Assembly: GCA_012523975.1 (NCBI GenBank)
Contig: JAAYSF010000050.1
Location: forward strand, 21,497 to 85,496
DNA from: Veillonellaceae bacterium
Lineage (GTDB): Bacteria; Bacillota; Negativicutes; JAAYSF01
Direction: 5' to 3'
Length of the DNA stretch: 64,000 bases
The notes under the pieces are model-generated. The model worked only from the letters and a program-made list of their open reading frames with translations. It did not search any database and was not told where the DNA came from. Numbering within the stretch: position 1 is the first letter of the stretch; the number at the start of each line of letters is the position of its first letter. Positions 1 through 64,000 of the stretch are shown here, piece after piece. A program made the position numbers and the translations under genes.

Positions 1-173
1 CGATAAGGGTACGAAAAAACGAGAATAACAAAACTATGCTTTTTCGTACATAAACCATGGTGCTTTAATGGCCTTTTCTGGAAGACTGGGCCTAGACTTT
101 TTTTGTTACTTTTTGGGGCAATGCCAAAAGTAACTCCCTATACATAATTAACATAAATAATGGAAAAGATAAA

Positions 174-956
174 ATGCCGCGAGAGCGGCGAGGAGGATAT
201 TATATGGCAGAATCTAGTGAGATTATCATAGGCCGCAATAGTGTGGCAGAAGCCTTAAAGAGCGGGCGGTCAATAAATAAATTATTTGTGGCAAAGGGGC
301 AGCGCCAGGGCTCGGTAAAAACGCTCATCGGTGAGGCGCGCGAGCTTGGATTGGTAGTGCAAGAAGTCGACTCGGCAAAACTTGACGAACTGGCCGGCAA
401 TAGCCGGCATCAGGGTATAGTAGCTATGGTGGCGCCTATCACCTACGTTGAAGTTGAAGATATTTTAGCAGCAGCGGCTGCCAAAAATGAGCCGCCGTTT
501 ATTGTAATCCTTGATGAATTGGAAGATCCCCATAATGTTGGTGCTATACTGCGCAGTGCTGATGCTGCCGGTGTACATGGCGTTCTTCTGCCAAAACGCC
601 GAAGCTGTCCGATTTCGGCTACGGTGGCTAAAACCTCGGCCGGTGCTGTTGAATATGTGCCGATTGCCAGAATCGGCAATATCACTCAGACAATTAAGCA
701 GCTCAAGGCTGCCGGTTTATGGATTGTCGGTGCTGATATGGATGGCGCAAAAGAGTATTATGATACCGATTTGACAGGTCCAGTCGCTGTAATAATTGGC
801 AGTGAAGGAAAAGGTATGGGGCGGCTCATTAAGGAGCAATGCGACTTTATAGTGCGAATTCCAATGAGAGGCCAGATAAACTCATTAAACGCTTCAGTAG
901 CATGTTCACTATTATTGTACGAAATCTTGAGGCAACGGGAGCTGAAGACTAGGTGA
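174..956 (+). CDS. rlmB: 23S rRNA (guanosine-2'-O)-methyltransferase, SpoU/TrmH family (RlmB/YacO-like)
   Basis: 260-aa ORF with an N-terminal substrate-binding region (IIGRNSVAEAL) and SpoU motifs (LDELEDPHNVGAILRSA, IIGSEGKGM, SLNASVA). It sits upstream of yacP-sigH, as B. subtilis yacO does. The start may be ATG 204. Confidence 0.85.
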   Translation: MPRERRGGYYMAESSEIIIGRNSVAEALKSGRSINKLFVAKGQRQGSVKTLIGEARELGLVVQEVDSAKLDELAGNSRHQGIVAMVAPITYVEVEDILAAAAAKNEPPFIVILDELEDPHNVGAILRSADAAGVHGVLLPKRRSCPISATVAKTSAGAVEYVPIARIGNITQTIKQLKAAGLWIVGADMDGAKEYYDTDLTGPVAVIIGSEGKGMGRLIKEQCDFIVRIPMRGQINSLNASVACSLLLYEILRQRELKTR

Positions 957-2302
957 ACAAACGGTGGCTGCGTACCGTGGCAGCCTTAGCGATACTAGCA
1001 TCTCTGACGGGCGGTTATGCTTTAACGAAGCCGCTTTTTGGGGACAGAGTATACGCTGGGGTAGCCTTAGAAGGAGTAGAACTTGGCGGTCGGGGCAAAG
1101 AAGAAGTTAAACAAATTCTGGCTGTTTGGAATAAGCAGCAGCAGAATAAGCAAATTACCGTTTACTATGGCGATACAATTTTTAAAGTTGACGCGCAGAG
1201 TATTGAATTTACCATCGATGTTGATGGTACCCTTGAGGAAGTGTGGGGAGTCGGCAGACGCGGTACACTCCTTGAACGGATAAAAAATATTCACGCAGCG
1301 CTTAATCAGGGGTATCGCATCCCCCTGCGTGTCAGCTATAATGAGAGTAAATTGGATAATTTGGTAGATGTATGGCGTGATGAAATTGACCGACCGGCTA
1401 AGAACGCAGCTCTCAGTATTGTTACTGGCGGTATAATTCCCCAGGAACAAGGCCGGAAACTTGATATAGAAGGTCTTCGCCCTCTTGTTTTACAGGCGCT
1501 TAAACGGCCTGAGGTTAATAATGTTCCCCTGCCGGTAACGCTCGTTTATCCGTCCATAACGGTAAATGATGTAGCGCGAACGGGAATTAAGGAACTTCTC
1601 GGCAGTTATACAACTGCTTTTAATACCAAGGAAAGTAATCGAACGGCAAATATAAAACTAGCTGCATGGAAAATTAACGGGCATATAGTTTATCCTGGCG
1701 AGACTTTTTCCTTTAATGAAATAGTTGGGCCGCGGGAAAAAGACTATGGGTTTAAGGAAGCTATGGAATTTGTCGACGGTGAACTGGTTCCAGGCATTGG
1801 CGGGGGAGTCTGCCAAGTATCTTCAACCATTTATAATGCCGTACTCTTGGCTAACCTAAATGTTATTGAGCGCTATAATCATTCCAAGCCGCTTGGTTAT
1901 GTCCCGCTCGGACGCGACGCCACTGTTGTTTATGGCGCGCTTGACTTTAAATTCTCCAATAATACTGATAAGCCTATCATGGTAATGGCTGAGGTTGAGG
2001 GTAATAAATTGCATGTGGGTATATTTGGCCAAACCCGCCTGCCGGAAAGTATCGAAATATTATCGGCCAACAAACAGGTTATTCCCCCGGCCGTTGTCAA
2101 ACAGCCAGATGCTACCTTGTTTTTAGGTGAAACAAAAGTGGACAAGCAAGGGAAACCTGGCTATGAGATAACAACTATCAGAGTAGTTCGTCAGGGCGGC
2201 CAGGAAATAAGACGGGAAGTATTGTCAAAGGATCGCTATCTGCCTGACAATACCATAATTAAGGTTGGCAACAAATTGCCGCCGTTTGCTGTTAATAAAT
2301 GA
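953..2302 (+). CDS. VanW-family protein with N-terminal membrane anchor and C-terminal G5-like domain (YoaR-like)
   Basis: 449-aa ORF. The GTG start overlaps the rlmB stop (GTGA). It has a hydrophobic N-terminus, a VanW-like core (GETFSFNEIVGPR...GGGVCQVSSTIYNA) and a G5-like tail (KQGKPGYEITTIRVV). Confidence 0.7.
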   Translation: MNKRWLRTVAALAILASLTGGYALTKPLFGDRVYAGVALEGVELGGRGKEEVKQILAVWNKQQQNKQITVYYGDTIFKVDAQSIEFTIDVDGTLEEVWGVGRRGTLLERIKNIHAALNQGYRIPLRVSYNESKLDNLVDVWRDEIDRPAKNAALSIVTGGIIPQEQGRKLDIEGLRPLVLQALKRPEVNNVPLPVTLVYPSITVNDVARTGIKELLGSYTTAFNTKESNRTANIKLAAWKINGHIVYPGETFSFNEIVGPREKDYGFKEAMEFVDGELVPGIGGGVCQVSSTIYNAVLLANLNVIERYNHSKPLGYVPLGRDATVVYGALDFKFSNNTDKPIMVMAEVEGNKLHVGIFGQTRLPESIEILSANKQVIPPAVVKQPDATLFLGETKVDKQGKPGYEITTIRVVRQGGQEIRREVLSKDRYLPDNTIIKVGNKLPPFAVNK

Positions 2303-2317
2303 AGTACTGATTGAAGA

Positions 2318-2854
2318 ATGGGAGAGCGCAATATGGGTAAAGACAAAGAAGCCCTGCTTGTTGACGGGTATAATGTTATAAACGCCTGGCCTGAGCTTAT
2401 GGTGCTTAATGATCTTGAACATTCCCGCGATAAGCTAATAGATATTATGGCTAACTATGGTTCATATCATGGTTATAATGTTTTGATCGTTTTTGATGCG
2501 CATGGTGTGTCCGGGGCTGTCACCGAGCAGCATATTTATAATGACGTAAATGTAGTTTTTACCGGTGAAGGTGAGACTGCTGATAGTTATATTGAAAGAA
2601 CAGCCTACAACCTGGTTCGCCAGGGTGAGAGGGTCTATGTGGTGACGTCTGATTGGGCTGAACAGCTGGTAATATTGGGGGCGGGGGCTTTTCGGATTCC
2701 AGCGCGGGAACTAATCTGCGATGTGAAACGGGTTAACAAACTAGTACAGGAAAGGTTTGCCGAGTCGGCCTTGAAATCTCGGCGTCATGAACTGGGAAAC
2801 CGCTTAAACAGTGAGGTCGCTAAACGCTTGGACGACCTCCGGCGCGGACGTTAG
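2318..2854 (+). CDS. yacP: NYN-domain ribonuclease-like protein (YacP/Rae1 family)
   Basis: 178-aa ORF with LLVDGYNVINAW...VIVFDAH...VVFTGEGETADSYIE...VVTSD, typical of YacP. Conserved position directly upstream of sigH. The start may be ATG 2333. Confidence 0.75.
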   Translation: MGERNMGKDKEALLVDGYNVINAWPELMVLNDLEHSRDKLIDIMANYGSYHGYNVLIVFDAHGVSGAVTEQHIYNDVNVVFTGEGETADSYIERTAYNLVRQGERVYVVTSDWAEQLVILGAGAFRIPARELICDVKRVNKLVQERFAESALKSRRHELGNRLNSEVAKRLDDLRRGR

Positions 2855-2867
2855 GAAAGAAGTTGGG

Positions 2868-2897
2868 CTTGACTAAGTAAAGGGGGGTAGGGTATAA
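2868..2897 (+). promoter_or_regulatory. putative sigma-A type promoter upstream of sigH
   Basis: TTGACT (2868-2873), an 18-nt spacer, then TATAAT (2892-2897). Confidence 0.4.
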
Positions 2898-2997
2898 TTT
2901 GCTTGAATGAAGCATGTACCCGTTATTTTTTAGGCACTAATTAGCTTTTAGTGCATTTTCTTTTTCTTAGTGTAATTTGGAAAGTGGGGGAGATGCG

Positions 2998-3726
2998 ATG
3001 CGGGTTAATACTCAATGCGCACTGTACAGTTCTTTTGAGAATATGACTGATGAAGAAATAGTTGCTGATGCCAAAGATAACAACAATACAGTCGCACTGG
3101 ATTATCTTATTAACAAGTACCGCAACTTCGTTCGAGCTAAAGCCAGATCATATTTTTTAATTGGTGCCGACCGTGAGGATATCATTCAAGAAGGCATGAT
3201 TGGATTATATAAAGCGATCAGGGATTTTCGGAACGATAAACTCTCGTCTTTTAGAGCTTTCGCGGAGTTATGCGTAACCAGGCAGATTATTACGGCTATA
3301 AAGACAGCGACCAGGCAAAAGCATATTCCTTTGAACTCATATGTTTCATTAAATAAGCCGATATATGATGAAGATTCTGACCGTACCCTATTAGATGTGC
3401 TGTCAGGCTCTAAAATTACCGATCCGGAGGAACTTGTAATCAGCCGGGAAGAGTTTATCGATATCGAAGAAAAGATGGGGCAGATTCTAAGCGACCTTGA
3501 ATGGAAGGTACTCATGGCCTATCTTGATGGTAAGTCGTATCAAGAGATAGCTATTGAGCTTAAACGACATGTTAAATCAATTGATAATGCTTTACAGCGG
3601 GTTAAGCGAAAGCTTGAGCGCTACCTTGACAATCGTGGTGAGGAAACTGCCGGTAGTTGTACTAAGAGCATAAATACTAAAGAACTGCAAATGGGATTTA
3701 GTGAATACCATATCGACGAAGACTAG
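2998..3726 (+). CDS. sigH: RNA polymerase sporulation sigma factor SigH
   Basis: LDYLINKYRNFVRAKARSYFLIGADREDIIQEGMIGLYKAIRDF is near-identical to B. subtilis Spo0H. ATG 2998 lies 7 nt after the GTGGGGGA ribosome-binding site. The ORF track extends it to TTG 2977. Confidence 0.9.
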   Translation: MRVNTQCALYSSFENMTDEEIVADAKDNNNTVALDYLINKYRNFVRAKARSYFLIGADREDIIQEGMIGLYKAIRDFRNDKLSSFRAFAELCVTRQIITAIKTATRQKHIPLNSYVSLNKPIYDEDSDRTLLDVLSGSKITDPEELVISREEFIDIEEKMGQILSDLEWKVLMAYLDGKSYQEIAIELKRHVKSIDNALQRVKRKLERYLDNRGEETAGSCTKSINTKELQMGFSEYHIDED

Positions 3727-3738
3727 TTATACAAAAAT

Positions 3739-3763
3739 GACATCCAAGCGGGTGTCTTTTTTT
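3739..3763 (+). terminator. intrinsic terminator after sigH
   Basis: GACATCC/GGGTGTC stem (one G-U pair), AAGC loop, then T7. Confidence 0.7.
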
Positions 3764-3809
3764 GTAATCTTAGATGTATTGAGAAAATGTGATTTTGAGG
3801 TGAATATAG

Positions 3810-4898
3810 ATGAACAAAATCAAGCGTATCGGCGTTCTAACGGGCGGGGGCGATTGTCCGGGTTTAAACGCTGTTATCCGAGCAGCAGCTCGTACGGCGC
3901 TCGGTTATGGTATCAAAGTAACGGGGATTAGGAATGGCTTTGGCGGGCTTGTTGAGAATCAGATGGTTGAATTAACTTTAGCTCATGTTTCGGGCATCTT
4001 GCCAAGAGGCGGCACTATACTGGGAACAACTAATCGGGATAATCCATTCAGCTATCGGGTAACAGAAAACGGACAAACCACTTATCGCGACATGTCAGGG
4101 CAAGCGCTGCAGAATCTTAAAGCGGCAAAGATAGATGCTTTGGTAGTCATCGGTGGCGACGGTACGCTTAAGATAGGTGCTGAGTTTGGCGATTTAGGTT
4201 TTCCGGTAGTTGCTGTTCCTAAAACAATTGATAATGACATAGCCGGTACTGAGCGGACGTTTGGTTTTGACACAGCCGTATCAATAGCTACCGAGGCTTT
4301 AGACCGCTTACATACAACAGCAGAATCTCACCACCGGGTCATGATCTTAGAAGTTATGGGCCGCTATGCCGGGTGGATTGCCATTCATTCGGGGTTGGCC
4401 GGCGGAGCTGACTGCATTTTAATTCCTGAGATTCCGTACGACATTTCAGCAGTGCTGGCTAAAATTCAACAACGTAAAGAACAAGGTAAACTTTTTAGCA
4501 TCATTGTAGTGGCCGAAGGGGCTAAACCTGTCGGCGGAGAGTTGGTTGGAACAGCTGCTGCTACCGGAAGTAGCGAGAAAATTCGTCTAGGCGGTATTGG
4601 CGAGAAACTGGCTAAGGAAATAGAGATTCTTGGCAATGTTGAAACGAGATGCACTGTCTTGGGCCACCTTCAGCGCGGCGGCAGCCCGACAGCCTTTGAC
4701 CGGGTTCTAGCTACCCGGTACGGGACAGCGGTAATTGAATGTTTACTGCAAGGCAAAAGTGGACATATGGTAGCGCTTGAGAAAAACCATATTATTAGTC
4801 TGCCGTTCCGCCAAGTTGCTGGTAAGGCGAGTAATGTGCCAATAGACGGTGAACTTGTAAAGGCGGGGCGTCTAATTGGTATTTGCTTTGGGGACTAA
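3810..4898 (+). CDS. pfkA: ATP-dependent 6-phosphofructokinase
   Basis: GVLTGGGDCPGLNAVIR, VIGGDGTL (the Gly at the ATP/PPi discriminating position) and PKTIDNDI motifs. Confidence 0.88.
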   Translation: MNKIKRIGVLTGGGDCPGLNAVIRAAARTALGYGIKVTGIRNGFGGLVENQMVELTLAHVSGILPRGGTILGTTNRDNPFSYRVTENGQTTYRDMSGQALQNLKAAKIDALVVIGGDGTLKIGAEFGDLGFPVVAVPKTIDNDIAGTERTFGFDTAVSIATEALDRLHTTAESHHRVMILEVMGRYAGWIAIHSGLAGGADCILIPEIPYDISAVLAKIQQRKEQGKLFSIIVVAEGAKPVGGELVGTAAATGSSEKIRLGGIGEKLAKEIEILGNVETRCTVLGHLQRGGSPTAFDRVLATRYGTAVIECLLQGKSGHMVALEKNHIISLPFRQVAGKASNVPIDGELVKAGRLIGICFGD

Positions 4899-5029
4899 CA
4901 TATTTCAGACTAATATTGCATAGGGTTGAATAGTTTTAACTATAAGGAACACTTGCATAGTATGCCGGCACCGGATAATACCATAGGCTAGGGGAATAAT
5001 AGGCCTAACGACGGTATGGGGGATTAGCG

Positions 5030-5734
5030 GTGCAGACGCTTGGCATTACGGTGTTTCACATTATTGTTACAATGATTGTTCTGCTGGCTATGTCGCTCCT
5101 AATGGGTAAGCGACATGTTGGCGAACTTACCCTACTGGACTTAATTGTTTCGATAACTATTGGCACGGTTGCCGGTGCTGGGATTGTTGACCCAAGCATT
5201 GATTTAGTCACAGTAGTTATTAGTATCGTAATCCTGGGTTTTGCTCAATATATTATAAGCTGGGTTACAATAAAGGACCGTAAATTACAGCGCAAAATCA
5301 TGCACGAACCTACTGTGCTTATTGAGAATGGCGTGATAATTAAGGCCAATCTGCAAAAAGTAAGGTTGCCGCTTGAAAGTGTGCTGGGCCTTTTACGTGA
5401 AAAGGAGATATTTGATATAACCGAAGTAGAACTGGCCATATTAGAGCCCCATGGTAAGCTAAGTGTTCTCAAAAAGGCTAAATTTAAGCCGCTGAATGCT
5501 TCGCAGGTCAATCTTGCTGTTCCTTCGAATAAAATCTTAACGCCTGTAATAATCGAAGGTGAATTACAAACGAAAAACCTCGAACAAATGGGATTTTCAG
5601 CCTCTCAGATTGAAGAGTTTGGTAAGCAGTACCAAGAGATACTCGCCAATGTGTTTGTAGCTTTTATGGATCAGGATCGTAAGTTGTACGTTTTTAACCA
5701 AGACGCGAAGGAAAAGGGGATTTTCTGCCATTAG
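5030..5734 (+). CDS. DUF421 (YetF-family) membrane protein
   Basis: 234-aa ORF with three N-terminal hydrophobic segments, then a YetF-like soluble domain (VLIENGVIIKANLQKVRL...LREKEIFDITEVELAILEPHGKLSVLKK). Confidence 0.7.
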   Translation: MQTLGITVFHIIVTMIVLLAMSLLMGKRHVGELTLLDLIVSITIGTVAGAGIVDPSIDLVTVVISIVILGFAQYIISWVTIKDRKLQRKIMHEPTVLIENGVIIKANLQKVRLPLESVLGLLREKEIFDITEVELAILEPHGKLSVLKKAKFKPLNASQVNLAVPSNKILTPVIIEGELQTKNLEQMGFSASQIEEFGKQYQEILANVFVAFMDQDRKLYVFNQDAKEKGIFCH

Positions 5735-5789
5735 TTTAAATGCAGTATATATAATGGGGCTTTTGCCGATTCTTAGTGGATTTAAATTG

Positions 5790-5817
5790 TTGAAATTAGC
5801 ATTAATTGGTGTATAAT
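5790..5817 (+). promoter_or_regulatory. putative sigma-A type promoter upstream of uppP
   Basis: TTGAAA (5790-5795), a 16-nt spacer, then TATAAT (5812-5817). Confidence 0.4.
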
Positions 5818-5855
5818 GAGACGTGCATGCTTGGAACTAACTACAAAGGTGGGGA

Positions 5856-6656
5856 ATGATGGACCAGAATATTATTGCAGTGATTATCGGCATTGTAGAG
5901 GGCTTGACCGAGTTTTTGCCAATTTCTTCGACCGGACATATGATTCTAGTCGGGTCGCTATTAGATTTTGAAGGTGAAGTTGCCAGTGTGTTTCAGGTGT
6001 TTATTCAACTGGGCGCTATTTTATCAGTGTTTATTTATTATCGTGAAAAGTTTATGACCATGCTGAGCCCGCGCCGAAGCCGTTACAGCGGCGGTTTATC
6101 GCTTATACATATTGCTGCCGGCATAGTTCCGGTAGCAGGGGTTGGCTTTTTATTGCATAGTCTGATTAAGAACTATCTATTCTCGTCATTCACTGTTATT
6201 ATCGGCTTGGTGCTAGGTGGTTTGCTCATGCTGGTAGCAGAGAAATTTGCCACTCGTATAACTGCGCGGACAGTTGACGATATCACACTAAAACAAGCCT
6301 TTTTCGTAGGCTTATTTCAAATTCTTTCGCTGTGGCCGGGTTTTTCCCGTTCGGGCTCGACGATTGCCGGTGGACTATTTTTAGGCATGAGCAGAACAGC
6401 AGCTGCGGAGTTTTCTTTTATAATAGCGGTGCCGTTAATGCTGCTAGCTTGCATATATGATTTGCTCAAAGTGTTACATAAACTGTCGATTGCCGATTTA
6501 GAGATGTTTGCGATTGGCTTTATAGTATCGTTTATTGTTGCCTATGTTTCAATTGTGTGGTTTCTACGGTTTCTTAATAACTCGACACTGGCCTCCTTTG
6601 CCTACTACAGATTTATTTTGGCAGCATTCTCGTATTATTATTTCTTCCTGAGGTAA
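5856..6656 (+). CDS. uppP: undecaprenyl-diphosphate phosphatase
   Basis: 266-aa polytopic ORF with BacA/UppP motifs (GLTEFLPISSTGHM, PGFSRSGSTI). Confidence 0.9.
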   Translation: MMDQNIIAVIIGIVEGLTEFLPISSTGHMILVGSLLDFEGEVASVFQVFIQLGAILSVFIYYREKFMTMLSPRRSRYSGGLSLIHIAAGIVPVAGVGFLLHSLIKNYLFSSFTVIIGLVLGGLLMLVAEKFATRITARTVDDITLKQAFFVGLFQILSLWPGFSRSGSTIAGGLFLGMSRTAAAEFSFIIAVPLMLLACIYDLLKVLHKLSIADLEMFAIGFIVSFIVAYVSIVWFLRFLNNSTLASFAYYRFILAAFSYYYFFLR

Positions 6657-6680
6657 ACAATAAGGATATTTTAATTCGGT

Positions 6681-6724
6681 AAAACAGGTACGCAAAGGCG
6701 GTCGTTGCGTACCTGTTTTATTTC
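6681..6724 (+). terminator. intrinsic terminator after uppP
   Basis: 15-bp stem AAAACAGGTACGCAA/TTGCGTACCTGTTTT followed by a T-rich tail. Confidence 0.75.
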
Positions 6725-6835
6725 CGCCGGTTAGTAGTCGTTTACATATATTACAAGTGTCTTTCGCTTTACAAGTCTAAAATTCTGTGCTAGTATTATG
6801 TATTGTGACTAGGAATTAAATCTGTCGCCAAAAAT

Positions 6836-6920
6836 GGAGGGATTCCCGAGTGGTTAAAGGGAGCAGACTGTAAATCTGCCGGCTCTGCCTTCGAAGGTTC
6901 GAATCCTTCTCCCTCCACCA
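6836..6920 (+). tRNA. tRNA-Tyr (GUA), copy 1
   Basis: Read by hand: acceptor GGAGGGA/TCCCTCC, anticodon loop CTGTAAA, long variable arm, T-arm GGTTCGAATCC, encoded CCA. Confidence 0.9.
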
Positions 6921-6981
6921 GTTTTTTCAAGCAGTAGGTATGGTGAACTATTCAACTAGTGCCACCAGACCGATGGCTGAA

Positions 6982-7085
6982 GATAAATGTTCAGATGCTA
7001 GGCGGAAGCGAGGAGGCGCAGCGCGGCGTACTGGAAGTACGTTAGCAAGCCCCCGGAGCGACAACGACGCAGATGAGCGTTTAGC
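6982..7085 (+). ncRNA. unclassified structured element, copy A (AGAUGCUAGGC/GCAGAUG family)
   Basis: Closing helix 6982-6991/7076-7085. Conserved boxes at 6993-7003 and 7069-7075. Central hairpin CGTACT-GGA-AGTACG at 7027-7041. Confidence 0.5.
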
Positions 7086-7100
7086 TTCTGACATCTATAT

Positions 7101-7176
7101 CGCGGGGTGGAGCAGCTGGCAGCTCGTCGGGCTCATAACCCGAAGGTCACAGGTTCAAATCCTGTCCCCGCAACCA
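7101..7176 (+). tRNA. initiator tRNA-fMet (CAU), copy 1
   Basis: CGCGGGG...CCCCGCAACCA with a C1xA72 mismatch. Three G-C pairs in the anticodon stem (GGGCTCATAACCC). Confidence 0.9.
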
Positions 7177-7206
7177 ATCTAATAGTAATAACTTATTAAA
7201 AAGTTA

Positions 7207-7235
7207 TTGACATAAAAGATTCAATGTTATATAAT
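7207..7235 (+). promoter_or_regulatory. consensus sigma-A promoter inside the tRNA array
   Basis: TTGACA (7207-7212), a 17-nt spacer, then TATAAT (7230-7235), about 30 nt upstream of tRNA-Thr. Confidence 0.6.
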
Positions 7236-7264
7236 TAGATTCGTCACTGAAACAAGCTTAAAAT

Positions 7265-7340
7265 GCTGGCTTAGCTCAATTGGTAGAGCAGCTGACTTGT
7301 AATCAGCAGGTTGGGGGTTCAATTCCTCTAGCCAGCTCCA
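7265..7340 (+). tRNA. tRNA-Thr (UGU)
   Basis: GCTGGCTTAGCTCAATTGGTAGAGC..., anticodon loop CTTGTAA, encoded CCA. Confidence 0.88.
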
Positions 7341-7343
7341 TAT

Positions 7344-7428
7344 GGAGGGATTCCCGAGTGGTTAAAGGGAGCAGACTGTAAATCTGCCGGCTCTGCCTTC
7401 GAAGGTTCGAATCCTTCTCCCTCCACCA
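7344..7428 (+). tRNA. tRNA-Tyr (GUA), copy 2
   Basis: Sequence identical to 6836-6920. Confidence 0.9.
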
Positions 7429-7486
7429 TTTTGTTTCAGAATGATATTGGTGGATGATTGACTAATGCCACCAAGCCAATGGCTGG

Positions 7487-7593
7487 ATAGAAATGACTAG
7501 ATGCTAGGCACGACGAGTACCGTAGCGGAGGCGTACTGGGAAGTACGTCGAGCAACGGAACGCAGGAGTAACAACGCAGATGGTCGTTTATAT
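7487..7593 (+). ncRNA. unclassified structured element, copy B
   Basis: Closing helix 7487-7497/7583-7593. Boxes at 7499-7509 and 7576-7582. Hairpin CGTACT-GGGA-AGTACG at 7532-7547. Confidence 0.5.
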
Positions 7594-7607
7594 ACAGACA
7601 TCTATAT

Positions 7608-7683
7608 CGCGGGGTGGAGCAGCTGGCAGCTCGTCGGGCTCATAACCCGAAGGTCACAGGTTCAAATCCTGTCCCCGCAACCA
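7608..7683 (+). tRNA. initiator tRNA-fMet (CAU), copy 2
   Basis: Sequence identical to 7101-7176. Confidence 0.9.
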
Positions 7684-7756
7684 AGTAATTAAAGCGAAAG
7701 CATTAAAATAGATTTTAAGTTGCGCTGGCTTATATTGGCACAAGGCCGCAAACGGA

Positions 7757-7862
7757 TTAGTGGTGTGCAGATGCTAGGCGCGACGAGGATCGTAGCGGAG
7801 ACGTAATGGAATTACGTCGAGCAACGAACCGCAGGAGCAACAACGCAGATGTGCGCCAATAA
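7757..7862 (+). ncRNA. unclassified structured element, copy C
   Basis: Closing helix 7757-7768/7851-7862, with a sequence unrelated to copies A and B. Boxes at 7769-7779 and 7845-7851. Hairpin GACGTAAT-GGA-ATTACGTC at 7800-7818 carries a compensatory C-G to A-U change. Confidence 0.5.
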
Positions 7863-7878
7863 GCTGGTTGCCTGACGT

Positions 7879-7954
7879 GCTGGTGTAGCTCAGTCGGTAG
7901 AGCGTATCCTTGGTAAGGATAAGGTCACCGGTTCAATCCCGGTCATCAGCTCCA
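7879..7954 (+). tRNA. tRNA-Thr (GGU)
   Basis: GCTGGTGTAGCTCAGTCGGTAGAGC..., anticodon loop TTGGTAA, encoded CCA. Confidence 0.88.
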
Positions 7955-7965
7955 CAATACTATAT

Positions 7966-8042
7966 GGCGGCGTAGCTCAGTTGGCTAGAGCATGCGGTTC
8001 ATACCCGCAGTGTCCGGGGTTCAAATCCCTGCGCCGCCACCA
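7966..8042 (+). tRNA. elongator tRNA-Met (CAU)
   Basis: GGCGGCGTAGCTCAGTTGGCTAGAGC..., anticodon loop TTCATAC, fully paired acceptor stem, encoded CCA. It resembles Bacillus elongator tRNA-Met. A lysidine-modified tRNA-Ile2 cannot be strictly excluded. Confidence 0.8.
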
Positions 8043-8163
8043 AATTAAGAAATATTCCTCGCTATATGCGAGGTTTTTTGTATTTTCAGCAGGAGAATTA
8101 AATTGTGTGATAGAATTTAATTTTCTGACAGTTAGTATGCATCAAGAGGGAGCTGAAAGTAAA

Positions 8164-9366
8164 ATGGCAAAAAAGAAGTTTGAGAGAAACAAGCCACACG
8201 TTAATATTGGTACAATAGGCCATGTTGACCATGGTAAGACTTCACTTACAGCAGCTATTACGCTTACGCTTTCTAAAATTGGCGGCGCGCAGTTTATGGC
8301 CTATGATCAAATTGACAGGGCCCCTGAGGAAAAAGAACGCGGGATAACCATTAATACTTCCCATGTAGAGTATGAGACGCCTAATCGTCATTATGCTCAT
8401 GTAGACTGCCCAGGCCATGCTGACTATGTAAAAAACATGATTACCGGTGCAGCCCAGATGGACGGAGCTATTTTAGTGGTAAGCGCTGCTGATGGCCCGA
8501 TGCCGCAGACGCGTGAGCATATATTGCTGTCCCGTCAGGTTGGTGTTCCGGCTATGGTCGTATTCTTAAATAAAGCTGACTTGGTTGATGATCCGGAGCT
8601 TATGGAACTTGTTGAAATGGAAGTTCGTGAACTTTTATCCAGTTATGAGTTTCCAGGTGACGATATTCCGGTAGTTTCCGGCTCTGCAGTTAAGGCACTG
8701 GAGTGCGGCTGTGCGAAGGCTGAGTGTGAATGGTGCGGAAAAATCCATGAACTGATGGAACATGTAGACGCTTATATTCCTACGCCTGAGCGGGCTACTG
8801 ATAAGCCTTTCCTGATGCCGGTCGAAGACGTATTTACAATTACTGGCCGGGGTACTGTTGCCACCGGACGTGTAGAGCGCGGCGCGATAAAAGTCGGTGA
8901 TACTATTGAGATTGTAGGGATGGCTGAGAAACCCAGATCGACAGTCGTAACTGGGGTTGAAATGTTCCGGAAACTTTTAGATCAAGCGGTAGCCGGCGAT
9001 AATATCGGCGCTTTGTTGCGTGGCGTTGACCGGAAGGAAATTGAACGCGGCCAAGTACTGGCCAAGCCGGCCAGTATTAAACCACATACTAAATTTAAGG
9101 CCGAAGTTTATGTTTTGACTAAAGAAGAAGGTGGTCGCCACACACCGTTCTTTTCTAACTATCGTCCGCAGTTTTATTTCCGGACAACCGATGTTACCGG
9201 TGTGGTAAATCTACCTGAGGGCGTTGAAATGTGCATGCCTGGAGATAATATCCAAATGTATATCGAACTTATTACGCCAATTGCGATTGAAGAAGGCTTG
9301 CGCTTTGCTATTCGTGAAGGCGGACGTACTGTCGGTGCTGGTGTTGTAACTTCAATAACAGTTTAA
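8164..9366 (+). CDS. tuf: elongation factor Tu, paralog 1 (tufB-like context, downstream of the tRNA array)
   Basis: 400 aa starting [26 protein letters not shown]. The ORF-track ORF (7981) is over-extended through tRNA-Met. ATG 8164 gives the canonical N-terminus. Confidence 0.95.
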
Positions 9367-9371
9367 AATAT

Positions 9372-9406
9372 AGGCCCCTAACTTTTGCAAGTTAGGGGCC
9401 TATTTA
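9372..9406 (+). terminator. intrinsic terminator after tuf paralog 1
   Basis: 11-bp stem AGGCCCCTAAC/GTTAGGGGCCT. The U-tract (TATTT) is short. Confidence 0.6.
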
Positions 9407-9600
9407 GTAAAATTGTGAATCTTGGAGGTAGTATAAAAAACAGCATCACTGGATATATGTATATAAGTAGGACAAGGCTTCGACTTAAGTTTTACAGCAT
9501 GCCTGGATACGTGGTATTGACATGCCGTTATAAGTGTGCTAAATTGTATTAGTGACATTTTGAAGTGTTGTCATATTTAGTGGTAAGAGAGGTGCAAAGG

Positions 9601-9750
9601 ATGCGCAATGCCGTGACATTGGCCTGTACTGAATGCAAACAACGCAATTATCAGTCCAATAAGAACAAAAAAAATGACCCGGATAGAATTGAACTAAGCA
9701 AGTACTGCAAATTTTGCAAAAAACATACTTTACACAAAGAAACAAAATAA
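9601..9750 (+). CDS. rpmG: 50S ribosomal protein L33 (Zn-ribbon form)
   Basis: [17 protein letters not shown]...[17 protein letters not shown] 9601 follows the GAGGTG ribosome-binding site. The ORF track starts it too early. Confidence 0.9.
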
Positions 9751-9779
9751 TTTATAATAAATTTTGTATTGACATAAGT

Positions 9780-9855
9780 AGGGGTGTAGCTCAATTGGTA
9801 GAGTAGCGGTCTCCAAAACCGTTGGTTGCGGGTTCGATTCCTGCCGCCCCTGCCA
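9780..9855 (+). tRNA. tRNA-Trp (CCA)
   Basis: AGGGGTGTAGCTCAATTGGTAGAGT..., anticodon loop CTCCAAA, T-arm GGTTCGATTCC, encoded CCA. Confidence 0.88.
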
Positions 9856-9908
9856 GAAAGCTTTGTGTTAAATAATGATTTGGCAGTACAAAACGGGGAT
9901 GTGAGAAA

Positions 9909-10124
9909 ATGGCTGCCCAAGAGACGGCTGTTCAAACAAGCGTTTCACGCTGGAAAAAGTTTTTGCGTGAAGTTAGAGCTGAACTTAAAAAAGTATCTTG
10001 GCCAAATAAGAAAGAACTACTTTCCTATACAGGGATAGTTTTTGTCTCTGTAGTGGTTGTTGGTGCACTGATTTGGATTATTGATACTGCTTTTACTGAG
10101 GCGCTTAAAGGGCTTATTAAGTAA
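9909..10124 (+). CDS. secE: preprotein translocase subunit SecE
   Basis: 71 aa with KFLREVRAELKKVSWPNKKEL followed by a single TM helix. Conserved position before nusG. Confidence 0.88.
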   Translation: MAAQETAVQTSVSRWKKFLREVRAELKKVSWPNKKELLSYTGIVFVSVVVVGALIWIIDTAFTEALKGLIK

Positions 10125-10165
10125 TCTAAGGGGGTGGGGGACGTACCTGGACGTCCCTTGAGACA

Positions 10166-10696
10166 ATGGAATCCGAAAAAAAATGGTATGTAATCCATAC
10201 ATATTCGGGATATGAAAATAAGGTTAAAGCCAACCTTGAGCGGAAGGTTCACTCCATGAATATGGAGAATGAAGTTTTCCGGGTACTTGTGCCTATGGAA
10301 GATGAGGTGGAAGTCAAGGACGGCAAGAAGAAAGTAACCAAGAAGAAAGTATTCCCGGGTTATGTATTGGTTGAAATGATTGTTAATGACAGGTCTTGGT
10401 ATGTTGTTCGCAACACACCAGGAGTAACAGGTTTTGTTGGCTCAGGTACTAAGCCTATCCCACTAACTAGCGCTGAAGTTAAGCACATCCTTAAATCGAT
10501 GGGAATGGAAGAAACTAAGCCGAAACTTGATATCAAAGTCGGTCAGCCGGTGAAGATTAATTCCGGTGCATTTGAGAATTGGACGGCGACTGTCCTTGAA
10601 ATTCATTCTGATCGTAACAAGCTAAAGGTGCTTGTTAATTTGTTTGGTCGCGAGACTCCTGTCGAGTTAGATTTTTCTCAAGTAGAAAAAATTTAA
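10166..10696 (+). CDS. nusG: transcription termination/antitermination factor NusG
   Basis: KKWYVIHTYSGYENKV... NGN domain and a C-terminal KOW domain (VKINSGAFENWTATV). Confidence 0.93.
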   Translation: MESEKKWYVIHTYSGYENKVKANLERKVHSMNMENEVFRVLVPMEDEVEVKDGKKKVTKKKVFPGYVLVEMIVNDRSWYVVRNTPGVTGFVGSGTKPIPLTSAEVKHILKSMGMEETKPKLDIKVGQPVKINSGAFENWTATVLEIHSDRNKLKVLVNLFGRETPVELDFSQVEKI

Positions 10697-10740
10697 TCCC
10701 GAAAGGGTTTATGTTGTATTATATTAAGGAGGTGTAATTA

Positions 10741-11166
10741 ATGGCAAAGAAGGTTGTTAAACTTGTAAAATTGCAAGTTCCTGCTGGTAAAGCTACCCCA
10801 GCGCCTCCGGTCGGTCCTGCGCTCGGTCAAGCTGGTGTGAATATCATGGCGTTTGTTAAAGAGTTTAATGAAAGAACTGCCAAGCAAGCCGGTTTAATCA
10901 TCCCGGTAGAAATTACCGTGTTTGAAGATAGATCATTTACATTTGTGACTAAGACCCCTCCGGCTGCTGTTCTTCTCAAAAAAGCTGCAGGTATTGAAAC
11001 TGCATCAGGTGAACCTAACAAGAAAAAAGTTGCTAAAGTAAATCGCGCTAAAGTACGCGAGATCGCTGAAAGCAAAATGCAAGACCTCAACGCCGCTAGC
11101 GTCGAAGCCGCTGAGCGTATGATTGAAGGCACCGCCCGCAGCATGGGCATCGATGTCGTTGACTAA
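10741..11166 (+). CDS. rplK: 50S ribosomal protein L11
   Basis: [34 protein letters not shown]. Confidence 0.95.
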
Positions 11167-11212
11167 TTAGTGCCTTTAAATAAGGCCGAAGCTAATTAGT
11201 GACGATTGGCTG

Positions 11213-11391
11213 GAAACTGTTCAAAAGCTGCCAGATGCTAGGCGCAATGAGCACGCGCGCGAAGTCGTACTGAAAGTACGTCGCAGCAAGCGAGCGCAGT
11301 GGTAAATGCGAAATCCTTGGCACTTTAGTGCCTTAGAATTTCGGCTTACCCCTTGCGGGTGCGATGCAGATGGTAGGTTTTCAACAGGTTC
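11213..11391 (+). ncRNA. unclassified structured element, copy D (expanded)
   Basis: 20-bp closing helix 11213-11232/11372-11391. Boxes at 11233-11243 and 11366-11372. Hairpin CGTAC-TGAAA-GTACG at 11266-11280. An extra insert of about 60 nt carries the hairpin GGCAC-TTTA-GTGCC. Confidence 0.5.
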
Positions 11392-11395
11392 TGAA

Positions 11396-11422
11396 GTGGG
11401 AGGAATTTCCGTTATCTACCAC
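11396..11422 (+). promoter_or_regulatory. possible L1 autoregulatory site (23S rRNA L1-stalk mimic)
   Basis: GUGGGAGG...CUACCAC lies just 5' of the rplA Shine-Dalgarno sequence. It resembles the GGUGGGAGGC...AUACCACCC strands of the 23S L1 stalk as I recall them from E. coli. Confidence 0.3.
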
Positions 11423-11444
11423 ATTTAACTAGGAGGATTTAAAC

Positions 11445-12149
11445 ATGCCTAAGTTTGGAAAAAAATATCAAGAAGCTGCTAAGCTTATTGATGATGTAAA
11501 GCTCTATGAGCCAGAAGAAGCTATTGAATTGGTTAAAAAAACCGCTACTGCAAAGTTTGACGAAACAGTAGAAGTTGCTGTAAGATTAGGCGTAGATCCT
11601 AAACATGCAGATCAACAAGTTCGTGGTGCAGTAGTGTTACCATATGGTACCGGTAAAACTAAGCGCGTTTTGGTATTTGCGAAAGGCGCAAAGGCTAAAG
11701 AAGCTGAAGATGCTGGTGCTGATTTCGTCGGTGCAGAAGATATGGTTGAAAAAATCCAGGGTGGTTGGACTGATTTTGATGTAGCAGTTGCTACTCCAGA
11801 TATGATGGGTACTGTCGGTCGTCTGGGTAAGATCCTTGGTCCTAAAGGTTTAATGCCGAACCCTAAGGTTGGCACTGTTACTATGGATTTGACAAAAGCT
11901 ATCAATGAGATCAAAGCCGGTAAGATTGAATACCGCACCGATAAAGCTGGTAATATCCATGCTCCGATCGGAAAGGCTTCGTTTGATAATGAGAAGCTCC
12001 TGAAAAACTTCTACACCCTGATCGATACATTAATTAAGGTAAAGCCTGCTGCTGCAAAAGGTCAGTATATGCGCGGCGTTACCCTGAGCACTACAATGGG
12101 ACCTGGCGTTAAAGTCAATCCGCTTCGTGCCAGTGGAAAGAAAGACTAG
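11445..12149 (+). CDS. rplA: 50S ribosomal protein L1
   Basis: [16 protein letters not shown]...[24 protein letters not shown]. Confidence 0.95.
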
Positions 12150-12184
12150 ACACTTAATTAATCCTCGCCCATACAACTAAATAC

Positions 12185-12326
12185 TTAAATTTAGGCTGTA
12201 GACCGCAGGTTCTTGCTAGTAGTATGGCAAGTTTAATGGAAGTATCCGCCTGCCGAGGCCGGGGATTAGTTTAAGGCATTATGCCATAAATCGGCCTCCG
12301 GTTACTGCCGGGGGTCGTTATTGTTT
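12185..12326 (+). promoter_or_regulatory. ribosomal protein L10 leader with terminator-like attenuator
   Basis: The 194-nt rplA-rplJ spacer ends in a CCTCCGG/CCGGGGG hairpin (12295-12314) plus a T-rich tail. An upstream GCCGAGGCCGGGG segment could pair alternatively. Firmicute rplJ leaders work by L10(L12)4-dependent attenuation. Confidence 0.5.
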
Positions 12327-12352
12327 CTAAATTAGTAAAGGAGGTGGATTTG

Positions 12353-12883
12353 ATGGCTGTAACATCAGAAAAACAAGCGTTAGTCGAAGAATTGAAAGAA
12401 AAGCTGTCGAATACCAAAGGTGCTGTATTAACCAACTATCGCGGTCTTAATGTAGCCCAGGATACCAAACTGCGCCGCAAACTGCGTGAAGCTGGAGTTG
12501 AGTATCGGGTAATTAAAAATACTATGATGCGCATCGCAGCAAAAGAAGTTGGTCTGGAAGGCTTGGAAGAGTCTCTGGAAGGCCCGACCGCTATTGCGAT
12601 ATCTTTCACTGATCCGGTAGCGCCGGCAAAAATTATCTCAGAGTTTGTTAAAGAAAACAAACTTCAAGCCTTAGAAGTAAAAGCTGGTTTGGTAGAAGGT
12701 AAAGTTATTGACGCTCAAGGCGTTAAAGCTCTTGCCAGCCTACCGCCGCGCGAAGTGCTTATTGCCAAAGCTCTTGGCAGTATGCAAGCTCCGATTACTG
12801 GATTGGTCAATGTCCTTCAGGGATCTATCCGCAACTTGGTGTATGCGCTTGACGCTGTACGCCAACAGAAGGAATCGGCTTAA
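12353..12883 (+). CDS. rplJ: 50S ribosomal protein L10
   Basis: ATG 12353 lies 8 nt after AAAGGAGG. Sequence VLTNYRGLNVAQDTKLRRKLREAGVEYRVIKNT. Confidence 0.93.
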   Translation: MAVTSEKQALVEELKEKLSNTKGAVLTNYRGLNVAQDTKLRRKLREAGVEYRVIKNTMMRIAAKEVGLEGLEESLEGPTAIAISFTDPVAPAKIISEFVKENKLQALEVKAGLVEGKVIDAQGVKALASLPPREVLIAKALGSMQAPITGLVNVLQGSIRNLVYALDAVRQQKESA

Positions 12884-12942
12884 GCCGAGTTTTGGGATCT
12901 TAAAATAAATTTTAAATTTTAATTAAAGTGAGGTATTTTTAA

Positions 12943-13317
12943 ATGACTAAAGAAGAAATCATGCAAGCGATTGAGAACATGACTGTTCTCGAATTATCCG
13001 AACTGGTAAAAGCTCTGGAAGAAAAATTCGGCGTATCCGCTGCTGCTCCTGTGGCTGTAGCTGCTGCTCCTGCTGCTGCTGCTGCCGGTGCTGCTGCTGA
13101 AGAACAAACTGAATTCGACGTAATCCTTGCTTCCGCTGGTTCCTCTAAAATCAACGTTATCAAAGTTGTACGCGAAGTTACCGGCTTAGGCTTGAAAGAA
13201 GCTAAAGAACTTGTTGACGGAGCTCCGAAACCTGTGAAAGAAAAAATCTCCAAAGCTGACGCTGAAGCTCTTAAAGCTAAGTTGACTGAAGCTGGCGCAA
13301 CTGTAGAAGTTAAGTAA
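12943..13317 (+). CDS. rplL: 50S ribosomal protein L7/L12
   Basis: An Ala/Pro hinge, then the C-terminal domain [28 protein letters not shown]. Confidence 0.95.
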
Positions 13318-13352
13318 TTTAACTTAAATTACAAGTTCCGCATTCAAAATAT

Positions 13353-13388
13353 AAAGAGTACCAGTTTTGGTACTCTTTATATTTTTTG
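13353..13388 (+). terminator. intrinsic terminator/attenuator after rplL
   Basis: 10-bp stem AAAGAGTACC/GGTACTCTTT followed by TATATTTTTT. Confidence 0.75.
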
Positions 13389-13400
13389 GCTTAAGTATAC

Positions 13401-13429
13401 TTGACAAAATATTACATGTATGATATTAT
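13401..13429 (+). promoter_or_regulatory. putative sigma-A promoter in the rplL-rpoB spacer
   Basis: TTGACA (13401-13406), a 17-nt spacer, then TATTAT (13424-13429). Confidence 0.5.
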
Positions 13430-13611
13430 TTTTTACTGCAATATGTATTTGTCTTAACACCGTTTTTGCACACATATTTGTCATTTATATTGCCAATTTA
13501 TACAATTTCAAGGCAAATTACAAATGTATCTTTGAATAATGTATAAATTAGCGAATGGCAGGAAATAGTAATATAATGGAGGATGAATTTATTTCATTCG
13601 TATTAAAAAAA

Positions 13612-13650
13612 GCAAGGTCTTACCTGACTTGAAGAGCCTTGCCTTTTTTT
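13612..13650 (+). terminator. intrinsic terminator inside the rpoB leader
   Basis: GCAAGG+TCTT / AAGA+(G bulge)+CCTTGC stem, a 10-nt loop, then T7. It is preceded by A7. Confidence 0.6.
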
Positions 13651-13793
13651 CGTATGCTGCCCTCGGCATAATATTTTATTTAATATGCGCCGTATAGGGT
13701 GAATTTTTACTTTGTTTTAAAATCTTATTGCTATTATTTGCTAACAAGCATTACTTTATGTGTTGTCTTTGTTTAACCAAATTGGGCTAAGGG

Positions 13794-16700
13794 GTGAAGG
13801 ATTTAATGTTCAATCCTGTTCCGGTGGGTAAAAGGATCCGATACAGTTATGGCAAGATTAATGAAGTATTGGACATGCCCAACCTCATTGAGATCCAAAA
13901 AAACTCGTACAGCTGGTTCTTAAAAGAAGGGCTGCAGGAAATTTTCCACGACATTTCGCCAATTCAAGATTTTACTGGCAATTTAGTATTGTCGTTTGAA
14001 ACTTTCGCGCTTGGTGAGCCCAAATACGATGTTGAAGAGTGCAAAGAGCGGGATGTTACTTATTCCGCACCTTTGCGTGTCAATGTGCGGCTAATCAATC
14101 GTGAAACCGGCGAAATTAAGGAACAAGAGGTTTTCATGGGTGATTTCCCGCTGATGACCGAGAATGGCACTTTTATTATCAACGGGGCAGAACGTGTAAT
14201 TGTTAGCCAATTAGTCCGCTCGCCTGGTGCATACTATGGGGAAACGATTGATGCCAGCGGCAAAAAGCTTTACTCATCTACCGTTATTCCAAATCGCGGT
14301 GCCTGGCTCGAGCTGGAAACGGACGCTAACGATGTTGTCTCAGTCCGGGTAGACCGAACCCGTAAACTGCCGGCAACTGTCCTTATCAGGGCTATTGGGT
14401 ATGCGTCCAATGCATCGATTCTCGAGTTGTTTAATGATGATCCGCGCATTTTGGCTACGCTGGAGCGTGACAATACTGAATCCAAAGAAGAGGCGCTTAT
14501 TGAAATATACAAACGTTTGCGTCCTGGCGAACCGCCGACGGTAGACAATGCTACCCAACTCTTAGAGTCCCTATTCTTTGATGCTAAACGATATGACTTG
14601 GCGACTGTTGGACGTTACAAGTTAACTAAAAAATTAGGCTGGCGCCGCCGCTTAATGGCTAAGACGCTGCACGAGTCTATTGTTGATAAAGAAACTGGTG
14701 AGATTATTGTACCAGAAGGTACGCTTGTCACTGAACGAGTACTCGATAAGCTGGAAGAAAGCGGTGTATTTGATGGTACCAACTTGATTGACATTAAGAT
14801 CAGGAAAAAGGACGGTACTGCGGTTAAAATGCTCTGCAACCCATCTTTACCGTTTACGCACCGGACCATAACCCGAGAAGATATTGTAGCTTCAGTTAAC
14901 TATCTTCTTAATCTAATGGACGGCTTTGGCAATCCTGATGATATTGACCATCTTGGCAACCGTCGGCTCCGATCAGTTGGCGAGCTCTTGCAAAACCAGT
15001 TCCGGATTGGTTTGTCTCGGATGGAACGCGTCGTCCGCGAGCGCATGACCATTCAGGATGTTGATGTTATTACACCGCAGGCACTGATTAATATCAGACC
15101 AGTTGTTGCAGCAATAAAGGAATTCTTTGGTTCTAGCCAACTTTCACAGTTTATGGACCAAACAAACCCGCTGGCTGAGCTTACTCATAAACGCCGGCTG
15201 AGCGCCCTCGGACCAGGCGGCTTGAGCCGTGAACGTGCCGGCTTCGAAGTTCGTGACGTTCATCACTCCCACTATGGTCGTATGTGTCCGATTGAAACCC
15301 CGGAAGGCCCGAACATCGGTCTTATCGGTTCACTTTCAACTTTTGCCCGGATTAATCAGTTTGGTTTTATTGAGACTCCTTACCGCCGGGTTGACAAGGA
15401 AAGCCGCAAAGTAACTGATGAAGTTCGGTACTTGACGGCTGATGAAGAGGATGAAATGATTGTTGCCCAGGCTAACGAAGAACTGGACGAGAATGGCTGG
15501 TTCGTAAAGCCCAAGGTAACAGCTCGCTATAGGTATGATGTCCTTGTTGTTCCGGCCGAGCAAGTTGACTATATGGACGTTTCCCCAAAACAGGTTGTAT
15601 CCATTGCGACAGCTATGATTCCGTTCTTAGAGAATGATGATGCTAACCGTGCGCTGATGGGCGCAAACATGCAGCGTCAGGCAGTCCCGCTTTTAAGAAC
15701 ACAGGCTCCGCTAATTGGAACCGGTATGGAATATAAAGCAGCCCGCGACTCAGGGGTAGTCGTGCTTGCTAAAAACGGTGGCTGGGTCGAAAAGGCTACA
15801 GCTAATGAGATAACGATTCGAAAAGATAACGGTGGACTAGACACCTACAAGCTTTTGAAATATCTAAGATCTAACCAAGGCACTTGTATAAATCAAAAAC
15901 CGATTGTATATGCTGGCGAACGAGTAGAAAAGAATCAGGTTCTGGCCGACGGTCCGGCAACCGACAAGGGTGAATTGGCGCTTGGCTATAACGTACTAGT
16001 TGCCTTTATGCCTTGGGAAGGTTACAACTATGAGGATGCTATTCTGCTTAGTGAAAAGCTTGTTAAAGAAGATATTTTCACTTCAATTCACATTGAAGAA
16101 TATGAATGCGATGCGCGGGACACTAAACTCGGACCTGAAGAAATTACCCGCGATATTCCGAACGTAGCTGAAGATGCTCTACGTGACATCGATGATCGCG
16201 GCATCATTCGTATCGGTGCCGAAGTACGCCCGGGTGATATTCTGGTTGGTAAAGTAACACCGAAAGGCGAAACAGAATTGACTGCCGAAGAACGCCTCTT
16301 GAGAGCAATATTTGGAGAAAAGGCCCGTGAAGTACGCGACACTTCACTTCGAGTACCGCATGGCGAAGCCGGCAAAATTGTCGATGTTAAGGTTTTCACC
16401 CGCGAAAATGGCGATGAACTGCCGCCGGGCGTTAACCAACTGGTAAGAGTTTATATCGCCCAAAAGCGTAAAATCTCTGAGGGTGATAAAATGGCCGGCC
16501 GGCATGGTAACAAAGGTGTTGTTTCCCGCATAATGCGTGAAGAAGACATGCCGTTTATGCCTGATGGCAGACCGGTGCAAATTGTACTTAACCCGTTGGG
16601 CGTTCCCTCCCGTATGAATATCGGCCAGGTGCTTGAAACCCACCTTGGCATGGCGGCAGCCGCTTTTGGTCTTCAGATTAAAGAAGGTGTGCCGGATGTT

Positions 16701-17624
16701 GGTGAACGTCTTCAGGCGCTCGGCTATGACGTAGAGAAGAACGGCCTGCCTAAACCTGATGTTGCCGGAATCCACATGGCAACACCGGTTTTCGACGGTG
16801 CTCATGAACATGAGATTTTTAAAACCTTGAAATATGCCGGTCTGTCTGATGACGGAAAGACTAAACTCTATGATGGTCGTACCGGTGAAGCTTTTGATAA
16901 TCCGGTAACTGTCGGCTATGTATATATGCTTAAGCTGGCCCACTTAGTTGATGACAAAATTCATGCCCGCTCAACCGGGCCATACTCGCTGGTTACTCAG
17001 CAGCCTTTGGGTGGTAAGGCTCAATTCGGCGGTCAGCGATTCGGTGAGATGGAGGTTTGGGCGCTGGAAGCTTATGGCGCAGCCTACACCTTACAAGAAC
17101 TGCTAACTGTTAAATCCGACGATGTTGTAGGCCGGGTAAAAACCTATGAGGCTATTGTTAAGGGCGAGAATGTTCCTGAGCCAGGCGTTCCGGAATCCTT
17201 TAAAGTATTGATTAAGGAACTACAAAGTATCGGGCTTGATGTTAAAGTGCTAACTGAAGATGCGCAAGAGATCCTTATTCGCGATTCGGACGATGACGTT
17301 CATGAAACTGCCAAAGAACTAGAACTTAGTATTGGCGGCGAAGAAGTGCAGGTGTCGTCTGTTGAGCGCAAACAAGCTGACATTGAACCTGACATGTTGG
17401 ATGAACTCGAAGCGAACGATGGTATAGAGCCCATGGAAGAAGAATTAGATATAATCGCTGAAATTGGCGATATGGGCGGAGAAAAAGATGAGATTCCCGC
17501 AATGGATGAAGACGATGATTTTGAAGCTGAGCTGAGTAAGATTCCCAAGAAAACAAAGCTCAAGGAAAAGAAGCTTAATCCGCGTGATTTCATAGAAGAC
17601 ACTGATGACGACGACTTCGAGTAA
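13794..17624 (+). CDS. rpoB: DNA-directed RNA polymerase subunit beta
   Basis: 1276-aa ORF, conserved throughout (for example [17 protein letters not shown] and [20 protein letters not shown]). The start is GTG 13794 or ATG 13806. It has a long acidic C-terminal tail. Confidence 0.95.
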
Positions 17625-17646
17625 TTGAGAAGGGAGTGGTATCCCC

Positions 17647-20600
17647 TTGTTGGATGTAAACAATTTCGACTCAATGCGTATTGGTCTGGCATCGCCCGAA
17701 CAGATTCGTAAATGGTCGCACGGGGAAGTAAAAAAGCCGGAAACAATAAACTATCGTACACTCAAACCTGAGCGTGACGGCCTATTCTGTGAAAAGATAT
17801 TTGGTCCAACCCGCGACTGGGAGTGTCACTGCGGTAAATATAAGCGCATCCGTTATAAAGGCATTGTCTGCGATCGCTGCGGGGTTGAAGTAACCCGCTC
17901 AAAAGTGCGTCGTGACCGGATGGGTCATATTGAATTGGCGGCGCCTGTATCACATATTTGGTATTTCAAAGGAATTCCTAGCCGCATGGGCCTGATTCTT
18001 GATATCTCGCCCCGTTCGCTCGAGAAAGTGCTGTATTTTGCCGCATATATCGTAATCGATCCGGGCGATACACCTTTAATGAGAAAACAGCTGCTTAATG
18101 AAAGCGAGTACCGCGACTACCGTGATAAATACGGTAACGCTTTCAAAGTAGGTATGGGTGCTGAAGCTATCAAACGGCTGCTGGAAGAACTTGATTTAGA
18201 AAAAATGGGCAAAGAGCTTCGACAGGAACTCAAGGAAGTCAGCGGACAGCGTAAAATTCGCGCCATCCGCCGCCTGGAGGTTGTAGAAGCCTTCCGTAAA
18301 TCGGGCAATAATCCCAGTTGGATGATTATGGATGTTATTCCAGTAATACCGCCTGAACTGCGGCCAATGGTTCAGCTTGATGGCGGTAGGTTTGCAACAT
18401 CTGACCTTAATGACCTATATCGCCGAGTAATTAACCGTAATAACCGCCTAAAGCGTTTATTAGATCTTGGCGCTCCTGATATTATTGTCCGGAATGAAAA
18501 ACGGATGCTGCAAGAAGCTGTTGATGCGTTGATAGATAATGGCCGCCGCGGGCGTCCGGTAACCGGGCCAGGCAATCGTCCCCTTAAATCACTCAGTGAT
18601 ATGCTTAAAGGTAAGCAGGGACGCTTCCGTCAGAACCTACTCGGTAAACGGGTTGACTATTCAGGTCGTTCGGTAATCGTTGTTGGGCCTGAGCTCAAAC
18701 TTCATCAATGCGGCTTACCTAAGGAAATGGCTCTGGAATTGTTCAAACCGTTTGTAATGAAGAAACTGGTCAATGCCGGCCATGCTCACAATATAAAAAG
18801 CGCCAAGCGGATGGTTGAACGGGTACGCGGCGAAGTATGGGACGTTTTAGAAGAAGTTATCAAGGAACATCCTGTACTGCTTAACCGTGCTCCGACGCTT
18901 CACCGCCTTGGTATTCAGGCCTTTGAACCTGTTCTTTCTGAAGGCCGCGCCATTAAGATTCACCCGCTGGTATGTACCGCCTACAACGCTGACTTTGACG
19001 GCGACCAAATGGCTGTTCACGTACCCCTATCGGCAGAGGCTCAATCAGAAGCCCGCTTGTTAATGCTATCGGCGCATAATATACTTGCGCCTAAAGATGG
19101 TAAACCAATTGCTGTACCTACTCAGGATATGGTATTGGGCGCATACTATCTAACGATTGAAAAGCCTGGTGCAATGGGTGAAGGTAAAATCTTCGGCAAC
19201 TATAACGAGGCTCTTCTAGCCTACTATCATAAAGAACTGCATCTGCAAGCTAAAATTAAAGTCCGAGTTCCGAAGTATGGCCTTGTAAATACTACGGTTG
19301 GCCGTATGATCTTCAACGAAGTGCTGCCGGAAGAAATCCGGTATTATACGCAAAAAGAAGACGGCTGGTACTTGGGCATTCTCATGGATAAGAAACAGCT
19401 AGGCAAGCTTGTTGCTGAGAGCTACCAACAGTTTGGCACGTCTAAGACAGCTAATGTCCTGGATGCCATTAAAAAGCTAGGTTATGCTTTTGCCTGCCGT
19501 GCTGGTATCACTATCGCTGTTTCAGATATTAAGATACCGCCTGAAAAGCAAGAAATCCTTAAAAATACTGATGCCCAAGTAGAAGACATCGACCGGAAAT
19601 ACCGCCGCGGTCTTATCACCGAAGAAGAGCGGTATAAGAAAACTATTGAGCTGTGGACCAAAGCAACTGATGATGTTACTAAGGCTATGCTCAATAACCT
19701 TGATCCTTTCAACCCGGTTTACATGATGGCTAATTCTGGCGCTCGCGGTAATATCCAGCAGATTCGTCAGCTGGCCGGTATGCGCGGTCTTATGGCAGAC
19801 CCGTCCGGCCGAATCATCGACTTGCCTATTAAAGCTAATTTCCGCGAAGGTCTTACCGTACTTGATTACTTCACATCAACACATGGCGCTCGGAAAGGCT
19901 TGGCCGATACTGCACTCAGAACAGCCGACTCAGGTTATCTTACCCGTCGTCTGGTTGACGTTGCACAAGATGTCATTGTCCGTGAGGACGACTGTGATGT
20001 TGTGGGTATTAACCTTATCAGGGAACGGGCTAAACTTGCGCAATCAAGTGCAAGTGCAATCGACTTCCTCAAAGATACCCTCTTAGGACGTGTCTTGGCT
20101 GAAGATGTTATTGATCCTAAGACCGGTGAAATATTGCTGCCGCAAGATACAATGCTTGACGATGACAATCTCCGGTTAATTGGTGAGCAGGGCGTGCCTG
20201 AGATTGTGGTGCGCGGTTTGTCGACAAACATCGAAGAAGATGTCAATCCATCAGCTATCAACGAAACAATTGTGCTTGGACAGCCGGAAGAACATGTCCG
20301 CACTACGCTCAAGCAAGCTATGGTTCGTGAAATGCTCGGCAAAAATACAATTGAGGCGATTACCTCTAGTGACGGCGTAGAAATCGTTCCGGCAGACACA
20401 CCGCTTAGCGAGGAACATATAGAACAAATTTTGGCTAGCGATGTCCGGGAAGTAAAAGTTCGCAATAACAAGATTAAGGGCATCGAAGTATCAGCTATCA
20501 AAGAAGGTAGCGGGGTCATTGAACCGCTTAAAGATCGGATTATCGGCAGAATATCGGCTGAAACTATTACCGACCCTGAAACAGGCGAAGTTATTGTTCC

Positions 20601-21600
20601 TATGAACGCTATGATCGATGAGCAATTGGCTGAAAAAGTCGTAAAAGTTCGCGATAAGGTTAAGATTCGTTCAGTACTGACTTGTAAATCGCGTTACGGG
20701 GTTTGCATAAAATGTTATGGGCGTAATCTGGCCACAGGAAATGAAGTAGATGTCGGCGAAGCCGTAGGTATTATAGCTGCGCAATCTATCGGTGAGCCTG
20801 GTACCCAGCTTACAATGCGTACCTTCCATACCGGCGGTGTAGCTGGCGATGACATTACGCAAGGTTTGCCGAGGGTCGAGGAACTGTTTGAAGCTCGTAA
20901 ACCTAAGCGCCCGGCAACAATTACAGAAATTGACGGCCGCGCCGAAGTTAGAGATGTAAAAGGCGCGCGCAAAGTAACCATTATTCCGGACGTCGGTGAA
21001 GAACGCATCTATCCGATTCCTTATGGTGCTAGGCTGATTGTCAAAGAAGGCGATATCGTCAAAGCTGGTGATCGTCTGACCGAAGGTTCGGTTAACCCCC
21101 ACGATATCTTACGGGTTAGCGGTTTAGAGGCAACTCAGCGCTATTTGGTTTATGAAGTACAAAAAGTATATAAATCACAGGGCGTTGAAATTAACGATAA
21201 ACATATCGAAGTAATGGTCCGCCAGATGATGCATAAGGCTAAAGTCGAGGAAGCCGGTGACACCACTCTTCTGCCGGGTGAATATATCGACATTAATACC
21301 TTTGAGGCTGAAAATGATATGGCTGTAGCCGAAGGCGGCGAGCCTGCTGTTGCCAGGCCGATTCTCTTGGGTATCACCAAAGCTTCGCTGGCTACCGATT
21401 CCTTCCTGTCAGCAGCGTCCTTCCAGGAAACAACTCGGGTCCTGACTGATGCTGCCATTAAAGGCAAAGTGGACCCGCTCTTAGGTCTGAAAGAAAACGT
21501 AATTATTGGCAAGCTTGTACCGGCCGGTACTGGTATGAGCCGCTATCGCAATATCAAAATTACTCGTCAACAAAACGAGCTGAATGGAGCAGTAGACTAA
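17647..21600 (+). CDS. rpoC: DNA-directed RNA polymerase subunit beta'
   Basis: 1317-aa ORF with a TTG start after GAGAAGGGAG. It has the Zn finger [20 protein letters not shown] and the catalytic motif [12 protein letters not shown]. Confidence 0.95.
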
Positions 21601-21624
21601 TAATTTCTGTTCCGGGAAGAATAA

Positions 21625-21661
21625 ACACTGGCATTTGTAAGGTGATGCCAGTGTCTTTTTT
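21625..21661 (+). terminator. intrinsic terminator after rpoC
   Basis: 10-bp stem ACACTGGCAT/ATGCCAGTGT, then CTTTTTT. Confidence 0.8.
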
Positions 21662-21744
21662 AGACACAAATGACACTCCTGGGGGCGTGGGTATAAAAAC
21701 AGCGTGAAAAACTAGGAAAATCATAAGATTCTTGTTTAACTTTA

Positions 21745-21773
21745 TTGACATTGACTTACGGTAATGTTAAGAT
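21745..21773 (+). promoter_or_regulatory. putative promoter of the str operon (L7Ae-rpsL-rpsG-fusA-tuf)
   Basis: TTGACA (21745-21750), a 17-nt spacer, then TAAGAT (21768-21773). Confidence 0.4.
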
Positions 21774-21826
21774 ATTAAAGTGCCTTGAGAGAATTGGATT
21801 TGTTTGTTAATTAAGGAGTGTACCGA

Positions 21827-22072
21827 ATGATGTTCGAGACGCTGAAAACTGCCAAAAAAGTAATAGGCGTTAAGCAAACAACCAAAGCTGTTGAAAAGGG
21901 ATTAGCTTGCGTTGTCTATGTAGCGCAAGATGCTGACAGCAGAGTAACTCAGCCGCTGAAAGAACTGTGCAGCCGAAAGGGTGTAAAGTTAGAATGGGCG
22001 TCAAGCAAAGTCGAACTAGGCAAGGCTTGTGCCATTGAAGTGAGCGCTGCGGCGGTAGCTGTTCTGAAGTAG
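21827..22072 (+). CDS. ybxF: L7Ae-family K-turn-binding ribosome-associated protein (YbxF-like)
   Basis: KVIGVKQTTKAVEKGLACVVYVAQDAD...LGKACAIEVSAAAVAV. ATG 21827 lies 8 nt after AAGGAG. It holds the same position between rpoC and rpsL as B. subtilis ybxF. Confidence 0.8.
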   Translation: MMFETLKTAKKVIGVKQTTKAVEKGLACVVYVAQDADSRVTQPLKELCSRKGVKLEWASSKVELGKACAIEVSAAAVAVLK

Positions 22073-22161
22073 CTAACAATCGTTAAATATTTTGTCTCCT
22101 TCTAAAGAGTGAGGCAGAATTTTTAATAATAAATTTCGATGTTTGGGAAGGAGGTGTCGTA

Positions 22162-22536
22162 ATGCCGACAATTAACCAATTGGTCCGCAAAAGCAGAACT
22201 GTTCTGGAAAGAAAATCCACTGCGCCGGCGTTGAAAGAATCGCCGCAAAAGCGTGGTGTTTGTACAAGGGTATACACTAGCACTCCGAAAAAACCTAACT
22301 CAGCACTTCGTAAAGTGGCGAGGGTTCGTCTGACAAATGGTATTGAGGTGTCTGCTTACATCCCTGGTATTGGTCATAACTTACAGGAACACTCTGTTGT
22401 TCTTATCAGAGGTGGCAGGGTTAAAGACTTACCTGGTGTTCGTTATCATATTATCCGTGGTGCGCTTGACACTGCTGGTGTTCAAAACCGTAAGCAAGCC
22501 AGATCCAAATATGGCAGCAAGCGTGCGAAAAAGTAG
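22162..22536 (+). CDS. rpsL: 30S ribosomal protein S12
   Basis: [12 protein letters not shown]...[19 protein letters not shown]. Confidence 0.96.
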
Positions 22537-22559
22537 CTTTTAATTGTAGTTTTGTTTAA

Positions 22560-23042
<483 letters not shown>

Positions 23043-23070
23043 TTTAGAGAATGCAGTGTAAGGAGTGATA

Positions 23071-25152
23071 ATGGTGGCCAGAAAGTTTCCTCTCGAAAGG
23101 ACAAGAAACATTGGCATCATGGCACACATTGACGCCGGCAAGACCACTACAACCGAACGCATTCTGTTTTATACTGGTAGAGTACACAAGATTGGTGAAA
23201 CGCATGATGGCGGTGCCACTATGGACTGGATGGTGCAGGAACAAGAGAGAGGGATTACAATCACTTCTGCTGCAACTACAGCTCAATGGAAAAACCATCG
23301 TATAAACATTATTGATACACCAGGGCACGTGGACTTTACTGTTGAGGTAGAACGCTCGCTTAGAGTGCTTGATGGCTCTGTGGCCGTATTTTGCGCCAAG
23401 GGTGGTGTTGAACCGCAATCAGAAACGGTTTGGCGTCAAGCTGATAAATACGGGGTGCCCCGTATGGCGTATGTTAACAAAATGGATATACTCGGCGCTG
23501 ATTTTTATCGCGTTGTTGATATGATGAAAACCCGGCTGGGTGCGAATCCAGTGCCTATTCAACTTCCGATTGGTTTTGAAGATACTTTTAAAGGTATCGT
23601 TGATTTAGTTGAAATGAAGGCAATCATCTATACCGATGATCTTGGTAAAACTAGCGAAGAAACTGAAATTCCGGAAGATATGATGGAGAATGTTGAGCTC
23701 TACAGACAAAATCTGTTGGACGCTGTAGCTGAAAGTGATGACGAGCTTATGATGAAGTACCTCGAAGGTGAAGAGCTCACTAAAGAGGAAATTAAAGCCG
23801 GTATCCGCAAAGCTACCATTGCCTGCAAAATGACTCCGGTAGTATGTGGCTCATCTTACAAAAACAAAGGTGTTCAGCCGCTTCTGGACGCAGTTGTTGA
23901 ATACATGCCTGCTCCGACTGATATTGCGGCGATTAAAGGTGTGCATCCTGACACTGGTGAAGAAGATGAGCGTGATTCAAGCGATGATTTACCGTTCTCA
24001 GCGTTGGCTTTCAAAATCATGGCTGACCCTTATGTTGGTAAATTAGCTTTCTTCAGAGTTTACTCTGGTACACTGAGCTCCGGATCGTATGTATACAACT
24101 CAACTAAAGGCAAAAAGGAACGCATTGGCCGTATCCTGCAGATGCACGCTAATCACCGCGAAGAACTTGATATTGTTTACTCCGGTGACATTGCTGCAGC
24201 CGTTGGTCTGAAAGATACAACTACCGGTGACACTCTGTGCGATGACAAAAACCCGATTATTCTTGAATCCATGGTCTTCCCGGAACCGGTTATCTCGGTA
24301 GCTGTTGAACCGAAGACTAAAGCTGACCAAGAAAAAATGGGCATTGCGCTGGTGAGGCTGGCAGAAGAAGATCCTACTTTCCGGATGAGTACTGACAAAG
24401 AAACTGGTCAGACCATCATTGAGGGCATGGGAGAATTGCATCTTGAGATTATTGTTGACCGGATGTTAAGAGAGTTCAAAGTGGGTTGCACTGTTGGTAA
24501 GCCGCAGGTTGCTTATCGTGAAACAATCCGCAAGGCTGTCAAAGCTGAAGGTAAATTTGTTCGTCAGTCTGGCGGTCGTGGTCAATATGGTCACTGCTGG
24601 CTGGAAATCGAACCGCAAGAACCGGGCCAAGGTTTCGCTTTTGAAAACAAGGTTGTCGGCGGTGCTATTCCGAAAGAATACATCGGACCAATCGAAAATG
24701 GTGTTAAGGAAGCTATGGAAAACGGCGTTGTAGCCGGTTATCCAATGGTTGATATTAAAGTCACCGTATATGACGGTTCGTACCATGATGTTGACTCCTC
24801 GGAAATGGCGTTTAAGATTGCCGGTTCAATGGGCTTTAAAGCCGGTGCGCAAAAGGCAAGCCCGGTACTGTTAGAACCATATGTAAAGGTTGAAGTGACT
24901 GTTCCGGAAGAGTACATGGGGGATGTTATCGGCGACCTTAACTCCCGCCGCGGACGTATCGAAGGCATGGAACCGCGCAATGGCCTTCAAACCATTAAGT
25001 CGTTCGTTCCGCTTTCCGAAATGTTCGGATATGCAACTGACCTTCGTTCCAAAACTCAAGGCCGTGGCAACTACTCCATGGAATTTGATCACTATGAAGA
25101 AGTGCCTAAGAACATCGCTGAAGCGATTGTCACAAAAGTAAAAGGCGCATAA
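23071..25152 (+). CDS. fusA: elongation factor G
   Basis: [28 protein letters not shown] 23071 follows AAGGAG. The ORF track starts at GTG 23065. Confidence 0.95.
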
Positions 25153-25180
25153 ATAAGGATATTAAGGAGGCAAATAAACA

Positions 25181-26383
25181 ATGGCTAAAGCTAAGTTTGA
25201 AAGAAACAAACCCCACGTAAACATTGGTACTATCGGTCACGTTGACCATGGTAAAACTTCTCTTACCGCTGCTATCACTATGACTCTTGCTAAGCATGGT
25301 GGTGCTCAATTCATGGCATATGACCAGATTGACAAAGCTCCTGAAGAAAGAGAACGCGGTATTACAATTAATACCTCTCACGTAGAGTATGAAACTGATA
25401 ACCGCCACTATGCACACGTTGACTGCCCGGGCCATGCTGACTATGTTAAAAACATGATCACCGGTGCTGCTCAAATGGACGGCGCTATCCTGGTCGTAAG
25501 TGCTGCTGACGGCCCGATGCCGCAAACTCGCGAGCACATTCTTCTTTCCCGTCAGGTAGGCGTGCCTGCAATGGTAGTATTCCTTAACAAAGCTGACCTT
25601 GTTGATGATGCTGAACTTATGGAATTAGTTGAAATGGAAGTTCGCGAGCTGCTTTCCAGCTATGACTTCCCTGGCGACGACATTCCTGTAATTACCGGTT
25701 CTGCTGTAAAAGCTCTTGAGTGTGGCTGCGCTACCAAAGAATGCGAATGGTGCGGTAAAATCCTTGATCTGATGGCTAAAGTTGACGAATACATTCCTAC
25801 TCCTGAGCGTCCTACCGATAAGCCGTTCTTGATGCCTGTTGAGGACGTATTCACTATCACTGGCCGTGGTACTGTTGCAACTGGCCGTGTTGAGCGTGGA
25901 ACTGTTAAAGTTGGTGAAACTGTTGAAATCGTTGGTATGGCTGAAAAAGCTAAATCCACAGTTGTAACCGGCGTTGAAATGTTCCGTAAACTTCTTGATT
26001 CAGCTGTTGCTGGCGACAACATCGGTGCTCTGCTCCGTGGTGTTGAGCGTAAAGAAATCGAGCGTGGCCAAGTTTTGGCCAAGCCTGGCAGCATTAAGCC
26101 GCACACTAAATACAAAGCCGAAGTTTACGTACTGACTAAAGAAGAAGGCGGCCGTCATACTCCGTTCTTCTCCAACTACCGTCCGCAGTTCTACTTCCGT
26201 ACAACTGACGTTACCGGTGTTGTAAATCTTCCTGAAGGCGTAGAAATGTGCATGCCTGGCGACAACATTCAAATGCATATCGAACTTATCACTCCGATTG
26301 CAATTGAAGAAGGTCTCCGTTTCGCTATCCGCGAAGGCGGTCGTACCGTTGGTGCTGGCGTTGTAACAGAAATCGAAGCATAA
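25181..26383 (+). CDS. tuf: elongation factor Tu, paralog 2 (tufA context, downstream of fusA)
   Basis: 400 aa. By eye it has about 30 amino-acid differences from paralog 1 and many synonymous differences. Confidence 0.96.
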
Positions 26384-26549
26384 TTACTGCTGAATTTAGC
26401 AGGTTGATCTAAAGGTAGGGGCGGCCTCCGGTCGCCCCTATAAAAAAGTTTGTTTCAAATGCGATGACGTGGAAGGTTGCCTTGAAACAAGGGGGAAATT
26501 TCCACGGAGAAATGTCCGCTCTAGAAACGGGCGATAAGGAGGAAACACA

Positions 26550-26861
26550 ATGGCTAAACAACAAAAAATCAGAATACGCCTTAAGGCGTATGACCACAAG
26601 GCGCTTGATCAAAGTGCCGTAAGAATCGTAGAAACCGCCAAAAGAACTGGCGCGTTAGTTTCCGGGCCAATTCCGCTTCCAACCGAAAAGAATATCTTTA
26701 CTATCCTGCGTTCGCCGCATGTTAATAAAGATTCTCGGGAACAGTTCGAGATGCGCACTCATAAACGTCTAATCGATATTCTTGAACCCACATCCAAGAC
26801 GGTTGATGCCCTGATGCGTCTGGATCTTCCGGCTGGTGTGGATATCGAAATCAAGCTGTAG
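26550..26861 (+). CDS. rpsJ: 30S ribosomal protein S10
   Basis: [17 protein letters not shown]...[24 protein letters not shown]. Confidence 0.96.
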
Positions 26862-26876
26862 GAGGAGGTGGCGATA

Positions 26877-27518
26877 ATGGCAAAAGGAATTTTAGGTAAA
26901 AAGCTTGGTATGACTCAAATTTTTACTGAAGAAGGCAAAGTAATTCCGGTTACAGTAATTGAGGCCGGCCCGAATGTAGTAGTGCAAAACAAAACTGTTG
27001 AAACTGATGGATATAATGCGGTGCAATTAGGTTTTGGCACTGTTAAAGATAAAAAGGTTACCAAACCGCAAAAAGGACATTTCGCCAAAGCAGGTGTAAA
27101 ACCTGTGAAATTTATCCGCGAAATGCGTCTGCCCAGCGCGCCTGAGTTCACTGTCGGCCAAACCATTGGTGTTGACACCTTCAGTGCAGGTGAACTGATC
27201 GATGTAGTTGGTACTGCAAAAGGTAAAGGCTTTGCCGGCGGTATTAAACGGCATAACTTTAGACGCGGACCAATGGGCCACGGTTCGAAATCGCATCGTG
27301 AGCCAGGTTCAATCGGACCTATGACTAGCGGCGGTGGCGGTAAAGTATTTAAAGGCAAAAAATTGCCTGGCCGTATGGGCGCTCATCGTGTTACTATTCA
27401 ACGTCTAAGCATTGTAAGAGTAGATGCTGAACGTAACCTAATGCTTATCAAAGGCGCAGTTCCCGGACCAAAAGGCGGCTTTGTTGTTATAAAAAGTACC
27501 GTAAAGCCTAAAAAATAG
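26877..27518 (+). CDS. rplC: 50S ribosomal protein L3
   Basis: [16 protein letters not shown]... ATG 26877 lies 8 nt after GGAGGAGG. Confidence 0.95.
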
Positions 27519-27557
27519 GTTCGGCTGATTTCGAACATCGAAAGGAGGATGTGCTAT

Positions 27558-28184
27558 ATGCCGAAAGTAGCAGTATATGATATCACCGGTAAAAAATCCG
27601 GTGAAATGGAGTTAAATGATAACGTTTTTGGCGTAGAAGTAAATGAAGCTGTACTGCATCAAGCAGTTGTTATGCAGCTTGCAAACCAACGTCAAGGCAC
27701 AGCTGCAACTAAGACAAGAGGTTTTGTTCGCGGCGGTGGCAGAAAGCCTTGGAGACAAAAAGGCACTGGCCGTGCTCGTGCAGGCAGCATTCGTTCACCA
27801 TTATGGGTAGGTGGTGGTACGATATTCGGACCGCAGCCCCGTTCGTATGCATTCAGCATGCCGCGTAAGGTTCGCCGTTTGGCTCTTAAATCGGCTTTAA
27901 CCGCAAAAGTTGAAGGTGGAGAAATGTTTGTTGTTGAAAATATCGACTTCGACGCTCCTAAAACAAAAAATGTGGTTAAAATGATGGCTGATTTTGATGC
28001 AGCTGATAACAAAGCTTTAATTGTTACCGCTGAAACACTTGAAAATGTTGAGAAATCATCTCGCAACATTCCTGGGGTTAAAGCAACTACTTCCGCTGGT
28101 CTGAACGTATATGATCTTTTGTATCATGATAAAATCTTCATTACAAAAGATGCAATCTCCAGAATTGAGGAGGTGCTTGCATAA
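27558..28184 (+). CDS. rplD: 50S ribosomal protein L4
   Basis: [13 protein letters not shown]...[23 protein letters not shown] 27558 follows AAGGAGG. Confidence 0.95.
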
Positions 28185-28471
28185 TGGAAAATCCACGTGA
28201 CGTACTGATTCGTCCGCTTATTACTGAAAGAACCGCTAGCTTGATGGAGGATAACAAATATACTTTTGTAGTTCCGCTCAAAGCTAACAAGGTTGAGATT
28301 CGTCAAGCGGTAGAACAAGTTTTCAAAGTAAAAGTTCTCGACGTTAACACTATTCGGGTTATGGGCAAGACCAAGCGCATGGGCCGTACCCAAGGCAAGC
28401 GTCCGGACTATAAAAAAGCCATTGTTAAACTGGCTCCCGGCGAACGTATTGAGTTCTTTGAAGGTGTGTAG
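28184..28471 (+). CDS. rplW: 50S ribosomal protein L23
   Basis: [12 protein letters not shown]...[20 protein letters not shown] overlap with rplD. Confidence 0.95.
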
Positions 28472-28501
28472 CCTTAAATTAGAGAAGAAGGAGGAGCTCT
28501 T

Positions 28502-29332
28502 ATGGCAGTAAAAAGCTTCAAGCCGTATTCTGCTGGCCGAAGATTCATGACAGTAGCTAGTTTCGACGAAATTACTACTGATAAACCTGAACGCTCGCTT
28601 GTTGAAAGACTTCAAAAGCATGGCGGACGGAATCAGCAGGGCCGCATGACTGTACGCCATCAAGGCGGTGGTCATAAGCGTCTGTATAGAATTATTGATT
28701 TTAAAAGAAACAAAGACGGTATTCCCGCAAAAGTTGCCACTATCGAGTATGATCCTAACCGTTCTGCTCGGATTGCCCTTTTAAATTATGCTGATGGTGA
28801 AAAACGTTATATTTTAGCTCCGGAAGGACTAAAAGTAGGAACCACCGTTATGAGTGGTCCAGAGGCTGATATTAAAGTCGGCAACGCTCTGCAGCTTAAA
28901 AACATTCCGGTTGGTACATTGCTTCATAACATTGAGATGAAAATCGGCAAAGGCGGCCAAATGGTTCGTTCGGCCGGTGCTGGCGCTCAGTTGATGGCAA
29001 AAGAAGGCGATTATGCACTTCTTAGACTGCCTTCCGGTGAACTTCGCAAAGTTCATGTAAACTGTAAAGCTACAATCGGCCAAGTTGGCAATCTGGAGCA
29101 TGAAAACATCACTATCGGCAAAGCCGGTCGTGCACGTTGGTTGGGCGTTCGTCCTGCAAACCGCGGTGTATCTATGAACCCGATTGACCATCCGCATGGC
29201 GGTGGTGAAGGTCGTTCACCTGTCGGTCGTAAACATCCTGTTACTCCTTGGGGTAAAGTTGCTATGGGGGCTAAAACCCGTAAGAAAAAAGCTTCAGATA
29301 AGCTTATTGTTAAACGCCGTAATAAAAAGTAA
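28502..29332 (+). CDS. rplB: 50S ribosomal protein L2
   Basis: [14 protein letters not shown]...[15 protein letters not shown]. Confidence 0.96.
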
Positions 29333-29400
29333 TTGTTTATTTAAGCCGGCCTGAAATAATGGCGGCTTAAAATAAGCAATGATCGAAGGGAGGCTGTACA

Positions 29401-29682
29401 GTGTCCAGATCAATTAAAAAAGGACCTTATGTGCATGAAAGCTTGCTTAAAAAGATAGAAGCCATGAACGAAAAGAATGAGAAGAAAGTTATTAAGACCT
29501 GGTCCCGCAGCTCGACAATTCTCCCCAGCTTTGTTGGTCATACAGTTGCCGTTCACGACGGACGTAAACATGTACCGGTATATATTACCGAAGACATGGT
29601 AGGACACAAATTGGGCGAATTTGCACCGACCCGTACCTATAAAGGTCACAGCGGATCAGAAAGATCCACCTCACTGAGATAG
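29401..29682 (+). CDS. rpsS: 30S ribosomal protein S19
   Basis: [10 protein letters not shown]...[21 protein letters not shown] start. Confidence 0.95.
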
Positions 29683-29703
29683 TCGCTGAAAGGAGGCTAA
29701 TAT

Positions 29704-30036
29704 ATGGAAGCCAAAGCAGTTGCTAGACACATCCGCATTGCACCGCGCAAAGTCCGTATTGTTATTGATCTTATCCGCGGTAAGAATATCGGAGAAGCAT
29801 TTGCTATTTTGAAACATACGCCGAAAGTTGCGTCTGAAGTTTTAGAAAAAGTGCTTAAATCGGCGGTAGCCAATGCAGAGCATAATTATGACATGAATGC
29901 TGACAAACTTTATGTTGCTGCTGCATATGTTGACCAAGGACCGACACTTAAGCGCATTCATCCTCGGTCACGTGGCCAAGCATTTAAAATTTTAAAGCGC
30001 ACCAGTCACGTAACCCTTGTTGTAAAAGAAAGATAA
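29704..30036 (+). CDS. rplV: 50S ribosomal protein L22
   Basis: [27 protein letters not shown]. Confidence 0.95.
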
Positions 30037-30058
30037 CTGGTGAAGGAGGGAAACAAAA

Positions 30059-30727
30059 GTGGGTCAAAAAGTTAATCCGCATGGTCTGCGTCTTGGTATT
30101 ATTAAAACATGGGATGCCAAGTGGTATGCTGACAAAGACTATGCAGCAAATCTGCATGAAGACTTAAAACTCCGTAAATATATTAAAGCAAAGCTTTTCA
30201 CATCCGGTATTTCTAAAGTTGAAATAGAGCGGGCTGCTAATCGCGTTAAAATTAATATCCATACTGCTAAGCCTGGTATGGTAATCGGCCGCGGCGGCTC
30301 AGGTATTGAAGCACTTAAAGCCGGTTTGAAAAAACTTTCAGATAAGCATATTGATATAAATATCGTTGAAGTAAAACAAGCTGAACTAGATGCAACCCTG
30401 GTTGCTGAAAATATCGCATCTCAATTGGAAAGACGTATTGCTTTCCGTCGGGCGATGAAACAATCCGTTAGCCGTACCATGAGAATGGGCGCTAAAGGAA
30501 TTAAAGTAATGGTCGGCGGTCGTTTGGGCGGAGCTGAAATTGCCCGTTCCGAAAGCTATCGCGAAGGAAGTATTCCTCTTCACACTTTAAGAGCCGACAT
30601 TGATTATGGCACTGCTGAAGCTCACACCACCTACGGCCGTATCGGTGTAAAAGTTTGGATCTATAAGGGTGAGGTTCTGCCTGAAGCGAAGAAAACCGCT
30701 GCTGCCGTGGAAGGGAGCGAAAAGTAA
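30059..30727 (+). CDS. rpsC: 30S ribosomal protein S3
   Basis: [26 protein letters not shown] start. Confidence 0.95.
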
Positions 30728-31182
30728 TGCTACTGCCGAAAAGAGTAAAACACCGTAAACAGTTTCGTGGACGTATGAAAGGCAAAGCTAATCGAGGCAA
30801 TACCGTATCGCATGGCGAATTCGGTCTTGTCGCATTAGAGCCAGCTTGGATTACAAACCGCCAGATTGAGGCAGCCCGTATTGCTATGACTCGTTATATC
30901 AAACGTGGCGGTAAAGTCTGGATTAAAATATTCCCTGATAAGCCGGTTACTGCAAAACCTGCCGAAACTCGTATGGGTAGCGGTAAAGGATCACCCGAAT
31001 ACTGGGTAGCTGTAGTTAAGCCAGGCCGCGTTATGTTCGAAATGGATGGAGTAAGCGAAGAACTAGCTAGAGAAGCTATGAGACTTGCCGCTCACAAACT
31101 TCCGATCAAAACCAAGTTTGTTACTAAGGAACAAACAGTTGCGGCGCAAGATAAAGTGGGTGGTGAAGTAAATGAAGGCTAA
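30727..31182 (+). CDS. rplP: 50S ribosomal protein L16
   Basis: [19 protein letters not shown]. Confidence 0.95.
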
Positions 31183-31375
31183 AGACATTCGCGATATGAG
31201 CGCAAGCGAGCTTGCACAAAAGCTTGTTGGACTCAAAGACGAGTTATTTAACCTCAGATTCCAGCTTGCTACCGGCCAACTGGAAAATCCAATGCGGATC
31301 AAAGAAGTCAAAAAGACCATTGCCCGCGTAAAGACTATCCAGCGTGAGCAGGAACTGAAAAGCCGCAAGGCGTAA
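31172..31375 (+). CDS. rpmC: 50S ribosomal protein L29
   Basis: [14 protein letters not shown]...[16 protein letters not shown]. Confidence 0.93.
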
Positions 31376-31426
31376 TATTCGTTCTTAGGATAAAAGATAG
31401 TAAGAACGGAAGGAGGCAAATAGGAC

Positions 31427-31684
31427 GTGAGCGAAAGAAATGAGCGTAAAACCCGTATAGGTAAAGTGGTTAGCAATAAAATGGAAAAGACGGTTGTTGT
31501 AGCTGTAGAGCGTCTCGTACGTCATCCGCTGTATAACAAGTCTATAAAGAATACTGTTAAGTTTAAAGCCCATGATGAGCAGAATGAATGTCGTGAGGGC
31601 GACACTGTTGAAATTATGGAAACTCGTCCGCTGTCTAAAGATAAGCGCTGGAGAGTCGTGGAGATTCTTGAAAGAGCAAAATAG
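31427..31684 (+). CDS. rpsQ: 30S ribosomal protein S17
   Basis: [33 protein letters not shown] start. Confidence 0.94.
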
Positions 31685-31714
31685 GACTGGATCGGCTACA
31701 AAGGAGGGATAAGA

Positions 31715-32083
31715 ATGATCCAACAGCAGTCAATGCTGAAAGTTGCTGACAATACTGGTGCTAAAGAAATTATGTGCATACGGGTATTGGGCGGTTCGTT
31801 CCGCAGATATGCCAACATCGGAGATGTCATCGTAGCTTCTGTTAAAAGTGCAACACCCGGTGGCGTGGTCAAGAAAGGCGACGTAATTAAAGCAGTAGTC
31901 GTTCGTTCCCGCAAGGGTCTACGCCGTCCGGACGGTTCATATATCCGTTTCGACGAGAATGCTGCAGTAATTATTAAAGAAGATAAAAGCCCCCGCGGTA
32001 CACGTATATTTGGGCCAGTAGCGAGAGAACTGCGTGAAAAAGACTATATGAAGATTATCTCGCTGGCACCGGAAGTAATCTAA
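31715..32083 (+). CDS. rplN: 50S ribosomal protein L14
   Basis: [28 protein letters not shown]. Confidence 0.96.
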
Positions 32084-32100
32084 GGTAGGAGGTGTCCGGA

Positions 32101-32436
32101 ATGCTAGTTAATAAACTGCATGTTAAGAAGGGCGACAATGTAGTTGTTTTATCCGGTAAGGATAAAGGCAAAAAAGGCAAAGTTATCGAAGCTATGCCCA
32201 AGAAAGGCAAAGTTGTCGTTGAAGGCGTTAACAAAGTAAAACGTCATACCAAACCAAGCCAGTCAGTTCCTCAAGGCGGCATCATCGTAAAAGAAGCGCC
32301 GATTAACTCGGCTAAAGTTATGCTGGTGTGCCCAGAGTGCAATAAGCCAACCCGTATTAAGAAGACTCCTCTGGCTAGCGGAGCAATGGCTAGAACTTGC
32401 AAACACTGTGGCGAAATCGTTGATAAAGATAAATAA
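32101..32436 (+). CDS. rplX: 50S ribosomal protein L24
   Basis: [27 protein letters not shown] motif. ATG 32101 lies 8 nt after the ribosome-binding site. It also has a CPECNK...CKHCG Cys4 segment. Confidence 0.93.
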
Positions 32437-32462
32437 TCGCGCGGAAAGGAGGTAACTACCGC

Positions 32463-33002
32463 ATGGACAGATTAAAAGAAAAATATCTAAATGAAGTAGC
32501 TCCTGCTTTAATGAAAAAGTTTGGCTACGCAAACGTAATGGAAATCCCTAAGATTGAAAAAGTCGTTCTGAACATGGGCGTGGGTGAAGCTGTCGGCAAC
32601 CCGAAAGTGCTTGACGCCGCAGTAGCTGACATGACCCAAATCTCTGGTCAAAAGCCTGTTATAACCCGCGCGAAGAAGTCGATTGCAGCATTTAAGATTC
32701 GTGAAGGTATGCCGATTGGGGCGAAAGTTACCCTGCGCGGAGAGCGCATGTACTTTTTCCTTGATAAGCTGTTCAACATTGCGCTGCCCCGTGTACGCGA
32801 CTTCCGTGGCGTAAGCCCGCGTGCATTTGACGGTCGCGGCAACTATACTTTAGGGGTAAAAGAGCAACTGATATTCCCTGAAATCGATTATGATAAAATC
32901 GATAAAATTCGTGGTATGGATATCATCATCGTTACCAATGCGAAAACCGATGAAGAGGCTCGCGAATTACTGAAACTTATGGGAATGCCATTCAGCGCGT
33001 AA
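32463..33002 (+). CDS. rplE: 50S ribosomal protein L5
   Basis: [41 protein letters not shown]. Confidence 0.96.
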
Positions 33003-33015
33003 AGGAGGGACAGTT

Positions 33016-33201
33016 GTGGCCAAAAAGGCAATGATTCAAAAATGGGCCAAAGAACCGAAGTTTAAAGTACGTCGTTACAATAGATGTAAAGTTTGCGGAC
33101 GTCCGCATGGCTATCTTCGTAAATTCGAAATGTGCCGTATTTGCTTTAGAGAACTGAGCTACAAAGGTGCCATACCAGGGGTTACCAAAGCTAGCTGGTA
33201 G
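33016..33201 (+). CDS. rpsN: 30S ribosomal protein S14, short Zn-binding type Z
   Basis: 61 aa with CKVCGRPHG...CRICFRE (CxxC...CxxC). GTG start. Confidence 0.94.
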
Positions 33202-33223
33202 AAACAGGAAGGAGGTATGTTCA

Positions 33224-33622
33224 ATGGTAATGACCGACCCAATTGCTGATATGCTAACCCGTATTCGCAATGCTAATTCGGTTTATCACGATAAAGTAGA
33301 AATACCGGCCTCTAAAATTAAGCAGGCTGTTGCTGAAATGTTGAAACATGAAGGCTTTATCAAAGATTACGAATTAATTAAAGACGATAAGCAGGGTGTA
33401 TTGCGGATATCTTTAAAATATGGACCCAATCGTGAAAAAGTAATCACAGGCATTAAGCGTATTTCCAAACCGGGACTTCGTGTGTATGCAAAGAATGATC
33501 AAATTCCTCGCGTACTTGGTGGTCTTGGAGTTGCCATCATTTCGACTTCGAAAGGAATCATGACTGACAAGCAAGCTCGTAAAGAGGGTCTTGGCGGCGA
33601 AGTAATGGCCTACGTTTGGTAA
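33224..33622 (+). CDS. rpsH: 30S ribosomal protein S8
   Basis: [20 protein letters not shown] 33224 lies 8 nt after GGAAGGAGG. The ORF-track start at 33167 overlaps rpsN. Confidence 0.95.
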
Positions 33623-33652
33623 GTTGACTTTTTTGAGCTAGGAGGTGCACAT

Positions 33653-34201
33653 ATGTCGAGAATTGGTAGGATGCCGATTGCTATCCCTGCTGGTGTAACA
33701 GTAAAGCTGGATGGCAATGTGCTATCGGTTAAAGGCCCTAAAGGCGAGCTAACTCGTGAACTTCCCAAGGAAATGATTATTGAAATTGAAGATAACACTA
33801 TCCTTGTGAAACGGCCTTCCGATGAAAAAGAACACAGATCACTGCACGGTTTAACCCGTACATTAATATCAAACATGGTTGTCGGAGTAACTGAAGGTTT
33901 TAAAAAGACGTTGGAAATCGTTGGCGTAGGTTACAGGGCAGCTAAACAAGGTACTAAACTCGGATTGACTCTTGGTTTTTCACATCCGGTTGAAGTTGTA
34001 CCGCCCGCAGGTGTCACAATTGACGTTCCAGCTCCCAACAAAATCGTTATATCGGGTATCGATAAAGAAGTTGTTGGGCAATTGGCCGCTCAAGTTCGTG
34101 GCTTTAGAGAACCGGAACCTTATAAAGGTAAAGGTGTTAGATACGAGGGCGAACGCGTTCGCCGCAAAGTTGGTAAAGCCGGCGGTAAAGGTAAGAAGTA
34201 A
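33653..34201 (+). CDS. rplF: 50S ribosomal protein L6
   Basis: [33 protein letters not shown]. Confidence 0.96.
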
Positions 34202-34226
34202 GATTTAAGCGAAAGGAGTGAATACC

Positions 34227-34595
34227 TTGCTTCGTAAGGATAACAAGAACGCAGCACGCCAAAAGCGTCATTACAGAATGCGCCGTAAAGTCGTTGGCAC
34301 TGCTGAAAGACCACGCCTGAATGTATTTCGCAGCTTAAGCAACATCTATGCGCAAATTATCGACGATGTGTCAGGCACTACGCTTGTAGCAGCCAGCACA
34401 ATGGATAAAGACATTCGTGAATCCGTTGAATACGGTGGAAATATCGAAGCAGCTAAGGTCGTTGGCGAGGCTATCGCTAAACGGGCATTGGCAAAAGGAA
34501 TCAATCAAGTAGTATTTGACCGCGGCGGATATATCTACCATGGTCGCGTAGCTCAGCTTGCAGAAGCAGCACGTGAAGCAGGGCTGAAATTCTAG
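34227..34595 (+). CDS. rplR: 50S ribosomal protein L18
   Basis: [16 protein letters not shown]...[23 protein letters not shown] start at 34227 (9 nt after AAAGGAG) is preferred over GTG 34218. Confidence 0.9.
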
Positions 34596-34612
34596 GAAAA
34601 GGAGGTAAGGTA

Positions 34613-35113
34613 ATGGCCAGAATTGATTACTCAACTCTTGAACTTAAAGAAAAAGTTGTATTTATTAATAGAGTTGCAAAGGTTGTAAAAGGCGGACGCC
34701 GTTTCTCATTCAGCGCTTTAGTGGTTGTTGGTGATGAAAATGGTCATGTCGGCTACGGTTTAGGCAAAGCATCTGAAGTTCCTGAAGCTATCAGAAAAGG
34801 TGTTGAAGATGCTAAGAAGAATCTTATTAAGATTCCTATTGTTGGAACTACTATTCCTCACGAAATTACCGGCATTTTCGGCGCAGGCAAAGTGCTCTTG
34901 AAGCCGGCCTCAGAAGGTACTGGTGTTATAGCAGGCGGTCCTGTTCGTGCCGTACTTGAGCTTGCAGGTATTCACGACATTCTGACTAAATCCTTAGGAT
35001 CATCAAATGCTAACAACATGGTGCGCGCTACTTTCAAAGGTCTGGAACAGCTGAAACGGGCTGAAGAGGTTGCTGCACTTCGTGGTAAAACTGTTCAGGA
35101 ACTTTTGGGCTAA
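34613..35113 (+). CDS. rpsE: 30S ribosomal protein S5
   Basis: [36 protein letters not shown]. Confidence 0.96.
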
Positions 35114-35125
35114 GGAGGTAACATC

Positions 35126-35311
35126 ATGGCAAAATTCAAAATCACCCTTACCAGAAGCCTGATCGGCAGACCTGAAGACCAGCGTGCTACTGTAAAGGCT
35201 TTGGGTTTAGGAAAAACAAATAGTTCAGTTGTACAAGATGATACTCCCGTAATCCGGGGTATGATTCGTAAAGTAGAACATCTGGTTAAGGTAGAAGAAG
35301 TACAAGACTAG
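35126..35311 (+). CDS. rpmD: 50S ribosomal protein L30
   Basis: [24 protein letters not shown]. Confidence 0.94.
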
Positions 35312-35326
35312 TAAGGAGGTGCTACT

Positions 35327-35767
35327 ATGAAATTACACGATTTAGCTCCAGCACCCGGTTCGAAGAAAGTTCGTACTCGCGTTGGCCGGGGAATAGGATC
35401 TGGTCTTGGCAAAACTGCAGGCAAAGGTCATAAAGGTCAAAATGCTCGTGCAGGTGGTGGGGTTCGTCCAGGATTTGAAGGCGGCCAAATGCCACTTTAC
35501 CGCAGACTTCCTAAACGCGGTTTTACTAATATACATGCCAAAGAATATGCTGAAGTTAACGTAGAGCAGCTTAACCGTTTTGAAGACGGCGCTGTTATCG
35601 ATCCGGTTGCGCTTATTGAAGCCGGAATCTTAAAAAACGTGCTTGACGGTGTACGTATATTGGGTAATGGCGAACTGACTAAATCTGTAACCGTAATAGC
35701 TAACGGTTTCACCAAGTCGGCAGTTGAGAAAATTACAGCTGCGGGCGGAAAAGTTGAGGTGATCTAG
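35327..35767 (+). CDS. rplO: 50S ribosomal protein L15
   Basis: [38 protein letters not shown]. Confidence 0.95.
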
Positions 35768-37024
35768 GTGCTTTCAGCCCTGTCCAACATACTCAAGATA
35801 ACTGAGCTCAGACAAAAGGTTATATTCACCCTGGCTATGTTCGTAGTATTCAGGTTCGGTACCCATATCCCCGTCCCTGGGGTAAACGCCGCAGTAATTG
35901 AACAACTCTTCACCTCAGGCAACTTGTTTGGCCTCTTAGATTTGTTCTCCGGCGGTGCGCTGAGCAAGTTTTCAATATTCGCAATGAGTATTACGCCCTA
36001 TATCAATGCTTCTATTATCATGCAGCTTTTAACGGTTGTAGTACCGAAGTTTGAGCAGTGGGCCAAAGAAGGCGAAGAAGGGCGAAAGAAGATTACCCAG
36101 ATCACCCGCTATGGCACAGTGTTGCTAGGTTTTATTCAGGCGATAGGTATGGCTTTAGGGTTAAAAGTAGCTGTTATTAATCCGAGCATTGGCTCATATC
36201 TGCTAATTGCTTTATCTTTGACGGCCGGAACTACATTCTTGATGTGGTTAGGCGAACAAATTACAGAGAAAGGTATCGGCAACGGTATTTCACTTATCAT
36301 TTTCGCCGGTATCGTATCGAGCCTGCCAAGCGGTATTTATAAGATTTATCAATACGTTTCAGCAGGTACGATTAGTTGGTTTAATGTTTTACTGTTCACG
36401 ATAATTGCGGTAGCGATGATTGTTTTCGTAATTGCTATCCAACAAGGTCAGCGCCGTATTCCTGTTCAATATGCGAAACGCGTTGTTGGCCGTAAAATGT
36501 ATGGTGGTCATTCCACCCATATTCCGCTTAAAGTCAATCAAGCGGGTGTTATTCCGATAATCTTTGCGTCATCCGTGCTAATGTTTCCGGTAACTATTGC
36601 CCAGTTTATTGATGTGTCCTGGGTAAAAACGGTGGCAGGCTGGTTTGAGTGGGGAACACCGCTGCAGACATCTCTGTATGCGCTCTTTATTATCTTCTTC
36701 ACTTACTTCTATACTGCGGTTACCTTAAACATATCGGATATGGCAGAGAACATGAAAAAGCACGGTGGTTTCATTCCAGGTCTCCGGCCCGGTAAACCAA
36801 CCGCCGATTATTTGGACCGCGTTATGACCAGAATTACCCTTGCCGGTGCAATATTCCTGGCGCTGATTGCGATATTGCCAAACTTTGTTGCGTGGGCAAC
36901 TAACATTCAAGGGGTATATTTTGGCGGCACCGCCCTGTTAATTGTGGTAGGCGTGGCCCTTGATACTATGAAACAAATAGAAGCACTCGTATTGATGAGG
37001 CACTATCAAGGCTTTATGAAATAG
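35768..37024 (+). CDS. secY: preprotein translocase subunit SecY
   Basis: 418-aa polytopic ORF ([32 protein letters not shown]). The GTG start abuts the rplO stop. Confidence 0.95.
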
Positions 37025-37038
37025 GGAGGTTAGCTGTC

Positions 37039-37686
37039 ATGTATATCCTACTGATGGGGCCTCCTGGGGCCGGAAAAGGCACTCAGGCGGCTGAATTAGT
37101 AAAAAGGTTTAACATTCCCCACATTTCGACTGGTGATATGTTTCGAGCAGCAGTCAAGGATCAGACTGAACTGGGTAAGAAGGCCAAAGCATTCATGGAT
37201 GCCGGGCAGCTCGTACCTGATGAAGTAACTATCGGGATTGTAAAAGAGCGCCTGGCTAAACCAGACTGCAAAGCAGGTTTTATTTTAGACGGTTTTCCCC
37301 GTACTGCCGAGCAGGCAGATGCTCTTAGCATTACGCTCACAGACCTTGACATAACCCTTGACCGGGTTATTAACATCACTGTTCCGGCTGAAGATTTAAT
37401 AAGTCGGATAACCGGACGGCGAATCTGTAAGGCCTGCGGCGCAACTTACCATGTTGTTTTCAATAGATCAAGTATTGAAGGCAAATGTGACAAGTGCGGC
37501 GGCGAAATTTATCAGCGTGATGATGATCGGGAAGATACGGTCAAAAAGCGTTTGGATGTCTATAGCGCTCAGACAGAACCGTTAATTAACTACTACCAAG
37601 ATAAAGGTCTTTACACCGAAATCGACGGACGCCAGCCAATTGAAAAAGTATTGGAAGATATTATTGGTAGTCTGCGAGGCGCGTAA
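37039..37686 (+). CDS. adk: adenylate kinase (Zn-lid type)
   Basis: [14 protein letters not shown]-loop. The lid has CKACG...CDKCGG. Confidence 0.95.
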
Positions 37687-37688
37687 GT

Positions 37689-38435
37689 ATGATAATCCTT
37701 AAGTCAGACAGGGAAATTTCTTATATGCGTGATGCGGGTAAAATCGTAGCTGAAACTTTGGCGGAACTTAAGAAAGCGGTTAAACCGGAAGTAACAACAC
37801 TGGAACTGGATAGAATCGCCGAAGAATATATAACGAAACGTGGCGCTGTTCCTACTTTTAAAGGATACAACGGTTTCCCAGGGAGTATCTGCGCTTCTGT
37901 AAATGAAGAGGTCGTTCATGGTATCCCAGGACTAAGAAAGTTAAAAAATGGAGATAATGTTAGTATTGACGTTGGCGCACTTATAAATGGCTATAATGGT
38001 GATGCGGCAATTACTGTCGGCGTCGGCCAGATTGATGATGAAGTTCAAAAACTGTTAGATGTTACCGAACAGTCACTTTATCAGGGAATTGAAAAAGCTA
38101 TTGCCGGCAATCGTCTATATGACATATCCCATGCAATTCAGACGTACTCCGAAAAGTTTGGTTTTGGTGTTGTGCGCGACTATGTCGGGCACGGCATCGG
38201 CCGGAGTATGCATGAAGATCCTCAGGTACCCAACTACGGGAATCCCGGTCGCGGCCCACGCTTAAAATCCGGTATGACACTTGCAATAGAGCCGATGATA
38301 AACCTGGGCACACATGAGGTAAAAACGCTGAGTGATAACTGGACAGTTGTTACACTTGATGGCAAACGTTCAGCCCACTTTGAACATACCATTGCCATTA
38401 CAGGTGATAAGCCGGAGATTTTGACCAAGTTGTAG
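37689..38435 (+). CDS. map: type I methionine aminopeptidase
   Basis: EVVHGIP...SIDVGA...GDAAITV...GHGIG...LAIEPM...EHTIAIT metal-ligand pattern. Confidence 0.95.
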
Positions 38436-38446
38436 GAGGCACATCA

Positions 38447-38731
38447 GTGTCGTTACGGAGAATAGAGATTGGCCAGCTTGTTAAAAGCGTCGCCGGGCGA
38501 GACACCGACCATATCTATATGGTTATCGGTTTTATCGAACCAAACTATGTTTTGCTCACTGACGGCAAAGAACGCAGTGCTGCCAAACCCAAGAAGAAGA
38601 ATATCCGGCATATAAATGTTCTAAATTCTATTGCAAAAGATGTGGCGGAAACGCTGAAAACCGGCGCTCAGGTGACTGACGAAGACATTCGCCGCACCAT
38701 CACATCTTTGTGTGCACCGGATAATATGTGA
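38447..38731 (+). CDS. KOW-domain RNA-binding protein (YbzG / L14E-like)
   Basis: 94 aa with [21 protein letters not shown]. Conserved slot between map and infA. Confidence 0.65.
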
Positions 38732-38756
38732 GAAGCGGACGAGGAGGGAGATACTC

Positions 38757-38975
38757 GTGTCCAAACAAGACGTAATCGAGGTTGAAGGTACGGTTATCGA
38801 GGCTCTGCCCAATGCAATGTTCCAGGTAGAGCTGGAAAACGGGCACGTCGTACTGGCGCATGTTTCAGGTAAAATCCGCATGAATTTCATTCGCATTTTA
38901 CCTGGCGATAAAGTCACTATAGAACTTACGCCATATGACTTAAAGCGCGGCCGTATTACCTACCGTTTCAAATAG
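38757..38975 (+). CDS. infA: translation initiation factor IF-1
   Basis: [55 protein letters not shown] 38757 lies 8 nt after GAGGAGGG. The ORF-track start is too early. Confidence 0.93.
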
Positions 38976-39024
38976 CTACTTGCGGCAGCTGAGGAGCCGC
39001 ATCACAAAAAGGAGGGCATAGCAA

Positions 39025-39138
39025 ATGAAAGTGAGACCTTCGGTCAAGCCCATTTGTGAGAAATGCAAGGTAATTAAGCGCAAAGGAAATATAATGGTAA
39101 TTTGCGAGAATCCCAAACATAAGCAAAGACAAGGCTAG
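39025..39138 (+). CDS. rpmJ: 50S ribosomal protein L36 (Zn-binding form)
   Basis: Translated by hand as [37 protein letters not shown] (37 aa). It follows AAAAGGAGGG. It is below the ORF-track length cut-off. Confidence 0.92.
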
Positions 39139-39160
39139 AGATTAGGGGGGTGGACAATAG

Positions 39161-39532
39161 ATGGCACGTATTGCCGGGGTAGATTTACCTCGTGATAAAC
39201 GAATTGAAATCGCTTTGACATATATTTTTGGTATCGGCCTTACTTTTTCAAAGCAAATATTAGCTGCTACCGGGATCAATCCTGATACGCGGACTCGCGA
39301 TTTAACCGAGGAAGAAGTTTCTAAACTGCGTGAGTACATCGACAAGAATTACAAAGTCGAAGGCGACCTGCGCCGTGAAGAGTCACTTAACATTAAGCGG
39401 CTTATCGAAATCGGTTCATATCGTGGAAGACGTCACCGCATGGGCCTTCCTGTACGCGGTCAGAACACAAAAACCAATGCCCGTACGCGTAAAGGTCCGA
39501 AGAGAACAGTCGGCGGTAAGAAAAAGAAATAA
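39161..39532 (+). CDS. rpsM: 30S ribosomal protein S13
   Basis: [26 protein letters not shown]. Confidence 0.96.
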
Positions 39533-39554
39533 AGCGTAAAGGAGGGACGTAAAG

Positions 39555-39947
39555 TTGGTAGCAAAAAGAGTTGTTAAACCGAAAAGAAGAGAACGTAAAA
39601 ATATCGAATCTGGCGTAGCCCATATTCGTTCAACATTCAATAATACAATTGTTACAATTACCGATACTAAAGGTAATGCCCTGTCATGGGCAAGTGCCGG
39701 CGGACTTGGTTTCAGAGGTTCGCGTAAAAGCACACCGTTTGCTGCGCAAATGGCAGCTGAAACTGCTGCAAAAGCGGCAATGGAACATGGCCTGAAACAA
39801 ATCGAGGTTTATGTAAAAGGACCTGGATCCGGTCGTGAAGCCGCAATTAGATCTCTGCAAGCAGCTGGTTTGGAAGTAAATCTTATTAAAGACGTTACAC
39901 CAATCCCGCATAATGGCTGCCGTCCGCCTAAGCGGAGAAGAGTATAA
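39555..39947 (+). CDS. rpsK: 30S ribosomal protein S11
   Basis: [33 protein letters not shown] start. Confidence 0.95.
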
Positions 39948-39974
39948 TAGGATTTTGGGAGGTGTTTAACGAGA

Positions 39975-40607
39975 ATGGCAAGATATATTGGACCTGTTTG
40001 TAGACAATGCCGCCGCGAAGGTGCTAAATTGTACCTAAAAGGCGATAGATGCTATAGCGATAAATGCGCATTTTCCAAACGTGGCTATGCGCCTGGCCAA
40101 CATGGTCAAGGCCAAGCCCGTAAGAAAGTTTCTGAATACGGCTTACAGCTTAGAGAAAAACAAAAAACACGCCGTGTTTACGGTATCCTGGAACGTCAAT
40201 TCCGTGCATACTTTGATAAAGCTGAACGTCAAAAAGGTATTGCTGGCGAGAACCTGCTTGTTCTGCTCGAAAGAAGACTGGACAATGTAGTTTTCCGAAT
40301 GGGCTTTGCAGGCAGCCGTACCCAAGCCAGACAGCTTGTACGTCATGGCCACTTCCTGGTAAACGGTCGTCGTGTAGACATTCCGTCTTACTTGGTAAAA
40401 CCAGGCGATCTCATTGTTGTGGCTGAAGCTAGCAAAGAGTCACCTTTAATCAAGGAAATCGCTGAAAACGCCGGTCATAAGACTGTTGCAGCCTGGCTGG
40501 AAGTATCAGCGCAAGATATGAGCGGTAAAGTACTGCGCTACCCCACCCGCGAGGAAATTGATACCCCGATTCAAGAGCATCTTATCGTTGAATTGTACTC
40601 CAGATAA
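39975..40607 (+). CDS. rpsD: 30S ribosomal protein S4
   Basis: [31 protein letters not shown]. Confidence 0.95.
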
Positions 40608-40669
40608 TACACCCTCAGCCGTGGGTATAGCGTAACTTAGTAGTGCGCAAAGAGGAGGGTCTTTCCAGA

Positions 40670-41629
40670 ATGATCGAAATCGAAAAACCGAAGATCGAAG
40701 TAGTGGAAGTAAGTGAAGACAGCCGTTACGGCAAATTTGTCTGCGAGCCTTTGGAGCGCGGCTATGGTACTACCCTGGGCAACAGCCTGCGGCGTATTCT
40801 TTTGTCGTTACTGCCCGGCGCAGCTGTAACATCTGTCAAGATTGACGGCGTGCTCCACGAATTTTCCACTATTCCGGGTGTTCGGGAAGACGTTACCGAC
40901 ATTATTTTGAACTTGAAAGAATTGTGCCTAAAATCATACACTGATGAAACAGTAGTCTTACGGGTAGAGTGGACCGGCGAAGGCGAAGTCACTGCAGGTG
41001 ACATAGTCACCGGGCCAGATATTGAAATTCTAAATCCCGAACTGCATTTGGCGACTGTCGCTGACGGCGGCACGCTCAATATGGAAATTACTGTTGAACG
41101 CGGCCGCGGTTATGTACCGGCTGATAAGAACAAGAGACCTGATCATGTTATCGGGGTCATCCCTGTCGATTCCATTTTTTCACCCATTCTAAGAGTTAAT
41201 TACCAGGTTACGGATACGCGTGTCGGTAACGTTACAGATTACGACAAATTAACGCTGGAAGTATGGACTGACGGCAGTATGAGACCCGAAGAGGCAGTTA
41301 GTAAGGCTGCAGGTATTATGGTGGCTCATCTTAAGCTGTTTCAAAACATGGCCGGGAGCCCTCCGGAAGAAGACGGCGCTGAAGGAACCTTTACCGAGGC
41401 GCCTGAAGAGAGCGGTTCAAAAACAATGGAAATGACTATTGAAGATTTGGATCTCTCGGTGCGTTCCTATAATTGCCTGAAGCGGGCCGGTATTAATACC
41501 GTCGCTGAACTTGTCCAAAGAACAGAAGAAGACATGATGAAAGTGCGTAACCTTGGCCGCAAATCCCTTGACGAAGTCAAGAAAAAGTTGCACGAACTTG
41601 GGTTATCACTGACAGAATACGAGGAGTAA
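40670..41629 (+). CDS. rpoA: DNA-directed RNA polymerase subunit alpha
   Basis: [13 protein letters not shown]...[14 protein letters not shown]...[17 protein letters not shown] 40670 follows AGAGGAGGG. Confidence 0.95.
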
Positions 41630-41643
41630 GGGGAGGGAAGAGT

Positions 41644-41982
41644 ATGGCCTACAGAAAGTTAGGACGTGACACTAGCGCAAGAAAAGCGCTGTTTCGCAGC
41701 ATTTTGACTTCCTTCTTTCAACACGAGCGAATTGAAACAACCGAGGCTAAAGCCAAAGAAATCAACGGTCTTGCCGAGAAAATGATTACCTTGGCTAAGC
41801 GTGGCGATCTGCATGCTCGCCGTCAAGTTTTAGCAGAGCTCATGGATGAAGAAGTTGTAAAAAAATTATTTGACGAAATTGCACCTAAATATGCTGATCG
41901 TCAAGGCGGTTACACCCGTATCCTAAAACTGGGACCACGCCGCGGCGATGCTGCGCCTATGGCAATATTAGAACTGGTGTAA
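41644..41982 (+). CDS. rplQ: 50S ribosomal protein L17
   Basis: [19 protein letters not shown]...[15 protein letters not shown]. Confidence 0.95.
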
Positions 41983-41990
41983 TGCAAAAA

Positions 41991-42016
41991 AGGCGGCCAT
42001 GTGGTCGCCTTTTTTA
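41991..42016 (+). terminator. intrinsic terminator after rplQ
   Basis: AGGCGGCC/GGTCGCCT stem, ATGT loop, then T6. Confidence 0.75.
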
Positions 42017-42106
42017 TGATAATTGAAATAATAAATCCGTTTCCGGTTAAAAGGTTCAAGGTTCATAGGAGATTATTTATAGAACTCTTAAAATGAGGTA
42101 TTGCGC

Positions 42107-42940
42107 ATGGGAGAGTTTATCAGTATTGAAAATTTGTGTCACTCCTTCAAGACACCTGAAGGTGGGGAGTTTAAGGCACTTGATAATATAAATCTTACAA
42201 TAAGTCAAGGTGAATTTGTCGCAGTTATTGGCACAAACGGGTCAGGCAAATCAACACTGGCGAGGCATTTGAATGCCCTTTTGCTGCCCACTGCCGGCAA
42301 GTGCCGCATAAAAGGCCTGGACACAACAGTAGCCGAACATCTATGGCAGATTAGACAGACAGTAGGGATGGTTTTCCAAAACCCAGACAATCAGATAGTA
42401 GCGGCAGTCGTTGAGGAAGATGTAGCTTTCGGACCTGAGAACTTAGGTGTTGAGCAAGCTGAAATCTGCCGGCGTGTAGAAACGGCGCTGGCAAGTGTCG
42501 GTATGACAGAGTATCGGTATCATGCGCCGCATTTATTATCAGGCGGGCAAAAGCAGCGCGTAGCCATTGCTGGCGCGCTTGCGATGCATCCAGAATGTCT
42601 TGTCTTGGACGAGCCAACTGCCATGCTTGATCCGGTTGGCCGTGAAGAGGTGCTGACTACTGTTTGTCGGCTTAATAAAGAAGATAAAATGACTATAGTC
42701 TATATAACTCATTTTATGGAAGAAGCAGCCGCAGCAGATACGGTAGTAGTTGTGGATAAAGGCAAGGGCGTGATGCGCGGCACTCCTAATGAAGTATTTA
42801 GAAACGCTAAAGAATTAAAGAACATGGGGCTCGACGTGCCGTTAGCAGCCGATTTGGCATATCGCCTCAAAAACCAAGGGCTCAATTTGCCTGATGGCAT
42901 TGTAAATGAGGACGAATTGGCGGTGGCGCTATGTCGATAA
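42107..42940 (+). CDS. ecfA1: ECF transporter ATPase subunit EcfA1
   Basis: Walker A GTNGSGKST, signature LSGGQKQRVAIA, Walker B LVLDEPT. Conserved position after rplQ. Confidence 0.88.
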   Translation: MGEFISIENLCHSFKTPEGGEFKALDNINLTISQGEFVAVIGTNGSGKSTLARHLNALLLPTAGKCRIKGLDTTVAEHLWQIRQTVGMVFQNPDNQIVAAVVEEDVAFGPENLGVEQAEICRRVETALASVGMTEYRYHAPHLLSGGQKQRVAIAGALAMHPECLVLDEPTAMLDPVGREEVLTTVCRLNKEDKMTIVYITHFMEEAAAADTVVVVDKGKGVMRGTPNEVFRNAKELKNMGLDVPLAADLAYRLKNQGLNLPDGIVNEDELAVALCR

Positions 42941-43791
42941 TTTTAGATAACGTAGCCTATACGTATATGCCTGATACGCCCTACGAACGAATCGCAATTA
43001 AAAATATTAACCTGGAAATTAAGCCAGGTGAATTTGTTGGTATTATCGGCCACACAGGATCAGGAAAATCGACGCTTGTTCAGCACTTAAACGGTCTGTT
43101 ACAGCCAACATCAGGCGTTATAACTGTGGACGGAGTAGATATTAATAAAAAATCCTCGCAGGCTAGAGAGGCCAAGCGTAAAGTGGGGATGGTATTCCAG
43201 TATGCCGAACACCAATTGTTCGAAGAAACTGTCTATGACGACATTGCCTTTGGCCCGCGCAATTTAGGCATTGATGAGGATTTAGTAGAGCGCCGGGTTC
43301 AGCAGGCTATGGAATTTGTCGGGCTTGATTTTGATACTTTCAGCAAGCGCTCACCGTTTAATTTGAGCGGCGGCCAAATGCGCCGCGTAGCCATTGCCGG
43401 GGTTATTGCTCTTAACCCTGAGTATCTCATTTTGGATGAGCCTTCCGCCGGTCTCGATCCTAAAGGCCGCGATGAAATATTTCAGCAAATCCAGGAGTTA
43501 TTTAACGCTACTGGCATCGCTGTTGTGTTAGTCTCACACAATATGGAAGATGTCGCAAAATTGGCTACGCGCATGATAGTAATGAATAAGGGTGAAGTTA
43601 GCCTCAACGGCGCGCCGCGTGAAATATTTAGAAATAGCCGGGATAAACTTAAATCTGCCGGTGTTGATATTCCAAATATAACGGCCTTTATGCGCCGGTT
43701 GAAAGAAACCGGGCTTAGTGTTGATGACGATATTCTTACGGTAGAAAGTGCTACAGAGGCTATCATCACTGCGGTAAGGAGGCGAGGCTAG
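42931..43791 (+). CDS. ecfA2: ECF transporter ATPase subunit EcfA2
   Basis: GHTGSGKST, LSGGQMRRVAIA, LILDEPS. It overlaps ecfA1 by 10 nt. Confidence 0.88.
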   Translation: MSIILDNVAYTYMPDTPYERIAIKNINLEIKPGEFVGIIGHTGSGKSTLVQHLNGLLQPTSGVITVDGVDINKKSSQAREAKRKVGMVFQYAEHQLFEETVYDDIAFGPRNLGIDEDLVERRVQQAMEFVGLDFDTFSKRSPFNLSGGQMRRVAIAGVIALNPEYLILDEPSAGLDPKGRDEIFQQIQELFNATGIAVVLVSHNMEDVAKLATRMIVMNKGEVSLNGAPREIFRNSRDKLKSAGVDIPNITAFMRRLKETGLSVDDDILTVESATEAIITAVRRRG

Positions 43792-44594
43792 TGCTCTCTA
43801 ATATTACACTAGGGCAATATTACCCTGGAAATTCAGCATTGCATAAGCTCGATCCACGTACCAAGATTTTGCTTACGACAACTTTCATCAGCAGTATTTT
43901 TCTGGCCCAAAGCTATTTAGGTTACTTGGTGTTAACTGCCTTTGTCGTTATGACAATAGCAATTTCGCGCATTCCTTTTAAGCTGATACTGCGATCAATT
44001 AAGCCGCTCTGGATTATTGTTGCTTTTACGCTGGGCATTCATATGCTGACAACACCTGGGACAGAAATGTATGCCTGGGGGATAATTTCAATAACCAAGG
44101 AAGGCTTAAGGCAGGGACTGATGATGTCGGCCCGGCTGATATATCTTATCATTATCTCATCGCTACTGACTTTCACAACCTCGCCCATTGCCCTTACTGA
44201 CGGGATTGAAATGCTGCTTCGGCCTTTAAAAAAGATTGGTGTTCCAGCCCATGAACTAGCTATGATGATGACTATCGCCCTTAGGTTCATCCCAACCCTC
44301 TTAGAGGAAACGGAGCGGATAATTAAGGCGCAATCGGCGCGTGGTGTAGATTTCCAGTCCGGCAATATCTTAAAGCGGGCGAAAAATATGGTTCCAATAT
44401 TAGTGCCGCTTTTTATCAGCGCATTCCGGCGAGCCGATGAACTGGCAACCGCAATGGAAGCCCGGTGCTACCGCGGCGGCGAAAACCGCACACGCATGAA
44501 GCAGCTTGCTGTTACTAGCCGCGATTATTTGGCCGGCGGGGTTTTGGTGGTACTGCTTATTATATTAATAGCCTTACGGTTTTATGGTGGTTAG
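43791..44594 (+). CDS. ecfT: ECF transporter transmembrane subunit EcfT
   Basis: 267-aa polytopic ORF with ARG...RRADELATAMEARCY, typical of EcfT/CbiQ. Confidence 0.85.
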   Translation: MLSNITLGQYYPGNSALHKLDPRTKILLTTTFISSIFLAQSYLGYLVLTAFVVMTIAISRIPFKLILRSIKPLWIIVAFTLGIHMLTTPGTEMYAWGIISITKEGLRQGLMMSARLIYLIIISSLLTFTTSPIALTDGIEMLLRPLKKIGVPAHELAMMMTIALRFIPTLLEETERIIKAQSARGVDFQSGNILKRAKNMVPILVPLFISAFRRADELATAMEARCYRGGENRTRMKQLAVTSRDYLAGGVLVVLLIILIALRFYGG

Positions 44595-44596
44595 AT

Positions 44597-45340
44597 ATGA
44601 CAAGTGTACGCAATCTTAAACTTACGATTGCCTATGACGGCACAAACTATCACGGGTTTCAGCGTCAAAAAAACTGCATGACTATCCAGCAGACAGTTGA
44701 AGATAAACTTGCCAAGCTGTTTGGCCACCAACTTAAAATAACAGGCGCCGGCCGGACTGATGCCGGGGTCCATGCCTACGGCCAAGTGGTAAGTTTCTCA
44801 ACTACCGGAACAATTCCGGCGGAAAGAATACCGTTAGCAGCCAGATCTATTCTGCCTGACGATATCGTTGTTTTATCAGGTCAAGAGATGCAGCCTGATT
44901 TCAACGCCCGCTTTAGTGCGCAGGGTAAGATTTATATTTATCGCGTGTATCAGAATAAACTACCTGATCCGTTCTATCGCAACTATACCTGGCACATACC
45001 TAAGCTGCTTAATGTACAAGCTATTAACAACGCAGCACAATTAATAGTCGGCACTCATGATTTTTCAGCCTTTCGCGCCGCCGGTGGTGACGCAAAAAAT
45101 CCTGTCAGAACGATATTCGAGGCATCTTGTCATACAGAAGGTCAAATGCTGGAATTTAGGTTCTGGGGAAACGGTTTTTTATATCATATGGTACGCAATC
45201 TTGTAGGAACACTGGTAGATGTCGGCTTGGAAAAAATTAATCAGGCTGAATTTGCCGCTATACTGGCCGGCCGTGACCGTAGGCAAGCAGGTGTAACAGC
45301 CCCGCCGCAAGGCCTTTATTTGCAGCAGGTCTTCTACTGA
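44597..45340 (+). CDS. truA: tRNA pseudouridine(38-40) synthase
   Basis: YDGTNYHGFQRQ...GAGRTDAGVHA catalytic Asp motif. Confidence 0.92.
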   Translation: MTSVRNLKLTIAYDGTNYHGFQRQKNCMTIQQTVEDKLAKLFGHQLKITGAGRTDAGVHAYGQVVSFSTTGTIPAERIPLAARSILPDDIVVLSGQEMQPDFNARFSAQGKIYIYRVYQNKLPDPFYRNYTWHIPKLLNVQAINNAAQLIVGTHDFSAFRAAGGDAKNPVRTIFEASCHTEGQMLEFRFWGNGFLYHMVRNLVGTLVDVGLEKINQAEFAAILAGRDRRQAGVTAPPQGLYLQQVFY

Positions 45341-45382
45341 CGATGAGCTAAAAATAAAGTTGATGCTTACAAGGTAAAAACC

Positions 45383-45411
45383 TTGACATTAGCATGGCCA
45401 TTTATTACAAT
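45383..45411 (+). promoter_or_regulatory. putative promoter of rplM-rpsI, followed by a leader of about 95 nt
   Basis: TTGACA (45383-45388), a 17-nt spacer, then TACAAT (45406-45411). The downstream leader may correspond to the L13 leader known in Bacillus, but I did not verify this. Confidence 0.45.
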
Positions 45412-45510
45412 AGCCTTATGAGATTTTTGTCATGGTTTCCCTTAGCCCCGGAATTCCTGAACCAAAAATCCCATTTGCTCTGAACGCTAGCAATAAGGAG
45501 GGATATCGAC

Positions 45511-45951
45511 ATGAAAACAACATTCATGGCAAACGCCGCCACTATCGAACGTAAGTGGTACGTAGTAGATGCCGAAGGTAAAACTTTAGGTAGACTAGCT
45601 GCTGAAGTTGCAAAGATTCTTCGCGGCAAACATAAACCGACCTACACACCGCATGTTGATACCGGCGATCATGTTATCGTAGTTAACGCTGATAAAGTTG
45701 TGCTCACTGGTAAAAAACTTGTTCAAAAGACTTACTTCCGTCATTCTGGTTACCCAGGTGGAACTACTTTCACCCCAGCTGGCAAACTGTTGGCTGACAG
45801 ACCGGAAAGATTGGTTGAATTCGCGGTTAAAGGTATGCTGCCGAAAAACCGTCTTGGTCGTGCAATGTATCGCAAACTCAAAGTATATCGCGGCCCGGCT
45901 CATCCGCATGAAGCTCAAAAGCCCGAAGTACTTGAATTAAATATTAAATAA
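45511..45951 (+). CDS. rplM: 50S ribosomal protein L13
   Basis: [41 protein letters not shown]. Confidence 0.96.
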
Positions 45952-45973
45952 ACCGGAAGGGAGGAACATTTAA

Positions 45974-46366
45974 ATGGCATTGGTTAACTACTACGGCACA
46001 GGCCGCAGAAAGACCTCGGTTGCCAGAGTTCGTCTGGTTCCGGGAGAAGGCAATATCACTATTAATGGCCGTCAAGTTTTAGAATACTTCGGTCGTCCGA
46101 CGCTTGAGCTTATCGTTAAGCAACCGCTTAACTTAACCGATACTCTCGGTAAATACGATGTTATTGCCAAAGTTGAGGGAGGGGGCCCATCCGGGCAAGC
46201 CGGCGCAGTACGTCATGGTATCGCCCGTGCTCTGCTCCGCGTTGACCTTGACTACCGTTCATCACTAAAAAAAGCTGGTTTCTTAACCCGCGACCCGCGT
46301 GAAAAAGAACGCCGCAAATACGGCCTCAAAAAAGCGCGTAAAGCTTCTCAGTTCTCAAAACGTTAA
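45974..46366 (+). CDS. rpsI: 30S ribosomal protein S9
   Basis: [16 protein letters not shown]...[14 protein letters not shown]. Confidence 0.96.
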
Positions 46367-46377
46367 TACAACATTCA

Positions 46378-46412
46378 ACCCAGAAAGAATTATCTTTCTG
46401 GGTTTTGTTTTT
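46378..46412 (+). terminator. intrinsic terminator after rpsI
   Basis: 11-bp stem ACCCAGAAAGA/TCTTTCTGGGT, then TTTTGTTTTT. Confidence 0.8.
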
Positions 46413-46484
46413 GCTTGATTCGGCAGGATTATTATCCCTTAAAGTGTAATATTATCCATATTATGAAGTATGGGGGAATCTTAA

Positions 46485-47138
46485 ATGAAGAAACTCGCGG
46501 CGGCTGCTTTGATGGCCGTTATGACCATTACCGGCAGCACGGCTTTTGCCAGCCTTGATGACACAAAAACCACTATTGCCAGCCAGTATGGTGAATATCG
46601 CATGGCCATAGATACTGATAATCAATTATGGCCTAAGCAAGAATGGGAGCAAAAGGGCAAAAAAAGGGCTAAAGCGGCCTCATTTACCTATAGCTTTGAA
46701 CGTCAGGGTTTGGGAATTCAAATGGAAGTAATGTATCTGAATGACCGGCCTGAGGCTCCGGTAATAGCACAACGGTTTACGCCGAATATGGCGATTAAAA
46801 TTAAGGAATTAAAGGACTATTTTCCTGAAGTTTATCAATTAGTAACACATCCAAAGGCTGAGGTTTTTATTAGCTATGACCAGGTTACAAGACAGTTTCA
46901 GGAACTGCAGTCTCCGGTAACTATGGGGGTTGCAGTCAAAGCTGAGCCGGCATTACATAAAGGTAACTATACAGTTTTAGCTTTTAATATTCAGGAAGAA
47001 GGCCGCCTGATAAAGGACCCGAAATTCATCGATGAAAATACATATATCCGCGAATTTACCATAGAACGAACTAAACGCATGGTTGTTCAAGAACAGTTCG
47101 ATAGTGATAACTACAAGCCAATTAAAAATTTCTTTTAA
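46485..47138 (+). CDS. hypothetical secreted protein
   Basis: 217-aa ORF with a signal peptide MKKLAAAALMAVMTITGSTAFA|S. I recognise no motif. Confidence 0.5.
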   Translation: MKKLAAAALMAVMTITGSTAFASLDDTKTTIASQYGEYRMAIDTDNQLWPKQEWEQKGKKRAKAASFTYSFERQGLGIQMEVMYLNDRPEAPVIAQRFTPNMAIKIKELKDYFPEVYQLVTHPKAEVFISYDQVTRQFQELQSPVTMGVAVKAEPALHKGNYTVLAFNIQEEGRLIKDPKFIDENTYIREFTIERTKRMVVQEQFDSDNYKPIKNFF

Positions 47139-47140
47139 AT

Positions 47141-47168
47141 AAAAAAGAGGCTATTAGCCTCTTTTTTA
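47141..47168. terminator. bidirectional intrinsic terminator shared by convergent genes
   Basis: AAAAAAGAGGC-loop-GCCTCTTTTTT, with an A-tract and a T-tract on either side. It overlaps the mtgA stop codon. Confidence 0.75.
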
Positions 47169-47924
47169 TTTGGCGAGTTTTATCGGTGTCAGCTTAGCTT
47201 GTTCAGCCATACTGGGACTGATATAACCGTTCTTAACCATTGTCGAAAGTACCACAGCCTGCCGGCCTTTAGCGGCGGAAAAGTTAACGTAGGGGGAAAT
47301 CAATGAAGGAGCATTGGGCAGACCGGCTAACATTGAACACTCGGCCAAAGTGAGCTTCGCCGGCTCTTTGCCGAAATATATCTTGGCGGCTTGATCAATA
47401 CCATAAGTGCCTGACCCAAAATATACGGTATTAAGATACATTTCAAGGATTTCCTCTTTTGAATAGCGCATTTCCATATCGATTGCCAATATAATCTCTT
47501 CGACTTTACGCGTGAGTGATCTGTCGTGGGTCAAAAATAGATTGCGGACAAGCTGTTGAGTAATAGTGCTGCCGCCTTCCACGATTGAACCGCTCTGAAG
47601 GTTGACCAGACTTGCGCGGATAATGCCTTCGATATCGAATCCCACATGCTGGTAGTAGCGGTTATCCTCAACTGCAATGACGGCCTGCTGCATCGTGAGC
47701 GGGATATCTTCAAGCTTTGTATAGTTGTTCTTGTTTAGTTTGGCATTAACAGCCGATTTAAGAGCGATTACCCGGTATAATTTGTCCCAGCCGTTTTTCA
47801 GACTTGAAATCGTTTGTTCGGTTTGTTTTGACGGTACCACCGAATTAATCAGGCTGCCGCCCCCTGCGTATAAAAATGATGCGGCAAACAAAATAACAAG
47901 CAGAATAAAAAAACGCTTACCCAT
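47166..47924 (-). CDS. mtgA: monofunctional peptidoglycan glycosyltransferase (GT51)
   Basis: N-terminal anchor plus GT51 motifs (AVEDNRYYQHVGFD, GGSTITQQLVRNLF, RKVEE). There is no transpeptidase domain. Confidence 0.8.
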   Translation of the reverse strand: MGKRFFILLVILFAASFLYAGGGSLINSVVPSKQTEQTISSLKNGWDKLYRVIALKSAVNAKLNKNNYTKLEDIPLTMQQAVIAVEDNRYYQHVGFDIEGIIRASLVNLQSGSIVEGGSTITQQLVRNLFLTHDRSLTRKVEEIILAIDMEMRYSKEEILEMYLNTVYFGSGTYGIDQAAKIYFGKEPAKLTLAECSMLAGLPNAPSLISPYVNFSAAKGRQAVVLSTMVKNGYISPSMAEQAKLTPIKLAK

Positions 47925-48084
47925 TACGCCTCCTTAAATTGGTGAACCAATTTAACTCCGATTTTAGATTGCGATATTATCAATTATTATTTTACAGCAA
48001 ATGTCGTTTTTTGGCTATACTGGGCGGCATAGCCCTTACTTTTCCGGCATAATGTGTAGGGAGTGATTTCGGGGGGGATGCATT

Positions 48085-48795
48085 GTGCGCATTTTATCAG
48101 TTCGTCGCAAAGTTCTGCAAAAGATAGTTGTATTTAGCATTGTAGTTGTGGCCATCAATTTATTGACATTGCAGTATTTTGTTTCCGAAGACATAGATTC
48201 TACTGATCTCTCTAGCCTGGCAGGAAAGGTTATTGCTCTAGACCCTGGCCATGGGGGGATTGACAGCGGTGCCAAAGGTAATGGTTTATCGGAAAAGGAT
48301 ATTACGCTGGCCATAGCCTTAAAGCTTGCTGATATTTTAAAAGCAAACGGCGCGCAGGTAATAATGACTCGTGAAGGCGACAATGATTACTATACACGCG
48401 GTAAGGGCGGAAAACGGAACGATTTACTAAAACGCGCAGAAATTATCAATACTTCGGGCGCTCAGCTATTTGTAAGTGTTCATTGCAATGCTATCCGTGA
48501 TGAACGGCAGAAAGGCGCACAGATTTTTTACGGTAATCAAGACAATAAAGGATTGGCTGAGATAGCCCAGCTAGCCTTAAAAGGCTTTCCGCCCGGTAAT
48601 CGCCGTCAGGCTAAGCAGGATAACGACATTGTTTTGTTGAAAGCAACCACTATTCCGGGTATATTAGTAGAAACGGGTTATATAACAAATAAAACCGAGG
48701 CAAATTTGCTGGCAGATAGCTCATATCAACAAAAACTGGCAAATCAGATTGCTAAAGCCTTAGCGTATCATTTTAGCCAAAATGCAGCAAGATAA
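48085..48795 (+). CDS. cwlD: N-acetylmuramoyl-L-alanine amidase CwlD (spore cortex)
   Basis: Amidase_3 motifs (IALDPGHGGIDSGA, FVSVHCNA, GILVETGYITN). It has an N-terminal TM segment and lies downstream of rplM-rpsI, as in B. subtilis. Confidence 0.8.
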   Translation: MRILSVRRKVLQKIVVFSIVVVAINLLTLQYFVSEDIDSTDLSSLAGKVIALDPGHGGIDSGAKGNGLSEKDITLAIALKLADILKANGAQVIMTREGDNDYYTRGKGGKRNDLLKRAEIINTSGAQLFVSVHCNAIRDERQKGAQIFYGNQDNKGLAEIAQLALKGFPPGNRRQAKQDNDIVLLKATTIPGILVETGYITNKTEANLLADSSYQQKLANQIAKALAYHFSQNAAR

Positions 48796-48882
48796 ACTAA
48801 AGTCTGTTGAAATGCGCCTTGCTATGCTCGTTTTTGAACAGACTAGGGTTTAGGATGTATTGGTACTCAAAGGAGTGATATA

Positions 48883-49737
48883 GTGACAAAACTGGTAAGT
48901 TGCGCTCTCATGCCGCATCCGCCAATTATGATTCCTGAAGTTGGTGGAAGTGAGCTAGTTAAAATACAGGCTACTGTCAATTCGGCTGAAGAAGTAGCTC
49001 GCTTAATAAAAGAAGATAACCCCCAAACCATCGTAATTATTACCCCCCATGGTCCGGTCTTTGAAGATGCTGCCAGCATCAGTATTCATCCCCGTTTAAA
49101 AGGTAACTTGGCTGCTTTTGGCGTTCCAGATGTTTCGGTTGCCTTTGAAACTGACGGCCTGTTAGTCCGGCACATTTTAAAACAAGCCAAACGCCTTGGT
49201 GTAAACCTAATAGAACTAACGGACGACTTAGCAAAGAACTACCGCCTCAACTTGGAACTCGACCATGGTGCAGTGGTACCATTATATTATTTACATAAAG
49301 CTGGTTTTAAAGGCCAGCTTGTCCATTTATCCATTGGAATGATGCCCTACGAGGAAATGTACACCTTTGGCAAGGCCGTTCAAGCGGCTATTGATATGGC
49401 GGACAAGAAGGTGACTGTGATTGCGTCAGGAGATTTATCGCACCGGCTAACACTGGACGCTCCTGCCGGCTATAGTCCGCGCGGCAAGGAGTTTGATGAA
49501 CTGCTGCTTGAAGCAATTAAGAATCACGACGTCAAAGCGCTTTTAAATATTGATCCTCAGCTAGTTGATGAGGCAGGCGAGTGCGGCCTAAGGCCAGTAC
49601 TGTTCATGATGGGGGTTTTGGGAGGCTTGGAGTCTACGGCCAAAATTCTGTCCTATGAAGGCCCCTTTGGAGTAGGCTATGGTATAGCATTCATCAGTGT
49701 TAAGGACAGTGAAAAGGGAGGCAATAAAAGTGGCTGA
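48883..49737 (+). CDS. amrB: LigB/Memo-superfamily metalloprotein, probable AmmeMemoRadiSam system protein B
   Basis: His-containing motifs in the LigB class-III dioxygenase pattern (MPHPP, ITPHGP, LDHGAVVPL, SGDLSHRL). It is translationally coupled to the AMMECR1 gene. Confidence 0.6.
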   Translation: MTKLVSCALMPHPPIMIPEVGGSELVKIQATVNSAEEVARLIKEDNPQTIVIITPHGPVFEDAASISIHPRLKGNLAAFGVPDVSVAFETDGLLVRHILKQAKRLGVNLIELTDDLAKNYRLNLELDHGAVVPLYYLHKAGFKGQLVHLSIGMMPYEEMYTFGKAVQAAIDMADKKVTVIASGDLSHRLTLDAPAGYSPRGKEFDELLLEAIKNHDVKALLNIDPQLVDEAGECGLRPVLFMMGVLGGLESTAKILSYEGPFGVGYGIAFISVKDSEKGGNKSG

Positions 49738-50245
49738 GGTCAGTGCACCCGTAAAATTGGCTCAGGATAGTTTAAGGCACTATCTTGAAACCGGACAGAA
49801 AATCCCTATCCCCAAGGAACTGCCGCCCGAACTTGCCAATAGAGCAGGCGCCTTTGTCTCATTGAAAAAGTCTGGTCAATTGCGCGGCTGTATTGGAACT
49901 TTTAAACCTACCCAGCCCAACCTGGCCGCCGAGATAATAGAGATGGCCATCAGTGCCGGCATTCATGATCCCCGTTTTGAACCGGTAAGACTTGATGAGC
50001 TTCCTGATATAGAGTTTTCAGTTGATATTTTGTCTGCTCCCGAGAAGGTAGACAGTATCAAGGAACTTGATCCGCAGAAGTACGGCGTTATTGTCAAACG
50101 CGGCTACCGCAGCGGACTGCTGCTGCCGGCACTTGAAGGCGTCGATACTGTTGAAGAACAAATTGGGATTGCCATGCAGAAGGCCGGGATAGCGCCTGAC
50201 CAAGAAATCGAATTATTCCGCTTTTTTGTAACTAGATATCATTAA
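49730..50245 (+). CDS. amrA: AMMECR1-domain protein (AmmeMemoRadiSam system protein A)
   Basis: GAFVSLKKSGQLRGCIGTF...HDPRF...GLLLPA are AMMECR1 hallmarks. GTG 49730 lies 9 nt after AAGGGAGG and overlaps the upstream stop (GTGGCTGA). Confidence 0.8.
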   Translation: MAEVSAPVKLAQDSLRHYLETGQKIPIPKELPPELANRAGAFVSLKKSGQLRGCIGTFKPTQPNLAAEIIEMAISAGIHDPRFEPVRLDELPDIEFSVDILSAPEKVDSIKELDPQKYGVIVKRGYRSGLLLPALEGVDTVEEQIGIAMQKAGIAPDQEIELFRFFVTRYH

Positions 50246-50279
50246 AACGGCTCATCAGCCATATTCTGAGGTGACATTG

Positions 50280-51269
50280 ATGCGCGAGGCACGGTATTAT
50301 CGCACGGAGGATAGCAAAGCCATCTGTCAGCTTTGTCCCAAGGAATGCATAATTGGGCAAGGTCGGACAGGCTTTTGCCGGGTGCGTAAGAACATTGACG
50401 GTAAGTTATATACTCAGAATTACGCCGCCTGTTCATCATATGCACTGGACCCGATTGAAAAAAAACCGCTTTACCACTTTTATCCCGGCAACTATATTCT
50501 TTCGCTTGGTACTTGGGGTTGCAACTTTGCCTGTCAGTTTTGTCAGAATTGGCAGATTGCCCAAGCCGACCCGGAGACTATCGAACTGCTGCCCGATAAG
50601 GCCGTTGAGCTCGCCCTCAAGCAAGGAAAGCGAAATATTGGCATTGCTTTTACCTATTCCGAGCCCAGCGTGTGGTACGAATACATATTGGATACAGCTA
50701 AAGCCGGTCATGAAGCCGGGCTTAAAAATGTGCTTGTAACCAATGGCTTTATAAATAAGGATCCGCTCGCTGAACTGCTTCCGTTTATCGACGCGCTGAA
50801 TATCGACATAAAGGCCTTTAACAGCGAATATTACCATAAAATTTGCGCCGGCCGGCTTGATGATGTAAAAAGAACAGTAGAGCAGGCTGCTGAGGACTGT
50901 CATGTTGAAATCACAACGCTGATAGTTCCAAACCTTAATGACAGCCAGGCAGAACTGCGTGATCTGGCTAAGTGGCTAGCCGGTATAAGCAAAGATATTC
51001 CACTGCATTTTTCCCGTTACTTTCCTAACTACAAGATGCGGGAGCAGCCAACGCCGTTAAAAACTATGGAAATGGCTTATGAAACTGCCCGGCAGTATTT
51101 AAACTATGTTTATTTAGGCAACATTGGCAGTAACGGCAGTGATACCTACTGTCCACGATGCGGGCAGGTGGTCATCGACCGTTATGGGGAAAAGAGTTCT
51201 CTGACCGATGATAAAAAATGCCTGGCCTGCGGAATGCAGATAAAAATCAGCGGAACAGTGGCATTTTAA
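50280..51269 (+). CDS. amrS: AmmeMemoRadiSam system radical SAM enzyme (PflA-like activase family)
   Basis: CNFACQFCQNW CxxxCxxC cluster, an N-terminal Cys pair (CQLCPKEC) and a C-terminal CPRCG...CLACG. ATG 50280 lies 8 nt after GAGG. Confidence 0.8.
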   Translation: MREARYYRTEDSKAICQLCPKECIIGQGRTGFCRVRKNIDGKLYTQNYAACSSYALDPIEKKPLYHFYPGNYILSLGTWGCNFACQFCQNWQIAQADPETIELLPDKAVELALKQGKRNIGIAFTYSEPSVWYEYILDTAKAGHEAGLKNVLVTNGFINKDPLAELLPFIDALNIDIKAFNSEYYHKICAGRLDDVKRTVEQAAEDCHVEITTLIVPNLNDSQAELRDLAKWLAGISKDIPLHFSRYFPNYKMREQPTPLKTMEMAYETARQYLNYVYLGNIGSNGSDTYCPRCGQVVIDRYGEKSSLTDDKKCLACGMQIKISGTVAF

Positions 51270-51272
51270 AAT

Positions 51273-51296
51273 AACTCGGCGAAAGCCGAGTTTTTT
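51273..51296 (+). terminator. intrinsic terminator after the radical SAM gene
   Basis: AACTCGGC-GAAA-GCCGAGTT, then T run. Confidence 0.8.
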
Positions 51297-51331
51297 AGTT
51301 ACGTGTCGGCCGCGTGTTTTTAAAAAACATA

Positions 51332-51361
51332 TTGCATTAATATTCAATATGGGTGTATAAT
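51332..51361 (+). promoter_or_regulatory. argC promoter overlapped by an ARG box (ArgR/AhrC operator)
   Basis: TTGCATTAATATTCAA (51332-51347) fits the ARG-box pattern TGMAT-wwww-ATTCA. TATAAT at 51356-51361. The -35 element TTGCAT lies inside the box. Confidence 0.5.
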
Positions 51362-51386
51362 TATAACTAATATAGGGGGAGATGTC

Positions 51387-52421
51387 ATGAAAGTCAGCAT
51401 AATCGGTGCAACAGGTTATACCGGCGAAGAGCTGCTGCGCATATTATCCGGCCATCCCGAAGCCGAAATTGTTCATATTACGTCTGAAAGCAGCACCGGT
51501 ATAGCGATTAATAATGCATACCCGCATTTGACCAAGTTTTACGATAACACCTTAGACAGTCTTAAAGACTTAACAACGATTGCAGCTAATAGTGATGTTG
51601 TCTTTATTGGTTTGCCCCATGGCCATGCCATGGCCGTCGGTAAACAGTTGGCCGGGCAAAATGTCAAGATTATTGATCTTGGGGCCGATTATCGGTTCCG
51701 TGATACCAAGGTCTATGAAAAGTGGTATAAAGTCGAACACACCCATCAGGAAGCTAAAGCTGTATATGGCTTAACCGAACTGTACCGACAACAGGTAAAG
51801 ACAGCAAATATTGTGGGTAATCCTGGCTGTTATACGACAGCAAGCATCTTGGCGCTAGCGCCGTTGGCAAAGAACAACCTGATTAAACTAGATACCATTA
51901 TTGTTGATGCCAAATCTGGCGTTTCGGGGGCAGGACGCAGTCTCAGCCTAAACAGCCATTTCACCGAGATGTTTGAAAACTTAAAAGCCTATAATGTTGG
52001 GGGTCATCGCCACACTCCGGAGATTGAGCAGGCTTTGACAGAATTAGCCGGTCAAGAGGTTGTAATAAATTTCACACCGCATCTCATTCCGATGGCCCGT
52101 GGTATTTTAAGCACCTGCTATGCCAGCCTTAACCAAGGTGTAACGGCGGAGCAAGTAGATGAAGCCTTTAACGCGCTGTATGGCGAGGAATATTTTATCC
52201 GTCTGTTAGGCCGTGGCGGCTACCCTGCCACTAAAAATACCCGAGGCTCAAATTTCTGCGATATCGGTTGGCACGTTGACAGCCGCACCAATCGCGTCGT
52301 TGTCATCTCGGCAATCGATAACCTTGTCAAAGGCGCTGCAGGTCAGGCCGTACAAAATATGAATGTCTTATTTGGCTTGGATGAAAAAACCGGTTTAACA
52401 CAAGCACCGTTATATCCATGA
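51387..52421 (+). CDS. argC: N-acetyl-gamma-glutamyl-phosphate reductase
   Basis: MKVSIIGATGYTGEELLR...GNPGCYTT active-site Cys. Confidence 0.93.
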   Translation: MKVSIIGATGYTGEELLRILSGHPEAEIVHITSESSTGIAINNAYPHLTKFYDNTLDSLKDLTTIAANSDVVFIGLPHGHAMAVGKQLAGQNVKIIDLGADYRFRDTKVYEKWYKVEHTHQEAKAVYGLTELYRQQVKTANIVGNPGCYTTASILALAPLAKNNLIKLDTIIVDAKSGVSGAGRSLSLNSHFTEMFENLKAYNVGGHRHTPEIEQALTELAGQEVVINFTPHLIPMARGILSTCYASLNQGVTAEQVDEAFNALYGEEYFIRLLGRGGYPATKNTRGSNFCDIGWHVDSRTNRVVVISAIDNLVKGAAGQAVQNMNVLFGLDEKTGLTQAPLYP

Positions 52422-52499
52422 TAGATTTGAAAATTAGTAATTTAGAAAATAGAAATAGAAAATATGAAAGCAAGCTAAGTAAATAAGGAGGCAACTAAT

Positions 52500-53708
52500 A
52501 TGATTAATATAATTGATCCGATGATAACAGCTCCGAAGGGGTTTAAAGCGTCTGGTGTTAAGGCCGGCATCAAAAAGAGCGGTAAAGAAGACTTAGCCAT
52601 CGTTTATAGTACTGTTCCGGCAGCCGGAGCAGCTGTTTTTACCACCAACGTAATGGCGGCCGCGCCGGTTATTGTTTCCCGCCGCAATGTTGCAGGCGGC
52701 AAAATATCGGCATTCGTTGTTAATGCCGGCTGCGCTAATGCCTGCACGGGCGATGTCGGATTAGCGAATGCTGAGGCAATGGCGCGCAAAACAGCGTCAC
52801 TGCTTAATATTGAGGAAAACCAGGTAGTAGTAGCTTCAACAGGTATTATCGGTGTAAATTTACCGATGGATAAAGTTGAAGCAGGTATTGAAAAAGCCGT
52901 AAATATGCTGTCGGAAGACGACCACAATAAAGCCCGCCAAGCTATCATGACGACCGATACCTTCCCTAAATCAGTGGCAATCGATTTTATGTTCGGTGAT
53001 GCCAAAGTAACAATGGCCGGTATGGCTAAGGGTTCAGGCATGATTCATCCTAATATGGCCACCATGCTTGCTTTCATAACTACCGACGCGGCAATAACAC
53101 CGGAACTGCTACAAAAGGCGTTAACCGATGCTGTTAATGTTTCTTTTAACATGATTACCGTCGACGGTGACACCAGCACTAATGACATGGTAGCGGTAAT
53201 GGCCAATGGACTTGCCGGAAACAGACTTATCGACAGTGCTGACATGCCGGAATATATAAACTTCTCCATTGCGCTCCGCGAACTTTGCATTGTTCTGGCC
53301 AAAATGGTAGCACGTGACGGTGAAGGCGCGACAAAATTCTTGGAAATAACAGTAAAAGGAGCAGAAAGTTTCGCAGATGCCAAGAAAGCGGCAATGGCTA
53401 TTGCCAAATCCCCGCTCGTTAAAACTGCTTTCTTTGGTCAGGACCCTAACTGGGGACGGATAATCTGCGCCGTAGGCTATTCAGAGGCCAATGTGACTCC
53501 AGAAAAAACCTCGCTTTTAATTGGCAATGTCAAACTGGTTGACGGCGGACTGCCGCTTGACTACGATGAGCAGGCGCTGCGGGCGGTTATGGCGGCGCAT
53601 GATATCAAAGTTACGGTTGATTTGGGCATGGGCCAAGAAGAAGCTACTGTTTGGACCTGCGATTTCTCTTATGAATATGTAAAAATCAACGGTGAGTACC
53701 ACACCTAA
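52500..53708 (+). CDS. argJ: bifunctional ornithine acetyltransferase / N-acetylglutamate synthase
   Basis: GFKASGVKAGIKKSGKEDLA...GMIHPNMATMLAFITTDA self-cleavage site. Confidence 0.93.
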   Translation: MINIIDPMITAPKGFKASGVKAGIKKSGKEDLAIVYSTVPAAGAAVFTTNVMAAAPVIVSRRNVAGGKISAFVVNAGCANACTGDVGLANAEAMARKTASLLNIEENQVVVASTGIIGVNLPMDKVEAGIEKAVNMLSEDDHNKARQAIMTTDTFPKSVAIDFMFGDAKVTMAGMAKGSGMIHPNMATMLAFITTDAAITPELLQKALTDAVNVSFNMITVDGDTSTNDMVAVMANGLAGNRLIDSADMPEYINFSIALRELCIVLAKMVARDGEGATKFLEITVKGAESFADAKKAAMAIAKSPLVKTAFFGQDPNWGRIICAVGYSEANVTPEKTSLLIGNVKLVDGGLPLDYDEQALRAVMAAHDIKVTVDLGMGQEEATVWTCDFSYEYVKINGEYHT

Positions 53709-54612
53709 GCATAAGGGGGCGATTAAAATAAGCAGTGCAATTGAACAAGCGGCGGTGCTAATTGAAGCTTTGCCGTATATGCAGAAATTCTATGGCAAAA
53801 CCATCGTAATAAAATACGGCGGTAACGCCATGATTAATAATCAGCTGAAGCATAGCGTCATCAAGGACATTATCCTGATGAAATATATTGGCATGAAGCC
53901 GGTTGTTGTCCATGGGGGCGGCCCGGAAATTACCGGTATGCTCAAGCAGATGGGCAAACAGTCGGCCTTCGTCAGCGGCCTCAGAATAACCGATGAGGAA
54001 ACAGTGTCGGTCGCTGAAATGGTATTGGTCGGGAAAATTAACACTGAGATTGTCAGTCTTATTAATCACCAAGGCGCTAAGGCGGTCGGTCTGAGCGGCA
54101 AAGACGCTGACCTTATCATTGCCAAGAAGCACTTGGCTAAAGTTCATGAGAATGATGAGATCAAGGAAGTGGATATTGGCTTTGTCGGCGATATCGAGAA
54201 GATTAATACTGATATACTAACAACTCTCCTTGACAATGACTATATACCGGTAATCGCGCCCGTCGGCGTCAGCACTGCCAATGAAACCTACAATATCAAC
54301 GCTGATTATGTAGCAGGTGAAGTAGCCGGAGCACTCAAAGCCGAGAAGCTATTGCTGCTGACCGATACCGAAGGTATTTACCGTGATTATCATGACAAGA
54401 GCACTTTTATCTCAACTTTAGGTTTTACTGAAGCTCAGCAGATGATTAAAAGCCATGCTATTGATGGTGGGATGATTCCGAAAGTAGAATCATGTATCCG
54501 GGCCTTGGCGGGCGGGGCGGTAAAGACGCATATTATTGACGGTCGGCAGCCGCATTCGCTATTGCTTGAAGTATTCACCGCCAAGGGAATTGGTACTGAA
54601 GTTGTTAAATAG
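53692..54612 (+). CDS. argB: acetylglutamate kinase
   Basis: LIEALPYMQKFYGKTIVIKYGGNAM... The start is uncertain (see findings). Confidence 0.88.
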   Translation: MSTTPKHKGAIKISSAIEQAAVLIEALPYMQKFYGKTIVIKYGGNAMINNQLKHSVIKDIILMKYIGMKPVVVHGGGPEITGMLKQMGKQSAFVSGLRITDEETVSVAEMVLVGKINTEIVSLINHQGAKAVGLSGKDADLIIAKKHLAKVHENDEIKEVDIGFVGDIEKINTDILTTLLDNDYIPVIAPVGVSTANETYNINADYVAGEVAGALKAEKLLLLTDTEGIYRDYHDKSTFISTLGFTEAQQMIKSHAIDGGMIPKVESCIRALAGGAVKTHIIDGRQPHSLLLEVFTAKGIGTEVVK

Positions 54613-54632
54613 CCGTATAGAGGTGAAGTTTT

Positions 54633-55823
54633 GTGGATAAAAACCAAATCATGGAGCTCGACCGGCAGCATTATATGCCGGTGTTCGCCCGGTATCCAAT
54701 CGTTTTATCCCATGGCGAAGGTCCGTATGTATATGATGCCGAGGGTAAAAAATATTTAGACTTTCTGGCCGGTATCGCGGTAAATGTGCTGGGTCATGCT
54801 CATCCTAAACTGGTAGCGGCTATTGCCAAGCAAGCCGGCAAGCTTATTCATTGTTCAAATCTGTATTACACTGAGGAACAAGCCATGTTAGTAACTTCGC
54901 TGGCTGAACTAAGCGGACTCGATAAGGTTTTCCTAGCCAATAGCGGGGCCGAAGCCAATGAGGGCGCTATAAAACTGGCGCGAAAATACGGTAAGACAAT
55001 TAGTCCGGATAAACTCGAAATAATTTCGGCTGAACATGGCTTTCACGGGCGGACGTTGGCTACCTTGACAGCAACAGCCCAGCCTAAGTATCAAAAAGGC
55101 TATGAGCCCCTGCCGGCCGGCTTTAAATATGTGCCCTATAATGACTTCGAGGCGCTCAAAGCAGCGGTGACGCCTAATACCTGCGCAATTATGCTTGAAC
55201 CGATTCAAGGTGAAGGCGGTGTCAATGTACCGGCCGAAGGTTATTTGGAAAAAGTCCGTCAGCTATGCGATCAACAAGACATTCTGCTGATCTTCGATGA
55301 AATTCAGACAGGCGTGGGCCGAACCGGTAAGATGTTTGCTTATGAGCATTTTAATATCAAGCCCGATATTGTAACCATGGCCAAAGGCTTAGGCGGCGGT
55401 GTACCGATAGGGGCATTTTTAGCTCAAGACAAGGTGGCCAATGTCTTCGGCCCTGGCGATCATGGCTCAACCTTCGGCGGCAATCCGTTGGCGTGCGCTG
55501 CAGCTAATGCTGTGTTACGCGTAATGAAGGAAGAAAACCTTGCTTCCAACGCTGAAGCGGTAGGTTCATATATGGTAGAAGCGCTGAAAAAGCTTCAACA
55601 AAAGTATCCTGCGCTTATCACTGAGGTTCGCGGTAAGGGATTGATGATTGGAATTAATCTTAGTCAGCCCGGGCGTGATATTGTCGGAAAGTGTCTAGAT
55701 AAAGGCGTTATCATTAACTGTACAGCCGGAAACGTGCTGAGATTGGTACCGCCGCTCAATATCAGCAAAAGTCATGCTGATGAAGTAGTTAAGGTGCTAG
55801 ACGAAGTTTTGGCAACGTTATAG
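54633..55823 (+). CDS. argD: acetylornithine aminotransferase
   Basis: Class-III aminotransferase (ANSGAEANEGAIKLAR, FDEIQTGVGRTG, TMAKGLGGG). GTG start. Confidence 0.9.
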   Translation: MDKNQIMELDRQHYMPVFARYPIVLSHGEGPYVYDAEGKKYLDFLAGIAVNVLGHAHPKLVAAIAKQAGKLIHCSNLYYTEEQAMLVTSLAELSGLDKVFLANSGAEANEGAIKLARKYGKTISPDKLEIISAEHGFHGRTLATLTATAQPKYQKGYEPLPAGFKYVPYNDFEALKAAVTPNTCAIMLEPIQGEGGVNVPAEGYLEKVRQLCDQQDILLIFDEIQTGVGRTGKMFAYEHFNIKPDIVTMAKGLGGGVPIGAFLAQDKVANVFGPGDHGSTFGGNPLACAAANAVLRVMKEENLASNAEAVGSYMVEALKKLQQKYPALITEVRGKGLMIGINLSQPGRDIVGKCLDKGVIINCTAGNVLRLVPPLNISKSHADEVVKVLDEVLATL

Positions 55824-56008
55824 TTAAAAGATAGATCGCCGTGCTACGCTCGCGATGACAGCTAGGAAATTAGGTTAGTCAAGCTAGATAATTGTACAGC
55901 TTAATGATGTCATTGCGAACACAACGGAGCGAAGTGTGATGAACAATTTACCGAAACTGTTAATTTTATCATATTTGCGTGTTATAATTGTTAAGTGGGG
56001 GAAAAACT

Positions 56009-56947
56009 ATGGTCCTAAAGGGAAAAAAAGACTTACTGTCAATTCATGACTTGTCGTGTGCCGAAGTGCAGCAAATTCTTGAGTTGGCGGCAGAACTCAA
56101 AGCCAAGCAAAAAAAGGGAATAGAGCATCACATCTTAAAGGGTAAAACACTCGGGATGATTTTTGAGAAAGCATCAACCCGTACACGCGTTTCTTTTGAG
56201 GTAGGAATGTGGCAGCTTGGCGGCATGGGTTTGTTTTTGAGTTCGAGAGATATGCAGATAGGCCGGGGTGAGCCGATAAAGGATACCGCGCGGGTTCTAT
56301 CCCGTTATGTTGACGGAATCATGATCCGGACATTTTCACATGATATCGTCACTGAGTTAGCTCAATATGCAACAGTACCGGTAATAAACGCCCTTACAGA
56401 CTTGCAGCATCCCTGTCAGGCGCTCGCCGATATTTTCACTGTTATGGAGCATAAAGGCAATTTAAAAGGTCTTAAGATGACCTATATCGGAGACTGTAAT
56501 AACATGGCGAACTCGCTTATGCATGCCTGTGCTAAAGTTGGCATGGATATTACGATAGCTGCCCCACAAGAGTATGCACCCAATGAGGTTATAGTGGCTG
56601 AGGCTGTGGCAGATGCCGCCTTAACCGGCAGCAAAATCACTATTTGTACTGATCCCCTGGAAGCCGCAAAAGATGCTGATGTCCTTTATACCGATGTATG
56701 GGCAAGCATGGGGCAGGAGGCCGAACAGCAAATTCGGGCCAAAGTTTTTGCAAATTATCAGGTCAACGCGGACACCTTAAAAGTTGCCAAGCCTGATGCG
56801 ATAATTCTCCATTGTCTGCCAGCCCACCGGGGCGAGGAAATAACGGACGAGGCTATTGAAAGTAAGCAATCAGCGGTATTCGACCAAGCCGAAAACAGAT
56901 TGCATGTTCAAAAAGCGATTATGGCGCTATTAATGGGTGACATTTAA
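56009..56947 (+). CDS. argF: ornithine carbamoyltransferase
   Basis: FEKASTRTRVSFE, HPCQALAD, HCLPAHRGEE. ATG 56009. Confidence 0.93.
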   Translation: MVLKGKKDLLSIHDLSCAEVQQILELAAELKAKQKKGIEHHILKGKTLGMIFEKASTRTRVSFEVGMWQLGGMGLFLSSRDMQIGRGEPIKDTARVLSRYVDGIMIRTFSHDIVTELAQYATVPVINALTDLQHPCQALADIFTVMEHKGNLKGLKMTYIGDCNNMANSLMHACAKVGMDITIAAPQEYAPNEVIVAEAVADAALTGSKITICTDPLEAAKDADVLYTDVWASMGQEAEQQIRAKVFANYQVNADTLKVAKPDAIILHCLPAHRGEEITDEAIESKQSAVFDQAENRLHVQKAIMALLMGDI

Positions 56948-56995
56948 GCCGTTTGACCAAGTCAAGCGTCAAAATAAAAGGAGGCCCTCTTTAAA

Positions 56996-58207
56996 ATGAG
57001 TGATATTAAAAAAGTAGTGTTAGCATATTCCGGTGGACTTGATACATCAGTAATCATTCCCTGGCTAAAAGAAAACTACAACTGTGAAGTAATCGCCATG
57101 TGCGCTGATGTCGGCCAAGGCGATGAGCTCAACACTGTTAGGGAAAAAGCGCTGAAATCAGGCGCCAGCAAAGTTTATATTGAGGATCTGACTAAGCCGT
57201 TTATTGAAGAATATGTATGGCCGACCTTAAAGGCCGGCGCAGTTTATGAAGGCAAATATCTGTTAGGTACTTCCTTCGCCAGACCAATCATTGCTAAAGC
57301 TATGGTTGAAATAGCTGAAAAAGAAGGCGCTGACGCTATTGCTCACGGCGCAACAGGTAAAGGCAATGACCAAGTTCGCTTTGAACTCACCGTTAAAGCG
57401 CTGGCACCTCATCTTGCAATAATCGCTCCTTGGCGGCTGTGGGACATCCGTTCCCGTGAAGATGCTATCGATTATGCTGAAAAGCACAATGTGCCTGTTC
57501 CGGTCACCAAAAAGCGTCCATATAGCATGGACCGCAATATCTGGCATTTGAGCCATGAAGGCGCTGACTTAGAGGATCCATGGAATGAGCCACAGGATGA
57601 TGTTTTCATGGTTACGAAAACTCCGGAGCAAGCTCCTGATAAAGCATCATATATTGAAATTGAATTTGAAAAAGGTATCCCGGTTGCTGTTAACGGTGAA
57701 AAGCTAGACGCTGTTGCTCTGCTTGAAAAGCTTAATGCTATTGGCGCAGAAAATGGCATCGGCATTACTGACATAGTTGAAAACCGCCTTGTTGGCATGA
57801 AATCGCGTGGCGTTTATGAGAATCCCGGCGGAGCAATTTTGTATTATGCTCACCGTGAACTCGAATATTTGACTCTTGACCGGGCAACACTTCACTATAA
57901 AGAGCAAGTTGCTGTCCGTTATGCTGAACTGGTTTATGATGGAATGTGGTTCTCGCCGCTTCGCGAAGCCCTGGATGCGTTTGTTGACTCGACCCAACAA
58001 ACAGTATCCGGCACAGTTCGCTTGAAACTTTATAAAGGAAATATAATGAGTGCTGGCAGTAAGTCGCCATACTCCTTGTATCACGAAGGTTTTGTAACTT
58101 TCGGTCGTGATGAAGTATACAACCAAGCAGACGCCGAAGGCTTTATCAACCTCTTCGGACTGCCGCTAAAAGTCCGCGCTCTGATGCAGAAAGAGGCGAA
58201 AAAGTAA
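56996..58207 (+). CDS. argG: argininosuccinate synthase
   Basis: [12 protein letters not shown]...[15 protein letters not shown]. Confidence 0.95.
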
Positions 58208-59619
58208 TGAGCATGTGGGGCGGTCGGTTCACAAAAAGTACCGACGTTTTGGTGGAGGAATTTACTTCCTCCATTTCTTTTGATAGCAGAATGTATCGTG
58301 AAGACATTGCCGGCAGCATTGCTCATGCGACTATGCTGGCTAAATGCGGCATTATTTCCCAGGATGAAGCTGACCTTATCATCAACGGTTTAAAAGAAAT
58401 CCTGGCCGAGATTGAAGCCGGTAAGTTTGAATTTACCATTGCACTTGAAGATGTTCATATGAATATTGAAAGACGGTTAACAGAACGTATCGGCGCGGTT
58501 GGTGGCAAGCTGCACACCGCCCGCAGCCGGAATGATCAGGTAGCTGTTGACACGCATATGTATTTGCGGCGCGAGTTAGGGACAATCGCGAAGCTGCTAG
58601 TTGACCTAGAAGAAGCGGTCTTAGAGGTATCACAGAAATACCAAGATGTTATCATGCCGGGTTATACGCACTTACAGCGGGCGCAGCCAATCTTATTCTC
58701 GCATCACATGCTGGCCTACTTTTATATGTTTGCCCGCGACTTCTCCCGTTTGAACGGTGTTTATGAGCGTACCGACATCATGCCGCTTGGCGCCGGCGCA
58801 CTGGCTGGGACAACCTTCCCAATTGATCGCCATTTTGTAGCTGAACAGCTTAAGTTCAGCAAGGTTTATGAAAACAGTATTGATGCTGTTAGTGATCGTG
58901 ACTACATCTTAGAGTTCTTATCCTTTGCCTCAATTTTAATGATGCACCTGAGCCGCATCAGCGAAGAAATAATCCTCTGGTCGTCAACCGAGTTTTCCTT
59001 CATCGACCTCGACGATGCCCATTGCACCGGTTCGAGCATTATGCCGCAAAAGAAAAACCCTGATGTAGCAGAACTTGTCAGAGGCAAAACCGGGCGGGTG
59101 TTTGGCCATCTTATGGCCATGCTGACAGTAGCCAAAGGCTTGCCACTGGCCTATAACAAAGACTTGCAAGAGGACAAGGAAGGCTTGTTTGATACCATTG
59201 ATACCGTTAAATTCAGTCTAACGGTATATGCTTCAATGCTCAAAGCCATGAAAGTCAACGGTCCGCGCATGACTGATGCTGTGCGCAAAGATTTTTCAAA
59301 CGCCACCGATATGGCGGACTATCTCGTGAAAAAAGGCCTGCCGTTCCGCCAAGCTCATGAAGTGGTAGGCAAATCAGTTCGCTACTGTATCGACAATAAC
59401 AAATGGCTGATGGATTTGTCGCTGGACGAGTTTAAACAGTTTTCACCCTTGTTTGAAAATGATATTATCGAAGCCATAAAGATTGAAACTTGTGTAAGCG
59501 CTCGTAACTCGTATGGTGGAACATCGTACGCCCAGGTAGAACAATCATTAACAACTGCCCAAGCAATAGTTAACAATCAGCAAAGAATACTTGACACGTA
59601 TACAAAAAACGCTATATAA
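58207..59619 (+). CDS. argH: argininosuccinate lyase
   Basis: WGGRF...[10 protein letters not shown]...[15 protein letters not shown] overlaps the argG stop (TAATG). Confidence 0.95.
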
Positions 59620-59709
59620 TATGGCTAATTCGCACGGGAATAGTTCCCAAAATGTAACGTTGTAAACACCTTTTATCCTACTGCCCACTTAAAATAAGGA
59701 GGCCATATC

Positions 59710-60780
59710 ATGGAATTAGCTATCAATACCATTGAAAAACGAGGCCAAATGCTGCCGGAAGATCAGCTTGGTTTCGGTAAACACTTTACCGACCACATGT
59801 TTGTAATGGATTACAATCGCGAGCAGGGCTGGCATTCCCCGCGTATTACCGCCTACGACGAATTTGCCTGTTTCCCGGCGGCTATGGTATTCCATTACGG
59901 TCAGGCTATCTTTGAAGGTATAAAAGCCTTCCGAACAGTCGATAACCGTATCGCTATTTTTAGGACCAAGGATTATTTGAACCGCTTCAATCGTTCGGCT
60001 GACGCTCTCTGCATCCCAAGAATCGATGTTGACTTTGTCGCTGATTCGCTTAGAAAACTGGTCGAAATAGACAAAGACTGGGTGCCGGCTTCGGTTGGGA
60101 CTGCTCTTTATATCCGTCCGTTTATAATTGCCACTGACCCCTACGTTGGTGTAAAGGTATCTGATACTTACAAGCTGTTCATTATCCTGTCGCCGGTTGG
60201 CGCTTATTATGCAGCTGGTTTTAACCCGGTTAAAATCAAAGTTGAGGACAGATTCGTCCGTGCAGTACAAGGCGGTCTTGGGGAAGCTAAGACCCCGGCC
60301 AACTATGCAGCAAGCTTAAGAGCCGAATACGAAGCCAAAAAAGCTGGTTTTGCTCAAGTATTATGGCTTGATGCCGTTGAACGGAAATATATCGAAGAAG
60401 TTGGCACAATGAACATCTTCTTTAAAATTAACGGCGAAATTATCACTCCGGCTCTTCAAGGAAGTATCCTAGGCGGCATGACGAGAAGAACAGTCCTCGA
60501 ACTGTGCCGTGAATGGGGCGTAAAAGCTACCGAACGCCGCATTTCAATCGATGAAGTATATGAAGCATATACCAAGGGTCAGTTAGAAGAGGTATTCGGT
60601 ACCGGTACAGCTGCCGTTATTTCGCCTGTTGGTGAGTTAACTTGGAAGGATAAGACAATGACTATCAACAATAATAAGACCGGCGAGTTCGCGCAAAAGC
60701 TCTTTGACTCAGTTACCGGTATCCAATATGCTAAGTTGGAAGACAAACACGGCTGGGTTGACGAAGTTTGTAAATTATAG
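59710..60780 (+). CDS. ilvE: branched-chain amino acid aminotransferase
   Basis: 356-aa class-IV aminotransferase (FEGIKAFR, EAKTPANYAAS, EEVGTMNIFF). Confidence 0.9.
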   Translation: MELAINTIEKRGQMLPEDQLGFGKHFTDHMFVMDYNREQGWHSPRITAYDEFACFPAAMVFHYGQAIFEGIKAFRTVDNRIAIFRTKDYLNRFNRSADALCIPRIDVDFVADSLRKLVEIDKDWVPASVGTALYIRPFIIATDPYVGVKVSDTYKLFIILSPVGAYYAAGFNPVKIKVEDRFVRAVQGGLGEAKTPANYAASLRAEYEAKKAGFAQVLWLDAVERKYIEEVGTMNIFFKINGEIITPALQGSILGGMTRRTVLELCREWGVKATERRISIDEVYEAYTKGQLEEVFGTGTAAVISPVGELTWKDKTMTINNNKTGEFAQKLFDSVTGIQYAKLEDKHGWVDEVCKL

Positions 60781-60789
60781 TGTCCAAAT

Positions 60790-60826
60790 ACCTCCTGTTA
60801 ATTAATTACAGGAGGTGTTTATTTTT
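60790..60826 (+). terminator. intrinsic terminator after ilvE
   Basis: ACCTCCTGT...ACAGGAGGT stem, then GTTTATTTTT. Confidence 0.8.
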
Positions 60827-60916
60827 AAATTCCGCAAAAAATTGTTAAAGGTTTTTCCTGATAATGGGTAGAATAGATTAATGGATATAGATGATATTTT
60901 GTTGAGGAGTTTTTAG

Positions 60917-61732
60917 ATGTTTTTTCAAATTCATGGCATTATATCTACAATTACTTTTTTAGATCTTATTGATATAGCAATTGTCGCTTTTGTGCTGTAC
61001 AAGCTGTATTTTATGATAAAAGATACCCGTGCAACTGCGCTTCTAAAGGGACTGGTTGTTTTATTAATGGCTAACTTTGTCAGTAAGTGGCTAGGTCTCA
61101 ATGTCATTTACTGGCTGCTGCAGAAAACCATGACGGTCGTCCTGGTTGCTTTACCGATAGTGTTTCAGCCAGAATTGAGAAGAGCGCTGGAGCAGCTCGG
61201 ACGCGGCAAACTATTCAGCAAAACAGCCGCTTTGGACGAAGCAGCTGCGGCCAATTTGATTGAAAGTATTACTAAAACAGTGACTGTCTTAGCCCAAAAT
61301 AAAATCGGTGCGCTAATCGTGCTGGAGCGCGAAACCGGATTAAACGACTATATAGAAACAGGAATAAAAATTGATGGTGTGGTTTCAAGCGAATTTCTTA
61401 TTAATATATTTATCCCTAATACACCGTTGCACGATGGCGCAGCGATCCTGCGCGGCAATCGCATTATGGCGGCCGGCTGTTTATTACCGCTGACCGAGGA
61501 TCGGTCGCTAAATAAGGAACTAGGTACAAGGCATCGGGCGGCAATCGGTATTTCTGAGCAGACTGACGCCTTGGTTATCGTTGTCAGTGAAGAATCTGGC
61601 GTAATTTCAATAGCGCGCGGAGGACGGCTTGATAGGCATTTAGATACCGAAACCTTGAAGGAAAAATTGCGCCCATTGTTTGCTACCAGGCAGAATTCCC
61701 TAGCTGATTTTCTCAACTGGAGGCAATCATAA
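60917..61732 (+). CDS. cdaA: diadenylate cyclase CdaA
   Basis: Three N-terminal TM helices plus a DAC domain (HDGAAIL, GTRHRAAIGISE, SEESG). Confidence 0.92.
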   Translation: MFFQIHGIISTITFLDLIDIAIVAFVLYKLYFMIKDTRATALLKGLVVLLMANFVSKWLGLNVIYWLLQKTMTVVLVALPIVFQPELRRALEQLGRGKLFSKTAALDEAAAANLIESITKTVTVLAQNKIGALIVLERETGLNDYIETGIKIDGVVSSEFLINIFIPNTPLHDGAAILRGNRIMAAGCLLPLTEDRSLNKELGTRHRAAIGISEQTDALVIVVSEESGVISIARGGRLDRHLDTETLKEKLRPLFATRQNSLADFLNWRQS

Positions 61733-62649
61733 TGGATAGATTTCCTAAAAAAAATTTAACAGCTAAAATAATAGCAGTAGTATTTGCTACAATTCTCTGG
61801 CTTTTCGTAATGAACGAGCAGAATCCACCGCTTGAAGTTACTTATCAGGCCCCACTTGAAGTTCGCAACCTAGCCAGCAATATGGTAATCAGCGAAACTC
61901 CGGATTATGTAAGAGTCAGAGTTCGCGGGCCACGGAGCGTTGTTGCCGGTATTTCAACTCAGGATATTAAGGCATACATCGATGTCAGGGGCGTATCGGA
62001 AGGAATAAATACCGTAAAAGTAAATATGTCAACGCCGTCAAATATTGATATTGTTGAAATAATGCCTGATAAAATATCGATTCAGCTTGATGCGGTTATC
62101 AGCCGTCCTGTTCAAGTTGAAATAAGACCGATCGGAACTCCGCCGACCGGCTTAACGGTAGCGAAAAGCAGTGCTAATGTATCATCAGTACGGGTTGAAG
62201 GGCCGCGTACGCAGCTAGAGACTGTTGATAAGGTTATCGCCTTAGTTGATGTTAATAATAAATCGGCTGATTTTACTGCCGAGGTGCCGCTCATCGCCGT
62301 TAATCCACAAGGCAAGGAACTTAAAGGGGTAACCTTGACTCCGCAAAAGGCTGCTGTTACCTTACATCTGGCGGGAATCAACAAGAAGACGGTCGATGTA
62401 AAAACTATCCTGGTCAGTGAAGTTCCCAGGAATGTAGTATTGCGAAGGATAATAACCGAACCGGATAAAATTGAAATTTCCGGCGATCCGACTCTAATTG
62501 AGAAGATTGAGTCGGTGTTTACCGAACCGATAAATCTTGCCAATATTGATAAACCGGTCGAGGTTCAGGCTCAATTACAATTACGAGAAGGCATAATAAC
62601 AAAGACTACTAATGTTACTGTACGAATCGACATTGAAAAAAGACCGTAG
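61732..62649 (+). CDS. cdaR: CdaA regulator CdaR (YbbR-domain protein)
   Basis: N-terminal anchor plus repeated YbbR-like beta domains. ATGA overlap with cdaA. Confidence 0.85.
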   Translation: MDRFPKKNLTAKIIAVVFATILWLFVMNEQNPPLEVTYQAPLEVRNLASNMVISETPDYVRVRVRGPRSVVAGISTQDIKAYIDVRGVSEGINTVKVNMSTPSNIDIVEIMPDKISIQLDAVISRPVQVEIRPIGTPPTGLTVAKSSANVSSVRVEGPRTQLETVDKVIALVDVNNKSADFTAEVPLIAVNPQGKELKGVTLTPQKAAVTLHLAGINKKTVDVKTILVSEVPRNVVLRRIITEPDKIEISGDPTLIEKIESVFTEPINLANIDKPVEVQAQLQLREGIITKTTNVTVRIDIEKRP

Positions 62650-62877
62650 CATTGCACGAGCCGGATTCTAAAAGGAGAGACCAGTTGTTGCTTAGACTAA
62701 CTAATAATCTTCGTGTATCATTGGATGATAATTTGGCGTTAGCCAATTTAGCCACGCCGGCTTTAACTGCCACCTCAGGCTGTGCTTGAGGTGGTTGTTG
62801 TGCGCCGAGAGCCTTGATGCGCAATCTATTATGCAAAAATATAAGCTATAATTGTTATTTGAGAAGGGAGAATGTTG

Positions 62878-64000
62878 ATGGGAAGACTTTTTGGAACTGA
62901 TGGTGTACGCGGACTTGCAAATAAAGAATTAACTCCGGAATTAGCCTTTAGAATGGGCTGGGCGGCGACAACTTATTTCGGTGAGGAAACTCATTCCCAA
63001 CCCGTAATAATTATTGGCCGGGATACAAGAATTTCCGGTCAGATGTTGGAAGCAGCTTTAGCGGCCGGGATATGTTCAGCCGGTGGCAAGGCCATTTTGG
63101 CAGGTGTTGTACCGACTCCGGCAGTAGCTTATCTTACCCGTAAATATAAAGCCCAGGCTGGTGCCGTCATCTCGGCGTCGCATAATCCGTTTCCCGATAA
63201 CGGTATAAAATTTTTTGCCGGCACTGGTTATAAACTGCCGGACGCAGTTGAAGATAAATTAGAGGAACTTGTTTCAATAGCGGCGCAGGAACAAATGACG
63301 CGTCCGACCGGGGAGACGGTAGGAACTATTGAACATGCCCATCGTCTTATTCAGGACTATATCGAGTATGTCTTGGAAACCGTGGAACAGGATTTCAGCG
63401 GTCTTAAAATTGTTGTCGACTGTGCTAATGGTGCAGCCTGTGAAGCAGCACCGGTCTTACTCACTAGGCTTGGCGCCGAGGTAGTTGTCCTCAATGATCA
63501 GCCCAATGGAATAAACATTAACCGCGACTGCGGTTCAACTTATTTAAAACAATTGCAGCAAGCCGTTATCGAACATAGAGCCGACATCGGTATTGCTCAT
63601 GACGGTGATGCTGACCGCTGCCTGGCAGTTGATGAGAATGGCAAGGTAGTCGACGGCGACCAAATGATGGTTATCTGCGCGCTTGATCTTTTGAGAAATA
63701 GCCAGTTGGCCAAAAATACGCTTGTAGCTACCGTTATGAGCAATATCGGCCTTCACCAGGCCATTAAAAAAGCCGGCGGCAAGGTCGAAATCACCCCAGT
63801 CGGCGACCGTTATGTCCTTGAATCAATGTTAGAGCATGGCTATGTTTTAGGCGGCGAGCAATCCGGTCATATTATTTTCAGTCATTACAGCACTACAGGC
63901 GATGGTCTTATTACCGCGCTGCAATTGATTGCGGCAGTCAAAAAAAGTGGCAAGAAGCTGTCAGAACTGGCCGGCCTAATGACCATCTATCCGCAGCTGT
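62878..64000 (+). CDS. glmM: phosphoglucosamine mutase (3' end beyond the window)
   Basis: Translated by hand: MGRLFGTDGVRGLANKELTPEL...ISASHNPFPDNGIKFF (active-site Ser motif). ATG 62878 lies 8 nt after GAAGGGAG. It is open to the window end, so it is absent from the ORF track. Confidence 0.9.
   Translation, partial: MGRLFGTDGVRGLANKELTPELAFRMGWAATTYFGEETHSQPVIIIGRDTRISGQMLEAALAAGICSAGGKAILAGVVPTPAVAYLTRKYKAQAGAVISASHNPFPDNGIKFFAGTGYKLPDAVEDKLEELVSIAAQEQMTRPTGETVGTIEHAHRLIQDYIEYVLETVEQDFSGLKIVVDCANGAACEAAPVLLTRLGAEVVVLNDQPNGININRDCGSTYLKQLQQAVIEHRADIGIAHDGDADRCLAVDENGKVVDGDQMMVICALDLLRNSQLAKNTLVATVMSNIGLHQAIKKAGGKVEITPVGDRYVLESMLEHGYVLGGEQSGHIIFSHYSTTGDGLITALQLIAAVKKSGKKLSELAGLMTIYPQL

Follow-up and report, generated by a model that had tools for sequence, protein, structure and literature searches.

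The CAGAUG-box hairpin, a new multi-copy structured repeat of bacterial intergenic regions with four copies beside tRNA and ribosomal protein genes

Structured intergenic repeats such as REP, ERIC and Correia are known from few well-studied groups and are usually lineage-specific. The ERIC or IRU elements of Enterobacteriaceae and Vibrionaceae are imperfect palindromes of ~127 nt that lie in transcribed intergenic regions in either orientation; their copy number ranges from few to hundreds between related genomes, and long forms with insertions, orthologous copies and orientation-dependent effects on mRNA all occur among them. The REP, BIME and REPIN sequences are extragenic palindromes, often a few nt from stop codons, which stand singly, in tandem or inverted and are propagated as a structured single strand; the REP unit itself measures 20-40 nt, bears a conserved 5′ GTAG, is lineage-specific and goes with RAYT transposases. 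Correia (NEMIS/CREE), RUP, BOX and bcr1-type MITEs are short, non-coding, multi-copy and co-transcribed, with conserved terminal inverted repeats (TIRs) and defined duplications such as TA, and the long hairpins of Correia are cleavable by RNase III. In stable-RNA operons, the tyrT-linked 178-bp repeats of E. coli (rtT RNA) form a structured spacer of the tRNA-Tyr operon that is released by tRNA processing, and the rRNA intervening sequences are sporadic and dispensable, the RNase III stalks there being a long helix that flanks an RNA segment.

Here, we analyse a 64-kb stretch of DNA from a Veillonellaceae bacterium (the window), and report that its long tRNA spacers and its long rplK-rplA spacer are insertions, not operon-specific regulators. 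The inserted elements belong to a new, non-coding, multi-copy family, which is named the CAGAUG-box hairpin.

Copies in the window and their transcription context

Three spacers bounded by tRNAs called with ARAGORN are long, 180 nt (6921-7100), 179 nt (7429-7607) and 195 nt (7684-7878), and their folds beat those of shuffled sequences (z = -3.8, -4.0 and -2.6). The first-pass annotation, made from the letters of the DNA, had described these spacers as structured and furnished with conserved boxes, and this is borne out by the spacer lengths, the positions of the boxes (Table 1), and the central hairpin CGTACT/AGTACG (CGTAAT/ATTACG in copy C) with its AGCAA box, which were found in the tRNA-spacer copies. 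Box 2 reads GCAGATG in all three spacers, and AGATGCTAGGC occurs exactly at 6993, 7499, 7769 and 11233, i.e. four matches vs ~1 expected when one mismatch is allowed. The helices that the annotation quoted also agree base by base: in copy A, GATAAATGTT (6982-6991) pairs with AGCGTTTAGC (7076-7085) at 9 of the 10 positions, and the inner pairs U-A and U.G of copy A are replaced by C-G and A-U in copy B. The covariance model that it had advised was built and searched, and matches exactly four copies in the window, all on the + strand and co-oriented, three in the tRNA spacers and one between rplK and rplA. This fourth copy, mentioned earlier only in a list of checks, is a long form with an insertion domain homologous to that in copies of L004, L019 and L020, and a separate, conserved rplA leader lies downstream of it. 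The accessory 5′ hairpin in front of copy A seems to travel with its subfamily.

Table 1. Positions of the CAGAUG-box hairpins, accessory hairpins and transcription signals in the window
Feature	Position	Strand	Basis	Parts
Promoter-like site upstream of first tRNA-Tyr	6768-6796	+	9/12 match, TG extended	
Accessory 5′ hairpin UGGUG...CACCA, precedes copy A	6941-6967	+	folds of A and B spacers; conserved between the two	
Copy A, full hairpin element, tRNA-Tyr to tRNA-Met spacer	6969-7099	+	CM 104.5 bits, E 2.4e-24	box 1 CAGATGCTAGGC 6992-7003; apical hairpin 7026-7042; AGCAA 7044-7048; box 2 GCAGATG 7069-7075
Perfect sigma-70 consensus TTGACA-17-TATAAT	7207-7235	+	12/12	
Accessory 5′ hairpin UUGGUGG...CCACCAA, precedes copy B	7447-7474	+	fold; A/B spacer comparison	
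Copy B, full element, second tRNA-Tyr to tRNA-Met spacer	7475-7606	+	CM 99.7 bits	box 1 TAGATGCTAGGC 7498-7509; box 2 7577-7583
Copy C, full element, tRNA-Met to tRNA-Thr(ggt) spacer	7745-7875	+	CM 89.3 bits	box 1 7768-7779; box 2 7845-7851
Intrinsic-terminator-like hairpin and U-run after last tRNA-Met	8057-8073	+	terminator scan	
Copy D, long form, between rplK and rplA	11209-11396	+	CM 40.2 bits, E 5e-8	box 1 11232-11243; extra two-hairpin domain (~57 nt) about 11306-11362; box 2 11367-11373

Judged by these signals, the promoter-like site would drive tRNA-Tyr, copy A and tRNA-Met, and the perfect sigma-70 site would drive tRNA-Thr, tRNA-Tyr, copy B, tRNA-Met, copy C, tRNA-Thr and tRNA-Met, with the terminator-like hairpin predicted to close the operon that holds copies B and C. 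Copies A-C would be transcribed within these two tRNA operons and copy D within the rplKA mRNA, in line with the earlier placement of the copies on the transcribed strand. The window copies would most likely be removed together with the spacers by the ordinary tRNA-processing enzymes. RNase III, which needs about 20 bp or more of double-stranded RNA, may possibly also cut them at the 20-bp basal helix, which measures ~20-25 bp with internal loops in the predicted folds.

A covarying fold in a dispersed and proliferating family

The element is an irregular hairpin of ~130-190 nt, in which a long basal helix, free in sequence, closes onto an invariant base module. The 5′ strand of the module is CAGAUGC(U/A)AGGCG and its 3′ strand CAAC(N)(N)CGCAGAUG, also written CAGAUGCUAGGCG / CAAC..CGCAGAUG, and it combines a two-fold symmetric duplex of the CAGAUG boxes, with a tandem G.A inside, with a helix of UGC and GCA and an internal loop of UAG(G) facing (C)AAC. 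The two CAGAUG boxes, which are also a 6-nt direct repeat, pair with each other through C-G, A-U, G.A, A.G, U-A and G-C (5′-CAGAUG-3′/3′-GUAGAC-5′). This mutual pairing was absent from the first-pass annotation. The apical part is variable: it usually has a GCGUAC...GUACGC hairpin and two covarying helices whose loops are rich in GA, and it is sometimes truncated and sometimes enlarged by an extra domain. The base module is common to the mini, long and short-core subfamilies.

The fold is real and preserved by covariation. In the covariance-model alignment, 87.6% of cells are paired vs 30-38% with slid partners, double changes are present at 41 of the 45 base pairs, and 0 of 500 shuffles matched the observed covariation values. 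The compensatory change that had been proposed from copies A, B and C stands for the fold as a whole; part of it among these three copies reflects distinct repeat subfamilies.

An exact-pattern scan returned at least 120 loci, and the covariance model ~176 copies (149 + 27) in 121 loci, some of them in tandem at distances of 3-6 nt. The hosts comprise Sporomusaceae, Saccharibacteria/Parcubacteria, Dormibacterota, Bdellovibrionales and others, from at least five phyla including CPR. The copies are intergenic, stand in either orientation and proliferate within genomes: on one contig, five copies of 184 nt with 95-99% identity occupy five intergenic regions in a row within 10.6 kb, in both orientations, and the gene content of this contig (ProRS, a Mur ligase, ClpC, ABC transporters) is bacterial chromosomal. 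In being short, non-coding and present in many copies at unrelated loci, some of them nearly identical, the elements resemble MITEs; their arms pair as those of terminal inverted repeats do, yet the arm sequence differs between genomes. In L121, copies with mutated boxes proliferate all the same, and TTA borders both sides of all three complete copies; no consistent flanking repeat was found in the Pelosinus or OH_CDB_237 families, and comparisons of filled with empty sites for target duplication are blurred by AT-rich repeats.

The view that the elements match no known family holds, as Rfam 15 finds in the window only tRNAs, an L10 leader and S10-Clostridia, with nothing overlapping the elements even at E<=10; at gathering thresholds, 18 loci drawn from 6 phyla gave no overlapping match either. 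In the literature, the box sequences match unrelated primers only, and a search by topic gave nothing relevant. When the 909 flanking ORFs were clustered all against all, the only protein families that recurred beside the copies came from orthologous loci. A plasmid or phage origin was rejected, since neither PLSDB nor INPHARED gave a blastn match and the sole IMG/VR contig is a bacterial chromosomal stretch.

Copies are gained and lost between close relatives. In the window and close relatives with the same tRNA array, the copy number is 0, 2 or 4: the window has four, L130 has two plus a solo stem, L131 a remnant beside a single solo stem of the form stem-CAAATG-stem, and L132 and L133 have none. 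Every window site is empty in some close relatives of the same gene order. The copy B site is empty (16-19 nt) in L130, L131 and L132, and L028 and L082 have 13-24 nt between tRNA-Tyr and tRNA-Met; the copy C site is occupied in L130, L028, L030 and L082, and empty or degraded in L131-L133; at the copy D site, L130 has a copy of the standard form (132 nt) and L131 a solo hairpin, and L132 and L133 are empty. Full copies are absent from L131-L133 at all four window sites, and the sites that are filled, solo or empty across L130-L133 amount to the insertion polymorphism expected of MITEs. The core found in L130 at the C site is similar to that of copy A. Precise core-less hairpins with a single CAGATG/CAAATG occur at two orthologous sites, which shows that a core can drop out exactly from between its CAGATG repeats. 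At other places copies are retained orthologously with compensatory changes across species (tktA-tktB, upstream of tRNA-Thr(ggt), and L009/L071); at least six species keep intercistronic sense copies between the genes for the two subunits of transketolase, and at least five genomes keep the site upstream of tRNA-Thr(ggt), suggesting a local function or concerted evolution.

Orientation, strand asymmetry and the possible nature of the elements

Across the family, most copies have the AGAUGCUAGGC strand antisense to the genes that flank them, with 67 oo, 21 ss, 18 so and 5 os copies, counts that include related copies and are based on our own ORF calls. The first-pass annotation had favoured a functional RNA dedicated to the tRNA array and co-oriented with it, and had held that copies independent of the direction of transcription would instead point to a DNA-level repeat. 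Such copies exist, the family is multi-copy and mostly antisense, and the sites are empty in relatives; that reading is therefore not supported. The 3′ end of the element has the stop codon of a convergent gene within -19 to +5 nt in ~75 of 110 cases, as at FtsZ, RF1, S15 and RNase Y, and about half of the copies antisense to both neighbours have a divergent gene start <50 nt away, which leaves no room for a promoter. At prfA-prmC and at the CPR loci, it is the complement strand that clearly lies within the operon mRNA. Outside Pelosinus, sense copies occur chiefly within tRNA operons and at a few intercistronic sites, and in seven cases in tRNA operons box 2 is 24-29 nt from the next tRNA.

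The two strands also differ in their wobbles, 267 on the + strand vs 121 on the - strand in an unbiased arm-to-arm DNA alignment that includes related copies. The G.U/G.A-type mismatches are ~2:1 on the AGAUGCUAGGC strand in every orientation class (antisense copies 104:48, sense copies 45:14, classed by our own ORF calls), with the same trend in CPR copies. From this asymmetry we infer selection on the AGAUGCUAGGC strand as a single strand, so the repeat is not a purely double-stranded-DNA one. An artefact of the covariance-model alignment was rejected because the symmetric DNA alignment of both arms gives the same result, and a mutational cause because deamination of the non-template or lagging-template strand should, by reasoning, predict the opposite sign in antisense copies. 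Orientation is not fixed relative to replication (~8 vs 7 among the coordinate-known copies of four complete genomes, the origin being assumed near position 1).

On balance, we propose that the elements are probably a new REP/ERIC/MITE-like mobile structured repeat, which is selected as a single strand and rides in the window as a passive passenger. The unit copied or selected would be the AGAUGCUAGGC strand in single-stranded form, as RNA or ssDNA, and the invariant base module could be the recognition site of a mobilising or binding protein. Copies with the structured strand in an mRNA may be selected against, and such counter-selection would explain both the antisense excess and the concentration of the sense copies outside Pelosinus in tRNA operons and few intercistronic sites. 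The window copies are then most likely dispensable passengers and not a required processing module. Several points speak against a mobile repeat: no mobilising gene was found among the flanking ORFs, target-site duplications are not consistent, some copies stay at orthologous sites across species, and an internal module invariant across phyla, combined with variable termini, is more typical of functional RNA than of MITEs.

This same module is central to the idea, improbable in our judgement, of a trans-acting small RNA or RNP gene family, in which many loci would express the AGAUGCUAGGC strand, those inside tRNA operons most strongly, and trimming at the basal helix would leave a stable rod of ~90-130 nt, whose base module would bind a widely conserved protein as scaffold, sponge or substrate. 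Covarying helices around an internal-loop module that is invariant across phyla would fit such a family, and so would the GA-rich loops and tandem G.A pairs of the element, which are typical of protein-binding RNA, the optional expansion domains, as in many ncRNAs, the wobbles that favour the AGAUGCUAGGC strand even where the flanking genes run opposite, and the sense copies in highly expressed tRNA operons, with 24-29 nt between box 2 and the next tRNA in seven cases. However, most copies are antisense to both neighbours and about half of those have no room for a promoter, the complement is the strand within operon mRNA at prfA-prmC and the CPR loci, a promoter-like motif common to the copies was not found, close relatives have no copies, and the box-mutated copies of L121 proliferate. 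An own promoter was likewise rejected, with no shared sigma-70-like motif and divergent genes often starting so close by; the Pelosinus copies have a 45-nt upstream module with TAAAAT and no -35, which reads as a weak terminator on the other strand.

Less probable still is a reading along the lines of the processing module suggested by the first-pass annotation, namely a cis-acting module of polycistronic transcripts that is kept by operon need for processing, stability or decoupling, e.g. as an RNase III site. The four window copies would all be co-transcribed with their hosts, the basal helix of ~20 bp has the size for RNase III, and the transketolase and tRNA-Thr(ggt) sites are kept as described above, but the tRNA array and the rplK-rplA junction of L131-L133 work without the element, the majority of the family is opposite to the mRNA, and the U-tract of a terminator is missing. 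About the same small chance is given to an RNA-level mobile or excisable element with the base module as its handle, which would use a widespread host enzyme and be either SINE-like, via 'master' copies in tRNA operons, or an intervening RNA that is excised at the symmetric site, with the ends joined again; dependence on a widely distributed host enzyme would account for one family across Negativicutes, CPR, Dormibacterota and others.

Very unlikely is a self-processing or excisable RNA, whose core would be cut out at the symmetric CAGAUG/CAGAUG site by the RNA itself or by a dimeric endonuclease, with the ends rejoined, the solo hairpins as the DNA record and spread via RNA. A direct repeat of 6 nt does border the cores and pairs into a symmetric duplex, precise core-less hairpins exist at two orthologous sites, the conserved nucleotides cluster in internal loops, as they do in small ribozymes, and an antisense excess is expected if sense RNA is cut; however, no Rfam ribozyme family resembles the element, the solo hairpins are not enriched, and replication slippage across a hairpin between direct repeats is the simpler cause of solo forms.

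Several narrower candidates were dismissed. A ribosomal-protein operator at copy D, where box 1 presumably resembles the L1-stalk sequence, conflicts with a multi-copy family and with the absence of copy D in relatives. The elements are not intrinsic or bidirectional terminators, as neither strand has a U-run (T fraction 0.21-0.42 after the hairpin of either strand) and the terminator scan found none at the elements. Insertion of the core into pre-existing CAGATG-loop hairpins was rejected, solo hairpins not being enriched vs control hexamers. Integron attC sites have R″ (RYYYAAC) at the 5′ end, R′ (GTTRRRY) at the 3′ end and a free interior; by inspection, the elements have GTT 5′ and AAC 3′ in some subfamilies only, and a conserved interior. 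Loop A/B of the hairpin ribozyme and the K-turn did not fit by eye, and a small ORF from the ATG of box 1 was dismissed because its frame is not kept from copy to copy.

Comparison with known structured repeats

Like rtT, the elements provide a repeated structured spacer at a tRNA-Tyr operon, but the Rfam rtT model gave no match, and rtT is a local tandem repeat whereas the CAGAUG-box hairpin is dispersed. A long helix inside a stable-RNA operon recalls the RNase III stalks, although most CAGAUG-box copies lie outside stable-RNA operons. A conserved ncRNA or cis-regulatory RNA would share the covariation, but not the inconstant orientation and the lack of retention at the same loci. With Correia, RUP, BOX and bcr1 the elements share being short, non-coding and multi-copy, and differ in their varying termini and in TTA flanks confined to one genome. 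As with REP, the copies are extragenic, near stop codons, in either orientation and in tandem; however, the unit of 130-190 nt has a different invariant module in place of the 20-40 nt with GTAG, and no RAYT/IS200-like gene was found beside any sampled copy (an IS200 TnpA query had no phmmer match among the 909 flanking ORFs from 8 kb around each).

An invariant module, covarying helices and a multi-phylum spread together imply a conserved partner, which could be an enzyme that mobilises the element or a protein that binds it. The CPR bacteria are genome-reduced, and there the element sits directly on the stop codons of housekeeping genes; the family is well suited to studying the spread of such repeats and the reasons for their tolerance. 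Since it is missing from Rfam, its members will recurrently be mistaken for riboswitch-like or sRNA candidates, which the covariance model and the description given here prevent.

Among the described systems, ERIC shares with the CAGAUG-box copies the variable copy number, the long forms, the insertion in either orientation and the orthologous retention. The two presumably have no sequence relation, and the CAGAUG-box family differs in its free helix sequence with only the internal-loop module invariant, in its occurrence in several phyla including CPR, and in its antisense bias and strand-specific wobbles. The invariant internal-loop module, the freely covarying helices and the spread over at least five phyla make the CAGAUG-box hairpin a distinct family among the structured intergenic repeats.

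Copies in the tRNA array and between rplK and rplA

Seven tRNA genes were located by ARAGORN in the order Tyr, Met, Thr, Tyr, Met, Thr, Met, and each of their three long spacers holds the boxes (C/U)AGATGCTAGGC, CGTA(C/A)T-loop-A(G/T)TACG hairpin, AGCAA and GCAGATG at the positions given by the first-pass annotation, with the quoted helices pairing as stated. The folding of these spacers beats that of dinucleotide shuffles (z = -3.8, -4.0 and -2.6, respectively). A fourth copy, copy D, exists between rplK and rplA, and a covariance model trained on 117 copies identified exactly four copies in the 64-kb window, all on the + strand (104, 100, 89 and 40 bits).

Features of the tRNA array and the rplK-rplA region (window positions)
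Feature	Position	Strand	Remark
Promoter-like site	6768-6796		upstream end of operon Tyr-[A]-Met
tRNA genes	6836-8042		seven genes
Long tRNA spacer 1	6921-7100		180 nt
Promoter-like site, perfect consensus TTGACA-17-TATAAT	7207-7235		upstream end of operon Thr-Tyr-[B]-Met-[C]-Thr-Met
Long tRNA spacer 2	7429-7607		179 nt
Long tRNA spacer 3	7684-7878		195 nt
Terminator-like hairpin	8057-8073		downstream end of operon Thr-Tyr-[B]-Met-[C]-Thr-Met
rplK	10741-11166		
Copy D	box 1 11232-11243, box 2 11367-11373	+	extra ~57-nt domain
rplA	11445-12149		

Because of the perfect internal promoter between tRNA-Met and tRNA-Thr, the seven tRNAs constitute two transcription units, which originated by duplication of the Tyr-Met segment. 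By this operon layout, copies A-C (in long spacers 1-3) necessarily undergo transcription and read-through, and they are presumably removed together with the tRNA spacers. In the region from the first tRNA-Met to tRNA-Thr (7176-7265), an AU-rich hairpin AATAACTT..AAGTTATT precedes the promoter. The Tyr-Met duplication also occurs in the syntenic relatives L130 and L131, and not in the relative L132.

Directly upstream of rplA (11397-11430), a conserved leader, GTGGGAGGAAnTTCCGTTATCnACCACAT, is followed by a Shine-Dalgarno sequence, and it is shared by the window and each of its four syntenic relatives, with or without the repeat. It resembles the L1-binding helix 77/78 region of 23S rRNA (GGUGGGAGG ... 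AAAUACCAC), a likeness by which the leader is probably an L1 autoregulatory operator; no family matched it in the Rfam 15 scan of the window. A 391-aa database protein (P0001) outscores the query's own 234-aa L1 (591 bits), and is possibly a gene call running from upstream sequence into rplA.

Family, host range and fold of the element

The element is an undescribed, widely distributed structured repeat. Rfam 15 found only tRNAs, the L10 leader and the S10-Clostridia leader in the window, with no family overlapping the elements even at E<=10, and no overlaps with elements at 18 related loci from six phyla, while full-text literature searches by box sequence and by topic returned nothing pertinent. 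The initial observation is real and also wider than reported. The exact pattern AGATGCTAGGC-N30-50-AGCAA-N15-45-GCAGATG matched at least 120 loci in a species-representative genome collection, against a chance expectation of about ten hits; four matches were judged by eye to be chance. Among the matches listed, most came from Sporomusaceae or 'Selenomonadales' genomes (Sporomusa malonica, S. silvacetica, S. rhizae, Pelosinus, and several MAGs with many loci each), and the remaining ones from Saccharibacteria, Paceibacterota/Parcubacteria, Dormibacterota, a Bdellovibrionales scaffold, Tepidisphaeraceae and Thermodesulfobacteriota; two contigs assigned to 'Paludibaculum' appear to be Selenomonadales sequence that was binned wrongly. 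Across 121 loci, the covariance model detected 149 + 27 copies, including tandem ones 3-6 nt apart, and thus recovered many that the exact pattern had missed. At 4885-5042 (+) of locus L004 (Bacillota MAG OH_CDB_237), a TwoAYGGAY RNA (RF01731; 49.6 bits versus a gathering score of 43) adjoins a long-form copy.

The consensus is a rod. It starts from a basal helix, 20-25 bp long and free in sequence, that includes one or two conserved mismatches, purine-purine or C.C. Above it, box 1 and box 2, which are also a 6-nt direct repeat, pair 5'-CAGAUG-3' against 5'-CAGAUG-3' (C-G, A-U, G.A, A.G, U-A, G-C), so that the closing helix continues via tandem G.A into UGC/GCA; then follow an internal loop of UAG(G) versus (C)AAC, two covarying helices with GA-rich loops between, and an apical hairpin, the stem of which is usually GCGUAC/GUACGC and covaries in the Dormibacterota, Bdellovibrionales and CPR copies. 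Some subfamilies are extended by a further domain, located 3' in copy D, L004, L019 and L020 and 5' in L040, L066 and L011. In others the top is truncated (84-nt 'mini' forms) or is short and set on a helix of 50 bp (L121), and the base module CAGAUGC(U/A)AGGCG ... CAAC(N)(N)CGCAGAUG is the sole part common to all. At least nine Pelosinus copies (e.g. L108 7440-7494, L033, L114) have an additional 45-nt upstream module, a hairpin GUGUGUUU..AAACACAC followed by ACAUUAAAAUUU. In the model-based alignment, standard pairs fill 87.6% of cells, versus 30-38% with the partners slid by 1-3 columns, and no shuffle matched any observed measure. The proposal that the helices are kept by compensatory change is borne out by two-sided changes at 41 of the 45 pairs, but part of the variation among copies A, B and C is subfamily difference.

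Strand asymmetry and gene context

Under symmetric DNA scoring, the 24 nt before box 1 were aligned with the reverse-complemented 24 nt that follow box 2. Transitions giving G.U on the AGAUGCUAGGC strand numbered 267 versus 121 on the complement (104:48 in antisense and 45:14 in sense copies), numbers whose statistical weight is overstated because related copies are non-independent; the model-based count and the CPR copies alone showed the same trend. Strand-biased deamination was rejected as the cause by reasoning, as for antisense copies it predicts a reversed sign. On the AGAUGCUAGGC strand the conserved mismatches are purine-purine, and tandem G.A recurs in some basal helices too. Together, the G.U asymmetry and these mismatches indicate that the fold is selected or inherited on the single-stranded AGAUGCUAGGC strand, whatever the gene orientation.

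Based on our own ORF calls with a third-position GC filter, the AGAUGCUAGGC strand runs antisense to the genes on either side in 67 cases and in the sense direction of both in 21, with 18 elements between convergent and five between divergent genes; the CPR copies are antisense in 11 of 11. In about 75 of 110 cases, the stop codon of the gene converging on the element 3' end lies -19 to +5 nt from the model boundary, versus a scattered distance of 5-270 nt from a same-strand upstream gene. Checked examples include FtsZ (Saccharibacteria L090; Selenomonadales MAG L034), S15, RNase Y, LysRS, and RF1 then PrmC in S. malonica, where the element's complement takes up the full gap between the two cistrons, reaching from the prfA stop codon to within 21 nt of the prmC start. 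A divergent gene starts <50 nt away in about half of the antisense cases, making a dedicated promoter for the AGAUGCUAGGC strand unlikely there. Outside Pelosinus, sense copies occupy mainly tRNA operons (n = 7, box 2 always 24-29 nt from the next tRNA), junctions between two transketolase subunits (six orthologous loci) and rplK-rplA; contrary to other hosts, most Pelosinus copies are sense to their neighbours. No U-run followed the hairpin on either strand by terminator scan and T-content check, and orientation bore no relation to presumed replication direction in four complete genomes (~8 versus 7).

Gain, loss and origin of the repeat

The window organism is an uncultured Sporomusaceae member, with an L1 88% identical to that of Sporomusaceae FL31, Thermosinus, Sporolituus and Methylomusa. 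It shares the gene order uppP, tRNA array, tuf, rpmG, tRNA-Trp, secE, nusG, rplKAJL, rpoBC with the four syntenic relatives compared (L130-L133). L130, whose L1 is 93% identical, carries one element upstream of tRNA-Thr(ggt) and another, of the standard 132-nt kind, at rplK-rplA. Its second Tyr-Met spacer measures 19 nt, and its first is a 98-nt 'solo' form, namely the basal helix around a single GCAGATG without the core. L131 (91% identical) has Tyr-Met spacers of 19 nt, a degraded remnant upstream of tRNA-Thr, and the solo hairpin GTTGCTCAAAAGCTGT-CAAATG-GTAGCTTTTCAGCAG at rplK-rplA. In L132 and L133 all four sites are empty, with spacers of 8-36 nt; each of the four copies in the window is therefore dispensable and lineage-specific. 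The first-pass reading of a dedicated, co-oriented functional RNA of the tRNA array thus has only partial support: it accords with the covarying fold and with the strand of all four window copies, but not with the mixed orientations of the family or the empty sites.

Core loss can be exact, between the two CAGATG repeats, which, we infer, is what replication slippage across a direct-repeat-bounded hairpin would yield. Solo hairpins were searched for elsewhere and were not enriched, so the spreading unit seems to be the whole hairpin and not the core alone. Just after rplL in L132 (8385-8410), which lacks the repeat at the four sites, lies a perfect hairpin with an 11-bp stem and CAGAUG as its loop (ggagagtacccCAGATGgggtactctcc); it may be the stem of an ordinary terminator, a remnant of the solo kind or a potential target. 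The core of copy A is closer to that at the C site of L130 than to copy C, so copies are exchanged or replaced. The sole match in the viral collection (L121, IMGVR_UViG_3300029587_000258) contains five copies of 184 nt that share 95-99% identity and are spread over five consecutive intergenic regions in both orientations, with TTA flanking each complete copy, indicating recent proliferation. Its positions 1-10636 encode cellular genes (class II aaRS, Mur ligase, ClpC, two ABC transporters), and are therefore a bacterial chromosomal stretch, either host flank or a misclassified 'viral' contig.

The observations show an element that is present in many copies, has proliferated in recent bursts, is gained and lost, can lose its core precisely, lies freely in either orientation, covaries in its pairs and is asymmetric between strands. 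All of this is most simply accounted for by a mobile repeat of the non-autonomous type. The copied intermediate or selected form would be the AGAUGCUAGGC strand, as RNA or ssDNA, and a protein may bind at the invariant base module as its putative site. Copies placing the AGAUGCUAGGC strand in mRNA would be counter-selected, so that an antisense excess would remain, together with sense copies in transcripts that undergo processing in any case. The interest rests mainly on the cross-phylum invariant module and the strand paradox.

Several features nevertheless speak against a plain MITE, and because of them three other readings stay alive, namely a family of sRNA/RNP genes, a processing element that acts in cis, and an RNA that processes itself or is excisable. 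Outside L121, no fixed-length duplication was evident, and neither a transposase nor another recurrent neighbour occurred in the flanks of the sampled copies. Moreover, some copies are kept at orthologous sites with compensatory changes, and, against the plain MITE mode, the internal module of the element is invariant while its helix arms vary.
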